A stretch of DNA of 64,000 nucleotides from sequence record OL964735.1; one strand, 5' to 3'. Below are positions 1-64,000 of the stretch, piece by piece; position 1 is the stretch's first letter, and every line of letters starts with the position of its first letter. The notes beneath the pieces were generated by a model. It worked only from the letters and a program-made list of their open reading frames with translations. It did not search any database and had not been told where the DNA came from. The translations under genes were made by a program, and so were the position numbers. The DNA comes from Escherichia phage T4.

Positions 1-772
1 ATGCATCAGTCGGGTCTTCGTCCAAAACAATATTAACTAATCTTTCGTTAGCTTCTTCTATTTCCGATTTTAGCGTTCTAGCTTCTTTTGCCAAATCATC
101 ATACATATTTTGTAGACGAGTAAGGTTGTCACCCGTTAATTTTTTCTGGCGTTCAACATTATCATTATATATTTTAATTTGTTGGATAATACTATCTTTT
201 TTAACATCAAGCACTTGGTTCTGCGAATTTAATTCACGTATTAGTGCTTTATTAAGCTTATCCATTTCAGCTAATGTTCCTACCTCAAGCAGGTCTTCCA
301 CAAGCTTTCTTCGCGCAGGGGTCGACAAACCCATGAAAGGGGTATACCCTGCTGTACCAAGGACAACAATCTGCTTGAAACTGGCATATGACATTCCGAT
401 AAGCTGTTCAAATTCTGCTTGGAAATCTTTACTGCTGGCAGATTCATTAAGACGTGTACCGTTAACGGTGATTTCGAAAACGTTTGGTTTTTGTCCTCTT
501 TTGATATAGTACTTTTTCTCATCATATTCCATCCACAGTTCAACTAAAAGTTCTTTCTTATTTGTGCTGTTTATTAATTGACCTTTCTTTACATCGCGAA
601 ATGGCTTACCAAAAAGCCCAAATGTGATGGCTTCTAGCATAGTAGACTTACCACCGCCATTTCGTCCAGTAATAAGAGTTTTTTGAACCTTATCTAATTG
701 AATGTCAATCCCATTTTGACCAACTGACATTATATTTTTATATTTTACTCTATTAAGTTTAAAATTCTTCAC
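1..772 (-). CDS. 46: Recombination nuclease subunit gp46 (SbcC/Rad50-like ATPase), N-terminal part only; gene continues past the left window edge
   Basis: Minus-strand frame open from window edge to GTG at 770-772 with AGGA 8 nt upstream; translation VKNFKLNRVKYKNIMSVGQ...TGRNGGGKSTMLEAITFGLFG has a Walker A P-loop; lies directly downstream of gene 47 as in T4. Alternative ATG start at 730. Confidence 0.8.
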   Translation of the reverse strand, partial: MKNFKLNRVKYKNIMSVGQNGIDIQLDKVQKTLITGRNGGGKSTMLEAITFGLFGKPFRDVKKGQLINSTNKKELLVELWMEYDEKKYYIKRGQKPNVFEITVNGTRLNESASSKDFQAEFEQLIGMSYASFKQIVVLGTAGYTPFMGLSTPARRKLVEDLLEVGTLAEMDKLNKALIRELNSQNQVLDVKKDSIIQQIKIYNDNVERQKKLTGDNLTRLQNMYDDLAKEARTLKSEIEEANERLVNIVLDEDPTDA

Positions 773-1032
773 AAAAGATTCCTTTTAATGTATCTTTTAG
801 ACCATTCTATCATATCATCATAATCTAAAAAGTATTCATCAAATTCAGCCATGCAAACAACGCCTTGTGCTGTTTTTGATGTGATATAAATTATTCCAAC
901 ATATCTAGAATCTTCTTCGGTATAATCAATATTTGCTATGAATTCATCATTAATGTCAAATGTCGAAAACTTCACAGTATGCATCCTTAATACAAGATAC
1001 AGCCATATCTCGTAATGATTTAGGTGTGTCAT
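769..1032 (-). CDS. hypothetical small protein (T4 46.1 position); start may be the internal ATG near 984
   Basis: ORF track; packed between 46 and 47. Confidence 0.35.
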   Translation of the reverse strand: MTHLNHYEIWLYLVLRMHTVKFSTFDINDEFIANIDYTEEDSRYVGIIYITSKTAQGVVCMAEFDEYFLDYDDMIEWSKRYIKRNLL

Positions 1033-1219
1033 TATCTAAAATGTTGAAGTTAAAAGATACAGCCCAGTCAGTGCAGACAGTAACCTTTTTAATACAATTA
1101 TCTTCAACCTCTAACGGTTCAAACCAGTATTCAATAATTTCTTTATGACCAATATCATCTTTTACTTCACATTTAAAATGCTGACTCATCATAACATTTT
1201 TAAATTCATCAAAAGTCAT
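956..1219 (-). CDS. hypothetical small protein (T4 46.2 position)
   Basis: ORF track; stop/start overlap with gene 47. Confidence 0.4.
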   Translation of the reverse strand: MTFDEFKNVMMSQHFKCEVKDDIGHKEIIEYWFEPLEVEDNCIKKVTVCTDWAVSFNFNILDNDTPKSLRDMAVSCIKDAYCEVFDI

Positions 1220-2235
1220 TGTGTTGCCTCTACATATAGCTGATTTGCATATTGAATAAGTGCTTCACGGTCAGAATCAGTGATGTCTGGAATTGCATTA
1301 ATATACTCTTCCATTAATGTCTGAAGCGATTGAACTTCAACTTCTTCACTGTCATCTGACTCGACAGAGTTATCAATCTTTGACACAACTCGTAATGAAT
1401 GCACAACTTTTTCTAGTTCAGATTCGAACTTCGTCAGATTTTTGTCTACTTCAGTTACTATAACACGTACTGATAGATTTGTAAAATCTTTATAGTCAAT
1501 TTTTCCTTTAAATGGATAATGAATTCTACGATGCCAGGTAGTATTGTTTGGAATAAATTCCGTTCGTTCTGTTTCTGTATCAAACATCCAGAACCCACGA
1601 GGGTCATTCTCGTCACCTGCGGTTAGTGTCCATGGTGTCCCAATATATCTGACGTTTGCAGCCTCAGAAATAGTATGGAAGTGACCAGACCACACTTCTT
1701 TATAAGTCTTAAGGAAATCGGGTTCAAGACCATGAGATTTCATTCCTTTATAAAAATAAAATCCATTCAGTTCCCAGTGACCAACACAAAAAGAAGCAGA
1801 TGAAGTTTTGATATGCTCAAGAATTTCACCAGTATTTTCTTCGCACATCCAAGGAATCAAATCAATCAAACACCCGTCAAAATCTACTGTAGTAGGCTTA
1901 TCATACACTTTAACATTAGGATATTTAGCCAAAAGCTCAGTAGAAGCATTTGGATGCATTACATTTTTATAGTGGAGATCGTGATTTCCTACAATAGTGT
2001 GTAATGTAATTCCAGCATCATCAAGCGTTTGAACTATTTCACGGGCAAACTCCATAGTTTTATGTGTGATCGCTTTTCGCACATCAAAAATATCACCGTA
2101 TTGAATCCAGGTAGTAATTCCATTTTTCTTAGAATATTCTATCGCTTGCTTAATTCCATCAATTTGAATACCGCGAATCCACTCATCATCAGCTTTAACG
2201 CCTAAATGCCAATCACCTAAATTTAAAATTTTCAT
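1216..2235 (-). CDS. 47: Recombination nuclease subunit gp47 (SbcD/Mre11-like metallophosphoesterase)
   Basis: 339 aa as in T4 gp47; calcineurin-like phosphoesterase motifs (GDWH, GNHD, GHWE/GH). Confidence 0.9.
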   Translation of the reverse strand: MKILNLGDWHLGVKADDEWIRGIQIDGIKQAIEYSKKNGITTWIQYGDIFDVRKAITHKTMEFAREIVQTLDDAGITLHTIVGNHDLHYKNVMHPNASTELLAKYPNVKVYDKPTTVDFDGCLIDLIPWMCEENTGEILEHIKTSSASFCVGHWELNGFYFYKGMKSHGLEPDFLKTYKEVWSGHFHTISEAANVRYIGTPWTLTAGDENDPRGFWMFDTETERTEFIPNNTTWHRRIHYPFKGKIDYKDFTNLSVRVIVTEVDKNLTKFESELEKVVHSLRVVSKIDNSVESDDSEEVEVQSLQTLMEEYINAIPDITDSDREALIQYANQLYVEATQ

Positions 2236-2391
2236 ATATCAAGAACCGTCATTGAAATGCAAAATAAAATTATTGAAATAAATCCATCTGGAGTGCTAAA
2301 GAACCCAATCCAACATGCTCTAGTGAATAGATAAAATGCAAGAAAAAGTATCACATATCCAAGAAATATCATTATATCAAACTCCGTATAA

Positions 2392-2412
2392 AGCTAAAGG
2401 GCCGAAGCCCTT
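2392..2412 (-). terminator. Intrinsic terminator after a-gt
   Basis: GGGC-UUCG-GCCC hairpin followed by UUUAGCUUU. Confidence 0.5.
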
Positions 2413-3614
2413 TATTTTGTAATAATGTCAAACTGTTCTTTAAAGCAGAAGCTTGAATCTTGATGCTGATACAAAAATTCATATGCTTTTTCTCGCTCAC
2501 GGTCATAAAGAGCTCGGTCAGATGACAGTTCTTTAATACGTTCAAATGTTGATTCCATATCATTTTCATCAAACCAAATGATACCGCTATCATGCGAGGT
2601 CAAAGGAGTATTATCAACACGGAATTTTAAATTTTCGCCAGTAGATTTCCAAAATACCGGAATTGTTCCACATGCACCAAGCTCGAGATGAGTATATTCG
2701 AGTGAGCGTTGTAAGTATTTCTGGTTAAGTTTACTCAACTGATATCCAAAGCCAGATTTACTCATTCGTTCAAGCATTTCACTATTAATATAACAATCTA
2801 GGATTTGTGCCGGTTGATTCGGCGCGAGATTCATTTTATCAATCTCACGATTACCGTAATATTCATACGGAATACCTTTTTCCTTAATTGCAATAAAAGC
2901 AGGGGAACGTTCCAGACCTTCCATTACAGTGGATTTACCAGCAGGTTTTAAGAATTTTTCATGAAAATCAAACATCTGGTAAAAACCTTTCCATGTAGTC
3001 GTACGACCAATCCAACGGTTGATATTCATGTTAATTTCAGAAACATCTTTCCAATAAGTTGACCGAACCTTCACAATATCCATAGGAGGCTGAAAATTAT
3101 ATACTGTCGGTGCTTCTTCAATATCATCAAACAGAGAAACAGTTTCTGGATACCATTCTTTCATCAGAACTTTATTAAAATCACCATTATCAGAATGGCT
3201 AAAAATAACATCAGCTCGACGAACAGTTTCTTCTAATCCCAAATTTCGACGCAAAGAAAGAACAGAATGATCATGCTGATAAACTACAACACGAATAGAA
3301 GGTTTAATATTATCTAAAAGTTTTTTATAGTTATTAATCGTAGCTTCTTGAACGGAAGTAGCAGGAACAGAATTAATAATTAGAATATCACAATCATTTA
3401 CTAGCTTAAGTGCTTTATCGTATTCTTTAGCTAAAATAACTGGAATTGAAAATGATTTGTGGTCATGAGAACTTGTACGAGTAAATGATTTATCTTTAGC
3501 ATAAACCAAAGTTACTTCATGACCATTTTTAATAAACCAATCACGTTGCTCGAGTGAGAATTTTGTTACACCACAACCTTCAAGACCTCGAGCCATAAAA
3601 ATGCAAATACGCAT
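2412..3614 (-). CDS. a-gt: DNA alpha-glucosyltransferase (glucosylates hydroxymethylcytosine DNA)
   Basis: 400 aa; N-terminus MRICIFMARGLEGCGVTKFSLEQRDWFIKNGHEVTLVYAK matches my recollection of T4 alpha-gt. Confidence 0.9.
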   Translation of the reverse strand: MRICIFMARGLEGCGVTKFSLEQRDWFIKNGHEVTLVYAKDKSFTRTSSHDHKSFSIPVILAKEYDKALKLVNDCDILIINSVPATSVQEATINNYKKLLDNIKPSIRVVVYQHDHSVLSLRRNLGLEETVRRADVIFSHSDNGDFNKVLMKEWYPETVSLFDDIEEAPTVYNFQPPMDIVKVRSTYWKDVSEINMNINRWIGRTTTWKGFYQMFDFHEKFLKPAGKSTVMEGLERSPAFIAIKEKGIPYEYYGNREIDKMNLAPNQPAQILDCYINSEMLERMSKSGFGYQLSKLNQKYLQRSLEYTHLELGACGTIPVFWKSTGENLKFRVDNTPLTSHDSGIIWFDENDMESTFERIKELSSDRALYDREREKAYEFLYQHQDSSFCFKEQFDIITK

Positions 3615-3672
3615 AGTTTTCCTCTTTTCATTTAATAAATCATGTAAATAATATTTTATTTTCTATAAAACG

Positions 3673-4467
3673 CTACGAATAGGCCCAAACATATCCATAA
3701 GCAATTTTGCTTTTTCCAGATATGCACTTTTTAATATTAGACATGCATCCTTTAACGGATACAGCTGCGTCTTTAATTCTAGGAAATACTCGTAATAATT
3801 TTCCAGTAGTATCATATTGAAATACTGGCACATTTCTTTTCTGAGTTATCCCACGTTTAGATTTAGACATTTTTTGTTTAGTTGCATTAGACATCCTAGA
3901 GGGCTTTCCTATGTTATCAGAATAATAATATTTCCATTGAAATCCTCCAGCGGTTTTCCTTTTACCATCTACACATTGTTTAATTGAAGTTGAACAGCTA
4001 TATGACATATCTTCTGCAGCATCTGTAATACATCTATATTTGCGAATAAAATTTCCATTTAAATCATATTGATAAATTGGTTTTCCAGCATTTCGTCTAG
4101 CGTTAGACATGTATTTTTTATTATCATCATCTTTCCAGAACTCTTTCATGCTTTCCGATATTGAAGAAGATACAGCTGTTTTAATCCATCCATACATTTT
4201 ATTATTTAGTCTTGTTCCGTCAGAACTATAACACATCATACGAATAGCTAAAGCCAATTTAGGAAGTCTATAAATTTTAAATAATAATAAATGCGCGGTA
4301 AAATGTTCTTCTGGTGTCAAAAGAACTAAATTAGTTTTATCATCTGTACCACCCATACATCTAGGAATTATATGATGTGTTTCAGTATAGTATGTCAAAA
4401 GACTTTTATCATTGCCTCTGTTTAGTCCTTTTTCGATCAGTAAATTATATATGTTTAAATAATTCAT
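3673..4467 (-). CDS. mobB: HNH homing endonuclease (free-standing, mob-type)
   Basis: 264 aa; HNH motif ETHHIIPRCMGGTDDKTNLVLLTPEEHFTAH; position between a-gt and 55 as T4 mobB. Confidence 0.7.
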   Translation of the reverse strand: MNYLNIYNLLIEKGLNRGNDKSLLTYYTETHHIIPRCMGGTDDKTNLVLLTPEEHFTAHLLLFKIYRLPKLALAIRMMCYSSDGTRLNNKMYGWIKTAVSSSISESMKEFWKDDDNKKYMSNARRNAGKPIYQYDLNGNFIRKYRCITDAAEDMSYSCSTSIKQCVDGKRKTAGGFQWKYYYSDNIGKPSRMSNATKQKMSKSKRGITQKRNVPVFQYDTTGKLLRVFPRIKDAAVSVKGCMSNIKKCISGKSKIAYGYVWAYS

Positions 4468-4502
4468 TTTAGTTTATTTTACCAAAAAATTTATAAAGCA
4501 AT

Positions 4503-4522
4503 ATAGGAGCCGAAGCTCCTAT
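4503..4522 (-). terminator. UUCG-loop hairpin (possible terminator)
   Basis: AGGAGC-UUCG-GCUCCU with U-rich tail. Confidence 0.45.
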
Positions 4523-4710
4523 CCACATAATACGCCATACAGAGGCTCGTTAGAACTTTTAAATTTTATGCGCTTATATGTTATAGTTCCTTCTGCTTTA
4601 GCTTTATCATGAGCCTCTTTAAAGCGTCTCATCATTTCCTCTCTAGAGGAACGAATTTTATTATAATCTATTTCAGAAGTCGGATGTTCATCTTTCACAG
4701 TTGCCACCAT
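4519..4710 (-). CDS. hypothetical small protein (a-gt.2-like)
   Basis: ORF track; tight packing. Confidence 0.4.
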   Translation of the reverse strand: MVATVKDEHPTSEIDYNKIRSSREEMMRRFKEAHDKAKAEGTITYKRIKFKSSNEPLYGVLCG

Positions 4711-4901
4711 TTTTTGACTTGATAAGAATCAACCCACACTTTCATATTAGGGTCTGCTCTTACAATAGGAGGATTAACTTCTTTGATTGAACTATCACGG
4801 TATTCTTTTTCAGAAATTTTCACGCAAAGATGACCATTCAAAGATTCAGTAAATCCTGCATTAATTTTAAGACGCTTGAATTTTACGTGTGTAAGCATCA
4901 A
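4695..4901 (-). CDS. hypothetical small protein
   Basis: ORF track. Confidence 0.4.
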   Translation of the reverse strand: MMLTHVKFKRLKINAGFTESLNGHLCVKISEKEYRDSSIKEVNPPIVRADPNMKVWVDSYQVKKWWQL

Positions 4902-5184
4902 TCATATCCTCAATCTGCGATCTAGTAGTCTTCCAAAGAATACTGATGAGTTCATCGTTATATGGCTGTTTTAGAATATCCCGACTTTTCTTGATAGCAT
5001 ATTCGTATTGAGCAAAATTATTATTTTCAGCTGCGATCTGAGCGTGCTTATAAAGACGATTCAGTTCGCGTTTGTTTTTAGACAATAACTTATTTGCTTT
5101 TCTTTCTGCTTCAAGACGGTTCTTTTCTTCAATAGAAGAAATAAGCTTTTCCACTTCATCATTAATTTCGGGTTTATCAGTCAT
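4867..5184 (-). CDS. hypothetical coiled-coil protein
   Basis: ORF track; 105 aa, charged and helical. Confidence 0.4.
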   Translation of the reverse strand: MTDKPEINDEVEKLISSIEEKNRLEAERKANKLLSKNKRELNRLYKHAQIAAENNNFAQYEYAIKKSRDILKQPYNDELISILWKTTRSQIEDMIDAYTRKIQAS

Positions 5185-5185
5185 A

Positions 5186-5431
5186 TTATTTCTCTAATAT
5201 AAAATAAAAATCATCATCTGTTAAATGATACCGATAGTTTAATTCTACACCATTAGATTTAAAAGCGGTATCATACGGATTTTCTGGATCAATATCAATG
5301 TCAAGAGCTAAAACTTCCCTGAGATACATTTTAAGTAAATAGGGAATAGCTTCAACTTCAGGTATTTCTTCCAAGAATCCGGAGAGGTTAATCGTTAGCC
5401 TCATATAAAAAATCCAAACTAGGAGAATCAT
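5186..5431 (-). CDS. hypothetical small acidic protein
   Basis: ORF track. Confidence 0.4.
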
Positions 5432-5945
5432 CTACAACACTTTTCTTTTCAGCCCCCGGTGTTCTATAGGTTGATTCTTCGTAATGCGTCATTTTATCAT
5501 AGATGTCTTGAATAAAAGTTTCATCTACTAACGCAACCATATCGTCGTCACGGCTGTCATAGACATTGTGAACGAAGTAACTATATTTCTTTGCAACTTC
5601 CTTACGTTCTTTTTTAATACGTTGGACGAATGCATTAAAACAAGCTTGAGTTATATACGCATGTGGGTTTTTATATTTCGTTTCATCAAAATTGTGAAGC
5701 CCCTTAATAGAAGCTTCTATACCATCTGCAATCATTTCTTGTTTCCAAGACTGGGTGTATCCTGAAAAGTTGAAACGTTTAGATAAGCCTTCTGCAATAA
5801 GCATAATGGCTAATCCGATAGTATCATTCTGACGAACTACTTTATTTGGGTCTTTATTATTTGCTAATTCTGTTTTCCAATCAATAATAGCTTGTAAAAG
5901 CTCTTTATTGTTTACGTAATTATATTTAGGCTTAGTTTCTGACAT
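5388..5945 (-). CDS. 55: Late-transcription sigma factor gp55
   Basis: 185 aa from ATG at 5945 (track start 5951 is a GTG); sequence [58 protein letters not shown] matches T4 gp55. Confidence 0.92.
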
Positions 5946-6027
5946 TTTCACCTCTTAGCTCAATTCATAGATCTATTATATCATAATATTTGAAGACCTA
6001 TCTTAAAGCATAGAGGATGAATCAATT

Positions 6028-6243
6028 TCAAGCATTCATCAGATTAGCCGCTCCAAGAGCTGCATCTAGTGAATCAAATTGGTCAACATATTCAATTAAT
6101 TCGCCGTAATTAGCGTATAACCACCATTGGCTAAATTCATACTCAAGGATGAATCCATTTCCTTCAATTTGAGTTAAACCAATGCCATTTGTATTTACTT
6201 CATACCCAGCGAGACGTAAATCGTTAATAAGAGCTTCGTTCAT
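6028..6243 (-). CDS. hypothetical protein (55.1-like)
   Basis: ORF track. Confidence 0.4.
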   Translation of the reverse strand: MNEALINDLRLAGYEVNTNGIGLTQIEGNGFILEYEFSQWWLYANYGELIEYVDQFDSLDAALGAANLMNA

Positions 6244-6245
6244 AA

Positions 6246-6572
6246 TTATACCTTAGTAATTTTCAGGTCTGCAAATTTTTTCTTGCGTTGATTTTTCATG
6301 CGACGAATAGTTTTATCGGAAATTTCATGCTTTTGATAAGCTTTAGATTCTACACCAAAAGCTTTAACATCAAATTCTGACAAGATATATTGAACCAACA
6401 ATTCACGGACAGTATTGCGTCCAATCTTCTGATCATTCTGTTTCATCGTTTGATGAAGCTCTTTTTCCCATTTATCCAAAATTTGAGGAGTTACAATATC
6501 GCCTTTTTCTAGCAAAGAAACTACTTTATCATATGCGTAAGAATTGATGGCGTTTTTAATTTGAATAGTCAT
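6246..6572 (-). CDS. hypothetical protein (55.2-like)
   Basis: ORF track; 108 aa. Confidence 0.45.
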   Translation of the reverse strand: MTIQIKNAINSYAYDKVVSLLEKGDIVTPQILDKWEKELHQTMKQNDQKIGRNTVRELLVQYILSEFDVKAFGVESKAYQKHEISDKTIRRMKNQRKKKFADLKITKV

Positions 6573-6603
6573 ACATTATCCTCAATTACGTTAAAATTTT
6601 ATT

Positions 6604-6626
6604 ATCCAAAAAGGGCCGAAGCCCTT
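6604..6626 (-). terminator. Intrinsic terminator
   Basis: AGGGC-UUCG-GCCCU followed by UUUUUGG. Confidence 0.65.
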
Positions 6627-6825
6627 AGCTAAACTTTTTGGCACCCTTCCAGCCTTCGTACATCATTGCGACTGACAATGACAAAGCTCCTTCACATGCT
6701 GCATACTTATTATTCCAGAACCAATTTAGAAAAACTTCATCCTCAATACCGTTGTGTTTCATGTTCTGGAAAAATTTGGCGCGTTCTTCAGCAATTCGCT
6801 GCGATAATTTAGATTCAGGATTCAT
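6625..6825 (-). CDS. hypothetical small protein
   Basis: ORF track; followed by terminator hairpin at 6604-6626. Confidence 0.4.
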   Translation of the reverse strand: MNPESKLSQRIAEERAKFFQNMKHNGIEDEVFLNWFWNNKYAACEGALSLSVAMMYEGWKGAKKFS

Positions 6826-7041
6826 TTAAATTTCCCAATTGCCATTTTCATCAATAAATTTAATCCAGTCATTTACTGACCACTTGGTCGTATCGCCTTT
6901 TGGAGTAACATTTAAAGTGTATAGCCCTTGCTTAAAAAGCATGCGTTTGATATTCATATTTTCCTCAGCTGTAACGATAACACTCGTTTGATTTACGTTT
7001 AGCAACTCGTTGAGAAGTATTATAATCAAAATCATCATCAA
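6826..7041 (-). CDS. hypothetical small protein
   Basis: ORF track. Confidence 0.35.
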   Translation of the reverse strand: MMMILIIILLNELLNVNQTSVIVTAEENMNIKRMLFKQGLYTLNVTPKGDTTKWSVNDWIKFIDENGNWEI

Positions 7042-7255
7042 TGTAAACTGATTTTTTCAACTTTCTTACTTCACCGCGTAATTGACGATTTAACTCATCT
7101 TTAACTTCTGAATCAATACCTTTCATTCTACGCCATTTATCTGAGCGAAAAATGTTTTCAACCATATCTTTATGACTTACCCCATCAGGAGCTTTACGCT
7201 TTCCGAAATAGTCATAATCACGCACTTTTAAGTCTTTACGACGATACGTTTTACC
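6965..7255 (-). CDS. hypothetical basic protein (possible nucleic-acid binding)
   Basis: ORF track 6965..7303; internal start MGKTYRRKDLKV preferred; Lys/Arg-rich. Confidence 0.35.
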   Translation of the reverse strand, partial: GKTYRRKDLKVRDYDYFGKRKAPDGVSHKDMVENIFRSDKWRRMKGIDSEVKDELNRQLRGEVRKLKKSVYIDDDFDYNTSQRVAKRKSNECYRYS

Positions 7256-7433
7256 CATGGAGTTTAATTTCCTTAGCAACTGAACTAAATACAGCACGAT
7301 CACAAATCATACGTTTATGTAACTTGAGTATAAGATAGTAAACATCAAAACCATTTACATAAGTAACACGAACAACATTACCATTCACGAGATAATACTG
7401 TCCCTTTTTAATCTCTTTATCAACCACAACCAT
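7251..7433 (-). CDS. hypothetical small protein, first ORF behind early promoter at 7462-7493
   Basis: ORF track; promoter-like element immediately upstream. Confidence 0.35.
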   Translation of the reverse strand: MVVVDKEIKKGQYYLVNGNVVRVTYVNGFDVYYLILKLHKRMICDRAVFSSVAKEIKLHG

Positions 7434-7461
7434 ATCAATTCCTCAAAGGTAATTCATATGT

Positions 7462-7493
7462 TAATAATACCACGGTTTGAACTTGTTGTAAAC
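7462..7493 (-). promoter_or_regulatory. Early (sigma70-type) promoter, minus strand
   Basis: Minus sense TTTTTCACAAAGTT-GTTTAC-(17)-TGGTATTAT: A-rich upstream element, -35 and extended -10. Confidence 0.55.
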
Positions 7494-7570
7494 AACTTTG
7501 TGAAAAATATTTTAGGGAATGATAAGAAAGGAACGATAGCTTAGAATGGTAATATACAGAATGTGAGAAA

Positions 7571-7590
7571 GAAAGGCCCAGAGGGCCCGT
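7571..7590 (-). terminator. Intrinsic terminator after nrdH
   Basis: GGGCC-CUCU-GGGCC followed by UUUCUUUC. Confidence 0.55.
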
Positions 7591-7591
7591 C

Positions 7592-7900
7592 TTAATCTTC
7601 TATGATATCTCTATCATATCCAAGTGAAATGAGAGTTTCTTTGAAGTGTTTAATGTTCTTTTGTCTAGAATCATTAATGAAAATGACTGGATAACGAATG
7701 TTAAGAGATGTGAATCCAGCGCGTTTAGCAAGAGATACAATCAGCGGACGATCATACTCAATCTTACCATTATTTGTAAGAACTTTATAGAAAGTAAAAG
7801 GAGCATTGAGCTCCTTTAGAAGTTTTGTAACTGATTGACATCCAGGACAACGACCTACTTCATCTGGAATTCCATAGACTTCAATCTTATTTTGTTTCAC
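7592..7900 (-). CDS. nrdH: Glutaredoxin-like protein NrdH
   Basis: 102 aa; redox motif CPGC near N-terminus; position beside nrdG. Confidence 0.8.
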   Translation of the reverse strand: MKQNKIEVYGIPDEVGRCPGCQSVTKLLKELNAPFTFYKVLTNNGKIEYDRPLIVSLAKRAGFTSLNIRYPVIFINDSRQKNIKHFKETLISLGYDRDIIED

Positions 7901-7902
7901 AA

Positions 7903-8115
7903 CTATTCCTTACTAAGAGCAGCATTCAGCTTGTTAGTAATTTTATCCAGACGCTCATTGAATTCACTAGAAGATAAGCCCTTTTCTGGAGAAATCAAAC
8001 TAATCACGAAAAATATAGCAATAAAAGGAATAAGGAAAATAGCTCCAACTGCCATAAACAGAAAGAATGTTACAGTTGTAAGAAAATCAGCTAAACCTTT
8101 ACGAAATTTATACAT
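7903..8115 (-). CDS. hypothetical small membrane protein
   Basis: 70 aa with one hydrophobic helix (FLFMAVGAIFLIPFIAIFFVISLI). Confidence 0.4.
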   Translation of the reverse strand: MYKFRKGLADFLTTVTFFLFMAVGAIFLIPFIAIFFVISLISPEKGLSSSEFNERLDKITNKLNAALSKE

Positions 8116-8233
8116 TTACATTTACCTTTAATTGATTAACCAAGCATTGATAAGCACTAAACTATACTGCGAATAAAATTCTGGACCAAAATGAAAAATC
8201 ATATCATTTATAGTATCCATAATGTAATTCAAT

Positions 8234-8704
8234 TTAATCATGTTTCCACACCCCATCGGTATTTGACCAAAGTCGCTGATTATCTGATCCTCGCCACAGC
8301 TTTTTGGTCGGAAGATTTTTCTCATACTTCCCATCAATAATAACATCAACATATTTAAGCATTTCTAGTTGTTTAATATCTTCAAACTTATATCCTGTCC
8401 ACAACCAGATATCTTTCTCCGGAAATCTTGCTTTAACCCAAGAAACTAAATTTGAAATCTCTTCTCGGTTCTGTGGATAAAGTGGGTCACCGCCGGTTAA
8501 GGTAAGGCCTTGGATATACGATTTGCTTAAATGGGACGCAAGTTCTTTAACGGTATTCATAGTGAATAACTGTCCGTTACGAGCATTCCAAGTACTACGA
8601 TTATAACAACCTTCGCATTTATGCAAACATCCAGTGACGAAGAGAACGACCCTACATCCAGGGCCGTTAACGAAATCGCATGGATAAATTCTATCATAAT
8701 TCAT
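8234..8704 (-). CDS. nrdG: Anaerobic ribonucleotide reductase activating protein NrdG (radical SAM)
   Basis: 156 aa from ATG at 8704; MNYDRIYPCDFVNGPGCRVVLFVTGCLHKCEGCYN contains the radical-SAM cysteine cluster and resembles the E. coli NrdG N-terminus. Confidence 0.9.
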   Translation of the reverse strand: MNYDRIYPCDFVNGPGCRVVLFVTGCLHKCEGCYNRSTWNARNGQLFTMNTVKELASHLSKSYIQGLTLTGGDPLYPQNREEISNLVSWVKARFPEKDIWLWTGYKFEDIKQLEMLKYVDVIIDGKYEKNLPTKKLWRGSDNQRLWSNTDGVWKHD

Positions 8705-9326
8705 CTTTATATTTCCAAGTATATCCCTTATGAATAGATTGAATTCCTTTGCAACATTTATAAACAGCAGAATGAAAAAATCCTGCATTTCTTATTTCAG
8801 TTGCTCCAGTTAGTTCTATTGTATTTCCGTCTGGTGAATAGCCAATAACCGTTTTGGTGTTAAAGCGATTTCTAGAACTATTTTTGATATGCTCTTTATG
8901 ATTAGTAGACAAAGTTCTTCCTGTTAGCCCATCAGATATCCTTTTTCCAAAATCATCAGGAAGAGTTACTTTAGACCTAGCTATGCTCATTAGCTTCTTA
9001 GTTTTATCGCTTCTTTTTGCGCCACGCTGATTTTCAAATTTCTTAGCTTTTGCATACGCGTATTGTGAAGAAGTAACTTTTCTATGCTTACTATTACTCA
9101 TTATCCAATATGCATCATACATCTTTCCACCATATATTTTAGCCAATAAATGGTGAGCAGTATAGTGGGCCTTATAAGTTAAAAATACTAAGTTGTCTAA
9201 ATCATCTGAACCACCCATACTTCTTGGAATTATATGATGAAGTTCATACCCGGCTTTAGTTTGACGGGGCTTAGATGGGTGTTCAGCAGAATTAACTAGA
9301 TTTGAATAGATTCTGTCATAATTCAT
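8694..9326 (-). CDS. mobC: HNH homing endonuclease wedged between nrdD and nrdG
   Basis: 210 aa; HNH motif YELHHIIPRSMGGSDDLDNLVFLTYKAHYTAHH; start overlaps nrdD stop and stop overlaps nrdG start. Confidence 0.65.
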   Translation of the reverse strand: MNYDRIYSNLVNSAEHPSKPRQTKAGYELHHIIPRSMGGSDDLDNLVFLTYKAHYTAHHLLAKIYGGKMYDAYWIMSNSKHRKVTSSQYAYAKAKKFENQRGAKRSDKTKKLMSIARSKVTLPDDFGKRISDGLTGRTLSTNHKEHIKNSSRNRFNTKTVIGYSPDGNTIELTGATEIRNAGFFHSAVYKCCKGIQSIHKGYTWKYKDEL

Positions 9327-10597
9327 TGGTGCTTAACCCTATGCATGATTTCTTTATTTTTACCGAGATTAAATCCGCGTTCGTTCGGATTTCCCAAATA
9401 ACCACATGTTCTTCTTATGGTATTCATCTTTTTAGGATCAGTTTCTCCACAAATAGAACAAACAAATCCGTTTTCAGTAGGAGTCATTTCATGGGTACTT
9501 CCACATGTAAAACATTTATCTACTGGCATATTAACACCAAAATAATCTAAATGCTGTGCAGCATAATCCCACACGGCCTCAAGACCTTTTAAGTTATTTT
9601 TCATATCAGGAAGTTCAACATAAGAAATGTGACCACCTGTCGCAATGAAATGATATGGCGCTTCACGAGAAATCTTTTCAAACGGAGTAATATTTTCTTC
9701 TACTGAAACATGGAAACTGTTAGTGTACCAGCCTTTATCGGTAACATCTTTTACGCTTCCATATTTTTCTGTATCGAGTTTACAGAAGCGATAACACAGG
9801 TTTTCAGCAGGAGTCGAATATAAACTAAAAGCAAATCCGGTTCTTTCAGTCCACTGTTTAAGATGAGCATTCATTTTAGTTAAAATTTCTCGTCCAATAT
9901 CACGACCGACAAGAATATTCAATTCGTGAATACCAATGTATCCTAAAGACACTGAACTTCTACCGTTTTTAAATAACTCAATTATGTCGTCATCAGGTTT
10001 AAGACGAACCCCGAATGCACCTTCTTGGTAAAGAATAGGAGCAACAGTAGCTTTAACTCCTTTTAAGGAACTAATTCTACACATCAAAGCTTCAAAACAT
10101 AAATCCATTCGTTCATTAAATAGCTCAACAAATTTCTGTTCATTGAACTGTGTTCCAATATAAGAATCTAACGCGATGCGAGGAAGATTCAGTGTTACAA
10201 CACCAAGATTATTGCGTCCATCAAGAATTTCATTGCCAGTCGAATCTTTCCATACGCTCAAGAAACTACGGCAACCCATCGGAGAAACAGGAACAGATGA
10301 ACCAGTGATAGCTTTATTGTTCTTAGCTGAAATAATATCAGGATACATCCTTTTGCTTGCGCACTCTAGAGCAAGCTGTTTAATATCATAGTTCGGATCG
10401 TCTTTATAAAGATTAACACCTTCTTCAACGAACATAACAAGCTTAGGGAAAATAGGAGTTATCCCATCACGACCAAGACCTTTAATACGATTTTTCAGAA
10501 TTGCTTTCTGAATCATTCGTTCAGTCCAGTCAGTTCCCGTACCAAATGTAATTGTTACAAAAGGAGTCTGTCCGTTTGAACTGAATAACGTGTTCAC
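9323..10597 (-). CDS. nrdD: Anaerobic ribonucleotide reductase NrdD, exon 2 (exon extends a few codons upstream of 10597 to the 3' splice site)
   Basis: C-terminal glycyl-radical motif RRTCGYLG and zinc-ribbon CxxC...CxxC; track start is a GTG inside the exon; exon-1 plus exon-2 ORF pieces total 605 aa as T4 NrdD. Confidence 0.85.
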   Translation of the reverse strand: MNTLFSSNGQTPFVTITFGTGTDWTERMIQKAILKNRIKGLGRDGITPIFPKLVMFVEEGVNLYKDDPNYDIKQLALECASKRMYPDIISAKNNKAITGSSVPVSPMGCRSFLSVWKDSTGNEILDGRNNLGVVTLNLPRIALDSYIGTQFNEQKFVELFNERMDLCFEALMCRISSLKGVKATVAPILYQEGAFGVRLKPDDDIIELFKNGRSSVSLGYIGIHELNILVGRDIGREILTKMNAHLKQWTERTGFAFSLYSTPAENLCYRFCKLDTEKYGSVKDVTDKGWYTNSFHVSVEENITPFEKISREAPYHFIATGGHISYVELPDMKNNLKGLEAVWDYAAQHLDYFGVNMPVDKCFTCGSTHEMTPTENGFVCSICGETDPKKMNTIRRTCGYLGNPNERGFNLGKNKEIMHRVKHQ

Positions 10598-11640
10598 TTC
10601 ATCAATGTGTTCAGTAGAGTTCGCTACTTCTCTACCCGTTTATATGAAACAATGTAATTTGGATAATTGTCATCTAAACACAAATCTTTAATACGACTTG
10701 GGTGGAGTTTTAAATCTTTAGCAGCATCCACAAATGATTTATAGATATTGTCATTTATTTTAACATATTCTGGGACGGGATGAATTGTTATTTTTATATC
10801 TATAACATTTGGATGATTACTAACCTGTTCTTCAGAGCATTTAAGAAATTTTGCAGCTGATTTAAAACTTCTAAATTTATTTCCGGATTTTAAAGCTATA
10901 GAAACAGTCTTTTTAGCCGTTCTACTACCAATATTATTTTTAACATGAGCTTCACTTCTACTATTATTTTTATAATGCTCAATCAATTTCTCTCGTATCT
11001 TATCTTTATGTTTTAAAGATAAGATTTTACCTTTATGGGCATTACTAAGTTTTTGCTTATGTTCTTCTGAATCCGGATATTTGTTAAATTTATATCCACC
11101 TATAGATTTATTAAGAATAAATTCGTTATTAAAATATTTCCTAATAAGCATTTCTTCATGTTTAAGGGCCGATTCATAAGAATCAAAAACTTGAAGAATT
11201 ATCCACTTAGCTTTATAATCTTTAAGCTTTTCTTTAACAAGCTTAGATGACGAATTGTATTCTTTCCAATTTGTATCTTTACCATATATAGTTTTGAATT
11301 TTTTAAAACCTATATAAAAAGACTTATCAGGAAATCTTACCATATAGGTAAATGCTACAGAATTGGCAATTTTTAAGCTTTTTCTTAATTTCCATTTCAT
11401 CGTTTCACCTCGTATTCATATTTATACGAGGATAAACAGCTGCATGTCACCATGCAGTTCAGACTATATCTTCAACTCTTAGAGTTGTCTGCCGTTTCGG
11501 GTCGCTTGACCCTACTCCCTTACATTCATCAGGGATAGTCGTTGGGCATTTACAGCTACTGCTGATTTAGCAACGGATTGTCTCAGTGAGAGTTTCCCGT
11601 TTTAGGCAGATTTTACATGAGCTTGACTTACGTTAACTCA
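10598..11640 (-). mobile_element. Group I self-splicing intron in nrdD (sunY-type); ORF in 3' half, catalytic core in 5' half; boundaries approximate
   Basis: nrdD reading frame is interrupted by about 1.03 kb; an ORF-free, GC-richer structured segment at 11400-11630 lies upstream of the intron ORF; a GIY-YIG endonuclease ORF lies within. Confidence 0.8.
10624..11400 (-). CDS. I-TevII: Intron-encoded GIY-YIG homing endonuclease I-TevII
   Basis: 258 aa; GIY-YIG-type N-terminus (SFYIGFKKFKTIYG); located inside the nrdD intron. Confidence 0.85.
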   Translation of the reverse strand: MKWKLRKSLKIANSVAFTYMVRFPDKSFYIGFKKFKTIYGKDTNWKEYNSSSKLVKEKLKDYKAKWIILQVFDSYESALKHEEMLIRKYFNNEFILNKSIGGYKFNKYPDSEEHKQKLSNAHKGKILSLKHKDKIREKLIEHYKNNSRSEAHVKNNIGSRTAKKTVSIALKSGNKFRSFKSAAKFLKCSEEQVSNHPNVIDIKITIHPVPEYVKINDNIYKSFVDAAKDLKLHPSRIKDLCLDDNYPNYIVSYKRVEK

Positions 11641-12173
11641 TAAGCTTGGAATGCATCGTATACGTCTTTTTCTGTTTTAGATTGAGCATAATTCAACGCA
11701 TCAGCGATTTGCCATTTTTCTGCATCCTCAATATGTTTTGCATAGGTGCGTTTAACATAAGGAGAAAGTACTTTATCTACATTCGCAAAAGTCGTTCCGC
11801 CGTATTGGTGAGAAGCAACTTGCGCAGTAATTTGTGCCATAATTGCAGTAGCAACTCCAATTGATTTAGGAGTTTCAATCTGCGCATTACCAAGCTTAAA
11901 TCCGTTTTCAAGCATTCCTTTTAAATATACTAAACAGCAATTAGTAAATGGAAGAGCAGGGGAATAATCAATATCATGCACGTGAATAATTCCGCTTTCA
12001 TGCGCTTTCATAATAAAAGACGGGACCATATTTTTGGCAATGTGTTTAGACACAATACCAGCCATAAGGTCCCGTTGAGTTGGAAAAACACGAGAATCTT
12101 TATTAGCATTCTCGTTTAAAAGGTCTTTATTAGTTTTATGAATTAATCCTTCAATTTCTTTTTCAATTGTCAT
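11628..12173 (-). CDS. nrdD: Anaerobic ribonucleotide reductase NrdD, exon 1 (3' end lies slightly upstream of the in-frame stop at 11628)
   Basis: N-terminal 181-codon open frame MTIEKEIEGLIHKTNKDLL..., continued by the downstream exon. Confidence 0.85.
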   Translation of the reverse strand: MTIEKEIEGLIHKTNKDLLNENANKDSRVFPTQRDLMAGIVSKHIAKNMVPSFIMKAHESGIIHVHDIDYSPALPFTNCCLVYLKGMLENGFKLGNAQIETPKSIGVATAIMAQITAQVASHQYGGTTFANVDKVLSPYVKRTYAKHIEDAEKWQIADALNYAQSKTEKDVYDAFQAYELT

Positions 12174-12643
12174 TTTAAACTCTTTCTAAGCTGCTTCTTG
12201 AATGAAGCTATTAATTGTGTTTTGGTGTCAGATTCATTATATTCAAATCCTCTTTGAAGCATCTCGGCCATCATTTCCTCTTTTCCTAAACGAGAAAATT
12301 CCTTTGATTTATCTCCAACAAAGTTAGGGTGAATATTATTTTGGGTGTAATCGGATTTTAAATAAGTAAGTAAATTTTCTAACCATTCAAGATAATCAAC
12401 ACCTTGTCCCTTTAAGCCAGAACGATTAAATTTATGCTTCATTTGACCTTCTGCAGCATTGCATAGATTACAAAGCAATCCACGCACCTTTCCTGCTTTT
12501 GGTCCATTTAATTCATGGTCATGGTCGAGGTGATTAGCTTGAACATCAGGATTTAGTTCTCGTTGGCAAATTAAGCATTTACCGTTTTGTGCATCATAAA
12601 ATTTCTGTTTTTCTTCTTTGTATAATTTGCCAGTCAATAACAT
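12170..12643 (-). CDS. 49: Endonuclease VII (Holliday junction resolvase / packaging debranching enzyme)
   Basis: 157 aa; zinc-binding CLICQ...HLDHDHELNG...CNLCN pattern typical of T4 endo VII. Confidence 0.9.
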   Translation of the reverse strand: MLLTGKLYKEEKQKFYDAQNGKCLICQRELNPDVQANHLDHDHELNGPKAGKVRGLLCNLCNAAEGQMKHKFNRSGLKGQGVDYLEWLENLLTYLKSDYTQNNIHPNFVGDKSKEFSRLGKEEMMAEMLQRGFEYNESDTKTQLIASFKKQLRKSLK

Positions 12644-12684
12644 AATAAACCCTTACCTTAAATAGATAAGGGTATTTATTATTT

Positions 12685-13170
12685 TCAAGTATTGTAAAAC
12701 ATTTGATGCAATCGCTTATATTGCTGAATCATTCGGTCAGAAAAAGAAATTTGAGTTTCAAGCCATTCAATGTACTCTGCGGCAGCTTGCATTAAATTTC
12801 CTTCATAGCCATCGTTATTTTCTTGTGCAGCTAATTTAGCTAATGCGTATGAAATACGTTCACCTTGAAAATCGGCTTTAGGCTTCTGAACAACTTGATT
12901 AGTTCGCTCTACAACTTCTTCAATTTCGCCATTTTCTACTGATTCAGTATTCCACAAACACCAATACGTAATTGGCTTATCGTAGATGTTAATAATCTTT
13001 CCATCAGAAAGTTCAATTTCAATAATTCCAGTGTCAGGCTCTATATCATCTTCACATTCTTTTACAAGTTCACGAACTTTAAAGACAGTACCTGCACTAA
13101 GTTCCGGCCAGTAATTACACAGCCCTGTATCAGCACGATTAATTCTAAACCATTTATCTACTGTAATCAT
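12685..13170 (-). CDS. pin: Pin (inhibitor of host Lon protease)
   Basis: 161 aa from ATG at 13170 (track start 13188 is TTG); position between 49 and nrdC. Confidence 0.6.
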   Translation of the reverse strand: MITVDKWFRINRADTGLCNYWPELSAGTVFKVRELVKECEDDIEPDTGIIEIELSDGKIINIYDKPITYWCLWNTESVENGEIEEVVERTNQVVQKPKADFQGERISYALAKLAAQENNDGYEGNLMQAAAEYIEWLETQISFSDRMIQQYKRLHQMFYNT

Positions 13171-13328
13171 GTCCCATCTCCATATCAATTAAGTCATTTA
13201 TCGTTGGTTCATTATACACCGTTTCTTCATCAGTGTAAACCGGTTCTTCCGGCTCTGGCTCTACAGTTTCCCATCTAGCCGCCCACCAAGGTTTTATAGC
13301 GTAATCCATTCTCGTACTGTCTGAGTTA

Positions 13329-13514
13329 CTACACGTTCTCGAAGCTCAACCAGTTCAACCGATATTGGCATTTACCATCTTGCACCCAGTCTTCTATTTC
13401 GATAGGTTTAAGATAGTCGGAAAAATCGAAATCATAGTTTTCCGAAAATGCATCATGGTCTTCAATGATTTCGCTCAGAACTGCATCAACATCTAATTTA
13501 TTTTCAATATTCAT
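13329..13514 (-). CDS. hypothetical small acidic protein
   Basis: ORF track. Confidence 0.35.
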   Translation of the reverse strand: MNIENKLDVDAVLSEIIEDHDAFSENYDFDFSDYLKPIEIEDWVQDGKCQYRLNWLSFENV

Positions 13515-13717
13515 TTTTCACACCACCAACTGCTTACTTCAAAATCGGGTTCGCCATGTTCCCAGAACCAGGGGCCGATAGGAATCCACTTACCTTCATC
13601 GGTGACGTCATATTCTTCGGATTTAGCTAACCAAATCATGTATTCATAGAGTTTATATTCCAGGTCGCCTTCTGTTCCATCGCCTAGAAAAATAATTTGT
13701 TCATTTAATTCTATCAT
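13511..13717 (-). CDS. hypothetical small acidic protein
   Basis: ORF track; overlapping stop/start with neighbours. Confidence 0.4.
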   Translation of the reverse strand: MIELNEQIIFLGDGTEGDLEYKLYEYMIWLAKSEEYDVTDEGKWIPIGPWFWEHGEPDFEVSSWWCEK

Positions 13718-13977
13718 TTAAAGTATTCCCGCAATTGGTCAAATCCACCAATATGACTTCCATCAGGAGCAAATACCTGAGGCATTGTTAAGCCGATTTG
13801 AGTATCACGACCTAGTTTAGTCAGAAGCTCAGCAATTTTCTCATCATCAAAAACACCTTTTTCCGGCATAATGTTGATAAATTCAAACGGCTGTTTCTTC
13901 ACAGTCAAAAGACGTTTTGCATTATCGCAATACACACATTTATGAATGTTGCTATCATAACCATATACTTTAAACAT
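13714..13977 (-). CDS. nrdC: Thioredoxin/glutaredoxin NrdC
   Basis: 87 aa; active-site CVYC near N-terminus. Confidence 0.85.
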   Translation of the reverse strand: MFKVYGYDSNIHKCVYCDNAKRLLTVKKQPFEFINIMPEKGVFDDEKIAELLTKLGRDTQIGLTMPQVFAPDGSHIGGFDQLREYFK

Positions 13978-13978
13978 A

Positions 13979-14221
13979 TTATTCCTTAATTCCTAGTACT
14001 TGTTTAAAAGTCTCGTCGTAATCAAGACTTTGGCCCGTTTGTTCTTTATGCTTGTATATAATATCACTTACTTCTGATAGCATATTTTTATATGAACGAG
14101 TTAAAGCAGATTTAAGCACGCTGTATCTATCAGGAAATTTACCGTGTTCATTATAATAAGCTATTGCTAATTCACGGACTGCCTTTTCAGCAGTCTCCAT
14201 ATATTCTTTACGCTTTGTCAT
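13979..14221 (-). CDS. hypothetical protein (nrdC.1 position)
   Basis: ORF track 13979..14362; internal start [13 protein letters not shown] preferred to avoid the 155-nt overlap. Confidence 0.35.
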
Positions 14222-14522
14222 TTTCTTCTCGGTCAAATCGGTGTTTACAATGGCGACATTTATAACGAAGATTATTAGTCTGCCAATGGACCAATTGCAC
14301 CTGTTCAGTTCCACATTCAGGGCAATTAGGAACGTTTTTAGAAGCCCTTTCGCGACGTTCAACCATGACCATTACAGAATCCCAATTAACAGGAGGGCTA
14401 TAATCATCACAACCATAAATCTTTCCACGCATTTCCAGATCGTCTTCTTCACCAGCCATAATAATTTTAATTAGACTAGAATTACTTGAAGCTGCAATGT
14501 CTTCTAATAGACGCTTTTTCAT
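14208..14522 (-). CDS. hypothetical protein with C-terminal zinc ribbon
   Basis: 104 aa; CPECG...CRHCKH. Confidence 0.45.
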
Positions 14523-15445
14523 TTCAATACCTCAATAGCATTACGTAAACCATTTGCTTTGGCGGTTAAATCCTTAAGAACTTTAGTATGCTCTTCAATC
14601 TGTTTTTCAACTTCAATCAAACGGGTACTGAGATATTCGCGTTCTTCTTTCATAGTATCATTCCCATGATTGGGCTTTGGCGTAGGTTTAAATTTATTAG
14701 GGTCCTTTAACTTAATAACAACTTTAGTTTCAAACAGTGAAAGACCATAATTCGTATTATCATCAAAGGATTCAACTACGTCCATTTTAGACAATAACGT
14801 ACGAAGATTATAAGTCAAAGAACGAATCGTTTTATTATGTTTATTAGCTTCACATGGTTTCATATATGGAAGATTTTTATATATTTCATGCGGAGCACAA
14901 ACAATAATTAACAATTCAAATGGTCCATTCTGTGATGATGGAATGAATTTAGCCGTAACCCAATCTTTTACATTTACATTAATAGTACGATCATCGCCAT
15001 GACAAAACAGTCTACGAGAATGCTTAAAAAGCATATTCACATTATTATTAAATTCGTGTGAAAACTCACTGGCAAATTTTTCTTTACTATCTTTAGAAAA
15101 CCATTCTTCTAAATAAGTTCTTTTCACGTCGTTAATAATATTAAATGTAACAACATTATCATTTGATACATTAGTCTCAATGTAGCTTGGATACATAAAT
15201 TTTTTAACATTATTAACAGCTATCACAGAAGATAGTAATCGGGAACGTTTGAACCACTCGAGCAAAGAACCAAGAGAATGTGAATACGCATTTTGTGTAT
15301 CTTTACAAATATGGTTTTCCCATCCAATATAGTCTAAAAAATCACGAAGAATATTATTGATTACTTCTCTATGTCCTTTCTGATAATCACGATGTTTAGT
15401 AATAAGACTGTCAAAATAATCAATATAATGTTTACGAGTTTTCAT
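14519..15445 (-). CDS. hypothetical protein, member 1 of a 4-gene tandem paralog array with C-terminal coiled coil
   Basis: 308 aa; N-terminus MKTRKHYIDYF; heptad-like C-terminus [31 protein letters not shown]. Confidence 0.5.
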   Translation of the reverse strand: MKTRKHYIDYFDSLITKHRDYQKGHREVINNILRDFLDYIGWENHICKDTQNAYSHSLGSLLEWFKRSRLLSSVIAVNNVKKFMYPSYIETNVSNDNVVTFNIINDVKRTYLEEWFSKDSKEKFASEFSHEFNNNVNMLFKHSRRLFCHGDDRTINVNVKDWVTAKFIPSSQNGPFELLIIVCAPHEIYKNLPYMKPCEANKHNKTIRSLTYNLRTLLSKMDVVESFDDNTNYGLSLFETKVVIKLKDPNKFKPTPKPNHGNDTMKEEREYLSTRLIEVEKQIEEHTKVLKDLTAKANGLRNAIEVLK

Positions 15446-15499
15446 GTTCTTCTCACTTGGTTAATGATTTATACTCCGAGCCATCCTTGGCTTTAAATT

Positions 15500-16501
15500 T
15501 TACTTAATTAACTGCAAAGCTTGTTCTAGACGATCAAGACGATTAACGGATTCTTCCCAAATCTTTTTAGCCTGCTCATATTCTTTCTGCGCTTTATTAG
15601 AAATTTCTAGAACTTCTTTATAAGCTTTTTCTAGTGCAATAACTTCTGGACGAATTTCTATCGGTTCAGGTGAATCATCAAGACATTCCATTAGTTCCTC
15701 AAGGGTAGTTTCTTCTTTAGGAGTATTCACAATTTCATCACATTTTTGTTGGTAAATTTCTTTACTAGTAGGTGAATAAGCACATTTCACTTCACGAAGG
15801 CTAATTACGAGTTTATATCCTTCCCAACCGCATATATTCTTAAAAGGATATGTATGAATATTTTCTACTGTTTCCATACAAAGTAATGCGGTCTCTAATT
15901 GACGAGTTATAGTGCTAGCAATTGAGAAAAATTTATTAATATTCTTTTGGTTAGTTTCTGGTGTAAAAAATCCATAATTCACAAAAATAGATACTTTATT
16001 TTTATCAAGTTCATATTCTTTTATGATAATCATATCAGAAGCCAAAGGATGAATTTGACGATAATCGCCATAACATAATTTAGAAGCTGATTTTAGAATT
16101 TGCTTCTTGAAAAGTCTGAAATTACTAATCCAACGACGAGTAAAAATATTCTCAGGGTCTTCTTTATTATTGAGATGATAAGAATTAACATCACCGAACC
16201 AATTATATCCTACTACATCTTTAGTTCGTTTAATTTCTTTCCCAAAATTACCAAGAATATCCCGATTAACCAAATATGAAAGAAGACGAGACTCTTTAAA
16301 GGTTTTCTTGATAACATCTTTATCTACACGGCTAGAAATTTTACGAATTTCATGAATAAATTTAGTAGAAGAAACAATACTTGCATCAACACTATTGAGC
16401 CACTGATTGATAATAGAAAGAACGCTATTTTGGCCAAACATCGGTATAGCTTTATCATCAATAACGCTATTGAATGATTTGATATATTCGTTACGAGTCA
16501 T
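15500..16501 (-). CDS. hypothetical protein, paralog 2 of coiled-coil array
   Basis: Start moved to ATG at 16501 (MTRNEYIKSF) behind GAGGAG and promoter-like element; internal block RRWISNFRLFKKQILKSASKL resembles paralog 3. Confidence 0.5.
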   Translation of the reverse strand: MTRNEYIKSFNSVIDDKAIPMFGQNSVLSIINQWLNSVDASIVSSTKFIHEIRKISSRVDKDVIKKTFKESRLLSYLVNRDILGNFGKEIKRTKDVVGYNWFGDVNSYHLNNKEDPENIFTRRWISNFRLFKKQILKSASKLCYGDYRQIHPLASDMIIIKEYELDKNKVSIFVNYGFFTPETNQKNINKFFSIASTITRQLETALLCMETVENIHTYPFKNICGWEGYKLVISLREVKCAYSPTSKEIYQQKCDEIVNTPKEETTLEELMECLDDSPEPIEIRPEVIALEKAYKEVLEISNKAQKEYEQAKKIWEESVNRLDRLEQALQLIK

Positions 16502-16529
16502 ATTAATCTCCTCAGTAGAAAGTAAGAAC

Positions 16530-16559
16530 ATTATACCACATCCTTGTGGCAAAGTAAAC
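16530..16559 (-). promoter_or_regulatory. Early promoter, minus strand, driving coiled-coil paralog 2
   Basis: GTTTAC -35, 18-bp spacer, TGTGGTATAAT -10, then GAGGAG and ATG. Confidence 0.55.
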
Positions 16560-17581
16560 TAGTTCAGTGCATTTAGTGCATTGTTCAGTTTAGAACGTTG
16601 CTTTGTCAGATTTTGAACCCTTGACTGAGCTTGTTCTAACGCCTTTTCAGCTTCTAGCACTTCATTGGTCGCTTTAACTAATTCAGCATCTACTGCCTTA
16701 AGAGACTTCTCAATCGCATCCGCGTGCCATTTTTCAACAGGTTTAAGACTTGGATTTTCAACAGGAAGAAAATTCACTTTATTGAATTTCCATGCATCTT
16801 TATTACCTGAGCTATACATCCAAAATTTAGGATCGTTTGATAAGTAATTAGATAAATTTAAGTTATCTTGCACTTCTTGCTTTTTCTCTTGTGTGACTTC
16901 GTCCTTTCTCAAAAATTCATATTTAAATGAAACGATCATATCAAGTTCATATGATGTTGTATCTAACTTAAATCGTTCAAAACGAGGTAAAATCTTAGAT
17001 TGAACAGCAGCAACAACATCCATATACTTAAATGCTTCTGTCAACTGCGATTTAAGGCATTCGCAAATTGAAAGAGAATTTTTTGTATTAGGTTTAAAGC
17101 TAATTCGTGCAGTTCTATTATTTTCTTTTAACGGTCTTACTTCCATCTGAAGAGTATAACCATCAAATTTCAGATTCTTTAAGTTAATGTCAGAGCCTTT
17201 TAATCGACTAGCAGTAGACAAAATTTGCTTTAATTGTCTACGGAACAGAGCAATAAATCTCCATTCAATACGATAATGATTTGGATTGAAAAATCCAGAT
17301 GATAAATCGACCTTACTTTGACCAACGCCTTGAACAAATAGAGGATTTTTATAATCAATAGTTTTACAGAAATCGGTGAGCTGTTCACGAGCAGTCATTT
17401 GAGTAATATACCCTGCTTTACTAAAATTACGCACCCATTCACTGCTATTCGTATACTTAAAGTGATGAATAACACGATTAACTTTATCAGGGTCTAAATT
17501 ATTTTCACACAAAAATGTCATAACATCACGAGTATAGCTGGCATTACGAACCATATCTTCAATTTGAGAACGAGTTTTCAT
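16559..17581 (-). CDS. hypothetical protein, paralog 3 of coiled-coil array
   Basis: 340 aa; MKTRSQIEDM N-terminus; block YRIEWRFIALFRRQLKQILSTASRLKG; C-terminal coiled coil. Confidence 0.5.
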   Translation of the reverse strand: MKTRSQIEDMVRNASYTRDVMTFLCENNLDPDKVNRVIHHFKYTNSSEWVRNFSKAGYITQMTAREQLTDFCKTIDYKNPLFVQGVGQSKVDLSSGFFNPNHYRIEWRFIALFRRQLKQILSTASRLKGSDINLKNLKFDGYTLQMEVRPLKENNRTARISFKPNTKNSLSICECLKSQLTEAFKYMDVVAAVQSKILPRFERFKLDTTSYELDMIVSFKYEFLRKDEVTQEKKQEVQDNLNLSNYLSNDPKFWMYSSGNKDAWKFNKVNFLPVENPSLKPVEKWHADAIEKSLKAVDAELVKATNEVLEAEKALEQAQSRVQNLTKQRSKLNNALNALN

Positions 17582-17589
17582 GGTGTTCC

Positions 17590-18504
17590 TTAAGATTTAA
17601 GTAAATCAACAATTTTAATTAACTTTTCACGCTCAGATTTAGCTTTACTACTCAATCCAGATAGTCTGAAAATTTCATCATCATATTGTTGAATAGAAAT
17701 ATTCAGCTCTTCAATTTGCTTATTAAAATAATCAATTTGTTCAGAATGTTTTTCGTTACTACGAACTGGTACAGGTTTTGTAGGCAATTTAGTTGAACTG
17801 GATTCATTCGGGCGATAAATTAAAATGCAATTTGAACCAATCGGGCATTTAGCACCAGATGAATATTCTAACGTTCCAGCTTCTTTTAAAACTTCAAAAG
17901 CTAAACAGAGATGATGCCCCATATTAACATAATCAGTAGAGCGAGCTCTGATGTAATAATCATCTCCACGAGTGCTAAATTTAAAGCATTTAAGGTCTTC
18001 TGTATTATTAGTTTTAAAAATCATTTGTTTATCTAGACCTTTAGCCAATCGAGCACCTAATGCTAATAATCGTCGTTGATTTTCCCACAAATCTGCGATC
18101 ATTTGGTCAAATGATAATTTCGGCATTAGCCGACCATAAAGGTCATATCCTTTATTATAATTGCGAAGGATTTCACTCGCATTAATACGAGACAACGCTC
18201 CAATTTTATTAAGGGCTTTCATAATACGATTAGATAAACTCATTCCAGACCCGTTTGTTCGCTGTAAATGTTTTTCTAATCCAAATCCAATATCAACTTT
18301 AAATTTATCTAAAATTTCAGCATGAACATCTCTGTCAATAACATTCAAATCCAAAGTTGGGTTAAATCTATGAAAAAATTTATCTGGCTCTCCACGACGT
18401 AAAACAGTCCATTCATTCATCATTTTTTTATTAACTAAAGATTTAATTACTGCGTTGACATTATTAATTACTACTGACATATTTTCCTCACTCAATTTTA
18501 CCAA
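17590..18504 (-). CDS. hypothetical protein, paralog 4 of coiled-coil array
   Basis: 304 aa; C-terminal coiled coil EQIDYFNKQIEELNISIQQYDDEIFRL. Confidence 0.45.
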   Translation of the reverse strand: MVKLSEENMSVVINNVNAVIKSLVNKKMMNEWTVLRRGEPDKFFHRFNPTLDLNVIDRDVHAEILDKFKVDIGFGLEKHLQRTNGSGMSLSNRIMKALNKIGALSRINASEILRNYNKGYDLYGRLMPKLSFDQMIADLWENQRRLLALGARLAKGLDKQMIFKTNNTEDLKCFKFSTRGDDYYIRARSTDYVNMGHHLCLAFEVLKEAGTLEYSSGAKCPIGSNCILIYRPNESSSTKLPTKPVPVRSNEKHSEQIDYFNKQIEELNISIQQYDDEIFRLSGLSSKAKSEREKLIKIVDLLKS

Positions 18505-18889
18505 TTACGCGGAATAAGATTGAACAGACTATATAAGTACCACATATAGATTGAACTAATGCCATTCCAAAGAACCAAACAATATTATCAAACCATGTCT
18601 GTTTTACGTCGAAAGGACGTAAACTTACAGTAATATTATCACCTTTTTCTATTGAAGAATACATCTCTGGGGAAATATATTCACTAAATCTATAACCGTC
18701 TTTGAGTTCATATACAGCAATAAACGATAAACTAGACCCCTTTCCTTGAGTTCCTGTAAGGGTATTAACTACAGTAACATCATAATCTTTATAATGCATA
18801 TAATCATTAATTGCGTAATAACCATATGCAATTACTATACATAAACAACATATCAATAAATTCAATCTTTTAATTATCAACTGTTTCAT
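18488..18889 (-). CDS. hypothetical membrane protein
   Basis: 133 aa; N-terminal TM helix (LLICCLCIVIAYGYYAI) and C-terminal hydrophobic segment. Confidence 0.45.
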   Translation of the reverse strand: MKQLIIKRLNLLICCLCIVIAYGYYAINDYMHYKDYDVTVVNTLTGTQGKGSSLSFIAVYELKDGYRFSEYISPEMYSSIEKGDNITVSLRPFDVKQTWFDNIVWFFGMALVQSICGTYIVCSILFRVIGKIE

Positions 18890-18944
18890 AATAATCTCAA
18901 TTAAAAGGGCTTAGAACCATTATACCATCCTTGGTATAAAGCGG

Positions 18945-19472
18945 TTATGCGAGTACCGTATTTAACCGTTCTTCAAACTTCCGAAGAGTGTTCTGGCGTT
19001 CAGCTCTTTGCTTTTTGTAAGTTTCAATACGCTCTGAAATGAGAGTGTATCGTTCATTTACTGATTCTTTCATAAAATCAGGAATTTCACGAGAAGCTTT
19101 AATCTCGTCAAATTTATCAATAACAGCTTGCTCTTCAGCAATTAAGTTATCATACATCAAAATATCTTTCTTGATGAACTCAATATCTTCTTGAGTTACA
19201 CGAGATAATTTAGATGCTTTATCCTTTTTGTACTGTTCGTTAGTATCACGAGACCAGTGTAATGTACGATTTTTATTCGTATTCTTGTAAATTTCTACAA
19301 TACCAATCTCATCGATAATAACGATCCAATTCCAACGGGATTTGTAAATTTGTCCTCCATTAACAGTGATTTCACCTCCGATTGAGATGTCATTAAAGAA
19401 CTTGCTTTGTGCTTCTGATTTAAATTTACCATCGTTGTAATTTACCAGGTTGAAAATATCTTTAGCGTTCAT
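18945..19472 (-). CDS. hypothetical coiled-coil protein
   Basis: Start moved to ATG at 19472 (MNAKDIFN) behind GGAGGAA; the track start lies inside the promoter-like element. Confidence 0.45.
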   Translation of the reverse strand: MNAKDIFNLVNYNDGKFKSEAQSKFFNDISIGGEITVNGGQIYKSRWNWIVIIDEIGIVEIYKNTNKNRTLHWSRDTNEQYKKDKASKLSRVTQEDIEFIKKDILMYDNLIAEEQAVIDKFDEIKASREIPDFMKESVNERYTLISERIETYKKQRAERQNTLRKFEERLNTVLA

Positions 19473-19498
19473 TTTGTGTTCCTCCGTAGTTGATAGTT

Positions 19499-19530
19499 GT
19501 ATAGTACCACAGAGGAACGGTCTTGTAAAC
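19499..19530 (-). promoter_or_regulatory. Early promoter, minus strand
   Basis: GTTTACA...TGTGGTACTATACAACTATCAAC conserved block. Confidence 0.5.
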
Positions 19531-19532
19531 AA

Positions 19533-19847
19533 CTAAAAGAAACTTCTTTCACAATTTTTTCCACTGAACCAAGCGCTCACTGCTTTCTTAGTTTCAGGAG
19601 CAGTGTTATCCATAAACCATTCAAAGGCAGCCTTTTTATGATTCTGGAGGGCTTCTCGGGCTTTAATCTGCTCACGGTCTATTAACACTAACATATGAGC
19701 CTTTCTTGTCACCAGGGGCTTCTTATGATTTTTTGAATACTCCCAATCATTTGTCCATCGCATCGTTGTTGCGAATTGAAATACAGCTTCTTTAATCTTA
19801 GTTTCGTAAATTTCACGAGCCTTTGAGTATAACATCATTACCTCCAT
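19533..19847 (-). CDS. hypothetical protein
   Basis: ORF track; 104 aa. Confidence 0.4.
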   Translation of the reverse strand: MEVMMLYSKAREIYETKIKEAVFQFATTMRWTNDWEYSKNHKKPLVTRKAHMLVLIDREQIKAREALQNHKKAAFEWFMDNTAPETKKAVSAWFSGKNCERSFF

Positions 19848-19937
19848 TTACCAGTTTAATTCTAGTCATCTTTTTGATGGCAGTCCATATAATCTATTTC
19901 TGAACTGCCTTTTTGTCTTAGAAGGCCTCTTATGAAT

Positions 19938-20918
19938 TTATTTCAGAAGAGTAACCGTAGCGATTTCTTCCCAACCGTTTTTGTCGGTCATAATAAAGTC
20001 AGCAAGATAAAGTGCAGTACGCAGTGAAACATTACGTAAACGGTTAACATTGACTTTCATCCATGATAATGCTTTATAAGTTTCTTCATCAGAAAGACCA
20101 CGCTTTTGCATCATGTCGGTTGAAAGAATAACATCTTCAACCCTGACCATAATTTCTTCATTAGTGTGAACACCCAAATCCAAATAAACTGAGCGGGACA
20201 CTAATGCTTGTAAATGTGGAGCAAGTTTAGTACCACGGTCTAATTCGCGGTCAATGTCAACGTTTGTGATAAAAACAATTGTTCCTTTAAATTCAAACTC
20301 ACGCTCAATGCCTTTTTCTTCTAAGTAAGAAGATGCAGTGCTCCAGCAGACTTTACGGGTCTCTCCAGTGTCCAGAGCAGCTTTCAGAAGATTAAGAATG
20401 TCCATATCAGAGAAAACATCCACATCATCAATCAAAAGGACAGAATTCTCTTCACGATTATTCCAAAGCTGTTCATAAAGACCGATACCAGAGATTTTAC
20501 CGTTAATGCTTTTATACTCAATGTATCCAATATCATTTGCTTTATTCAAAGCTTTATCTAAAGAATATGTTTTACCAATACCCGCCGCACCAGAGATAAT
20601 TAATGAACGAATATTTCCGTTAATAATACCATTCGTCATCATTCCCATAACATTAAATCTTTTATTAATGCGGGTTTTCATATCTTCATATGATTCTTTA
20701 ACTTCTTCAACTTTTACACCATCATATGAAATGTCTGATTTGTAAACCCAAACACCGCGACGTTTACCGTCAATTTCAACAAAAACTTTACCATCTCCTT
20801 GTGCATCTACCGGAGCATTATCAGGGAACCATTCACCTAAGAGCTCAAAAGTTCCAGAGATTTCTTTACCGAAGTAGATACCCTTATTGATAGTTACAGT
20901 TTTCATTTTATTCTCCAA
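19938..20918 (-). CDS. P-loop NTPase (AAA-like ATPase)
   Basis: 326 aa; Walker A GAAGIGKT and Walker B-like LLIDDVD; preceded by promoter-like element at 20939-20970. Confidence 0.55.
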   Translation of the reverse strand: MENKMKTVTINKGIYFGKEISGTFELLGEWFPDNAPVDAQGDGKVFVEIDGKRRGVWVYKSDISYDGVKVEEVKESYEDMKTRINKRFNVMGMMTNGIINGNIRSLIISGAAGIGKTYSLDKALNKANDIGYIEYKSINGKISGIGLYEQLWNNREENSVLLIDDVDVFSDMDILNLLKAALDTGETRKVCWSTASSYLEEKGIEREFEFKGTIVFITNVDIDRELDRGTKLAPHLQALVSRSVYLDLGVHTNEEIMVRVEDVILSTDMMQKRGLSDEETYKALSWMKVNVNRLRNVSLRTALYLADFIMTDKNGWEEIATVTLLK

Positions 20919-20938
20919 ATCCGTATCAGTTGATAGTT

Positions 20939-20970
20939 GTATAGTACCATAAAGCTTTATGCTTGTAAAC
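20939..20970 (-). promoter_or_regulatory. Early promoter, minus strand, upstream of the P-loop ATPase ORF
   Basis: TTTTTTCACAAAACGGTTTACA...ATGGTACTATACAACTATCAACTGATA. Confidence 0.5.
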
Positions 20971-20990
20971 CGTTTTGTGAAAAAATTTTG

Positions 20991-21018
20991 AAATAAAAAA
21001 GGGAGCCCGAAGGCTCCC
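20991..21018 (-). terminator. Intrinsic terminator after the nucleotidyltransferase ORF
   Basis: GGGAGCC-UUCG-GGCUCCC followed by UUUUUUUAUUUC. Confidence 0.7.
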
Positions 21019-21020
21019 TA

Positions 21021-22031
21021 TCATTTATAATAACTTCGATGGTTTTCAAGATAAACCCTCTCAAGGAAGTCATCCCAGAAACTCATGTCTACTTTTTGCT
21101 GCATACCGTTCTTAGAAGCTTCAGTAGATGCTGCTTCTACTTGATCGACCACATCTTCCAAAAACTCTTGAACGGTTTTAAATGGATGCTTACCCAACTT
21201 CACGTCGAGAATAAATGGAGCATCTTGGAGTGGATAAACCAAGTCACCAGTTTTGTAAATTTCCAATAGTTGAAGTCCACCACGACAAGCATGGCTCAGA
21301 GCTTTCCAGTCAATGCCTTCATTGGCTTCGGCCTTACGAGCACGTTCGCCGTATTCAGCATCTAATTTGTTCAGTGACTGCTTAAGCTCAATAAGAGAAA
21401 GCGTTGTCTGATATTTACGACCCAACACTGTGTAAAACGTTTGTGGGCCTGTTTTCTCATGATTATGGAACACCCATTCACAGAATTCGTTTTCTGGAAG
21501 ACGATGCTTAATATCTTCAACTTTAGTACGACGCTGCTTAATGGAACCATCTTCTTGGTAATCAACCCATTGCTCAGGGATTTGATTAACTACTTTCAAT
21601 ACATCGCGTAATGCAGCCAAACGAGAACCCTTGACGCCGTATTTAGAAGCTTGCTTGCGGACATATCCTAAATATGATTTCATGTTAGTCGTATAAAAAC
21701 GAGAACGGTTGTCTTGAATAAACTTCCACACATCAGGCAAATCGGATTTAACCACTAGTTCAGGTGGAGTGTGGAGCATATCCAATGCTACAGTTTCACC
21801 ATCTGCTGCTAATTTAAAGAAATACTTAAGACTATACAATTCGTGGTCAATATCATCTTTAGTGTTTTTAGATGATGTGTTGTTGGTATTTTTACTCATG
21901 TGCTCTTTGACGTTTCCAATAAGAATATCGCGAGCAGGAGGAACAAAGATTTCTTTAAAATCTACATCAGATTCTGGAGTAGAAGTTCCATAAAGATGAC
22001 TACCAAAATAAGACTTAACTACAGTTTTCAT
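21021..22031 (-). CDS. Predicted nucleotidyltransferase (Pol-beta superfamily fold)
   Basis: Motif GSHLYGTSTPESDVDF fits the hG[GS]x(9-13)Dh[DE]h NTase signature; start taken as ATG at 22031 behind AAAGG. Confidence 0.5.
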   Translation of the reverse strand: MKTVVKSYFGSHLYGTSTPESDVDFKEIFVPPARDILIGNVKEHMSKNTNNTSSKNTKDDIDHELYSLKYFFKLAADGETVALDMLHTPPELVVKSDLPDVWKFIQDNRSRFYTTNMKSYLGYVRKQASKYGVKGSRLAALRDVLKVVNQIPEQWVDYQEDGSIKQRRTKVEDIKHRLPENEFCEWVFHNHEKTGPQTFYTVLGRKYQTTLSLIELKQSLNKLDAEYGERARKAEANEGIDWKALSHACRGGLQLLEIYKTGDLVYPLQDAPFILDVKLGKHPFKTVQEFLEDVVDQVEAASTEASKNGMQQKVDMSFWDDFLERVYLENHRSYYK

Positions 22032-22794
22032 TATTAGACCTTTCATAATCTTCATTAAATTGTACAATCAATCGATGATAATTAGATTTTGGATATCCTA
22101 ATTTACTTATATAAGTTCCGAATGACCCACGTTTAGGTCTATTTAATTTAATCCATAACTTATAAAGTAAGTCATAGTCTTGCCAATGTTTACCAGTTCT
22201 TTGTCTAATTTTAGATGAATTTGATTGTTTCTTTTTAGTTTCAAAATTATTCAAAGATTTTTTGACTGCAGCAGAGTGTTTTTCTTTAACTCCCGGTCGT
22301 TTAAAAGCAGCTTTCACCCCTTTAGATATTTTTTCTTTAACTTCCGGTTTGTTTTGTGCTTCTAACTGGGATTCTGAAATTTTAGCCCTTATTTCAGGAA
22401 GACTTAATGTTATCGAACGTTTTTCTCTGTATTCATTAGACTTCCACATTTCTTTCATTGTATTAGAATGTATTTTTGAAAATTTTTCTCTAACTAACTG
22501 ATATCCTCTTGAAGTTAATTTGAGATTTCTTCCTAAAGAATCTTCTCCAAAATTATAAAATGACCACCATGCATAAATTAATCCAGGCGAATTGTAATGA
22601 ATTTTAGCTAAAAGCCAATGGGCTATAAAATGCTCTCTAGCTGTTAATAAAACTAGATTATCAGAATCATCATTACCACCAATACAAGATGGAATAATAT
22701 GATGCTTTTCCGTATAAAAATTTAATTTAGATTTATCTAATTTTCTGAGTTTTCCTTTCTTAATTAAATTATTATATACTTTAGTATAATTCAT
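22015..22794 (-). CDS. mobD: HNH homing endonuclease (free-standing, mob-type)
   Basis: 259 aa; EKHHIIPSCIGGNDDSDNLVLLTAREHFIAH. Confidence 0.7.
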   Translation of the reverse strand: MNYTKVYNNLIKKGKLRKLDKSKLNFYTEKHHIIPSCIGGNDDSDNLVLLTAREHFIAHWLLAKIHYNSPGLIYAWWSFYNFGEDSLGRNLKLTSRGYQLVREKFSKIHSNTMKEMWKSNEYREKRSITLSLPEIRAKISESQLEAQNKPEVKEKISKGVKAAFKRPGVKEKHSAAVKKSLNNFETKKKQSNSSKIRQRTGKHWQDYDLLYKLWIKLNRPKRGSFGTYISKLGYPKSNYHRLIVQFNEDYERSNNENCS

Positions 22795-22868
22795 TGGTTC
22801 TTCGTCTCATTTAATTTTGCTTTGCATTTATAACACATGTCTGTTCCACTTGAAATAAACATATTTCC

Positions 22869-23414
22869 TCACTTTGAAATCATAGTTGGAATAACAGAAT
22901 CAAGATAAGTCTTTAGTGCAATAGCTTCGTCTTTGTTTAATGTAATGATATGTGATCGAAAATCATCAATTTGACGAATAGATACTACATCTCCCTCTTC
23001 ATAGCATTTTGAAACATTTAAAATAGTTTCATCATTCTGATTACAGGAGTTAGTAATAATAGCATTACATTTTTTAAACCATTTTAAATTATGTTTTCTT
23101 TTAGTAGAATCATAAAAATATTTAATGTTAGTTATAAAATTATCCCAATTATTAATTGATAAGCACATTGACTCGCTTTTAATATTAAATCCTGGGCATG
23201 AAGAATAAAAATGAATTTTATGCTCATCATTAATGCTTACAATTTTATCAGTGTAAGCATATTCAATTTGGGTTAAACGAACAATTTCGCTAGGCGTAAA
23301 ATATAACATGTCATCTTCTTGCGTCAAACGATACATGTTATTTACTTTTTCTATAGCCAATTCACCAAAAAGTGGACTAACTTCTAATACTAGTCGTTTC
23401 GCCTCGCTCATCAT
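22869..23414 (-). CDS. hypothetical protein
   Basis: 181 aa ORF behind promoter-like element at 23545-23576. Confidence 0.45.
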   Translation of the reverse strand: MMSEAKRLVLEVSPLFGELAIEKVNNMYRLTQEDDMLYFTPSEIVRLTQIEYAYTDKIVSINDEHKIHFYSSCPGFNIKSESMCLSINNWDNFITNIKYFYDSTKRKHNLKWFKKCNAIITNSCNQNDETILNVSKCYEEGDVVSIRQIDDFRSHIITLNKDEAIALKTYLDSVIPTMISK

Positions 23415-23544
23415 TACATACTCCTCTGAATCATATTAATAATGTTATTCACCAGATTATAAGTAAACATTGGGTAATTATATTGAATCATCACATATAT
23501 AACAAACAAAACTTTCATTCTCTTCTCCTTGGCAGTTGACAAGA

Positions 23545-23576
23545 TTACTATACCATAATCTTGTCAACTTGTAAAC
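23545..23576 (-). promoter_or_regulatory. Early promoter embedded in a 12-bp inverted repeat
   Basis: GTTTAC -35, TATAGT -10, flanked by CAGTTGACAAGATT / AATCTTGTCAACTTG dyad. Confidence 0.5.
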
Positions 23577-23741
23577 CATTAAATGACGTTTTCGATAAAA
23601 TTTTGAAGCTTTGTATGAGCATCAACCATGATTTTCATTTCTTCCTTGGCAAAAGCTGTGCCTCTTTCCCGAGAAGAACATTCATAGTCAGAAACTGCAT
23701 TAGCATATTCTTCAATTAGCTTCATTAAAAACATCTGTTTT

Positions 23742-23936
23742 TCAGTTTTCATTATTCCACCTAATCATTTCAAGATATTGAACTAACTTAGCTTTGGATT
23801 TATCCAAATCCCTTTTAGCTGCTTCTATACCGTCGTATGAATATCCTTCACAATGCTCAACTGCTAATTGATATGAATCTATTTCAATATCATGCGCTAA
23901 TTTAATGATTTTTTCAAACTGTTCGCGTGTTAGCAT
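23742..23936 (-). CDS. hypothetical small protein
   Basis: ORF track. Confidence 0.35.
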   Translation of the reverse strand: MLTREQFEKIIKLAHDIEIDSYQLAVEHCEGYSYDGIEAAKRDLDKSKAKLVQYLEMIRWNNEN

Positions 23937-23938
23937 AC

Positions 23939-24157
23939 TTAAACTCTCGTATTATGATCGATAATTTCATCAAGAAACATATCTAACGCTTCTACAGCAT
24001 TATTAACTTTAGCTTCAAATTCTTCAATACCTGATAAGGCAAAGTTAATGCGTTCCTCATCTGCTTTACGAATTAAAGCTACCAATTCCTTAATTTTATC
24101 CGCTTGTTCGATACTAATCATTATTCCACCACATATGAAAGAGAGAATATTGCACAC
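23939..24157 (-). CDS. hypothetical small protein
   Basis: ORF track. Confidence 0.35.
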
Positions 24158-24309
24158 GCCATGTGAGTTGCAACTTCATCACACATATTATAACGTTTCT
24201 TAAGAAGTTCTACAAGTTCTTCACTAGTAACTTCATCCATGTCGACGAAAAAATCACCATTAATGATGACGTAGATATTTCCTTCTTGATTGAGTGCTTC
24301 AATTTTCAT
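24121..24309 (-). CDS. hypothetical small acidic protein
   Basis: Start moved to ATG at 24309 ([11 protein letters not shown]) behind GGAGAA; track start lies in the promoter-like element. Confidence 0.35.
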
Positions 24310-24335
24310 GATGTTCTCCTCTTTATCCGATGGTT

Positions 24336-24367
24336 GTATAGTACCACAGCTCAAACGGAAAGTAAAC
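24336..24367 (-). promoter_or_regulatory. Early promoter, minus strand
   Basis: GGTTTAC...TGTGGTACTATACAACC. Confidence 0.5.
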
Positions 24368-24377
24368 CGGTAAAATG

Positions 24378-24401
24378 AAAAAAAGTCTCCCGAAGGAGAC
24401 T
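24378..24401 (-). terminator. Intrinsic terminator after rI.-1
   Basis: AGUCUCC-UUCG-GGAGACU followed by UUUUUUCAUUUU. Confidence 0.65.
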
Positions 24402-24405
24402 AATG

Positions 24406-24792
24406 TTATTCGAGGGAAAGAAGATACTTACTCTGGTAAAACATTCCAGTAATATCATCTATCGTGCTTTGGATGGCTGGAGGCATTTCTTTATAAATGC
24501 TGTTAGATTGGTCTAGTATGCGATCAATCATTTTAATTGTGTCGGTAGGAAGTTTACTGGCATCTGGAATTGAAGGCGTGTATTTTCGACCAGAATACCC
24601 CAAATATTGCTCACCAAATTTATCAATCAAATCTGGCAACTCGGAAAAAATAAAATCGTATGCTTTGTGTCTAGCATAACTTTTAGTTTCAAAATGTGCA
24701 GAATGAAAATAAGCTTGTGCAGCCATTAATAAACCTAAGTATTCATCTGCCTTTGAAGGTTTTCCACTTTGTGAAAAGTCGCTGAATTTCAT
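24406..24792 (-). CDS. hypothetical protein (rI.-1 position)
   Basis: 128 aa; immediately downstream of rI; terminator hairpin follows. Confidence 0.5.
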   Translation of the reverse strand: MKFSDFSQSGKPSKADEYLGLLMAAQAYFHSAHFETKSYARHKAYDFIFSELPDLIDKFGEQYLGYSGRKYTPSIPDASKLPTDTIKMIDRILDQSNSIYKEMPPAIQSTIDDITGMFYQSKYLLSLE

Positions 24793-25082
24793 TCAGTCTC
24801 CAATTTAATGTTCATAATTCTAGCGTATGATTGTGCCATCTCCGCGCCTCGCTCTATACATTCAAAATCAGAAGAGCACGGGTCATTTTTATAGGTCGTT
24901 CTCATAAAACTATAGAATTGTTCAGACGATTCTACGCTTTTATTTTCAAAAAGCATATAAACGTGCCTAATACCAGATTCCATAAATTTATCAAAATGAG
25001 GATCGACATTCGCTTCAATCGATGGAGATAAAACAAATGACAATCCTAGCATGGCAAAAAGTGCTGTTGCTTTTAAGGCCAT
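24789..25082 (-). CDS. rI: Lysis-inhibition regulator RI (periplasmic antiholin)
   Basis: 97 aa; N-terminal signal-anchor MALKATALFAMLGLSFVLSPSIEA; matches T4 RI. Confidence 0.85.
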   Translation of the reverse strand: MALKATALFAMLGLSFVLSPSIEANVDPHFDKFMESGIRHVYMLFENKSVESSEQFYSFMRTTYKNDPCSSDFECIERGAEMAQSYARIMNIKLETE

Positions 25083-25094
25083 AAAGGCCTCCTA

Positions 25095-25307
25095 TCATTT
25101 TTGTCCTGTATTTACTTTGTGCCGATGCACGGCCTTAACTTTATCAAGGTATTTTTCAAAATTTCGCAATCTAGTATAGTCTGCCGGAGATTGGTTGAGT
25201 GATACTTCTCGACGCAAAGCTGAAATGATATTTCCAACTTCCCTACGAATTTCATCTAATTGAAGAACAGTAAGATTGCGAAGTTGCTTTTCAGTTAATT
25301 GTAGCAT
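25095..25307 (-). CDS. hypothetical protein (rI.1 position)
   Basis: ORF track; 70 aa. Confidence 0.45.
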
Positions 25308-25349
25308 ATATACCCCTTTAGTTAGATAAACCTATTTATAACTTTTGCA

Positions 25350-25931
25350 CTAACCGAGCTTTTTAGTTAATTCATTCCAATGTTTTCTACACAAAGAAAC
25401 ATAAATTTCATCACCAATACAAATTTGATTACCTTCTTTAACTGGTGTTCCATCTTCCATTAATCGAGCTGTCATAATCGCTTTTTTACCACAATGACAA
25501 ACTGCTTTTAGTTCAATAAGTTTATCTGCAATCGCTAAAAGTTCTTTAGAACCTTCAAATAATTTTCCAGCGAAATCAGTCCTTAGCCCATAAGCCATAA
25601 CAGGAACATTATATGTATCAACAATTCGGCTCAATTGATGCACCTGTTCAGTTTTTAAAAACTGAGCTTCATCTACAAATACGCAATGAATATCTTTTTG
25701 TGCTTCAGCCCATTTATAGAACTCGAAAATATCCATATCATCTGTAATAATATTCGCTTCCTGCTTAATTCCAATGCGAGAAACGACTTCACAGACAGAA
25801 TCGCGAGTATCAATAGCAGGCTTAAGAACTAATACACTCATTCCACGTTCTTTATAATTATGTGCAGCAGTCAAAAGAGAAGCAGATTTTCCAGCATTCA
25901 TTGCTGCATAAGTAAAAATTAAACTCGCCAT
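25350..25931 (-). CDS. tk: Thymidine kinase
   Basis: 193 aa; P-loop MNAGKS, zinc-ribbon CHCGKKA...C; matches T4 Tk. Confidence 0.9.
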   Translation of the reverse strand: MASLIFTYAAMNAGKSASLLTAAHNYKERGMSVLVLKPAIDTRDSVCEVVSRIGIKQEANIITDDMDIFEFYKWAEAQKDIHCVFVDEAQFLKTEQVHQLSRIVDTYNVPVMAYGLRTDFAGKLFEGSKELLAIADKLIELKAVCHCGKKAIMTARLMEDGTPVKEGNQICIGDEIYVSLCRKHWNELTKKLG

Positions 25932-25932
25932 C

Positions 25933-26121
25933 TTAGTCCTTAGTTAAATTTTCTAAATATGTTTCTAAATCATTTTCAGCTTTATCGATAGATTTTACTA
26001 ATTCGTAATATGTTTCGGCATCTCCATATTCAGAAGATATTTCAAAAGACAAATCCTTTTCTAAACTAATAATTTCACCAACTAAAAATAATATTTCGTT
26101 CTTTTGTTCGCGAGTAATCAT
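25933..26121 (-). CDS. hypothetical small acidic protein (tk.1 position)
   Basis: ORF track. Confidence 0.4.
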   Translation of the reverse strand: MITREQKNEILFLVGEIISLEKDLSFEISSEYGDAETYYELVKSIDKAENDLETYLENLTKD

Positions 26122-26309
26122 AAGGAATTTATATAATCAATGAGTTCTTGTTCTTTATTATCGAATTCTTTAGAAAGTTCTTCGTACTCGTTTGCGCTAA
26201 AAGGACCGCATTCATTACAAACTTTTTCCAATTCACTATTTTTATCCATAACTTCGTGGATAAGAGAAAAGAGTGTGTCTTTTTGTTCTTTGCTTAAACT
26301 CATAACCAT
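26118..26309 (-). CDS. hypothetical small acidic protein (tk.2 position)
   Basis: ORF track. Confidence 0.4.
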   Translation of the reverse strand: MVMSLSKEQKDTLFSLIHEVMDKNSELEKVCNECGPFSANEYEELSKEFDNKEQELIDYINSL

Positions 26310-26527
26310 GTCACCTTTAAGCAGTATTCTTCTACATGCTGTTTACGACCTTTCTTATCAATAAAGGTATATTCAACGAATGTTCCAATGTAGTCTTTAT
26401 CTACATCATGTGGACTATTAATTGGACATTTAGTGCGACAAATGCGTTCCCATTGACGAATAATTACTGCCTTATTCTTTGGGTCATATGGATGTGGATA
26501 ATGTATATTCATAATAATGGTTCCCAA
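26300..26527 (-). CDS. hypothetical small protein (tk.3 position)
   Basis: ORF track. Confidence 0.4.
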   Translation of the reverse strand: MGTIIMNIHYPHPYDPKNKAVIIRQWERICRTKCPINSPHDVDKDYIGTFVEYTFIDKKGRKQHVEEYCLKVTWL

Positions 26528-26976
26528 TCAACAATCACAATTTCTAATTTAGAGGAATATGTATCTAAAATCCCCTCAATAATATCCCAGTTCCCTTTAC
26601 CTATGCCTGCACCAATCCTAGGCATATAGATTGTAGGTTTAATCAGTTTATTTTCACCAAACTCATTTAATTCTAACATACAATTCATTAAAGCGGAATA
26701 CTCAAAATTTGGCCCTGGTTGAAATTGAGTATAAAGATTGAAGCAGTAAGCTTTATGAGTCCTAAAGTATTTTTCATAGACTGAGTAAGAACCGAGTTTA
26801 GTTACATCACCCCATTCAGTCTGTAATTTATCAGCTTCCAAAATTTTAGGGAAAGCTTTGGTTAATTGACCCGCTACGCCTGAACCCATAGTATGAAAAC
26901 AATTACATCCATGTGCAATATTTTTACCTTCAGCGAAAAGGGCGACAATATCGCCCTTGATATATTTTACAATCAT
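26509..26976 (-). CDS. Macro-domain protein (predicted ADP-ribose binding/processing)
   Basis: 155 aa; KGDIV...NIAHGCNCFHTMGSGVAGQL and PRIGAGIGKG resemble the macro-domain N-terminal and glycine-rich phosphate-binding loops. Confidence 0.5.
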   Translation of the reverse strand: MIVKYIKGDIVALFAEGKNIAHGCNCFHTMGSGVAGQLTKAFPKILEADKLQTEWGDVTKLGSYSVYEKYFRTHKAYCFNLYTQFQPGPNFEYSALMNCMLELNEFGENKLIKPTIYMPRIGAGIGKGNWDIIEGILDTYSSKLEIVIVDWEPLL

Positions 26977-27320
26977 CTAGTACTCAATCCTCGATTATAA
27001 GAATCTACCAAACGGTCAACCATTGAATGACAAGCGGCTTTATCTTTCTCCTCCGCAACTGAACATTCTAAGGTATTCCACTTTTTAGCATATCGTTTTA
27101 ACAATGTATCGTTTTTGTATCTGCTTGATTTATCTCTTTCTCCGTCTTTATATGCATATATTAATTTCTGTGCAAATTCAGCTTGGCATGCCTTATTTTT
27201 CCCACAATAATCTGCCGCAGTGCGGTTTACATATTCTCTAATTTCAGTATATGATGTATCTGCTGACGCAGAAGCAGAAAATGAAATTAATCCTATACAT
27301 AAAACCAAAATTTTAGTCAT
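26973..27320 (-). CDS. vs: Secreted protein with cleavable signal peptide (T4 vs position)
   Basis: 115 aa; MTKILVLCIGLISFSASASA then mature part with 4 Cys; named by position only. Confidence 0.4.
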   Translation of the reverse strand: MTKILVLCIGLISFSASASADTSYTEIREYVNRTAADYCGKNKACQAEFAQKLIYAYKDGERDKSSRYKNDTLLKRYAKKWNTLECSVAEEKDKAACHSMVDRLVDSYNRGLSTR

Positions 27321-27858
27321 TTACTATTTCCAAAAGTTTATTATTTTTAAGGTAATTAGCCTTTTCTAGGACTTCAGAAGCATATTTAGAACCTGCTTTA
27401 ACATTCCATCCCGAATTATAAGAGGATATTGCTTTTCTTATATCGCCCTTATGTATATTTAACCAATAAGAAAGTTCAATGTACGCCCAGGAAGCTGAAT
27501 TGGATCGTTTATTCAACATTCTTTTTATTTCAGCATCGGTCATATTATAACCAAGTTCCTTAACTCTTGCTCGCATAGTAGGCAAATAATTTTGGAACAT
27601 TCCGTAGGCGTGATGCTTTGGTTTAGATTTTAAATTAACTCCGCCAGAGCTTTCTTGCCATAAAATGGCAGCCATTATATGACCTAATCCGCTCTTGTGG
27701 ATATTTTTGTGTGTTTTATATTTTCCATCCTTAGAAAATTGTTCCCCGAATTGATACGCGTAACGCATGTTATCGAGTTGGACATTACTGAAAGTATGCT
27801 CGGAGCTATGTGCCATCATTGAAATGGCCAATAGACCAGCGAGTAGTGCTTTTCTCAT
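27313..27858 (-). CDS. Periplasmic lytic transglycosylase-like protein (SLT domain)
   Basis: 181 aa; signal peptide MRKALLAGLLAISMMAHS; catalytic-region pattern ILWQESSGG...AYGMFQ. Confidence 0.5.
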   Translation of the reverse strand: MRKALLAGLLAISMMAHSSEHTFSNVQLDNMRYAYQFGEQFSKDGKYKTHKNIHKSGLGHIMAAILWQESSGGVNLKSKPKHHAYGMFQNYLPTMRARVKELGYNMTDAEIKRMLNKRSNSASWAYIELSYWLNIHKGDIRKAISSYNSGWNVKAGSKYASEVLEKANYLKNNKLLEIVND

Positions 27859-27865
27859 GCTTACC

Positions 27866-28327
27866 TCATTGAGTTTTAATTACTGCTTTAGAAGCCTTTC
27901 CTGGTAAACGACGACTGTTGATAATTGCCATCCTACATTGAAGTGACGGGTCTTTGAACTTCTCGTTAGGTTTACAAACTGTAAATCCAAGCCAAAGATT
28001 TCCATCTGTGATTTCTAAACGTCCAGGACGATATTCAACCCCATCAATAAAATCCTCGTCAATGTCAGGACGCGGAGGCATACTCAGGAATTCATTAACT
28101 TCTAAAACATGGTCTTTTATTTTATGGAATAATTCAAAAACGTATGTCTCATCAATCTCCCGTTGAATTGCGCGATCAAGAAGATGTTGAGAATATTTTA
28201 GATGAAACGATGAGACTCCTGCTGCTTTTGATGCCTCACGAATCTCATTGTTAATTTGACGAAACTCCGACTCAAAGTGACGACGAAGCTTATTTCGACG
28301 GATAAAAACTTCTGTATTGATAGTCAT
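27866..28327 (-). CDS. regB: RegB site-specific endoribonuclease
   Basis: 153 aa; sequence and position as T4 RegB; TATAAT/GTTTAC promoter at 28355-28384. Confidence 0.85.
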   Translation of the reverse strand: MTINTEVFIRRNKLRRHFESEFRQINNEIREASKAAGVSSFHLKYSQHLLDRAIQREIDETYVFELFHKIKDHVLEVNEFLSMPPRPDIDEDFIDGVEYRPGRLEITDGNLWLGFTVCKPNEKFKDPSLQCRMAIINSRRLPGKASKAVIKTQ

Positions 28328-28354
28328 GTTATTCTCCTCTTAACTGATAGAAAA

Positions 28355-28384
28355 ATTATACCACAGTCAAGAGGAAAAGTAAAC
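28355..28384 (-). promoter_or_regulatory. Early promoter for regB
   Basis: GTTTAC -35 and TGGTATAAT extended -10. Confidence 0.6.
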
Positions 28385-28386
28385 AG

Positions 28387-28707
28387 TTATTCTTTAAATC
28401 TAATCAATTTATTCATAGACTTTGAAACTTCGGCACGAACCTCATGTAGATTTTTGAGCTGTTCAAGACGCTGCGTATAGTAAGCAATTTCATCTTCTTC
28501 GAGACAGTCCTGCGAATCTTCTTTAAGATAACGTGCATAGTCCTGGAAAGCGTTACGGACTACTTCCTGGAAGTCATCAAGACTTTGAATTTTCTTAGGA
28601 GCAACAGATACACGACGAGGGGCAGTATAATACTCATAACCAAACCCTGCGCTTAATTGAGCCATTAGTATTTTTCCTCTGGTTGGAACACTGCACGACA
28701 AGCCCAC
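28387..28707 (-). CDS. hypothetical protein (vs.3 position)
   Basis: ORF track; 106 aa. Confidence 0.4.
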
Positions 28708-28931
28708 ATACTGGCTTCTTTGAGTTTCGTTTTAGCAATAGTTAACTGATCGAGACTTTCAGCATAATTCTTCGCGAATTCACAGTCTTCGCAATTATCT
28801 AGTGCTTCCCAGAATTCATCATATAAAGCATCAAAGATAAGTCCTAAACGAACTTCAGCGTCTTTAATAGCATTTACTTTACCGATTTTCTCTTCAGTAT
28901 GTGGTTTATAACCCTTAATATCTTCAATCAT
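28665..28931 (-). CDS. Small acidic protein at vs.4 position; candidate Acb2-type cyclic-nucleotide sponge
   Basis: Track ORF 28665..28967 starts at TTG; ATG at 28931 gives 88 aa ([14 protein letters not shown]...); assigned by gene order and size, not sequence-verified. Confidence 0.4.
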
Positions 28932-29145
28932 ATTTGACTTCCTCACCAGTACATAAATCGTATTCAACTAAACGAATAGGTTCATGAATGCCATAGCCTT
29001 GAACAGAAATTTCTGTCGTAGGATAAATTCCATCAATATCACCCATATTCCACGCTTCATTAAATTGCTGTTCGCCTGAGTTACTAAACCACTCGGCGAA
29101 AGCATTTAGCACATCTTCAGAACCTTCAATAATTATCTTTGCCAT
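28924..29145 (-). CDS. hypothetical small acidic protein (vs.5 position)
   Basis: ORF track. Confidence 0.4.
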   Translation of the reverse strand: MAKIIIEGSEDVLNAFAEWFSNSGEQQFNEAWNMGDIDGIYPTTEISVQGYGIHEPIRLVEYDLCTGEEVKYD

Positions 29146-29507
29146 TACAAACTTTCAGTAAAGGTACGAGCGATAACGTCGCGCTGCTGTTCCGGAGTCA
29201 GAGAGTTAAAGCGAACTGCATAACCGGATACACGGATGGTCAGCTGCGGATATTTTTCCGGATGCTTAACTGCATCTTCCAGAGTTTCACGACGCAGAAC
29301 GTTAACGTTCAGGTGTTGACCACCTTCAATTTTAACTGTAGGTTGTGGCTCAATTTCAATTTCACGGGCATGCAAACCATAGAAAATTTCTGGGTCTACA
29401 AAAGAGTCCTCTTTAAAGGTTTTAGAGACAATAATTCGTGCTTGAATACCATCTTCAAAATAAATAGTACCTTTATGTGTGCCTTCAAGAATTTGATATG
29501 CTTTCAT
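29145..29507 (-). CDS. GrcA/YfiD-like glycyl-radical cofactor protein
   Basis: 120 aa; C-terminal [59 protein letters not shown] has the glycyl-radical fingerprint RVSGY; the 3' half of the gene (about 29150-29350) is GC-rich with enterobacterial codon usage. Confidence 0.75.
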
Positions 29508-29514
29508 ATAAACC

Positions 29515-29844
29515 TCAATTAGAAAATAAATTTATCCAAGATTGTTCTTTAATTAAAAATGGCTCAGAATCATATGCCATTAAACTTTGCGTAATTAATC
29601 CTTTAAAAGGTCCATCAATAAATTCCATGGTAAAATATGGAATTTTATTCATTAGCCGTGCATTAGGAGCAGTGCACAAAACTCTGCATCCTTTGAATAC
29701 GCCTTTTTGTAATTTGTATTGCTTGGGATAAAATTCGCTCAAAATGTTATTTTTTGCCAAAATTTCAAAATGATTCACCAATTTATTTTTAATAGTTTTT
29801 GGCGAAAAATAAAGATATTCGAAAAGCTGAGTGTCTGTCATCAT
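29515..29844 (-). CDS. hypothetical protein (vs.7 position)
   Basis: ORF track 29515..29895; internal ATG ([10 protein letters not shown]) preferred. Confidence 0.35.
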
Positions 29845-30491
29845 TGCATTCCGATTACGAAAAACTGTGGACGAGTAATACCACCAATGCAACATTTACT
29901 ATTACAGCAGTAGTGTACGGTGTCAATATGGACACTATAAATCTTATCCATATCAGGAGATTTGACAGGCTCATCAATTATATACAAAATTCGCGAAAGC
30001 TTTAAACCTCTGAACTTGCTTCCTTTATTACCAATAAAACTGCGTACAGAATCAGTAAATAAACGAAAACGTATATCATCATTAGAATAACGCGAAAATT
30101 CCTTTTTGATGTTATTTGCAGAAATTTTAGCATAAGCTGAAGTATTAGAAAGAACAATAACTGTTCCGCCATCATACAACCAATTAGCAGCAAAGTTAGT
30201 CACAGCAATTGATTTACCGGATTGACGTCCACCATCTAGTCGAAGTGTACAATACTGTTTAAGTAAGTCTTCAAATGGCGGGATATATTCGTTTTTACAA
30301 ATTTCTTCTACTCTAGCATCAGAATGGTGTGTAAAAGCATTCATCAGGGATAGATAAGGACCAGTTAAAAATGTTCTCATTTCTTCTCTATAAGTTTGGG
30401 CCATTCCGTGGCGCATGAATTGTCCATTTCTGTATTTACCCATTACCGCGCTTGGGCTCGACCTTATTACAGGTTGGCGGGAATCCCTCAT
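29841..30491 (-). CDS. P-loop NTPase-like protein (vs.8 position); start uncertain
   Basis: Walker A DGGRQSGKS and Walker B-like ILYIIDEP. Confidence 0.4.
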   Translation of the reverse strand: MRDSRQPVIRSSPSAVMGKYRNGQFMRHGMAQTYREEMRTFLTGPYLSLMNAFTHHSDARVEEICKNEYIPPFEDLLKQYCTLRLDGGRQSGKSIAVTNFAANWLYDGGTVIVLSNTSAYAKISANNIKKEFSRYSNDDIRFRLFTDSVRSFIGNKGSKFRGLKLSRILYIIDEPVKSPDMDKIYSVHIDTVHYCCNSKCCIGGITRPQFFVIGMQ

Positions 30492-30517
30492 ATAATCATG
30501 AGGTCCAGGTTGTTCCC

Positions 30518-30883
30518 TTATGCATAAATCGCCTTACCGTAGTATTTGTACCAAGTAGGACGTTGTGCAATTTTTTCATCTAAACGAGCTTGTGATATAG
30601 CAATAGAAGCTTCATGGGGAATATAATCACCACGGAATTCCTGAGGAATATCACTAATATCCTGGACTGTAGTATCCTTGATATTAAAACCACGTTTTAA
30701 ACATTCAGCTATAAGCTCAATTTGACGTTTACGTAAGAACTCGAGCTTATCGTAAAAGAATGTAACATGACCTGCGCCAAGGATAAAAGTAGGACTGATT
30801 TTAAAATCACGAACACGTTTACCGTTAGCAACATGCTTACGAACTGCACCAAAAACACGCGGCAATTCACGATATTCAGCCAT
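30518..30883 (-). CDS. denV: Endonuclease V (pyrimidine-dimer DNA glycosylase), ORF lacking the canonical N-terminal 17 codons
   Basis: 121 aa [40 protein letters not shown]... matches residues 18-138 of T4 EndoV; in-frame TAA six codons upstream of the ATG. Confidence 0.8.
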
Positions 30884-31197
30884 TAAGTGTTGGTCAGTTT
30901 ATCTTTAATTGCTTTAGCTGCTTCGATAGCCGCTTGCTGAAGGTCATCCATAGACATGCCGAACTTAGAAGCAAAGTTATCAATTTTCTTTTCGACGGCA
31001 TTCAAAGGCTTGGCCTGTTTACCTTCATTAGCGCCAGGAAGAGCGAGAATACGCTCTCTGTCAATATAAAGGCTTACAAGTTTCTTACGGTCTTTATCGG
31101 GCAAATCATGAAATGAATGGGCCTTTTTATTTACAGCGGCTTCTAATTTACCTGCGCCCACTCGCGCTTCGGCAATAAATTCTTGATATGTTTTCAT
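30883..31197 (-). CDS. ipII: Internal head protein II
   Basis: 104 aa; N-terminal capsid-targeting sequence [11 protein letters not shown] shared with ipIII; stop overlaps denV ATG (TAATG). Confidence 0.8.
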
Positions 31198-31249
31198 ATG
31201 TTTCCTTTAAATGTAAATATTTTTATTATTCTATCCTAGAATTGTGATA

Positions 31250-31278
31250 ATATATTCACAATTCTAGGAGTTGTAAAC
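31250..31278 (-). promoter_or_regulatory. Early promoter upstream of ipII
   Basis: GTTTAC -35 with AT-rich -10. Confidence 0.4.
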
Positions 31279-31312
31279 TGCTTTTATTTAAGCGTCCCAA
31301 GTATAAGCTTTA

Positions 31313-31894
31313 TTAAGAATTACCACGGGCTGCATTAGCAACGGCGTAAGCGTACTGAATATTAGCGTCTTTAAACTTACCTTTAGAGGTATCTATTTCT
31401 GCCTTAAAGCCGCCTTTAGTCATAACATCGGCAAATTCTTTACGGAAAGCCATTGCATCAAGACCTTTCCATGATGATTTATGCTTGGCAAATTCAAGAC
31501 CTGCGAAGTTGACAGCTTTAGCCAATTTATTATCAATGACCCATTTACCGGCTTTAGGCACAAACTTCGGGCCTTTCTGTTTAGAGAACAGTTTTAAATT
31601 CCAGCGGCGAAGGTCTGCATCAGCTTTAACAAATTCTGAGTCTAAGTTACTAGCAACAACATCTTCAATATGAGCAAATTTAAGTCCGTCAACTTCAATA
31701 TTTAAATCGGTACGCCAGCGAAGTCCTTCCCAAGCGAAGGCTTTAAAGTCGGAAGCCTTTGTAGCTAAGTACCGTTCAATAGGAGCTGTTTTAGGGTCAA
31801 AGCCGTTTCCTGATCGGTAGGTCCACTCATCTTTGTTAATGCCTTTGGCCTTTACTACAGAAGCTTCGGCAATAAATTCTTGATATGTTTTCAT
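31313..31894 (-). CDS. ipIII: Internal head protein III
   Basis: 193 aa; N-terminal [11 protein letters not shown] capsid-targeting sequence. Confidence 0.85.
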   Translation of the reverse strand: MKTYQEFIAEASVVKAKGINKDEWTYRSGNGFDPKTAPIERYLATKASDFKAFAWEGLRWRTDLNIEVDGLKFAHIEDVVASNLDSEFVKADADLRRWNLKLFSKQKGPKFVPKAGKWVIDNKLAKAVNFAGLEFAKHKSSWKGLDAMAFRKEFADVMTKGGFKAEIDTSKGKFKDANIQYAYAVANAARGNS

Positions 31895-31947
31895 ATGTTT
31901 CCTTTAAATTATTTTAATTAGTAATTGTCTATTCAAGTAATTGTGAA

Positions 31948-31978
31948 TATACTATCACAATTCCAAGAGAAAGTAAAC
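31948..31978 (-). promoter_or_regulatory. Early promoter upstream of ipIII
   Basis: GTTTAC-(17)-TGATAGTAT. Confidence 0.45.
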
Positions 31979-31982
31979 AGCT

Positions 31983-32951
<969 letters not shown>

Positions 32952-32970
<19 letters not shown>

Positions 32971-33143
32971 TCAGTGATAAAGTTATTTAAATTTTGAGCA
33001 TATTTCTTTTCATCAAAAATCTTTTGCTGTCTGCGTAACCGCCATGGCATTTCAATGAACATACGCCATATTCCTGATAATACTGCTGCTGTAAAAATAT
33101 TAACAAGTATAGTTAAAAGAATCCAATCGCCTATTCTGTCCAT
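32952..33143 (-). CDS. small membrane protein, paralog family (C-terminal ECRKLK)
   Basis: 63 aa; one TM helix; C-terminus NFITECRKLK. Confidence 0.45.
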
Positions 33144-33439
33144 TGGATTTTTATAAAAAAGTAAAATACGAATGATGATATAGGAAGACTAATGATATAC
33201 CACAGAAGAACCTTCTTATCTGTGAACCAATCAGCATTCGTTAACTTAGCGCGACCATTTTGAATACACACGAATTTATCATCTGTTACAGTAAATGGCT
33301 TAGCTGCTTGATATCCCATTCTAAACTCCCTAATTAATCGTTTCTTTGTATCTTCGGAACAACCATTCCAATCAACTCTATCAACTGGAATGCCATCATC
33401 CCCATCATCTAAATCATACCAGCGAGTTTTTAAAATCAT
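33131..33439 (-). CDS. hypothetical membrane-anchored protein
   Basis: 102 aa; C-terminal TM helix LLWYIISLPISSFVFYFFI. Confidence 0.4.
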   Translation of the reverse strand: MILKTRWYDLDDGDDGIPVDRVDWNGCSEDTKKRLIREFRMGYQAAKPFTVTDDKFVCIQNGRAKLTNADWFTDKKVLLWYIISLPISSFVFYFFIKIQWTE

Positions 33440-33798
33440 TTAATTTTCCTGCAATCAATCACAAACTCTTTCATTGATTCATTTTCAATATAAGACATGT
33501 AGCTATTATATTCTTTTAATTGTATTTTGTAATCCTTTTTTCTTTGCCAATTTATTTTAAAATTATCATAATGAAAATATAAAATGATACCAAAGAATGA
33601 AAACAATGAAATAATTTTAGTATAACAAAGCTCGCTCCAAACTTCTATTATATCTACTGTACCACTGATTTTTAAAATAAAACAGTCAATTAATAGTCCA
33701 ATAAGACTACCTGTAAGAGCTGCAGCCAACGCCACAGCAAAAATTAAAAATGACTCAGAAAACGAATATTTGACTTTATTTAGCTTTGGCTTTTGCAT
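33436..33798 (-). CDS. small membrane protein, paralog family (C-terminal DCRKIK)
   Basis: 120 aa; two TM helices; C-terminus KEFVIDCRKIK. Confidence 0.45.
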   Translation of the reverse strand: MQKPKLNKVKYSFSESFLIFAVALAAALTGSLIGLLIDCFILKISGTVDIIEVWSELCYTKIISLFSFFGIILYFHYDNFKINWQRKKDYKIQLKEYNSYMSYIENESMKEFVIDCRKIK

Positions 33799-34193
33799 CG
33801 TGATTCCTTAACAAATTTCATAATTTCATTAAATTCATACTCAGCAAGTTTAAGCTGGTGTTCCTTTTTAATCTTTTTGCACTGGGCTTTCCAATCACGT
33901 ACGCGTTTACGATAATGTCTTCCTTGATACCAGTATCCTATCCAATTTACGGGTACTAATAAAAATGGAACTACCAATGGAAGAGTTAGCATTAACATAA
34001 TTATTACGCCAGAATCAATATCAGTCATAACATCTAAAACACCTCCAATAATCAATAGAATTACAAATGATATAGCTATCACAGGACCTATTAATACATC
34101 AGTAGAAATTATCTGGCGCTTTAATTCATACTTCAAAGGTTTACTTGGAAGGTATAGTGATGGCTTTGACATATTCTCTACATTCCTTAACAA
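33780..34193 (-). CDS. small membrane protein, paralog family
   Basis: 137 aa; two TM helices; C-terminus MKFVKESRCKSQS. Confidence 0.45.
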   Translation of the reverse strand: MLRNVENMSKPSLYLPSKPLKYELKRQIISTDVLIGPVIAISFVILLIIGGVLDVMTDIDSGVIIMLMLTLPLVVPFLLVPVNWIGYWYQGRHYRKRVRDWKAQCKKIKKEHQLKLAEYEFNEIMKFVKESRCKSQS

Positions 34194-34749
34194 ATTTTTC
34201 TAGTAATAAATCACTTTCAAAATTAGGATTTTCCACTAATTTATCAAAAAGATCATCAACAATATTCAAGATATTTCTTTTACTAAGAATACGTTTATTT
34301 TCATGCTTCGTTTCAGAATCAACTATAAGAGTAAAGAAATATTTCTTTCCCTGAAATTTTACCGTAGTATCAATATAAAATAAATTTGACTTTTGTAAAT
34401 TACGTTTAAACCATGCGTCACTTAAACTATAAACACCGAGATAATCAAAATCGTCGTTTAAATAACAAACTGACCATTCAGGAGAAATGAAATCAGTAAA
34501 TTCAACATCAAAATCACATGTCAATGAATGAATTGATTCAATACTGTTAATAAGTATTCCAGGACGTATTAAAGACTTTTTACCTCTGGAAAATCTTCCA
34601 GAAAGACTTTCATCAGTTTCATATGAAGAACCCCAATAATAATTACGTCCTTTTGCCATATGTTTAAGAGCATTTAGTAATTGGTCTGGAACATCAACGT
34701 GTCTTTGGAACTCTTCAAACATTGAATTGAAATCACTTTGCATTTTCAT
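34141..34749 (-). CDS. hypothetical protein
   Basis: ORF track; 202 aa. Confidence 0.45.
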   Translation of the reverse strand: MKMQSDFNSMFEEFQRHVDVPDQLLNALKHMAKGRNYYWGSSYETDESLSGRFSRGKKSLIRPGILINSIESIHSLTCDFDVEFTDFISPEWSVCYLNDDFDYLGVYSLSDAWFKRNLQKSNLFYIDTTVKFQGKKYFFTLIVDSETKHENKRILSKRNILNIVDDLFDKLVENPNFESDLLLEKFVKECREYVKAITIPSK

Positions 34750-34770
34750 TCCTATTTACTCCAAGTAATA

Positions 34771-34785
34771 GGGGGCCGAAGCCCC
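34771..34785 (-). terminator. UUCG-loop hairpin (RNA structure; weak terminator at best)
   Basis: GGGGC-UUCG-GCCCC without a clean U tract. Confidence 0.35.
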
Positions 34786-34791
34786 TTATCA

Positions 34792-35385
34792 TTATTTCAG
34801 AGAATTAATATATTCCTGAACATCGGCAGAGGTAGTTTCAACCCCAGAAATATTACCATTAAAGGTTTCAACTCGAGCAAGAGTATCTTCAATATCAACC
34901 TTAGTCAGTGCTGCAATTTCAACTACATCATCAGCAGTACTAATTCCAAGGGCATTTGCTGCACGAGTTTCACGGATATATTCCAATTTAACTGCAAGTT
35001 CTTGGCGAGCATCATCTAACTCAACTACTTTCTTGGCGATTTCAATTCGCATTTCAGCATAACCATCAGCTTTAGTAGTCAGCTGTTCAGCTGTTCGACG
35101 ATATAGCAAGCCGAGTTTAGCATGCATTGTTACATCTTGACCTTCGGAAAGAAGCTTGCGAATTTCACGCTCTTTTGATTCGGCCTGTTTATTCTTTTCA
35201 ACAATAAGTTCACGAATACGTTTTTCTTCATTAATAGATTTAACAGAAGCAGTTTTTAGGTCTTTAATTTTATCAAGTAGTTTTGCTGCTGCAGCAGTAT
35301 ACTGTTCTTCAACAGATAGATTTTTAGCCATTGCAGAACCAAGTTTAGTGCGAATAAACTCAACAATTTTCTTCAGTGTGTTCAT
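34792..35385 (-). CDS. hypothetical coiled-coil protein (weak PspA/IM30-like character)
   Basis: 197 aa; predicted long alpha-helical coiled coil throughout. Confidence 0.4.
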
Positions 35386-35447
35386 AGTATTTCCTTAGGT
35401 TGGTATAATTAGATAATATAATATCACGTTTCTAATAGATTGTAAAC

Positions 35448-35783
35448 TTATTCTTCGTCTAGCTCGTCGATAAAGGCGTTGATGGCCTCGATAATGGCAT
35501 CATTGATAGCCAATAAAATAAAATCATCGTCAGTACCTTTAGAAGATTCTAAAGCATTGATATATGCTTGGTTGACGAGTTCCCAAGCCTTTTTAAAATA
35601 AGGAGCTTCATCATCAGGACAAATATCCCGCACGCCTTCAAAGATACGTTTGGCATAATCTAACACCCATTGTACAGGCATGTTTTGAGAACGTTCGTTA
35701 AACTCTTTAAAGTCCTTAGATTCAAAAAGCTCTTCAGGATAATTATTTCTATTACAAAAAGCTTTACTAAAGTTACGTTTCAT
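35448..35783 (-). CDS. hypothetical acidic protein
   Basis: ORF track; promoter-like element at 35806-35839. Confidence 0.4.
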   Translation of the reverse strand: MKRNFSKAFCNRNNYPEELFESKDFKEFNERSQNMPVQWVLDYAKRIFEGVRDICPDDEAPYFKKAWELVNQAYINALESSKGTDDDFILLAINDAIIEAINAFIDELDEE

Positions 35784-35839
35784 AATGTTTTCCTCATTTG
35801 TATAGGCTCATAATATCTCAATCATGAGCCTATGTAAAC

Positions 35840-36103
35840 TTATTTCATATTATTGAAATATTCTTCTGCGATTTCGTCGTTATCATGGTAAACTTTAGAA
35901 GACAGTTTAACATAACTTTCAGCAGTGAACATGTTAATCACAACCTTTACAGTATACCACTGACCGTCTTCATTACCCATTACTGCGTAAGTTTCAAACA
36001 TCGGATGGTCAGGACCGATAACTTTAATATCATTCACCGTACGACCGAAATCTTCTGAAACACATTTCATAAAGAAGTTGAAAAGTTCACCGTAATTATC
36101 CAT
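35840..36103 (-). CDS. hypothetical protein
   Basis: Start moved to ATG at 36103 (MDNYGELFNFF) behind GGAGA; promoter-like element 36145-36176 upstream. Confidence 0.4.
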   Translation of the reverse strand: MDNYGELFNFFMKCVSEDFGRTVNDIKVIGPDHPMFETYAVMGNEDGQWYTVKVVINMFTAESYVKLSSKVYHDNDEIAEEYFNNMK

Positions 36104-36144
36104 TTTATTCTCCAAGTTATTTTCTGTATCAGTAGTTGATAGTT

Positions 36145-36176
36145 GTATAGTACCATGGAAGAACAAGGATGTAAAC
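36145..36176 (-). promoter_or_regulatory. Early promoter, minus strand
   Basis: TTCACAAAACTGTTTACA...ATGGTACTATACAACTATCAACTACTGATAC. Confidence 0.5.
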
Positions 36177-36305
36177 AGTTTTGTGAAAAAATTTTTAAAA
36201 AGTTTTAGGGAATTCTAGGGCGGAGAGGGGCAATTAAAAGATAGGATAATATATTATAAAGGGTATAAACTAAATGATGCCTAGAGAGGTCTGGAAAGGC
36301 TTAGA

Positions 36306-36337
36306 TACCAAAAAGCCCCAACCTTTCGGTCGGGGCT
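36306..36337 (-). terminator. Intrinsic terminator closing the tRNA/stable-RNA transcription unit
   Basis: Minus-strand hairpin GCCCCGACC-GAAA-GGTTGGGGC followed by UUUUU. Confidence 0.6.
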
Positions 36338-36387
36338 AAGCCTTGCGGCAACCTTGTCGGGGTTCCACCTGCCAAGGCAAGTGTTTG

Positions 36388-36533
36388 TACGAAACGCCGG
36401 GATTCGAACCCGGTTATTAAGTAGTTGACGCTACTCAATATTTTTAAAAGGCCATATCTCAACCATATCCGAACGTTCCGTCAAAAACGCTACTCGGCTT
36501 ACGGCAAAGATATTTCCTCGAATCGATAATTTG
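36388..36533 (-). ncRNA. Small stable RNA with tRNA-like 3' domain (T4 species-1/2 RNA-like); boundaries approximate
   Basis: ORF-free, GC-richer segment with T-arm-like CCGGGTTCGAATCCCGG near 3' end; between tRNA-Arg and terminator. Confidence 0.35.
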
Positions 36534-36650
36534 GTGCGCCGTTTCTGCTGTGATGTAAGAGGGCATCAATAAACGCAAAGATTATTAACGCAATTCCTTA
36601 CTCAGGGAACATCAGTCCGACGACTTACCGGTAGCGACCCGGTTTCTCAT
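36534..36650 (-). ncRNA. Small stable RNA (T4 species-1/2 RNA-like); boundaries approximate
   Basis: ORF-free structured segment ending in GCGCACCA on the minus strand, immediately downstream of tRNA-Arg. Confidence 0.3.
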
Positions 36651-36651
36651 T

Positions 36652-36726
36652 TGGTATCCCGCCCTGGGATCGAACCAGGACCGCAAACTTAGAAGGATCG
36701 TATGCTATCCATTACACCAGCGGGAC
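36652..36726 (-). tRNA. tRNA-Arg (anticodon UCU), CCA encoded
   Basis: Minus-strand GTCCCGCTGGTGTAATGGATAGCATACGATCCTTCTAAGTTTGCGGTCCTGGTTCGATCCCAGGGCGGGATACCA; cloverleaf with T-arm CCTGG-TTCGATC-CCAGG. Confidence 0.8.
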
Positions 36727-36731
36727 GTAAT

Positions 36732-37397
36732 TTAAAATTTCATTTTTCGACCTTTAAACCATCCTTCTGGAATTGGGTCAGTTTTCTTAATACGTTTAGA
36801 AACTTTTTCATCTAATGAATGAATCCACATCATACCGAATTGGGAATTCTTTTCACCTTTCTGGTGATTATTTTTGGCGTGAGATTCTTTCATTTTATTA
36901 ATAGTTTCAGGAGTATGATGCTTATTTAGAAATCTGCTATTATTTAAAAATTTTTCCCTGTATTCAGGAGTTGACCACAAACGTTTAAATACATTTGAAC
37001 CAATTTTACGATATTTTTCTTGAAGTAAAATATCATTTTCAAAACGTGACTTAAACGATTTAGCTCCTTTTAAGCTAGCATCTTTCTTCTGGTTTAGCAT
37101 TCCAGGAATATTTACATGATCCCATCCACCTTCACCGCCAAGTTTTAAATTATACACATCTGGTCTATTTAAAAACTCTTCTGTGACAATATTTTTCTCG
37201 GCTTCAAGCATAGATTCTTTATCGTCAAAATACTCTAATATTTCTTTAGAAAAATTTTCTATACCATATTTATCTTGGGCTCTTTTTAATAATTTACCAG
37301 AACCCATATATCCATCATCTAAATTTTCGGTAGAATGCACACCAATATAAATTTTATTATTAATTTTATTTGTTATTTTATAAGTGTAATAGAACAT
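36732..37397 (-). CDS. segB: GIY-YIG homing endonuclease SegB, inside the tRNA cluster
   Basis: 221 aa; [34 protein letters not shown]...NLKLGGEGG. Confidence 0.8.
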   Translation of the reverse strand: MFYYTYKITNKINNKIYIGVHSTENLDDGYMGSGKLLKRAQDKYGIENFSKEILEYFDDKESMLEAEKNIVTEEFLNRPDVYNLKLGGEGGWDHVNIPGMLNQKKDASLKGAKSFKSRFENDILLQEKYRKIGSNVFKRLWSTPEYREKFLNNSRFLNKHHTPETINKMKESHAKNNHQKGEKNSQFGMMWIHSLDEKVSKRIKKTDPIPEGWFKGRKMKF

Positions 37398-37438
37398 AAA
37401 TATCTCCTATTTCTAAGAGTATTTATGTTCTCAAAATA

Positions 37439-37512
37439 TGACCCAGACCAGATTTGAACTGGTAACCTTTCCCTTATGAGGGGACTGCTGCTAACCATTG
37501 AGCTACAGGGCC
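37439..37512 (-). tRNA. tRNA-Ile (anticodon CAU, presumably lysidine-modified), CCA not encoded
   Basis: Minus-strand GGCCCTGTAGCTCAATGG...CTCATAA anticodon loop...ACCAGTTCAAATCTGGT; 1 nt from tRNA-Thr. Confidence 0.7.
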
Positions 37513-37513
37513 T

Positions 37514-37589
37514 TGGTGCTGATTGACGGAATCGAACCGCCGACATCCTCATTACAAGTGAGGTGCTCTACCTACTGAGCTAAATCAGC
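37514..37589 (-). tRNA. tRNA-Thr (anticodon UGU), CCA encoded
   Basis: Minus-strand GCTGATTTAGCTCAGTAGGTAGAGCACCTCACTTGTAATGAGGATGTCGGCGGTTCGATTCCGTCAATCAGCACCA. Confidence 0.85.
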
Positions 37590-37596
37590 AAAATTA

Positions 37597-37683
37597 CGGA
37601 GGCGATAGGATTTGAACCTATGAGTCGCCGGAGCGACTGCCGGTTTTCAAGACCGGTGCATTAAACCACTCTGCCACGCCTCC
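37597..37683 (-). tRNA. tRNA-Ser (anticodon UGA), long variable arm, CCA not encoded
   Basis: Minus-strand GGAGGCGTGGCAGAGTGG...CCGGT-CTTGAAA-ACCGG...GGTTCAAATCC...CGCCTCCG. Confidence 0.85.
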
Positions 37684-37685
37684 AG

Positions 37686-37759
37686 TCTCCATACAAGGAT
37701 TTGAACCTTGGACCTCCTGATCCCAAATCAGGCGCTCTACCAAACTGAGCTACACGGAG
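37686..37759 (-). tRNA. tRNA-Pro (anticodon UGG), CCA not encoded
   Basis: Minus-strand CTCCGTGTAGCTCAGTTTGGTAGAGCGCCTGATTTGGGATCAGGAGGTCCAAGGTTCAAATCCTTGTATGGAGA; 2 nt from tRNA-Ser. Confidence 0.8.
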
Positions 37760-37769
37760 TAAATTAAAT

Positions 37770-37843
<74 letters not shown>

Positions 37844-37848
37844 AAATT

Positions 37849-37935
37849 TGGTGCGAGAAGTGGGACTCGAACCCACAAGGAAATCATTCCGCAGCATTTT
37901 AAGTGCTGTGCCTTTACCAATTTGACCATTCTCGC
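37849..37935 (-). tRNA. tRNA-Leu (anticodon UAA), long variable arm, CCA encoded
   Basis: Minus-strand GCGAGAATGGTCAAATTGGTAAAGGCACAGCACTTAAAATGCTGCGG...GGGTTCGAGTCCCACTTCTCGCACCA. Confidence 0.85.
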
Positions 37936-37936
37936 G

Positions 37937-38009
37937 CTGGGAATAAAGGACTCGAACCTTTGCATCTAGCAGTCAAAGTGCTATGCCTTACCAACTTGGC
38001 TAATTCCCA
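37937..38009 (-). tRNA. tRNA-Gln (anticodon UUG), CCA not encoded
   Basis: Minus-strand TGGGAATTAGCCAAGTTGGTAAGGCATAGCACTTTGACTGCTAGATGCAAAGGTTCGAGTCCTTTATTCCCAG; 1 nt from tRNA-Leu. Confidence 0.8.
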
Positions 38010-38106
38010 ATTATTAACAAAGGCTCTCTAACAAGAACCCTTGATGATAGAGGGTATTAATCAGTGCGGTATGAGTTAATAATAACAAATAATTCTTAAA
38101 GCATAT

Positions 38107-38400
38107 TTACCATTTATGATGATACGTATTTACGATACATTCAAGACCCAAAGGATTCTTGAAAATATCATATTCAAGAGGACCTTTTTCTGTTTCAATA
38201 AAGAAATCAAAATTTACTGTATTAAATTTACGGTCTTCCTTTACTAATTTAACTTGAGAAGATGAACGATCAATGTAAACCTTTTCAACTTCAAAACACG
38301 TTAAAATGCCATAATCATCAATCAAGGCTTTAGCTGCTTCTTGATCATATTTATATCCATTTTCAACGGATGATACTTTCGCATAAAGAATCATCATCAA
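38107..38400 (-). CDS. hypothetical protein
   Basis: ORF track; 97 aa. Confidence 0.4.
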   Translation of the reverse strand: MMMILYAKVSSVENGYKYDQEAAKALIDDYGILTCFEVEKVYIDRSSSQVKLVKEDRKFNTVNFDFFIETEKGPLEYDIFKNPLGLECIVNTYHHKW

Positions 38401-38807
38401 CCTCTATCAACAATAGCATGAGTATGGGCATTTACGATTTGCCACCAGTCGAAACGATTGGAACCATAATCTGGTTTATTTTCATTTTCTTTAATGATAT
38501 CACGCAGTTTATCTTCTGTTTCAGCATACGCAATTAAATCATCATATCCACCACAAGGATAATAATTATCACCTGCGAATAAAAGAAAATTTACCTTAGA
38601 TGGATTTACGTAATAATGGTCTTTAGGATATTTAGTTCCTCTCCAATCAGTTACTTCAACATAACGGTAAGAAAATCCATTTTTACTTTCAATCCAACTC
38701 CACGCTTCAAAAGGAGTATTAAAAACTTTATCAGGTATTAAATTACCTTCAAAATGAGAAGGATTTGCATAATCCCCGGCATAAACATAATATTCGTTAA
38801 TACTCAT
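38397..38807 (-). CDS. hypothetical protein
   Basis: ORF track; 136 aa. Confidence 0.45.
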   Translation of the reverse strand: MSINEYYVYAGDYANPSHFEGNLIPDKVFNTPFEAWSWIESKNGFSYRYVEVTDWRGTKYPKDHYYVNPSKVNFLLFAGDNYYPCGGYDDLIAYAETEDKLRDIIKENENKPDYGSNRFDWWQIVNAHTHAIVDRG

Positions 38808-38993
38808 TTATTCACCTTTAGAAATTTTATCCATAACGATAGCAATTAAACCAATTAAAAATGCTACTACAAGTGAAAACACATTTTCTGCTGTAGTTAA
38901 TAATCCGCATATAAATCCAACAAACATTGAAAAACTAAAAGCAGAAGCAGAAATTGCAATAGCAACATTTCGAATTAATTCACAGCGTTTCAT
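38808..38993 (-). CDS. hypothetical small membrane protein
   Basis: 61 aa, hydrophobic helices; promoter-like element 39019-39050 upstream. Confidence 0.4.
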   Translation of the reverse strand: MKRCELIRNVAIAISASAFSFSMFVGFICGLLTTAENVFSLVVAFLIGLIAIVMDKISKGE

Positions 38994-39018
38994 TTTATTC
39001 TCCTCAGTAGTTGATAGG

Positions 39019-39050
39019 GTAATAGTATCACAGCTAAAACCCTATGTAAA
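39019..39050 (-). promoter_or_regulatory. Early promoter, minus strand
   Basis: TTCACAAAGTTGTTTACA...TGTGATACTATTACCCTATCAACTAC; -10 flanked by 6-bp dyad. Confidence 0.5.
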
Positions 39051-39069
39051 CAACTTTGTGAAATATTTA

Positions 39070-39357
39070 TTACAAAAGATTTTTAGCAATAATCTTGAGA
39101 TGTGCCGCAGAAATGTGTTTAGCTTTAAACAACGCAGTTTCTTCAGCAGGAGAGATAACGATTGTAGCACCATCCTTTTTAGCAGACCACCCATCACCTA
39201 GGTAAACAGTACCTTTGATTTCTTCGCCATCAACCAGACTAATCATTGGTTTACCTTCTCGTCCTTTATTTGCTTTAATAACTTCAGAAGTAAGAGTAGC
39301 TTCGGTAATGGTAGAAACCGGGGTAGTTGTAGAAGTAAATTCTTTAAATGTTTTCAT
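39070..39357 (-). CDS. ipI: Internal head protein I (injected; known in T4 as inhibitor of the GmrS/GmrD restriction system)
   Basis: 95 aa; N-terminal MKTFKEF capsid-targeting-type leader; size and position as T4 IPI. Confidence 0.8.
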   Translation of the reverse strand: MKTFKEFTSTTTPVSTITEATLTSEVIKANKGREGKPMISLVDGEEIKGTVYLGDGWSAKKDGATIVISPAEETALFKAKHISAAHLKIIAKNLL

Positions 39358-39386
39358 TTTTATTTTCCTAATTAATTTTGATGAGG

Positions 39387-39418
39387 TAATAGTATCACTA
39401 CCTCATCAGTATGTAAAC
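39387..39418 (-). promoter_or_regulatory. Early promoter for ipI
   Basis: TTCACAAAGTTGTTTACA...GTGATACTATTACC with 8-bp dyad GATGAGGTA/TACCTCATC flanking the -10. Confidence 0.5.
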
Positions 39419-39430
39419 AACTTTGTGAAA

Positions 39431-40127
<697 letters not shown>

Positions 40128-40128
<1 letters not shown>

Positions 40129-40853
40129 TATAGTACCTTTAGTGTATTTTTAATTTTAGAAAAAAGTTCTTCAAGAGAACCATCGTTTGTAATTACTAAA
40201 TCGCCATCACGAATTGGCAATCCAGCTTCTGTAATATGTGTATCATTGGATTTTTGACCAGGACGAACTACATGAATTACTGTAGCACCCATCGCCCTAG
40301 CCGCATCCATTTCATGATCTTGACGGGTATCAGGAACGATATAATAATCATAACCTGAGTTAAATTTATCAAGATAATCTAAAGCAAATAATTTTACCCA
40401 GTACATGCGGTCGAAGTTATTAACAATCAAATCCGTACCTAGGGCTTGCATCAGACGACGGACTGACCATTGATCTTCAATATTATTTATAACGTCAGTA
40501 ATCTTATTAAATGCTACGAAATTAACTGATTCTTTTCCTTCGTCATCAAAAACAAACACACCTTTAATTGGGCTTTTACCATTAAGATAACAAAATGCTT
40601 GTTCCATAATCGTGATTACTTCTAATTTAGTCAGATTTAAATTAGTCTCACGATCATAGTCAATTCCTTCAAACTCTTTACGAGTTAAGCAAGGATAGTC
40701 AGTGTTTGCTGCAAATACTCCCCATGCATAAGCCAATGCATCCTTAATAGGACCAGCAAGTTGGTATTTAACTGCAGAATAATTGCTCATGATAAAATCA
40801 GCAGTAGTATCTTTTCCACTACGCTTTACACCGCTTAAAAAGATTAGTTTCAT
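40128..40853 (-). CDS. 1: Deoxynucleoside monophosphate kinase gp1
   Basis: 241 aa from ATG at 40853; P-loop MKLIFLSGVKRSGKDT. Confidence 0.9.
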
Positions 40854-40902
40854 GTGTTTCTCCTCAAATTTAATTAAGATTATAACACACAAAACTGAAG
40901 CA

Positions 40903-41433
40903 TTAAACTTCTGCTATAATTTTACCATCTTTTTCTACTTGAAAATAGGTGTAAGGAATTGTTGCAGTACATACTAAAGCCGGGTCTGAATCTTCCGTGT
41001 AGCTAAATTCTACTTCAGATAGGTCAGAAACCCAAGGCTTATAAAAATTTATTGACATCACGATTTCAGTTTTGCTATTATCTAAGATGTAAAGCGTAAT
41101 GTACTCAGGACCTGTTTTTTGGGCAGTATTTTCACCTGTAAGATAGTTGCTAGTTCCTAGCATCCATTCATACATTCCTATCCACGACTTAAGTTCTTCA
41201 TCAACTATAAATCTCACAATGAGTGGATCATACTCAAATGTAACACCTGGACGTTGTGCTCGGCCCAGTCCAAACGGCCCAGTCACGGTATCAGTAACAG
41301 GTATTCTAATTCCTGGAATAGGAACTGACTGAGCATTTAAAGTAAAAGCAGATGTAGTATTACTATGTGGTATTGATACTACAAAGTTAGTTGTATTTGC
41401 TTGGTTAAAAATTTGTTGCAGAGCTTGCGACAT
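40903..41433 (-). CDS. 3: Tail completion / sheath stabilizer protein gp3
   Basis: 176 aa from internal ATG (MSQALQQIF); position between genes 1 and 2. Confidence 0.75.
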   Translation of the reverse strand: MSQALQQIFNQANTTNFVVSIPHSNTTSAFTLNAQSVPIPGIRIPVTDTVTGPFGLGRAQRPGVTFEYDPLIVRFIVDEELKSWIGMYEWMLGTSNYLTGENTAQKTGPEYITLYILDNSKTEIVMSINFYKPWVSDLSEVEFSYTEDSDPALVCTATIPYTYFQVEKDGKIIAEV

Positions 41434-41539
41434 ATATTCCTCATAATGCTTTATAACTGTTGGTGGTATAATGGGTCTAAGTCCCTTCCATTCAATTCCA
41501 TTTAGAACAAACAACAGAAAAGAATGGAAGATAATAGAA

Positions 41540-42364
41540 TTAGATATTTGACCAGACTTTGTTTGCAGAGAAACGTTTTCCTTTTGAAACGAACTGCTGA
41601 AGTGGCATCAACACAACGTTCGCCCAGTCTTTCGGGGCGATTTCAACAAGGCTACCCATAATATTACCAGGTATATATGCCTTAATCATTTGGTCTGCAC
41701 CCCTAAATCCTTTCACTTGACTCCAATCAATTTTTAATTTCGTTTTATTAGTAATAGTAGGTGTATTTGCATATTGCTTTAAAAGCTCTTCTAGGAATTG
41801 CTGACGAGCTTTAGGTGGAATATAGTGCAAGTTTAATCCGTACATTAAATTATGCTTACCTAAACCAAGGTAAATTATCAAAGGAAATTTATCCCAGTAA
41901 GGAAGAGTTTCCTTGTGTTTAGCATCATAAGCAAAAGCATATATTCGTCCCGGCTGCGGGCGAACAACTTTATGTCCTTTTACTTGCTTAATAGTTTCAG
42001 CAAACCACTTTCTGGTTTTATTATTAATTGCTGCGCCTTCATTACGAATTTTATCACGCAATGTTTGTCTGAATGAATTTATCATAAGCAGTTGTCTTTC
42101 TTGCTTATTGAGTTTATTCATTGGTTTTGATTCAAGTTTTTGAATCTTTTCAGCCGTTTTAATTCCTGAAGCATATTTTGACATTGCTGAAGTAAACGTA
42201 GAGTATTTGATTCCTCTTTCTTCAGCAAATTGCTTTCCTGTCATTCCTTTTGCTTTGGCCTTTTTATATTCAAGACCTATCTGAATCCATTTCTTTTCGT
42301 TTAATGATTGCTTAACCTTTGGAACTTGGGGAGTGCTTTCATTAATTATTTGAAAAATAGCCAT
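41540..42364 (-). CDS. 2: DNA end-protector protein gp2
   Basis: 274 aa; T4 gp2 length and position. Confidence 0.85.
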
Positions 42365-42816
42365 TATGCCCCCTTAAAGCCAAGAGCTCGTAATCCATCT
42401 TCTGTTAGAATTCTAAATTTTATTCCACGCTTTTCAGCTAAAGATTGTGCTGCTTTCCATTTGTCAGTGTTCACAGACCAGGTATAAATTTCATTCATAA
42501 ATCTTTTCTTCGCTGCGGTCGTTAGATGTGCTGGTTTAACTGGTGGTTGTGTTTCTTTTTTAGGTTTTATTTCAATAAAAAATTCTTGTCCAGAAGAATC
42601 TTTCATCCAAATATCCATGAAGTATCTACGTTTTTTCCCTTCTGCATTACAAAAATAAGGAATTACTGCTGTTTCACTACCCCATGCAATAATTTCTGGA
42701 TTTTTATCTAACCATTCAAAAAAGAATTTTTCCCAATTTGATCTATACGTAATTTTTTTAGGGTCACCTCTATACTTTGATATATTTTTAGGAACCCATT
42801 TTCCAGAATATGCCAT
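42364..42816 (-). CDS. 4: Head completion protein gp4
   Basis: 150 aa; T4 gp4 length and position; late promoter 42844-42851 upstream. Confidence 0.85.
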
Positions 42817-42828
42817 TGGATTCTCCTT

Positions 42829-42836
42829 ATAAATAG
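42829..42836 (+). promoter_or_regulatory. Late promoter TATAAATA for gene 53
   Basis: Exact TATAAATA about 28 nt upstream of the gene 53 ATG. Confidence 0.7.
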
Positions 42837-42843
42837 ATAATAT

Positions 42844-42851
42844 ATTTATAA
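42844..42851 (-). promoter_or_regulatory. Late promoter TATAAATA (minus strand) for gene 4
   Basis: Plus-strand TATTTATA = minus-strand TATAAATA, about 28 nt upstream of gene 4 start. Confidence 0.65.
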
Positions 42852-42863
42852 ACAGGAGGGCCC

Positions 42864-43454
42864 ATGCTCTTTACATTTTTTGATCCGATTGAATATGCGG
42901 CCAAAACGGTGAATAAAAACGCGCCGACTATTCCTATGACAGATATTTTTAGAAACTATAAAGACTATTTTAAACGCGCTCTTGCGGGATACCGCTTACG
43001 TACTTATTATATTAAAGGTTCACCACGCCCGGAAGAATTAGCAAATGCTATATATGGAAATCCACAGCTGTATTGGGTTTTATTGATGTGTAATGATAAT
43101 TATGACCCGTATTATGGATGGATTACTTCGCAAGAAGCTGCTTATCAAGCATCTATACAAAAATACAAAAACGTAGGTGGAGACCAAATAGTATATCATG
43201 TGAATGAGAACGGTGAAAAATTTTATAATTTAATATCATACGATGATAATCCATATGTTTGGTATGATAAAGGCGATAAAGCTAGAAAATATCCTCAATA
43301 TGAAGGAGCGCTTGCTGCGGTCGATACGTATGAAGCTGCTGTTCTTGAAAATGAAAAACTTCGTCAAATAAAAATAATAGCAAAATCAGACATCAATTCA
43401 TTTATGAACGACCTTATACGTATAATGGAGAAATCTTATGGAAATGATAAGTAA
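42864..43454 (+). CDS. 53: Baseplate wedge protein gp53
   Basis: 196 aa; T4 gp53 length and position. Confidence 0.85.
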   Translation: MLFTFFDPIEYAAKTVNKNAPTIPMTDIFRNYKDYFKRALAGYRLRTYYIKGSPRPEELANAIYGNPQLYWVLLMCNDNYDPYYGWITSQEAAYQASIQKYKNVGGDQIVYHVNENGEKFYNLISYDDNPYVWYDKGDKARKYPQYEGALAAVDTYEAAVLENEKLRQIKIIAKSDINSFMNDLIRIMEKSYGNDK

Positions 43455-45165
43455 TAACCTTAATTGGTTTGTCGGTGTTGTTGAAGATAGAATGGACCCA
43501 TTAAAATTAGGTCGTGTTCGTGTTCGTGTGGTTGGTCTGCATCCACCTCAAAGAGCACAAGGTGATGTAATGGGTATTCCAACTGAAAAATTACCATGGA
43601 TGTCAGTTATTCAACCTATAACTTCTGCAGCAATGTCTGGAATTGGAGGTTCTGTTACTGGACCAGTAGAAGGAACTAGAGTTTATGGTCATTTTTTAGA
43701 CAAATGGAAAACTAATGGAATTGTCCTTGGCACGTATGGTGGAATAGTTCGCGAAAAACCGAATAGACTTGAAGGATTTTCTGACCCAACTGGGCAGTAT
43801 CCTAGACGTTTAGGAAATGATACTAACGTACTAAACCAAGGTGGAGAAGTAGGATATGATTCGTCTTCTAACGTTATCCAAGATAGTAACTTAGACACCG
43901 CAATAAATCCCGATGATAGACCGCTATCAGAGATTCCAACCGATGATAATCCAAATATGTCAATGGCTGAAATGCTTCGCCGTGATGAAGGATTAAGATT
44001 AAAAGTTTATTGGGATACCGAAGGATATCCGACAATTGGTATTGGTCATCTTATCATGAAGCAGCCAGTTCGTGATATGGCTCAAATTAATAAAGTTTTA
44101 TCAAAACAAGTTGGTCGTGAAATTACAGGAAATCCAGGTTCTATTACAATGGAAGAGGCGACGACTTTATTTGAGCGTGATTTGGCTGATATGCAACGGG
44201 ACATTAAATCACATTCTAAAGTAGGACCAGTCTGGCAAGCTGTCAACCGTTCTCGTCAAATGGCGTTAGAAAATATGGCATTTCAGATGGGTGTTGGTGG
44301 TGTAGCTAAATTTAACACAATGTTAACTGCTATGTTAGCAGGAGATTGGGAAAAAGCGTATAAAGCCGGTCGTGATTCATTGTGGTATCAACAAACAAAA
44401 GGCCGTGCATCCCGTGTTACCATGATTATTCTTACGGGGAATTTGGAATCATATGGTGTTGAAGTGAAAACCCCAGCTAGGTCTCTATCAGCAATGGCTG
44501 CTACTGTAGCTAAATCTTCTGACCCTGCTGACCCTCCTATTCCAAATGACTCGAGAATTTTATTCAAAGAACCAGTTTCTTCATATAAAGGTGAATATCC
44601 TTATGTGCATACAATGGAAACTGAAAGCGGACATATTCAGGAATTTGATGATACCCCTGGGCAAGAACGATATAGATTAGTTCATCCAACTGGAACTTAT
44701 GAAGAAGTATCACCATCAGGAAGAAGAACAAGAAAAACTGTTGATAATTTGTATGATATAACCAATGCTGATGGTAATTTTTTGGTAGCCGGTGATAAAA
44801 AGACTAACGTCGGTGGTTCAGAAATTTATTATAACATGGATAATCGTTTACATCAAATCGATGGAAGCAATACAATATTTGTACGTGGAGACGAAACGAA
44901 AACTGTTGAAGGTAATGGAACTATCCTAGTTAAAGGTAATGTTACTATTATAGTTGAAGGTAATGCTGACATTACAGTTAAAGGAGATGCTACCACTTTA
45001 GTTGAAGGAAATCAAACTAACACAGTAAATGGAAATCTTTCTTGGAAAGTTGCCGGGACAGTTGATTGGGATGTCGGTGGTGATTGGACAGAAAAAATGG
45101 CATCTATGAGTTCTATTTCATCTGGTCAATACACAATTGATGGATCGAGGATTGACATTGGCTAA
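43438..45165 (+). CDS. 5: Baseplate hub / cell-puncturing device with lysozyme domain gp5
   Basis: 575 aa; N-terminus MEMISNNLNWFVGVVEDRMDPLKLGRVRVRVVGLHPP; internal lysozyme domain MAEMLRRDEGLRLKVYWDTEGYPTIGIGHL paralogous to gene e; C-terminal VxGxxxxx beta-helix repeats. Confidence 0.95.
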   Translation: MEMISNNLNWFVGVVEDRMDPLKLGRVRVRVVGLHPPQRAQGDVMGIPTEKLPWMSVIQPITSAAMSGIGGSVTGPVEGTRVYGHFLDKWKTNGIVLGTYGGIVREKPNRLEGFSDPTGQYPRRLGNDTNVLNQGGEVGYDSSSNVIQDSNLDTAINPDDRPLSEIPTDDNPNMSMAEMLRRDEGLRLKVYWDTEGYPTIGIGHLIMKQPVRDMAQINKVLSKQVGREITGNPGSITMEEATTLFERDLADMQRDIKSHSKVGPVWQAVNRSRQMALENMAFQMGVGGVAKFNTMLTAMLAGDWEKAYKAGRDSLWYQQTKGRASRVTMIILTGNLESYGVEVKTPARSLSAMAATVAKSSDPADPPIPNDSRILFKEPVSSYKGEYPYVHTMETESGHIQEFDDTPGQERYRLVHPTGTYEEVSPSGRRTRKTVDNLYDITNADGNFLVAGDKKTNVGGSEIYYNMDNRLHQIDGSNTIFVRGDETKTVEGNGTILVKGNVTIIVEGNADITVKGDATTLVEGNQTNTVNGNLSWKVAGTVDWDVGGDWTEKMASMSSISSGQYTIDGSRIDIG

Positions 45166-45175
45166 TATACTTCCA

Positions 45176-45694
45176 ATGAGCGCTGATTTAGGAGAATCCA
45201 TGGAAGGTTCTTCTATCGACGTCACCTTTACCGCTCAATTAGAAACAGGTGAAACGTTAGTATCTATAAATATAACTAGTTACGAAGAAACTCCTGGGGT
45301 TTTAGTAGAAGAAAATCGCTTATATGGAACATATGAATCTGTATTTGGTTTCGGAAATGACGCGTTGAAATATCGTTTAGGCGATGAATTTAAAACTGCT
45401 GCTTCATGGGAAGAACTTCCTACTGATTCTGATACTCAGTTGTATTTGTGGAAAGCTCCTCAAAACCTCCAGAAGACATTCACTTACGAAGTAACATTAA
45501 TATATGACTACCAAGAACAAAGTGAATCTGGGGGTTCTGGCAGTAATTCTAGGTCATCTTCTGATACTACTGAACCGACAGATCCTCCTGCTCCAGTAAG
45601 AAAAACTCTAGTTAAAAATTATACTAAAACTATAGTTGGAAATTGGAGTCGTTGGGCTAATAAACTGAGAAAATATGCCTATGCAAGACCATAA
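45176..45694 (+). CDS. hypothetical protein (5.1 position); start uncertain
   Basis: ORF track 45137..45694; ATG after the gene 5 stop preferred. Confidence 0.45.
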   Translation: MSADLGESMEGSSIDVTFTAQLETGETLVSINITSYEETPGVLVEENRLYGTYESVFGFGNDALKYRLGDEFKTAASWEELPTDSDTQLYLWKAPQNLQKTFTYEVTLIYDYQEQSESGGSGSNSRSSSDTTEPTDPPAPVRKTLVKNYTKTIVGNWSRWANKLRKYAYARP

Positions 45695-46271
45695 ATATTT
45701 TTATTTGTATTCAATAACTAATAAAACAACAGAAAAAATTTATGTAGGCGTCCACAAAACTTCAAATTTGGATGATGGGTATATGGGTTCTGGCGTTGCC
45801 ATTAAAAATGCCATTAAAAAATATGGCATAGATAATTTTTATAAGCATATTATAAAATTCTTTGAATCTGAAAAAGCTATGTATGACGCAGAGGCAGAAA
45901 TAGTCACAGAGGAATTTGTTAAATCTAAGAAAACTTATAATATGAAACTAGGCGGTATCGGTGGCTTCCCAAAACATAACACAGCGGGTGCTAAAAATGG
46001 ATTTTACGGTAAATCTCATTCGCGTGAAACTAGATTGAAAATTAGCATTAAATCGTCTAGAAAAAGAGGGCCTAGAGGGCCTAGAGGTAAAACTCTGAAG
46101 ATGTGTGGCGCCAATAACCCAAGGTATGGCAAAATAGCCCCTAATGCTAAATCTGTTATTATCAACGGCGTTTTATATAAAAGTATTAAAATCGCAGCTA
46201 AAGCTCTTAATATAAATTATAGTACCTTAAAGGGGCGAGTTAAAGCGGGGTATTATAAATGTCAGGATTAA
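45675..46271 (+). CDS. segC: GIY-YIG homing endonuclease (SegC-like)
   Basis: 198 aa; [31 protein letters not shown]...NMKLGGIGG, nearly the same catalytic block as segB. Confidence 0.7.
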
Positions 46272-46552
46272 GTTATGATAAGTGTGTTACTGCTGGCCAT
46301 GAAGCGTGGCCTCCAACAGTTGTGAATGCTACACAAAGTAAAGTATTCACTGGAGGAATTGCTGTTCTCGTAGCAGGCGATCCAATTACAGAACATACAG
46401 AAATTAAAAAGCCGTATGAAACACATGGCGGAGTGACACAACCTAGAACTTCTAAGGTATATGTCACTGGAAAGAAAGCTGTTCAAATGGCTGATCCAAT
46501 ATCATGCGGTGATACTGTGGCTCAGGCATCATCTAAAGTATTCATTAAATAG
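46259..46552 (+). CDS. 5.4: PAAR-repeat spike-tip protein gp5.4
   Basis: 97 aa; PAAR-like repeats ([18 protein letters not shown]...[14 protein letters not shown]). Confidence 0.8.
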
Positions 46553-46560
46553 GATTTAAA

Positions 46561-48543
46561 ATGGCAAATACCCCTGTAAATTATCAATTAACAAGAACAG
46601 CAAATGCTATTCCCGAGATATTCGTCGGGGGTACATTTGCTGAAATAAAACAAAACCTCATTGAATGGCTTAATGGCCAAAATGAATTTTTGGATTATGA
46701 TTTTGAAGGCTCAAGATTAAACGTTCTGTGTGACCTTTTAGCTTATAATACATTATACATTCAGCAGTTTGGTAATGCTGCTGTGTATGAAAGCTTTATG
46801 CGTACTGCTAACTTACGAAGTTCAGTTGTTCAAGCTGCACAAGATAACGGATATTTACCTACTTCAAAATCCGCTGCGCAGACCGAAATTATGTTAACAT
46901 GCACTGACGCATTGAATAGGAATTACATTACTATTCCTCGCGGAACTCGCTTTTTAGCATATGCAAAAGATACTTCTGTTAATCCATATAACTTCGTTTC
47001 TACCGAAGACGTTATTGCTATTCGTGATAAAAATAACCAATATTTTCCGCGTTTAAAATTGGCCCAGGGACGTATAGTAAGAACTGAAATCATTTATGAT
47101 AAATTAACACCTATTATCATTTATGATAAAAATATTGATAGAAACCAGGTTAAATTATACGTTGATGGAGCGGAATGGATTAACTGGACGAGAAAGTCAA
47201 TGGTTCATGCTGGTTCAACATCAACGATTTACTATATGCGTGAAACTATTGATGGAAACACTGAATTCTATTTTGGTGAAGGTGAAATTTCTGTTAATGC
47301 TTCTGAAGGAGCTTTGACCGCTAATTATATCGGAGGTCTTAAACCTACTCAGAACTCTACGATTGTTATTGAGTACATTAGTACTAATGGTGCTGACGCG
47401 AACGGAGCAGTCGGATTTTCATACGCAGATACATTAACAAATATAACTGTCATCAATATTAATGAAAATCCAAACGATGATCCAGATTTTGTTGGGGCAG
47501 ATGGAGGCGGTGATCCAGAAGATATTGAGCGTATTCGCGAATTGGGTACTATTAAACGCGAAACCCAACAACGATGCGTAACTGCGACTGACTATGATAC
47601 ATTCGTTTCAGAGAGATTTGGTTCTATTATTCAAGCTGTTCAGACTTTCACTGATTCTACTAAACCTGGGTATGCATTTATTGCTGCTAAACCTAAATCA
47701 GGATTGTATTTAACTACCGTACAGCGTGAAGATATTAAAAATTATCTCAAAGACTATAATTTAGCTCCTATTACGCCATCAATTATTTCTCCTAATTATC
47801 TTTTTATTAAGACTAATTTAAAAGTCACATATGCTTTAAATAAACTGCAAGAATCCGAACAGTGGCTTGAAGGTCAAATAATTGATAAAATTGATCGCTA
47901 TTATACCGAAGATGTAGAAATTTTTAACTCGTCTTTCGCTAAATCTAAGATGTTGACATATGTAGATGATGCAGATCATTCTGTCATTGGTTCATCAGCG
48001 ACTATTCAAATGGTTCGTGAAGTACAAAACTTCTATAAAACGCCTGAAGCGGGTATTAAATACAATAATCAAATAAAAGATCGTTCTATGGAATCTAATA
48101 CGTTTTCATTTAATTCTGGACGAAAGGTTGTAAATCCTGATACTGGTTTAGAAGAAGATGTATTATATGACGTTCGTATAGTATCAACAGACCGAGATTC
48201 TAAAGGAATTGGTAAAGTTATTATTGGTCCATTTGCTTCTGGCGATGTTACAGAAAATGAAAACATTCAGCCGTATACAGGCAACGATTTTAACAAATTA
48301 GCAAATTCTGATGGACGCGACAAATACTATGTTATCGGTGAAATAAATTATCCAGCTGATGTGATTTATTGGAATATCGCTAAAATTAATTTAACATCTG
48401 AAAAATTTGAAGTTCAGACCATTGAATTATATTCTGACCCAACCGATGATGTTATCTTTACTCGCGATGGTTCACTGATTGTATTTGAAAATGACTTACG
48501 TCCACAATACTTAACTATCGATTTGGAGCCTATATCACAATGA
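46561..48543 (+). CDS. 6: Baseplate wedge protein gp6
   Basis: 660 aa; T4 gp6 length and order. Confidence 0.9.
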   Translation: MANTPVNYQLTRTANAIPEIFVGGTFAEIKQNLIEWLNGQNEFLDYDFEGSRLNVLCDLLAYNTLYIQQFGNAAVYESFMRTANLRSSVVQAAQDNGYLPTSKSAAQTEIMLTCTDALNRNYITIPRGTRFLAYAKDTSVNPYNFVSTEDVIAIRDKNNQYFPRLKLAQGRIVRTEIIYDKLTPIIIYDKNIDRNQVKLYVDGAEWINWTRKSMVHAGSTSTIYYMRETIDGNTEFYFGEGEISVNASEGALTANYIGGLKPTQNSTIVIEYISTNGADANGAVGFSYADTLTNITVININENPNDDPDFVGADGGGDPEDIERIRELGTIKRETQQRCVTATDYDTFVSERFGSIIQAVQTFTDSTKPGYAFIAAKPKSGLYLTTVQREDIKNYLKDYNLAPITPSIISPNYLFIKTNLKVTYALNKLQESEQWLEGQIIDKIDRYYTEDVEIFNSSFAKSKMLTYVDDADHSVIGSSATIQMVREVQNFYKTPEAGIKYNNQIKDRSMESNTFSFNSGRKVVNPDTGLEEDVLYDVRIVSTDRDSKGIGKVIIGPFASGDVTENENIQPYTGNDFNKLANSDGRDKYYVIGEINYPADVIYWNIAKINLTSEKFEVQTIELYSDPTDDVIFTRDGSLIVFENDLRPQYLTIDLEPISQ

Positions 48544-51500
48544 CAGTAAAAGCACCTTCAGTCACTAGTCTCAGAATTTCCAAGTTATCCGCAAATCAGG
48601 TGCAAGTACGCTGGGATGACGTTGGTGCTAATTTCTACAAAATAGTAGAAATCGCTGAGACAAAAACAAACTCGGGGGAAAATCTCCCGAGTAATCAATA
48701 TCGTTGGATTAATTTAGGATATACAGCAAATAATAGTTTCTTTTTTGATGATGCTGATCCATTAACAACATACATTATTAGAGTAGCCACAGCTGCGCAA
48801 GATTTTGAGCAGTCTGATTGGATTTATACCGAAGAGTTTGAAACTTTTGCTACAAATGCTTATACATTTCAAAACATGATTGAAATGCAATTAGCCAATA
48901 AATTCATTCAGGAAAAATTTACTCTTAATAATTCTGATTATGTTAATTTTAATAATGATACTATAATGGCTGCATTGATGAATGAATCATTCCAATTCAG
49001 CCCATCGTATGTTGATGTTTCATCAATAAGTAATTTTATTATTGGTGAAAATGAGTATCATGAAATACAAGGTTCTATTCAGCAAGTATGTAAGGATATT
49101 AACCGAGTTTATTTGATGGAATCAGAAGGAATTCTATATCTTTTTGAGCGCTATCAACCTGTAGTTAAAGTATCCAATGATAAAGGACAAACCTGGAAAG
49201 CTGTAAAGCTCTTCAATGACCGTGTAGGATATCCTTTATCTAAGACAGTATATTACCAATCTGCGAACACAACATACGTTCTAGGATACGACAAGATTTT
49301 CTATGGCCGCAAATCTACTGATGTTAGATGGTCAGCCGATGATGTCAGATTTAGTTCTCAGGATATAACATTTGCTAAACTTGGCGACCAATTACATCTA
49401 GGATTTGATGTAGAAATTTTTGCCACTTACGCGACTTTACCAGCGAATGTATACCGCATTGCAGAAGCTATTACTTGCACCGATGATTACATTTACGTTG
49501 TCGCCAGAGACAAAGTTAGATACATAAAAACGAGTAATGCACCTATAGATTCTGATCCATTATCTCCAACATATTCGGAAAGACTTTTTGAACCTGATAC
49601 CATGACTATAACCGGAAATCCTAAAGCAGTATGCTATAAAATGGATTCTATCTGTGATAAAGTTTTTGCTCTTATTATTGGTGAAGTTGAAACATTAAAT
49701 GCTAATCCTAGAACATCAAAAATAATTGATTCCGCTGATAAAGGAATATATGTTTTAAATCATGACGAAAAAACATGGAAAAGAGTTTTTGGTAATACCG
49801 AAGAAGAAAGAAGACGTATTCAACCCGGATATGCGAATATGTCAACTGACGGTAAATTAGTTTCTCTGTCTTCGAGTAATTTTAAATTTTTAAGTGATAA
49901 TGTTGTTAATGACCCTGAAACTGCAGCAAAATATCAGTTAATTGGCGCTGTTAAATATGAATTTCCTCGTGAATGGTTAGCTGATAAGCATTATCATATG
50001 ATGGCATTTATAGCGGATGAAACATCTGATTGGGAGACTTTTACTCCTCAACCAATGAAATACTACGCAGAACCATTCTTTAACTGGTCTAAAAAATCTA
50101 ACACACGTTGTTGGATAAACAACTCTGATAGAGCTGTGGTAGTTTATGCTGATTTAAAATACACTAAAGTTATAGAAAATATTCCGGAAACATCACCAGA
50201 TAGATTAGTTCATGAATACTGGGATGATGGTGATTGCACTATAGTAATGCCAAATGTCAAATTCACTGGATTTAAAAAATACGCATCAGGAATGCTTTTC
50301 TATAAAGCCTCCGGTGAAATAATTTCTTACTATGATTTTAACTATCGTGTGAGAGATACAGTAGAAATTATTTGGAAGCCAACTGAAGTATTTTTAAAAG
50401 CATTTTTACAAAACCAAGAGCATGAGACTCCTTGGTCACCAGAAGAAGAGCGTGGATTAGCTGACCCTGATTTAAGACCATTAATTGGCACAATGATGCC
50501 TGATTCTTATTTGTTACAGGATTCGAATTTTGAGGCATTTTGCGAAGCATATATTCAGTATCTTTCTGATGGATATGGAACTCAATACAATAATTTACGA
50601 AATTTAATTCGTAACCAATATCCACGAGAAGAGCACGCATGGGAATATTTGTGGTCAGAGATATATAAAAGAAACATTTATTTAAATGCTGATAAACGCG
50701 ATGCTGTTGCGAGATTCTTTGAATCACGTAGCTATGATTTTTATTCTACTAAAGGAATTGAAGCATCATACAAGTTTCTTTTTAAAGTTCTTTATAATGA
50801 AGAAGTTGAAATTGAAATTGAATCTGGGGCTGGTACTGAATATGATATAATCGTTCAATCTGATTCTTTGACTGAAGATTTAGTAGGACAAACGATTTAT
50901 ACGGCAACAGGAAGATGTAATGTTACTTATATAGAAAGAAGCTATTCTAATGGTAAATTGCAATGGACCGTAACTATTCATAATCTTTTGGGACGATTAA
51001 TTGCTGGTCAAGAAGTTAAAGCAGAAAGACTCCCTAGTTTTGAAGGCGAAATTATTCGTGGGGTTAAAGGAAAGGATTTGCTTCAAAACAATATAGACTA
51101 TATTAATAGAAGTAGATCATACTATGTAATGAAAATTAAATCCAATTTACCTTCTTCCCGCTGGAAATCTGACGTTATTCGTTTTGTTCATCCAGTAGGA
51201 TTTGGATTTATAGCAATTACCCTTTTAACAATGTTTATTAATGTTGGTTTAACTCTTAAACATACAGAGACTATAATTAATAAATACAAAAACTATAAAT
51301 GGGATTCTGGATTGCCTACTGAATATGCCGACAGAATAGCTAAATTAACTCCAACCGGTGAAATTGAGCATGATTCAGTAACAGGCGAAGCAATTTATGA
51401 GCCTGGCCCAATGGCTGGTGTAAAATATCCTCTTCCTGATGACTATAATGCTGAAAATAATAATTCAATATTTCAAGGTCAATTGCCGTCTGAACGACGT

Positions 51501-51638
51501 AAATTAATGAGTCCTTTATTTGATGCATCTGGAACAACATTTGCGCAATTTAGAGATTTAGTTAATAAACGTCTAAAAGATAATATAGGAAATCCAAGAG
51601 ACCCTGAAAATCCAACACAGGTTAAAATAGATGAATGA
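48540..51638 (+). CDS. 7: Baseplate wedge initiator gp7
   Basis: 1032 aa; T4 gp7 length and order. Confidence 0.9.
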   Translation: MTVKAPSVTSLRISKLSANQVQVRWDDVGANFYKIVEIAETKTNSGENLPSNQYRWINLGYTANNSFFFDDADPLTTYIIRVATAAQDFEQSDWIYTEEFETFATNAYTFQNMIEMQLANKFIQEKFTLNNSDYVNFNNDTIMAALMNESFQFSPSYVDVSSISNFIIGENEYHEIQGSIQQVCKDINRVYLMESEGILYLFERYQPVVKVSNDKGQTWKAVKLFNDRVGYPLSKTVYYQSANTTYVLGYDKIFYGRKSTDVRWSADDVRFSSQDITFAKLGDQLHLGFDVEIFATYATLPANVYRIAEAITCTDDYIYVVARDKVRYIKTSNAPIDSDPLSPTYSERLFEPDTMTITGNPKAVCYKMDSICDKVFALIIGEVETLNANPRTSKIIDSADKGIYVLNHDEKTWKRVFGNTEEERRRIQPGYANMSTDGKLVSLSSSNFKFLSDNVVNDPETAAKYQLIGAVKYEFPREWLADKHYHMMAFIADETSDWETFTPQPMKYYAEPFFNWSKKSNTRCWINNSDRAVVVYADLKYTKVIENIPETSPDRLVHEYWDDGDCTIVMPNVKFTGFKKYASGMLFYKASGEIISYYDFNYRVRDTVEIIWKPTEVFLKAFLQNQEHETPWSPEEERGLADPDLRPLIGTMMPDSYLLQDSNFEAFCEAYIQYLSDGYGTQYNNLRNLIRNQYPREEHAWEYLWSEIYKRNIYLNADKRDAVARFFESRSYDFYSTKGIEASYKFLFKVLYNEEVEIEIESGAGTEYDIIVQSDSLTEDLVGQTIYTATGRCNVTYIERSYSNGKLQWTVTIHNLLGRLIAGQEVKAERLPSFEGEIIRGVKGKDLLQNNIDYINRSRSYYVMKIKSNLPSSRWKSDVIRFVHPVGFGFIAITLLTMFINVGLTLKHTETIINKYKNYKWDSGLPTEYADRIAKLTPTGEIEHDSVTGEAIYEPGPMAGVKYPLPDDYNAENNNSIFQGQLPSERRKLMSPLFDASGTTFAQFRDLVNKRLKDNIGNPRDPENPTQVKIDE

Positions 51639-52635
51639 TTCAAGTGTTATCTATCGTGCGATAGTTACTTCAAAATTTAGAACAGAAAAAATGTTGAATT
51701 TTTATAATTCAATTGGAAGTGGTCCGGATAAAAACACTATCTTTATCACATTTGGAAGATCAGAACCGTGGTCATCAAATGAAAATGAGGTGGGCTTTGC
51801 CCCACCTTATCCAACCGATTCTGTATTAGGCGTAACTGACATGTGGACGCATATGATGGGAACAGTAAAAGTTCTTCCATCAATGCTTGATGCTGTTATT
51901 CCTCGCAGAGATTGGGGAGATACTAGATATCCGGATCCATACACATTTAGAATTAACGATATTGTAGTGTGTAACTCAGCTCCTTACAACGCTACTGAAT
52001 CAGGCGCTGGTTGGTTAGTGTATCGTTGTTTAGATGTTCCTGATACCGGAATGTGTTCAATAGCATCTTTAACTGATAAAGATGAATGCCTTAAGTTAGG
52101 TGGAAAATGGACTCCTTCTGCTAGGTCAATGACTCCGCCTGAAGGTCGAGGAGATGCTGAAGGAACAATTGAACCCGGAGACGGGTATGTGTGGGAATAT
52201 CTATTTGAGATTCCGCCTGATGTATCTATAAATAGATGCACGAATGAATATATCGTGGTTCCTTGGCCTGAGGAATTAAAAGAAGACCCGACTAGATGGG
52301 GATATGAAGATAATCTCACTTGGCAACAAGATGATTTTGGATTAATTTACCGTGTTAAGGCAAATACTATCCGTTTTAAAGCATATTTAGATTCAGTTTA
52401 TTTTCCTGAAGCTGCATTGCCAGGAAATAAAGGATTTAGACAAATATCAATAATCACGAATCCTCTTGAAGCTAAAGCTCATCCAAATGACCCAAACGTT
52501 AAAGCTGAAAAGGATTATTATGACCCAGAAGATTTAATGAGGCATTCGGGTGAAATGATTTATATGGAAAATAGGCCACCTATTATTATGGCAATGGATC
52601 AAACAGAAGAAATCAATATTCTGTTTACATTTTAA
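51631..52635 (+). CDS. 8: Baseplate wedge protein gp8
   Basis: 334 aa; followed by terminator and late promoter. Confidence 0.9.
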   Translation: MNDSSVIYRAIVTSKFRTEKMLNFYNSIGSGPDKNTIFITFGRSEPWSSNENEVGFAPPYPTDSVLGVTDMWTHMMGTVKVLPSMLDAVIPRRDWGDTRYPDPYTFRINDIVVCNSAPYNATESGAGWLVYRCLDVPDTGMCSIASLTDKDECLKLGGKWTPSARSMTPPEGRGDAEGTIEPGDGYVWEYLFEIPPDVSINRCTNEYIVVPWPEELKEDPTRWGYEDNLTWQQDDFGLIYRVKANTIRFKAYLDSVYFPEAALPGNKGFRQISIITNPLEAKAHPNDPNVKAEKDYYDPEDLMRHSGEMIYMENRPPIIMAMDQTEEINILFTF

Positions 52636-52640
52636 ATTAA

Positions 52641-52667
52641 GGGAGCCCATGGGCTCCCTTTTTCTTT
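52641..52667 (+). terminator. Intrinsic terminator after gene 8
   Basis: GGGAGCCC-AU-GGGCUCCC hairpin followed by UUUUUCUUU. Confidence 0.7.
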
Positions 52668-52674
52668 ATAAATA
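52667..52674 (+). promoter_or_regulatory. Late promoter TATAAATA for gene 9
   Basis: Exact TATAAATA 25 nt upstream of gene 9 ATG. Confidence 0.7.
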
Positions 52675-52698
52675 CTATAAACTCATAAGGAAACCGCT

Positions 52699-53565
52699 AT
52701 GTTCATTCAAGAACCAAAGAAATTGATTGATACCGGCGAAATTGGTAACGCTTCTACTGGTGATATCTTATTCGACGGTGGTAATAAAATTAATAGTGAT
52801 TTTAACGCAATTTATAATGCGTTTGGCGATCAGCGTAAAATGGCAGTAGCAAATGGCACTGGAGCAGATGGTCAAATTATCCATGCTACTGGATATTATC
52901 AAAAACACTCTATTACAGAGTACGCAACTCCAGTGAAAGTTGGCACTAGACATGATATTGATACCTCTACTGTAGGTGTTAAAGTTATCATTGAAAGAGG
53001 CGAACTCGGCGATTGTGTTGAATTCATTAACTCTAATGGATCAATATCAGTTACTAATCCTTTGACAATTCAAGCTATTGATTCAATTAAAGGTGTTTCA
53101 GGTAATTTAGTAGTAACTAGCCCATATAGTAAAGTTACTTTACGCTGTATTTCATCTGATAATTCTACGTCGGTTTGGAATTATTCTATTGAAAGTATGT
53201 TTGGACAAAAGGAATCACCAGCTGAAGGTACATGGAATATTTCTACATCTGGATCAGTTGACATTCCATTATTTCATCGTACTGAATACAATATGGCTAA
53301 ATTGCTAGTTACGTGCCAATCGGTAGATGGAAGAAAAATTAAAACAGCAGAAATAAATATTCTTGTGGATACTGTTAATTCAGAGGTAATTTCTTCTGAA
53401 TATGCTGTCATGCGAGTTGGGAATGAAACCGAAGAAGACGAAATCGCTAATATTGCATTTAGTATTAAAGAAAATTATGTAACGGCGACTATAAGTTCTT
53501 CAACTGTCGGTATGAGAGCAGCAGTTAAAGTTATCGCTACGCAGAAAATCGGGGTGGCTCAATAA
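52699..53565 (+). CDS. 9: Baseplate wedge / long-tail-fiber connector gp9
   Basis: 288 aa. Confidence 0.9.
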   Translation: MFIQEPKKLIDTGEIGNASTGDILFDGGNKINSDFNAIYNAFGDQRKMAVANGTGADGQIIHATGYYQKHSITEYATPVKVGTRHDIDTSTVGVKVIIERGELGDCVEFINSNGSISVTNPLTIQAIDSIKGVSGNLVVTSPYSKVTLRCISSDNSTSVWNYSIESMFGQKESPAEGTWNISTSGSVDIPLFHRTEYNMAKLLVTCQSVDGRKIKTAEINILVDTVNSEVISSEYAVMRVGNETEEDEIANIAFSIKENYVTATISSSTVGMRAAVKVIATQKIGVAQ

Positions 53566-55373
53566 TGAAACAAAATATTAATATCGGTAATGTTGTAGAT
53601 GATGGTACCGGTGACTACCTGCGTAAAGGTGGTATAAAAATAAATGAAAACTTTGATGAGCTTTATTATGAACTCGGTGATGGTGATGTTCCATATTCAG
53701 CCGGTGCCTGGAAAACTTATAATGCTTCATCAGGACAAACATTAACAGCAGAATGGGGAAAATCATACGCTATTAATACATCTTCTGGAAGAGTGACTAT
53801 AAATCTTCCAAAGGGTACAGTTAATGATTACAACAAGGTAATTAGAGCTAGAGACGTATTTGCTACATGGAACGTCAACCCAGTTACACTAGTAGCTGCT
53901 TCCGGCGATACGATTAAAGGGTCTGCAGTACCAGTTGAAATTAATGTTCAATTCAGCGATTTAGAACTAGTGTATTGTGCCCCAGGACGTTGGGAATATG
54001 TCAAAAATAAACAAATTGACAAAATTACCAGTTCAGACATTAGTAATGTAGCTCGCAAAGAATTTTTAGTTGAAGTTCAAGGACAAACAGACTTTTTAGA
54101 TGTTTTCCGTGGAACTAGTTATAATGTAAATAACATCAGAGTAAAACATCGTGGTAACGAATTGTATTACGGCGATGTGTTTAGCGAAAACAGCGATTTT
54201 GGCTCTCCAGGCGAAAATGAAGGAGAACTGGTTCCTCTTGATGGATTTAACATTCGATTAAGACAGCCTTGTAATATTGGTGACACTGTTCAAATTGAAA
54301 CATTTATGGATGGTGTATCACAGTGGAGAAGTTCATATACAAGACGTCAAATTAGATTGTTAGATTCAAAATTAACGTCAAAAACTTCTTTAGAAGGAAG
54401 CATTTACGTTACTGATTTATCAACAATGAAATCAATTCCATTTTCTGCTTTTGGATTAATTCCAGGAGAACCTATTAATCCTAACTCTCTTGAGGTTCGT
54501 TTTAACGGGATTTTACAGGAATTGGCTGGCACAGTTGGAATGCCATTATTTCATTGTGTTGGTGCCGATTCAGACGATGAAGTAGAATGCTCTGTTTTAG
54601 GTGGAACTTGGGAACAATCTCATACCGATTATTCAGTTGAAACTGATGAAAACGGCATACCAGAAATTTTACATTTCGATAGAGTATTTGAGCATGGTGA
54701 CATTATCAATATCACCTGGTTTAATAATGATTTGGGTACATTATTAACAAAAGATGAGATTATTGATGAAACTGATAATCTCTATGTATCGCAAGGACCT
54801 GGAGTAGATATTTCTGGTGATGTAAATTTAACAGACTTCGATAAAATTGGTTGGCCAAATGTAGAAGCAGTTCAATCTTATCAACGCGAATTTAATGCTG
54901 TTTCAAATATCTTTGATACGATTTATCCTATTGGAACTATATATGAAAACGCTGTTAATCCAAATAACCCTGTTACATATATGGGATTCGGCTCATGGAA
55001 ATTATTTGGGCAAGGAAAAGTTTTAGTTGGATGGAATGAAGATATTTCGGACCCTAACTTTGCTCTAAATAACAACGATTTAGATTCGGGTGGAAATCCT
55101 TCACATACCGCAGGTGGAACAGGTGGTTCTACTTCTGTTACATTGGAAAATGCTAATCTTCCTGCAACTGAAACAGATGAAGAAGTTCTAATAGTTGATG
55201 AAAATGGATCAGTCATTGTTGGTGGGTGTCAATACGATCCAGATGAATCCGGTCCAATTTACACTAAATACCGTGAAGCTAAAGCATCTACTAACTCTAC
55301 TCACACTCCGCCAACATCAATAACTAACATTCAACCATATATTACAGTTTATCGTTGGATAAGGATTGCATAA
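53565..55373 (+). CDS. 10: Baseplate wedge / tail pin protein gp10
   Basis: 602 aa. Confidence 0.9.
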
Positions 55374-56032
55374 TGAGTTTACTTAATAATAAAGCGGGAG
55401 TTATTTCCCGCTTAGCCGATTTTCTTGGTTTTAGACCTAAAACTGGCGACATTGATGTAATGAATCGTCAATCAGTCGGGTCAGTGACAATATCTCAATT
55501 AGCGAAAGGATTTTATGAACCAAACATAGAATCAGCTATTAATGACGTTCATAATTTTTCTATAAAAGACGTTGGCACAATTATTACTAATAAAACTGGT
55601 GTTTCTCCTGAGGGTGTTTCTCAAACTGATTATTGGGCATTTTCTGGAACTGTAACAGACGATTCTCTTCCTCCGGGTTCTCCTATTACGGTATTAGTAT
55701 TTGGTCTTCCAGTTTCAGCAACAACTGGAATGACGGCAATTGAGTTTGTTGCAAAAGTTCGCGTTGCACTACAAGAAGCTATTGCGTCATTTACTGCTAT
55801 CAATTCATATAAAGACCATCCAACTGATGGTAGTAAATTAGAAGTTACTTATTTAGATAATCAAAAACATGTATTAAGCACATATTCTACATATGGAATA
55901 ACTATTTCCCAAGAAATTATATCTGAGTCTAAGCCTGGCTATGGTACATGGAATTTATTGGGCGCACAAACTGTAACTTTAGATAATCAGCAGACTCCTA
56001 CAGTATTTTATCATTTTGAGAGAACAGCATGA
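55373..56032 (+). CDS. 11: Baseplate tail pin / short-fiber attachment protein gp11
   Basis: 219 aa from ATG overlapping the gp10 stop (TAATG); [17 protein letters not shown]. Confidence 0.85.
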
Positions 56033-57612
56033 GTAATAATACATATCAACACGTTTCTAATGAATCTCGTTATGTAAAATTTGATCCTACCGATACGAAT
56101 TTTCCACCGGAGATTACTGATGTTCAGGCTGCTATAGCAGCCATTTCTCCTGCTGGAGTAAATGGAGTTCCTGATGCATCGTCAACAACAAAGGGAATTC
56201 TATTTCTTGCCACTGAACAGGAAGTTATAGATGGAACTAATAATACCAAAGCAGTTACACCAGCAACGTTGGCAACAAGATTATCTTATCCAAATGCAAC
56301 TGAAACTGTTTACGGATTAACAAGATATTCAACCAATGATGAAGCCATTGCCGGAGTTAATAATGAATCTTCTATAACTCCAGCTAAATTTACTGTCGCC
56401 CTTAATAATGCGTTTGAAACGCGAGTTTCAACTGAATCCTCAAATGGTGTTATTAAAATTTCATCTCTACCGCAAGCATTAGCTGGTGCAGATGATACTA
56501 CTGCAATGACTCCATTAAAAACACAGCAGTTAGCTATTAAATTAATTGCGCAAATTGCTCCTTCTGAAACCACAGCTACCGAATCGGACCAAGGTGTTGT
56601 TCAATTAGCAACAGTAGCGCAGGTTCGTCAGGGAACTTTAAGAGAAGGCTATGCAATTTCTCCTTATACGTTTATGAATTCATCTGCTACTGAAGAATAT
56701 AAAGGCGTAATTAAATTAGGAACACAATCAGAAGTTAACTCGAATAATGCTTCTGTTGCGGTTACTGGCGCAACTCTTAATGGTCGTGGTTCTACGACGT
56801 CAATGAGAGGCGTAGTTAAATTAACTACAACCGCCGGTTCACAGAGTGGAGGCGATGCTTCATCAGCCTTAGCTTGGAATGCTGACGTTATCCACCAAAG
56901 AGGTGGTCAAATTATCTATGGAACACTCCGCATTGAAGACACATTTACAATAGCTAATGGTGGAGCAAATATTACGGGTACCGTCAGAATGACTGGCGGT
57001 TATATTCAAGGTAACCGCATCGTAACACAAAATGAAATTGATAGAACTATTCCTGTCGGAGCTATTATGATGTGGGCCGCTGATAGTCTTCCTAGTGATG
57101 CTTGGCGCTTCTGCCATGGTGGAACTGTTTCAGCGTCAGATTGTCCATTATATGCTTCTAGAATTGGAACAAGATATGGCGGAAACCCATCAAATCCTGG
57201 ATTGCCTGACATGCGTGGTCTTTTTGTTCGTGGTTCTGGTCGTGGTTCTCACTTAACAAATCCAAATGTTAATGGTAATGACCAATTTGGTAAACCTAGA
57301 TTAGGTGTAGGTTGTACCGGTGGATATGTTGGTGAAGTACAGAAACAACAGATGTCTTATCATAAACATGCTGGCGGATTTGGTGAGCATGATGATTCTG
57401 GGGCATTCGGTAATACCCGTAGATCAAATTTTGTTGGTACACGTAAAGGACTTGACTGGGATAACCGTTCATACTTCACCAATGACGGATATGAAATTGA
57501 CCCAGAATCACAACGAAATTCCAAATATACATTAAATCGTCCTGAATTAATTGGAAATGAAACACGTCCATGGAACATTTCTTTAAACTACATAATTAAG
57601 GTAAAAGAATGA
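56029..57612 (+). CDS. 12: Short tail fiber protein gp12
   Basis: 527 aa. Confidence 0.9.
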
Positions 57613-59072
57613 CAGATATTGTACTGAATGACTTACCATTCGTTGACGGCCCTCCTGCAGAGGGCCAGAGCCGCATTTCCTGGATTAAAAACGGCGAAGA
57701 AATATTAGGAGCTGACACACAGTATGGAAGTGAAGGCTCAATGAATAGACCTACGGTTTCTGTACTAAGAAATGTTGAAGTTCTTGATAAAAACATTGGA
57801 ATACTTAAAACATCTTTAGAAACCGCAAATAGTGATATTAAAACAATTCAGGGCATCTTAGATGTATCTGGTGATATTGAAGCTTTGGCCCAAATAGGTA
57901 TCAATAAAAAGGATATTTCTGACCTCAAAACGCTAACCAGTGAACACACAGAAATATTAAATGGAACTAATAATACGGTTGACAGTATTCTTGCCGATAT
58001 TGGTCCATTTAACGCCGAGGCCAACTCTGTATACAGAACGATCAGAAATGATTTACTGTGGATAAAGCGTGAACTTGGACAATACACTGGTCAAGATATT
58101 AATGGTCTTCCTGTTGTAGGAAATCCTAGTAGTGGAATGAAGCATCGCATTATTAATAATACTGATGTCATCACTTCGCAGGGAATACGTTTAAGCGAAT
58201 TAGAAACAAAATTTATTGAATCTGATGTAGGTTCTTTGACCATTGAAGTTGGTAATCTTCGTGAAGAGCTTGGACCGAAACCACCATCATTTTCACAGAA
58301 CGTTTATAGTCGTTTAAATGAAATTGACACTAAACAGACAACAGTTGAGTCTGACATTAGTGCTATTAAGACCTCAATAGGATATCCAGGAAATAATTCG
58401 ATTATCACGAGTGTTAATACAAACACTGATAATATTGCATCTATTAATTTAGAGCTAAATCAAAGTGGAGGTATTAAACAGCGTTTAACCGTTATTGAAA
58501 CTTCCATTGGTTCAGATGATATTCCTTCGAGTATTAAAGGTCAAATCAAAGATAATACAACTTCAATCGAATCTCTAAATGGAATCGTCGGTGAAAACAC
58601 TTCATCTGGCTTAAGAGCGAATGTTTCATGGTTAAACCAAATTGTTGGAACTGATTCTAGCGGTGGACAACCTTCTCCTCCTGGGTCTCTTTTAAACCGA
58701 GTTTCTACAATTGAAACTTCTGTTTCAGGCTTGAATAACGATGTTCAAAACCTACAAGTAGAGATTGGTAATAACAGCACAGGAATTAAAGGGCAAGTTG
58801 TAGCGTTAAATACTTTAGTAAATGGAACTAATCCAAACGGTTCAACTGTTGAAGAGCGCGGATTAACCAATTCAATAAAAGCTAACGAAACTAACATTGC
58901 ATCAGTTACACAAGAAGTGAATACAGCTAAAGGCAATATATCTTCTTTACAAGGTGATGTTCAAGCTCTCCAAGAAGCCGGTTATATTCCTGAAGCTCCA
59001 AGAGATGGGCAAGCTTACGTTCGTAAAGATGGCGAATGGGTATTGCTTTCTACCTTTTTATCACCAGCATAA
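57609..59072 (+). CDS. wac: Fibritin (neck whiskers)
   Basis: 487 aa; segmented coiled coil; C-terminal foldon [27 protein letters not shown]. Confidence 0.95.
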
Positions 59073-59076
59073 CATG

Positions 59077-59092
59077 GGGCCGCAAGGCCCCA
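59077..59092 (+). terminator. Stable GNRA-loop hairpin after wac (possible weak terminator or mRNA stabiliser)
   Basis: GGGGCC-GCAA-GGCCCC; no strong U tract follows. Confidence 0.4.
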
Positions 59093-59103
59093 AAGGATTT
59101 TAA

Positions 59104-60805
<1,702 letters not shown>

Positions 60806-60846
60806 TAAATATTATAAACTAATTAAAGCCCGGATTAGGAGAAGTC

Positions 60847-63987
<3,141 letters not shown>

Positions 63988-64000
63988 TATTAAAGCATAT

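Follow-up and report, generated by a model that had tools for sequence, protein, structure and literature searches.

The radical-domain half of phage T4 vs.6 was very probably overwritten by Escherichia coli grcA DNA

Results

The vs.6 locus and its product

The window analysed here is a 64-kb stretch of the phage T4 genome, and an ORF scan of it places on the minus strand an ATG-started frame for a protein of 120 amino acids, T4 vs.6, also known as Y06I (Table 1). Several T4 records have exactly this sequence, while RefSeq NC_000866, where the gene is named "autonomous glycyl radical cofactor GrcA", departs from it by one nucleotide that replaces R73 by H. Neither the gene nor its biochemical function is thus new. 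The ribosome-binding site lies 6–9 nt 5′ of the start codon in AT-rich phage sequence, and sequence comparison found no similarity between the region upstream of vs.6 and the E. coli grcA leader, or between the region downstream of vs.6 and the sequence 3′ of the grcA stop codon. On the opposite (plus) strand, an antisense ORF of 127 amino acids spans 29139–29522; it is a putative by-product of the GC-rich tract described below.

Table 1. Features of the vs.6 locus, in window coordinates
Feature	Position	Strand	Basis or remark
T4 vs.6 (Y06I), 120 aa plus stop, phage-type GrcA/YfiD homologue	29145..29507	-	ORF, T4 records, RefSeq, PDB, phrog_1209
Non-host 5′ part of vs.6	29330..29507	-	N-half comparisons, GC3 0.19
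Host-identical tract, putatively from conversion; gene nt 179–356, codons 60 (partly) to 119 (partly)	29152..29329	-	Exact match, GC
Retained non-host 3′ tail; last two codons AGT TTG versus E. coli AGC CTG (synonymous)	29148..29151	-	Marks 3′ end of tract
RVSGYAV glycyl-radical loop, residues 92–98	29214..29234	-	Motif position, PflB/GrcA alignment, Pfam Gly_radical
Gly95, radical glycine, equivalent to YfiD Gly102 and PflB Gly734	29223–29225 (codon)	-	
TAATG stop/start overlap coupling vs.6 to downstream vs.5 (ORF 28924–29145)	29143..29147	-	Sequence
Shine-Dalgarno GAGG	29513..29516	-	Sequence read

The initial annotation of this DNA, made from the letters alone, had recognized a glycyl-radical protein of the GrcA/YfiD type, and the family searches agree. 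The last 59 residues of Vs.6 (62–120, from GGQHLNV to TFTESL) are identical at 59 of 59 positions to E. coli GrcA 69–127 and contain the RVSGYAV loop, while Pfam PF01228 (Gly_radical) matches residues 61–101 with 66.8 bits (gathering score 22.2). Residues 58–120 are collinear with PflB 697–759 (E = 5e–26) and stop at the same C-terminal end. Among solved structures the top match is GrcA, PDB 6OWR (E = 8.6e–42, GrcA 28–127 aligned); this NMR structure is available for a domain identical to that of Vs.6. The phage family phrog_1209 is matched end to end (E = 1.2e–62, residues 1–120 against profile positions 1–121 of 121). On the NCBIfam equivalog TIGR04365 (spare_glycyl) E. coli GrcA scores 233.9 bits and Vs.6 only 153.3 (E = 3.7e–45), matching profile positions 25–126 alone and falling under the cutoff of 170, so the divergence of its N-half keeps it from counting as a strict equivalog under the curated threshold. 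When this N-half was searched by itself, none of the NCBIfam models matched it.

A tract identical to host grcA

The longest exact match between the two genes is 178 of 178 nt (vs.6 nt 179–356 against E. coli grcA nt 200–377). Every one of the 5,426 complete E. coli genomes has this match, and the tract accounts for the greater part of the coding sequence of the structured glycyl-radical domain. Its edges are sharp, the flanks being unalignable to E. coli at the nucleotide level both 5′ of nt 179 and past the stop codon. Composition changes at the same place: GC content is 0.489 in the tract, 0.337 in the 5′ part of the gene and 0.350 in the whole window, and GC3 is 0.42 in the tract versus 0.19 in the 5′ half. 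Across the 64 kb only 0.44% of 178-nt windows reach the GC content of the tract, and the others that do so all fall within 36253–36729 and 37440–37806, a tRNA-gene region (ARAGORN finds tRNAs from 36652 on).

Codon usage separates protein conservation from DNA identity. T4 shares 57 of 59 codons with E. coli grcA, whereas phage homologues free of the tract share 30/59, 32/57, 23/54, 25/47 and 24/50. Against a null of about 50%, as in these homologues, the T4 value has P = 4e–15, and against a null of 70%, as between E. coli and Klebsiella grcA (40 of 57 codons, 88% identity), P = 2.5e–7. Since the relatives with about 50% shared codons encode near-identical protein, the 57 of 59 in T4 points to recent host-templated gene conversion. 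In a host panel made of E. coli and species with the LLDAVEH variant, the T4 tract was 98.9% identical to E. coli grcA and no more than 88% identical to that of any other host.

At the 3′ end the host match gives way to a short tail of phage type. The form GAG AGT CTA is present in GAP161, K41P2 and Mosigvirus and is considered ancestral; the states of the tail differ among Tequatrovirus genomes.

The initial annotation is partly supported by these results. The shift in GC and codon usage on which it drew is real, its suggestion that host DNA arrived recently in the 3′ half is borne out by the exact match and the shared codons, and the similarity to grcA and pflB that it proposed to look for was found. 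Residue-level identity, which it took as a sign of recent capture, is insufficient alone: the homologue of Cronobacter phage GAP161 has the same 59 of 59 residues with only 30 of 59 codons and 82% nucleotide identity to E. coli.

The N-half belongs to an older phage family

Over the N-halves alone, BLASTP aligns Vs.6 to GrcA with 15 of 41 residues identical (37%, E = 2e–6), and the 5′ half of vs.6 as a whole is about 50% identical to E. coli grcA in nucleotides and 33% in amino acids. The Vs.6 N-half carries a 13-residue signature common to T4-like and T5-like phage homologues. Homologues of grcA occur in 1,516 phage records, with T4-like, T5-like and jumbo phages among them, and the gene is conserved in six of six T4-like genomes (PMC1524935). 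Slopekvirus, Pseudotevenvirus, Karamvirus, Krischvirus and T5-like phages encode collinear 120-residue homologues with the same N-half, the same junction (..VK[IV]EGGQHLNV) and the same tail, and with phage-type codons throughout. Judged by these alignments, the N-half of vs.6 is the diverged N-half of an old and widespread phage grcA family (phrog_1209). The homology of the N-halves and the existence of a full-length family free of the tract therefore argue for replacement, by gene conversion, within a pre-existing phage grcA homologue. In Karamvirus-type homologues the radical domain differs by about 15% at the protein level, a divergence that is evidently tolerated, so a perfect match to the host is not obligatory.

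Distribution of the tract among phages

The E. coli tract is common to about 640 Tequatrovirus and Mosigvirus genomes, and an E. coli-type 5′ half was seen in none of the 752 phage records (0 cover at least 80% of grcA). Between the two genera there are 12 fixed differences in nt 1–178 and none in nt 179–359 (P about 0.003, synonymous sites). T4 and the Mosigvirus AV118 are 96.6% identical in the tract, 88–91% in the 5′ half and about 70% in downstream vs.5. By this pattern the tract is younger than the split of Tequatrovirus and Mosigvirus. At nt 354, 357, 358 and 360 T4 has A-T-T-G, OES_C-2 has G-C-C-G and Mosigvirus has G-T-C-A. The variants inside the AV118 tract were sought as alternative E. 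coli alleles and are absent from E. coli genomes, the best E. coli match being 95.7%.

A further 106 phage records are 95–99% identical to K. pneumoniae grcA; among the matches listed they are mainly Klebsiella phages, and the two retrieved are Jiaodavirus. The Jiaodavirus 3′ half has a GC content of 0.57, shares exact runs of 101–140 nt with grcA of K. pneumoniae ATCC 13883, and over its whole length is 93–94% identical to K. pneumoniae versus 84–85% to E. coli. It has the Klebsiella-specific LLDAVEH variant followed by the phage-type tail, and a host-type 5′ half is absent from the phage records matching K. pneumoniae grcA. The tract of the Klebsiella phages is unquestionably a separate, independent conversion event.

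Discussion

Our data show that vs.6 has two halves of different history. The ORF is T4 vs.6/Y06I, very probably a phage-encoded autonomous glycyl radical cofactor whose radical-domain half was overwritten from E. coli grcA, and a Klebsiella-phage lineage had the same half overwritten independently from K. pneumoniae grcA. An old phage grcA homologue with a diverged N-half would have received the present radical half only recently, through homologous recombination with E. coli grcA. The direction of transfer appears to be from host to phage, as the tract fits the host species of each lineage and the host genes are uniform along their length. We also consider it quite possible, though we hold this tentatively, that the radical-domain half has been re-templated repeatedly from host grcA, from E. 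coli into Tequatrovirus/Mosigvirus and from K. pneumoniae into Jiaodavirus. Conversion of this kind may be adaptive or a neutral by-product of homology.

Identity over a catalytic domain could in principle come from extreme purifying selection and shared codon bias alone, with no recent DNA transfer. The C-terminal 59 residues are indeed near-invariant across distant phages and hosts, GAP161 being an example, but in the very same homologues codon identity is only about 50% in spite of selection on the protein, and two hosts of the same codon bias share only 40 of 57, so that 57 of 59 in T4 is not accounted for at either null (P from 2.5e–7 to 4e–15). Neither selection nor codon bias predicts the low GC3 of the 5′ half or the Klebsiella-specific synonymous codons of the Klebsiella phages, and synonymous sites in grcA are not frozen, as the 88% identity between E. 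coli and Klebsiella indicates. We regard this explanation as extremely unlikely. An artefact of assembly or contamination, in which E. coli reads found their way into phage assemblies, deserves mention since host DNA occurs in phage preparations and the tract matches the host exactly. Its probability is negligible, however: the tract is in frame in about 640 independently sequenced genomes, the 1986 T4 record X04567 among them, individual phages have private substitutions inside it, and the tail is unlike the host. The initial annotation favoured a captured host segment fused to a phage N-terminus, here taken as a new chimera in which illegitimate recombination joined a host radical domain to an unrelated phage sequence. 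The host segment of that proposal stands, and the sharp junction with no nucleotide similarity beyond its ends would suit it, but the N-terminus is not unrelated, being itself homologous to the N-half of GrcA. Collinear homologues without the tract exist in several phage groups, and their divergence is far too deep for them to derive from a T4-type chimera; the phage-type tail kept in the last codons also speaks against a fusion, to which we give very little credence.

Harder to set aside is the reading that one T-even ancestor took up the E. coli tract a single time and that the tract then spread from phage to phage, with no repeated conversion by the host. T-even phages recombine readily in co-infection. 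The 5′ breakpoint is the same in all Tequatrovirus and Mosigvirus genomes, and the departures of AV118 from E. coli are private, occurring in no E. coli genome. On the other side, the edges of the island of T4–AV118 similarity coincide with the exact limits of host homology, which templating by the host predicts and exchange between phages does not. The 3′ endpoint and the state of the tail vary by lineage, and the Klebsiella-phage tract is an event of its own. For Tequatrovirus and Mosigvirus, recurrent conversion by the host is not fully separable from a single acquisition that spread over exactly the tract; we consider the latter rather unlikely.

As for function, YfiD and T4 Y06I are reported to restore the activity of O2-cleaved pyruvate formate-lyase (PFL) in vitro once PFL-AE has activated them (Wagner 2001, as cited in PMC8683613), so the rescue of PflB that the initial annotation had offered as one hypothesis is already in print for Y06I. 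YfiD and Y06I are the only validated spare-part proteins; YfiD 61–127 folds like PFL 693–759, and the disordered YfiD 1–60 helps binding to cleaved PFL and activation (PMC8683613). The phage N-half is homologous to this disordered N-half, and the same role in binding and activation is putative. Following the in vitro literature, host PflA, the radical-SAM activase of PFL, would place the radical on Gly95 of the RVSGYAV loop, the C-terminal domain (equivalent to GrcA 69–127) would replace the piece of PflB lost when O2 cleaves at Gly734, and production of acetyl-CoA and formate would be restored. As T4 shuts off host expression, the phage may bring its own spare part and so keep PFL running under microaerobic or anaerobic conditions such as the gut. 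PFL activity could then sustain ATP production during infection, and the formate may serve as reductant for formate-dependent class III ribonucleotide reductases, one of which (NrdD/NrdG) T4 encodes. One group of class III enzymes uses formate as overall reductant (PMC11226230). NrdD is encoded within the 64-kb window; a T5-like phage with a grcA homologue also encodes nrdD, outside the surrounding 40 kb and 27 kb upstream, and this co-occurrence rests on two examples. No in vivo phenotype of vs.6 was found in the literature searched.

A different partner had also been proposed, namely that Vs.6 is a spare part for phage NrdD activated by NrdG. NrdD is likewise an O2-cleavable glycyl radical enzyme, and its RRTCGYLG motif is present where it had been noticed, about 19.8 kb away (near 9415, minus strand); spare parts for other glycyl radical enzymes have been speculated upon (PMC8683613), and an early comparative paper proposed a role in nucleotide metabolism (PMC1524935). 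Yet BLASTP of Vs.6 against the last 70 residues of T4 NrdD returns no alignments at E ≤ 100. Vs.6 has the PflB-type loop RVSGYAV in place of RRTCGYLG and lacks the cysteine-rich stretch found ahead of the glycine in NrdD, and its domain is 100% GrcA and runs end to end with PflB 697–759. The rescue described in PMC8683613 is of PFL through PFL-AE. Rescue of NrdD is therefore highly improbable. The putative connection from Vs.6 through active PFL and formate to anaerobic NrdD is a physiological link that can be tested.

Vs.6 is the Y06I of Wagner et al. 2001 (BBRC 285:456; pmid 11444864); the gene is the same and the function, as summarized in PMC8683613, does not differ. E. coli GrcA (YfiD, 6OWR) has the same layout, an N-half of about 60 residues and a C-terminal glycyl-radical domain with the same radical loop, and PMC8683613 reports for it the same activity, rescue of PFL via PFL-AE. 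Unlike GrcA, Vs.6 is seven residues shorter, has an N-half only ~33–37% identical that lacks the NSFWLLD segment and bears the phage signature instead, and is expressed from phage signals in translational coupling to vs.5. With the C-terminal domain of PflB (693–759) it shares an identical core of 19 residues, but it stands alone without the catalytic barrel and would thus act only in complex with cleaved PflB. The short forms GrcA2 and GrcA3 (NF008341, NF038360; about 80 residues) have the radical domain in common with Vs.6, whose residues 60–120 score 93–107 bits, under their cutoffs; Vs.6 has in addition the full N-half that the short forms lack.

The closest precedent for the conversion in vs.6 is recombination in cyanophage psbA and other photosystem genes, where patchy GC content results from intragenic recombination between host and phage (Zeidner 2005 and Sullivan 2006, as cited in PMC3900582 and PMC3037559). 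There too a phage copy of a host metabolic gene contains host-like segments inside phage-like sequence, and vs.6 shows the same kind of mosaic, a host-like synonymous segment with sharp edges within a phage-type homologue. The tract in vs.6 is much sharper and younger (178 of 178 nt), occurs in T-even phages of enterobacteria, covers only the functional domain of a gene that is itself very small, and is found in two phage lineages, the tract of each resembling grcA of the respective host species.

Recurrent conversion of grcA, or a nucleotide mosaic in it, is undescribed in the literature searched, although early T4 papers may have noted the nucleotide identity. What the present analysis adds is the recent overwriting of the catalytic half of vs.6 by host DNA and the parallel event in Klebsiella phages. 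The often-quoted 100% identity between the Y06I and YfiD proteins would accordingly have two causes, strong purifying selection and recent replacement of the DNA. There is a practical warning as well: a 2026 paper on typing E. coli phages by qPCR chose grcA as its conserved marker of Straboviridae (PMC12845203), and primers placed in the 3′ half of the gene would match the E. coli chromosome exactly.

Our results make vs.6 a clean and datable case of homologous gene conversion from host to phage, and this in T4, which has been studied better than any other lytic phage. That Klebsiella phages show a parallel event suggests how, in general, phage-borne versions of host metabolic genes may be kept compatible with partner proteins of the host. 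If true, re-templating would amount to host tracking by gene conversion, holding the phage protein exactly matched to the PflB and PflA of its host, and would be direct sequence evidence that T-even phages, strictly lytic and degrading host DNA, exchange homologously with the host chromosome in nature.

Identity and neighbourhood of vs.6

The window is DNA of bacteriophage T4. The ORF (363 nt) matches several T4 genome records at 100% identity and RefSeq NC_000866 at 99.7%; RefSeq gives the vs.6 product the name "autonomous glycyl radical cofactor GrcA". The gene, that of T4 Y06I itself, was already known, as was the feature as a whole; its neighbours are those expected for T4 (denV, vs.8 and vs.7 upstream, vs.5, vs.4, vs.3 and regB downstream).

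Features of the vs.6 locus (window positions)
Feature	Position	Strand	Description
vs.6 ORF	29145–29507	minus	ATG start, 120 aa
Shine-Dalgarno sequence	6–9 nt 5′ of vs.6 ATG	minus	GAGG
vs.6 stop/vs.5 start overlap		minus	TAATG
RVSGYAV loop	residues 92–98	minus	radical glycine Gly95 at 29223–29225
E. coli grcA-identical tract	29152–29329	minus	vs.6 gene nt 179–356

All that the initial annotation described is there, although its interpretation proves only partly right. A GrcA/YfiD-type C-terminal domain with the RVSGY fingerprint is borne out: the last 59 residues of Vs.6 are identical to E. coli GrcA (59/59), and with the Pfam Gly_radical model Vs.6 reaches 66.8 bits (gathering score, 22.2). 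When Vs.6 was compared with GrcA and PflB, as had been suggested, both matched, GrcA first. The best solved structure is that of GrcA (6OWR, E = 8.6e-42) and the second that of PflB, whose residues 697–759 align to Vs.6 58–120; among cellular proteins, E. coli GrcA is the nearest relative. On the NCBIfam GrcA equivalog model Vs.6 reaches 153.3 bits (E. coli GrcA, 233.9), below the cutoff of 170 because the N-half has diverged.

Window position 29290 (nt 218 of the gene, within the tract) is G here, in several other T4 records and in E. coli but A in the RefSeq T4 record, so that residue 73 of the reference Vs.6 is His, not Arg (LRHETL versus LRRETL). The T4 records X04567 and AF158101 (99.7% identity) presumably carry the same A. 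It comes either from an error in old sequencing or from a mutation in a laboratory strain. In the window, vs.5 (28924–29145, minus strand) encodes a 73-aa product like that of other T-even phages; RefSeq T4 annotates only 58 aa because one C is missing about 50 nt into the gene (GCCGAG versus GCGAG), and this annotation is probably frameshifted. An antisense ORF of 127 aa (29139–29522, plus strand) covers all of vs.6 and is probably a by-product of coding on the GC-rich opposite strand.

A host-derived tract in an old phage gene

The suggested nucleotide comparison gave a clear result: nt 179–356 of vs.6 are identical to nt 200–377 of E. coli grcA (178/178), and the tract has a match in all of the 5,426 complete E. 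coli genomes. The aligned 185 nt differ only at synonymous sites of the two final codons (AGT TTG versus AGC CTG in E. coli), and no alignment between the two genes was found 5′ of nt 179 or 3′ of the stop codon. The shift in GC and codon usage that had been noticed by eye is also real, with GC of 0.489 in the tract versus 0.337 in the rest of vs.6 and 0.350 in the whole window, and GC3 of 0.42 versus 0.19 in the rest of the gene. Across the 64 kb, just 0.44% of windows of 178 nt are as GC-rich, and all the others fall in 36253–36729 and 37440–37806, a tRNA-gene region. Eight tRNA genes (Arg, Met, Thr, Ser, Pro, Gly, Leu, Gln; 36652–38009, minus strand) cover most of this span; a tRNA search found none under 36253–36651.

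Three results show vs.6 to be an old phage homologue of grcA and no new chimera. The N-halves of Vs.6 and GrcA are on their own 37% identical over 41 aa (E = 2e-6), the phage family phrog_1209 matches Vs.6 end to end (E = 1.2e-62), and tract-free homologues of the same length, for example in phages GAP161, K41P2 and CW742, have the ..VK[IV]EGGQHLNV.. junction, the GAG AGT CTA TAA tail and phage-type codons throughout. Homologues occur in 1,516 phage records, with many T4-like genera, T5-like phages and jumbo phages among them, and a comparative study lists vs.6 in 6/6 T4-like genomes (PMC1524935). Thus the initial annotation, in which a host segment was joined to an N-terminal part from the phage, holds for the 3′ half, which is host DNA, but not for the N-half, which is itself GrcA-homologous and belongs to an old phage family.

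The domain of Cronobacter phage GAP161 is identical to that of E. coli GrcA at the protein level (59/59), with 30/59 codons in common and 82% nucleotide identity, and four other phage homologues share from 23/54 to 32/57 codons with E. coli. These homologues point to very strong purifying selection on the domain, with synonymous sites diverging normally; identity of the protein by itself would be no evidence of recent transfer. The grcA genes of E. coli and K. pneumoniae share 40/57 codons (88% nucleotide identity), and T4 shares 57/59 with E. coli (P = 4e-15 for a null of 0.50, P = 2.5e-7 for a null of 0.70). Together with the sharp edges and the jump in GC3, this codon identity indicates that the 3′ half of vs.6 was recently replaced by E. 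coli DNA, in line with the recent arrival first proposed. The direction is from host to phage, since the composition of the tract is host-like, host grcA is uniform along its length and an E. coli-type 5′ half is found in none of the 752 matching phage records. The tract covers almost exactly the interval in which the similarity of the phage and host genes suffices for pairing, as is to be expected when fragments of host DNA meet the phage gene in homologous recombination or heteroduplex repair.

Within the phage/host alignment of the 3′ half, a 14-nt block, CGCGACGTTATCGC (codons R-D-V-I-A, gene nt ∼322–335), is the same, down to synonymous sites, in both hosts and in most of the T-even-type homologues compared, also in those whose surroundings are only 75–82% identical. 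The block may have served as an anchor for recombination, be a relic of older conversions or be due to chance.

Distribution of the tract among phages

At least 95% identity to E. coli grcA nt 200–384 is found in 638 phage records, named for Escherichia, Shigella, Yersinia and other hosts; those fetched belong to Tequatrovirus or Mosigvirus, and in those listed the match starts at nt 200. Among 13 sampled genes, the two genera differ by 12 fixed substitutions (six synonymous) in nt 1–178 and by none in nt 179–359 (P about 0.003), and tract variants, private to single phages or genus-limited, lie scattered about the sequence of E. coli. Between T4 and the Mosigvirus AV118, identity is 88–91% in the 5′ half of vs.6, 96.6% in the tract and about 70% in vs.5 directly downstream, and the last codons of the sampled genes show several combinations of phage-type and host-type states. 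From the fixed differences, the T4/AV118 pattern and the last-codon states, the tract is younger than the Tequatrovirus/Mosigvirus split, and it was either gained more than once or swapped between phages over exactly the host-homologous interval. The private variants of AV118 were matched in no E. coli genome and are therefore mutations later than the transfer.

A second tract was found in Klebsiella phages. In the fetched Jiaodavirus genomes (vB_VIPKPNUMC01, Nispero) and the IMG/VR locus L035, GC is 0.57 in the 3′ half and 0.36 upstream. The Jiaodavirus tract (gene nt 181 to about 338, ∼158 nt) has exact runs of 101–140 nt with K. pneumoniae ATCC 13883 grcA and the Klebsiella-specific L77/E81, followed by a phage-type tail; the loci compared were L004, L035 and L145 (Jiaodavirus phages) and L109 (K. 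pneumoniae ATCC 13883). Its 5′ breakpoint is in the same place as in T4. The 3′ half of K. pneumoniae grcA is matched at 95–99% by 106 phage records, of which none has a K. pneumoniae-type 5′ half. Judged from these alignments, the tract is unambiguously an independent second host-derived event. A host-like tract is absent from other lineages, among them Slopekvirus, Pseudotevenvirus, Karamvirus, Krischvirus, T5-like and jumbo phages (nucleotide identity to the tested hosts, 62–86%).

When bacterial genomes were scanned for the peptide variant ETLLDAVEHPEKYP, the matches were GrcA genes of Klebsiella, Raoultella, Kosakonia, Kluyvera and other genera, as well as PFL-type genes of Pasteurellaceae, Vibrio and others. 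Several short IMG/VR "viral" contigs (among L037 and L077–L085) carry bacterial-type genes in place of the phage family, one a full GrcA (MITGIQITKA N-terminus) and others PflB C-termini; such contigs could be pieces of host DNA or flanks of prophages.

Function and meaning

YfiD of E. coli and Y06I of T4 are described as ∼14-kDa spare-part proteins that restore O2-cleaved pyruvate formate-lyase (PFL), the radical being first put on the spare part by PFL activase (Wagner 2001, as cited in PMC8683613). They are still the only validated proteins of this kind (PMC8683613, JBC 2021). YfiD 61–127 has the fold of PFL 693–759, and its disordered residues 1–60 aid binding to cleaved PFL and activation (PMC8683613). 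The proposed rescue of PflB is thus, by that account, established biochemistry for exactly this protein: PflA is reported to make the radical on the RVSGYAV glycine of Y06I, and Y06I to complement O2-cleaved PflB. A copy of its own may serve the phage because host gene expression halts after infection, and the gain would be production of acetyl-CoA, ATP and formate kept up at low O2. In the domain that has to fit PflA and PflB, the phage protein does not differ from that of the host, owing to selection in general and, in T4, to the recent DNA replacement.

Rescue of NrdD fared differently. The gene, with RRTCGYLG near window position 9415, does lie ∼19.8 kb from vs.6, close to the 20 kb first given, but Vs.6 gave no BLASTP alignment whatever to the C-terminal 70 residues of T4 NrdD, and its RVSGYAV loop is of PflB type; a spare part for NrdD is therefore unsupported. 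An indirect link seems more plausible, in which formate from PFL would supply the reductant of class III ribonucleotide reductase. T4 NrdD is probably a member of the formate-dependent class III group. In such enzymes formate is the overall reductant (PMC11226230). The T5-like Salmonella phage SE11 (L148, 13354–15228) also encodes NrdD and a grcA homologue; T4 and SE11 are the only two examples in which this pairing was seen.

The evolutionary pattern most like the vs.6 mosaic is that of cyanophage psbA, whose patchy GC was put down to host–phage intragenic recombination (PMC3900582, PMC3037559). For grcA/vs.6 itself no description of a mosaic was found in the searchable literature, which did not cover its two likeliest sources, and what the recurrent, host-specific conversion tract adds is clean, if modest. 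For qPCR of E. coli phages, a 2026 typing study chose grcA as the conserved marker of Straboviridae (PMC12845203); since the 3′ half of grcA is identical to the E. coli chromosome, a primer pair located in it would amplify DNA of the host. The domain tolerates about 15% divergence in Karamvirus-type proteins, so an exact host match is not obligatory, and the conversion may be either adaptive matching to the host or a neutral by-product of homology.

Follow-up and report, generated by a model that had tools for sequence, protein, structure and literature searches.

The 64-kb stretch of phage T4 DNA analysed here (64,000 nucleotides, hereafter the window) carries, beside the internal protein gene ipII, a denV gene whose first available start codon is that of Met18 of endonuclease V, and the question raised by this locus is how a T4 phage came to lose the catalytic N-terminus of its repair enzyme. 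The original prediction, made from the letters alone, proposed either a natural N-terminal deletion or fusion, or a gene remodelled relative to T4. The reading frames it described are borne out. The denV frame encodes 121 amino acids identical to residues 18-138, and is closed six codons 5' of its ATG by an in-frame TAA (30901-30899), with the sense sequence reading TAA ACT GAC CAA CAC TTA ATG. The DNA upstream encodes, in another frame, the ipII C-terminus as stated, in a 104-amino acid frame (ipII') that ends in ...KDKLTNT, and its TAA stop overlaps the Met18 ATG in the sequence TAATG.

The claimed difference from T4 was likewise upheld on alignment with the reference, as the DNA is not identical. 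Alignment with NC_000866 and OZ209023 places a single clean gap of 100 bp between window positions 30898 and 30897. Using window positions 30400-31400 as megablast query, 100 extra bases were found at the gap in 14/14 T4 records of at least 99% identity, and in twelve of these, which are near-identical complete genomes (T4, T4T, RB55 and RB59), the 1,001 query bases cover 1,101 bases in two pieces. The window and T4T (HM137666) run in the same direction, base 1 corresponding approximately to T4T position 34200 and the absent 100 bp to T4T positions 65299-65398, where T4 reads TAACAGTTTACATCTCCTGTAGGTATGATACTATAGACCTATCAACTACAGGAGAACACTAAAATGACTCGTATCAACCTTACTTTAGTATCTGAATTGG. The lost sequence includes the ipII stop codon, the entire 60-bp ipII-denV spacer and 37 nt from the start of denV, comprising codons 1-12 and one base of codon 13. 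The wild-type ipII gene (303 nt in NC_000866; 100 amino acids) and denV lie in one frame, and the loss of 100 bp shifts this frame by one base, with the result that ipII reads four denV-derived codons (LTNT) before a stop, while denV opens only at Met18. The leftover denV codons 13-17 are now read as this IpII tail and its stop, and the upstream TAA bars their translation in the denV frame. The coordinates of these and the other features discussed below are collected in Table 1.

Table 1. Features of the window that bear on the origin of the denV deletion (positions in window coordinates).
Feature	Position	Strand	Description	Basis
Deletion junction (scar), ipII-denV	30897..30898	minus	Sense ...GATAAA/CTGACC...	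Alignment; BLAST offsets vs T4T
denV remnant ORF	30518..30883	minus	121 aa; endonuclease V residues 18-138	Reading-frame check; PDB identity; Pfam coverage
Leftover denV codons 13 (partial)-17	30884..30897	minus	..CT GAC CAA CAC TTA	
ipII' gene	30883..31197	minus	Wild-type 100 aa + 4-aa C-terminal LTNT	
Second scar, gene 49.2	13359..13360	minus	Exact 100 bp (T4T 47559-47658)	
Third scar, gene 49.3	13615..13625	minus	102 bp, in-frame	
Lineage marker, gene 7	48639..48644	plus	6-nt hairpin loop inverted, TATTTT to AAAATA	

The missing N-terminal coding sequence has no second copy anywhere in the 64-kb window, nor is the peptide MTRINLTLVSELADQHL encoded elsewhere in it; the sole tblastn trace of the N-terminus is a 'DQHL' at 30895-30884, beside the junction. 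The possibility of an N-terminal exon moved to another part of the window was rejected on this basis. The fusion part of the original proposal also falls: with 100 bp gone the frame is shifted, IpII ends after four extra residues, and an IpII-DenV fusion protein was accordingly rejected. An exact look-up of the 104-amino acid IpII' protein returned nothing on record.

The denV remnant is identical (100%) to residues 18-138 of the endonuclease V structures 2END and 1ENI (numbered 17-137 in 1VAS and 2FCC, whose chains lack the Met); 2FCC is reportedly the trapped endonuclease V intermediate of Golan et al. in 2006. The remnant matches the pyrimidine dimer DNA glycosylase family of Pfam, PF03013 (E = 3.4e-8), over profile positions 21-77 of 81. 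The wild-type DenV covers positions 1-77, so that positions 1-20 are unmatched in the remnant, in agreement with the earlier claim of a missing catalytic N-terminus. The equivalents of the DNA-binding residues Arg22 and Arg26 and of the catalytic Glu23 are retained, as had been stated; in the remnant (MAEYRELPR...) Arg22, Glu23 and Arg26 have the numbers 5, 6 and 9. Residues 1-17, including Thr2 and Arg3, are absent. In endonuclease V the free alpha-amino group of Thr2 is the nucleophile that attacks the dimer at C1' of its 5' pyrimidine, giving a Schiff-base intermediate, and the N-terminal segment packs against the helices beside Glu23. This enzymology of Thr2 is reportedly owed to Schrock and Lloyd in 1991 and 1993, Dodson et al. 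in 1993 and Vassylyev et al. in 1995. On these grounds the loss of Thr2 is expected to abolish catalysis and, as the remnant has neither the Thr2 alpha-amino group nor Arg3, glycosylase/AP-lyase activity should be absent. The remnant thus shows the PF03013 homology and lacks the N-terminal Thr2 nucleophile and Arg3, and annotating it as a functional family member would be wrong.

The deletion also appears to take away every dedicated denV expression signal, namely a putative promoter, a hairpin and the ribosome-binding site. The only promoter-like matches 5' of denV sit in the 60-bp spacer of the wild type, the better of them being TTTACA-N16-TACTAT with a TG extension; these are consensus hits, with no enrichment over shuffled sequence. 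A hairpin in the spacer (-18 kcal/mol, z = -3.0) carries the GGAG ribosome-binding site in its 3' arm. Transcripts from the putative TTTACA-N16-TACTAT promoter would start within the hairpin that sequesters the denV GGAG. In T4 gene e, read-through transcripts are translationally silent and a proximal promoter yields a translatable mRNA, an arrangement that the wild-type denV spacer would resemble. Local RNA folding at the scar does not stand out (z = -0.8), and any residual DenV product would need re-initiation at TAATG on ipII read-through transcripts. Neither the loss of the ipII stop codon and of all denV expression signals, nor the two further deletions described below, had been part of the original prediction.

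Since the sole open denV frame, starting at Met18, is left without a promoter or Shine-Dalgarno sequence of its own, the allele is predicted to be null. The phage would be expected to show the classical UV-sensitive 'v' phenotype, in line with the UV sensitivity of the original prediction, and its growth should be normal, which would fit the survival of the allele through serial passage. IpII, in turn, is expected to keep its whole wild-type sequence, including the N-terminal propeptide, and to gain only the C-terminal LTNT; these four residues are probably harmless, and are unlikely to affect the packaging of IpII into heads.

The missing 100 bp are centred to the base, as 40 + 20 + 40 bp, on an SpCas9 protospacer, AGTGTTCTCCTGTAGTTGAT with the PAM AGG, which lies on the plus strand of the genome (T4T 65339-65358), over the Shine-Dalgarno sequence and 4 nt 5' of the denV ATG. 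When the entire window was compared with T4T, NC_000866 and MT984581, two sister scars came to light, 17 kb from that in denV and absent from all T4 records compared. The deletion in gene 49.2, a frameshift that reduces the product from 106 to 61 amino acids, is likewise centred as 40 + 20 + 40 bp on a protospacer, GCTGTAAATGAATCTCGCTC with the PAM AGG. Only 6.3% of 100-bp windows in this T4 region are centred on an NGG protospacer, and two out of two such sites would therefore arise by chance with a probability of approximately 0.004. Two protospacers abut the ends of the denV deletion, which had prompted a rule whereby a deletion begins at the first base of the protospacer; this rule fails at 49.2 and was dropped. 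The 40 + 20 + 40 rule fits all exact 100-bp deletions examined.

A loss of this size is the intended product of the 'cassette-100' of CRISPR/Cas9-based iterative genome reduction (CiPGr), which has been used on T7, T4, seszw and selz; the cassette comprises a 20-nt SpCas9 spacer and two 50-bp homology arms, and was built to delete 100 bp (Yuan, Shi, Jiang & Ma, Nucleic Acids Res 2022; PMC9825161). The denV deletion holds a 20-nt target with NGG, is of the designed size, and has a clean junction, with flanks that match the parent and no microhomology, which is also lacking at the 49.2 deletion. The third scar, in gene 49.3, shortens the product from 102 to 68 amino acids (an exact look-up of the 68-amino acid gp49.3' returned nothing on record) and equals the 100-bp deletion predicted for GGCGAGAACACAGTTGTAAT with the PAM CGG, minus two further nucleotides at the arm junction. 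The loss of these two nucleotides fits either an oligo-synthesis error or microhomology repair. Cassettes free of errors made up only about 42% of those cloned (PMC9825161).

The strongest of the competing explanations, although improbable, is a spontaneous CRISPR escape, in which a Cas9 cut was sealed by end-joining or minihomology recombination without use of the designed template; in that case, too, the deletion would have been made in the laboratory, in the same experiment. T4 has been reported to undergo undesigned losses and CRISPR-escape mutations (PMC9825161), and the 102-bp deletion in 49.3, with its short TTTA/GCT overlap, could have arisen in this way. Escape would, however, leave ragged ends defined by homology, while the denV deletion is exactly 100 bp, symmetric on the protospacer and without microhomology. 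The short direct repeats of a microhomology escape are absent at denV and 49.2, and a weak TTTA is present only at 49.3. The same geometry recurs, moreover, at 49.2 and in the gene 49.3 allele of two public sequencing runs (SRR22215995 and SRR22215996). These runs carry the same 49.2 allele as the window, but their 49.3 allele differs, being an exact 100-bp deletion centred on ACAACTGTGTTCTCGCCATA with the PAM CGG, which indicates that gene 49.3 was struck independently by two guides.

It is very unlikely that the scar arose in sequencing or assembly, or by in-silico editing, with no physical phage carrying it. The round 100-bp gap does resemble an artificial edit, and the source record is absent from the phage collection searched, but the round size is explained by the published cassette-100 design. 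Furthermore, an exact-protein look-up of the 121-amino acid ORF found one public contig, the independently assembled Logan contig SRR22215997_2359, which carries an identical denV junction and matches the window at 1628/1628 bases. The artefact was rejected on the evidence of this contig. The contig SRR22215997_2359 ends exactly 30 nt past the deletion junction, as would be expected of a k = 31 de Bruijn graph with wild-type and deleted alleles both among the reads; if the assembly did use k = 31, SRR22215997 may represent a mixed phage population rather than a pure clone.

The lineage of the window can be traced through a marker in the essential baseplate gene 7. In other T4 genomes the sequence reads TTCTAC-TATTTT-GTAGAA, compared to TTCTAC-AAAATA-GTAGAA in the window, with a change of gp7 residues Y33F34 to K33I34. 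This exact reverse-complement inversion of a loop between 6-bp inverted arms is the signature of a quasi-palindrome template switch, and no Cas9 protospacer overlaps it. Of 605 matching phage records, only MZ375356 (T4_583L) and OL964745 (T4_7t1) also have the inversion, at 100% identity; being restricted to CiPGr clones, it marks that laboratory stock. MZ375356 is the 'Mutant Escherichia phage T4 clone T4_583L' of 151,790 bp, and both the clone name and the genome size are given by Yuan et al. 2022 (PMC9825161). A second marker of the CiPGr stock is a C-to-A single nucleotide polymorphism (SNP) in the nrdD region (window position 11927), which is absent from three reference T4 genomes and present in MZ375356 and in a contig of SRR22215995, beside the nrdG-nrdD junction. 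That contig carries a 3.3-kb nrdG-nrdD deletion, the 110-nt junction of which is identical in MZ375356, and 'nrdG-D' is listed among the large undesigned losses in T4 (PMC9825161). The window thus shares both the gene 7 inversion and the SNP with published CiPGr clones. No paper was found to cite the SRR accession numbers, and the case for SRR22215995-7 belonging to the CiPGr project is circumstantial.

Several smaller differences were observed alongside these markers. A private +1 insertion at window position 31909 (AAAT-T-ATTTT), 15 nt 5' of the ATG of the minus-strand gene ipIII, is absent from NC_000866, MT984581, T4T, OZ209023 and the CiPGr clone OL964745. It falls in the seed region of TTACTAATTAAAATATTTAA, 6 nt from an AGG PAM, and is compatible with a CRISPR-escape mutation; the SNP at 11927 likewise falls in the seed of an AGG-PAM protospacer. 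By a rough, uncomputed estimate a large share of T4 positions lie within some protospacer, and the seed placement of the two changes is not statistically meaningful and was not counted as evidence. Approximately sixty small differences separate the window from the old reference NC_000866, most of which look like reference-specific errors or strain differences. The vs.8 gene (29841-30491, minus strand), for example, encodes 216 amino acids in the window, T4T, MT984581 and OZ209023, and 219 in NC_000866, which has a 9-nt insertion.

A natural N-terminal deletion variant among wild T4-like phages is the least credible explanation and was rejected as extremely unlikely: denV is dispensable for growth and some T-even phages, classically T2, have no v-gene activity, but none of 756 phage records matching the region (0/756) gives an unbroken match across the junction, the junction 33-mer is without an exact match in the viral, metagenome and genome contig collections, both flanks match laboratory T4 at 100% identity, the deletion is an exact, protospacer-centred 100 bp with two sister scars in the same window, and the private gene 7 marker is common only to engineered clones. 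Of the natural deletion originally proposed, the deletion stands, while its natural origin is contradicted by the protospacer-centred 100 bp and the CiPGr lineage.

Considering that size, protospacer centring, clean junction and strain lineage all fit, the denV scar is very probably a designed CiPGr cassette-100 CRISPR/Cas9 knockout, with a predicted null effect. A cassette-100 plasmid would supply an SpCas9 guide against AGTGTTCTCCTGTAGTTGAT (AGG) together with a 2x50-bp repair template, the arms of which would be expected to end ...AATTAAAGATAAA / CTGACCAACACTT..., with one 50-bp arm ending ...GCAATTAAAGATAAA and the other starting CTGACCAACACTTAATGG.... Homologous repair would remove exactly 100 bp centred on the protospacer, and the edited phage, its target gone, would escape further cutting. 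That this spacer and arm pair belongs to the cassette set of the CiPGr authors is suggested circumstantially. The cassette-100 clone T4_100_t3 has a genome only 0.3% smaller and a higher infection efficiency (PMC9825161). A loss of 0.3% is approximately that of five 100-bp scars, and the window could derive from T4_100_t3 or a sibling. There is a small chance that the remnant is made, by re-initiation at TAATG from the abundant late ipII message, as a dead dimer-binding protein, or that the loss of denV, or of the hairpin and promoter, helps the infection efficiency of T4_100_t3; were either the case, the phenotype of the scar would go beyond simple UV sensitivity.

T4 has been known to grow without denV since the 1960s. 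The scar agrees with this, and its biological weight is small: it represents a designed disruption of a non-essential repair gene by a published method. There is a risk to annotation, as pipelines would call a 121-amino acid 'endonuclease V' and a 104-amino acid IpII, neither of which is natural. The window, which carries at least three such scars, is best regarded as an engineered genome rather than as evidence of natural T4 diversity.

Classical denV alleles, obtained by selection after mutagenesis, are point or nonsense mutations with a UV-sensitive phenotype and no endonuclease V activity. The allele of the window resembles these v/denV mutants (e.g. denV1) in that denV, a non-essential gene, is inactivated, the phage is viable and a UV-sensitive phenotype is predicted; it differs in being a designed deletion of promoter and N-terminus that also alters the ipII stop. 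Compared with endonuclease V (T4-Pdg; PF03013; 2END, 1VAS, 2FCC), the remnant shares residues 18-138, including Arg22, Glu23 and Arg26, but without residues 1-17 (Thr2, Arg3) it is a gene fragment. The CiPGr spacers are said to have 'spanned the entire gene', and denV occurs in the main text only within an undesigned large vs.3-denV loss (PMC9825161). The window differs from this account in that the main text names neither its allele nor its clone, the guide targets the denV 5' untranslated region instead of coding sequence, and one of its three scars is 102 bp. With the CiPGr cassette-100 it nevertheless shares the exact protospacer-centred loss of 100 bp, the clean homology-directed junction and the presence of several scars per genome, and with T4_583L and T4_7t1 a common stock, as reflected in the gene 7 marker and the SNP in the nrdD region.
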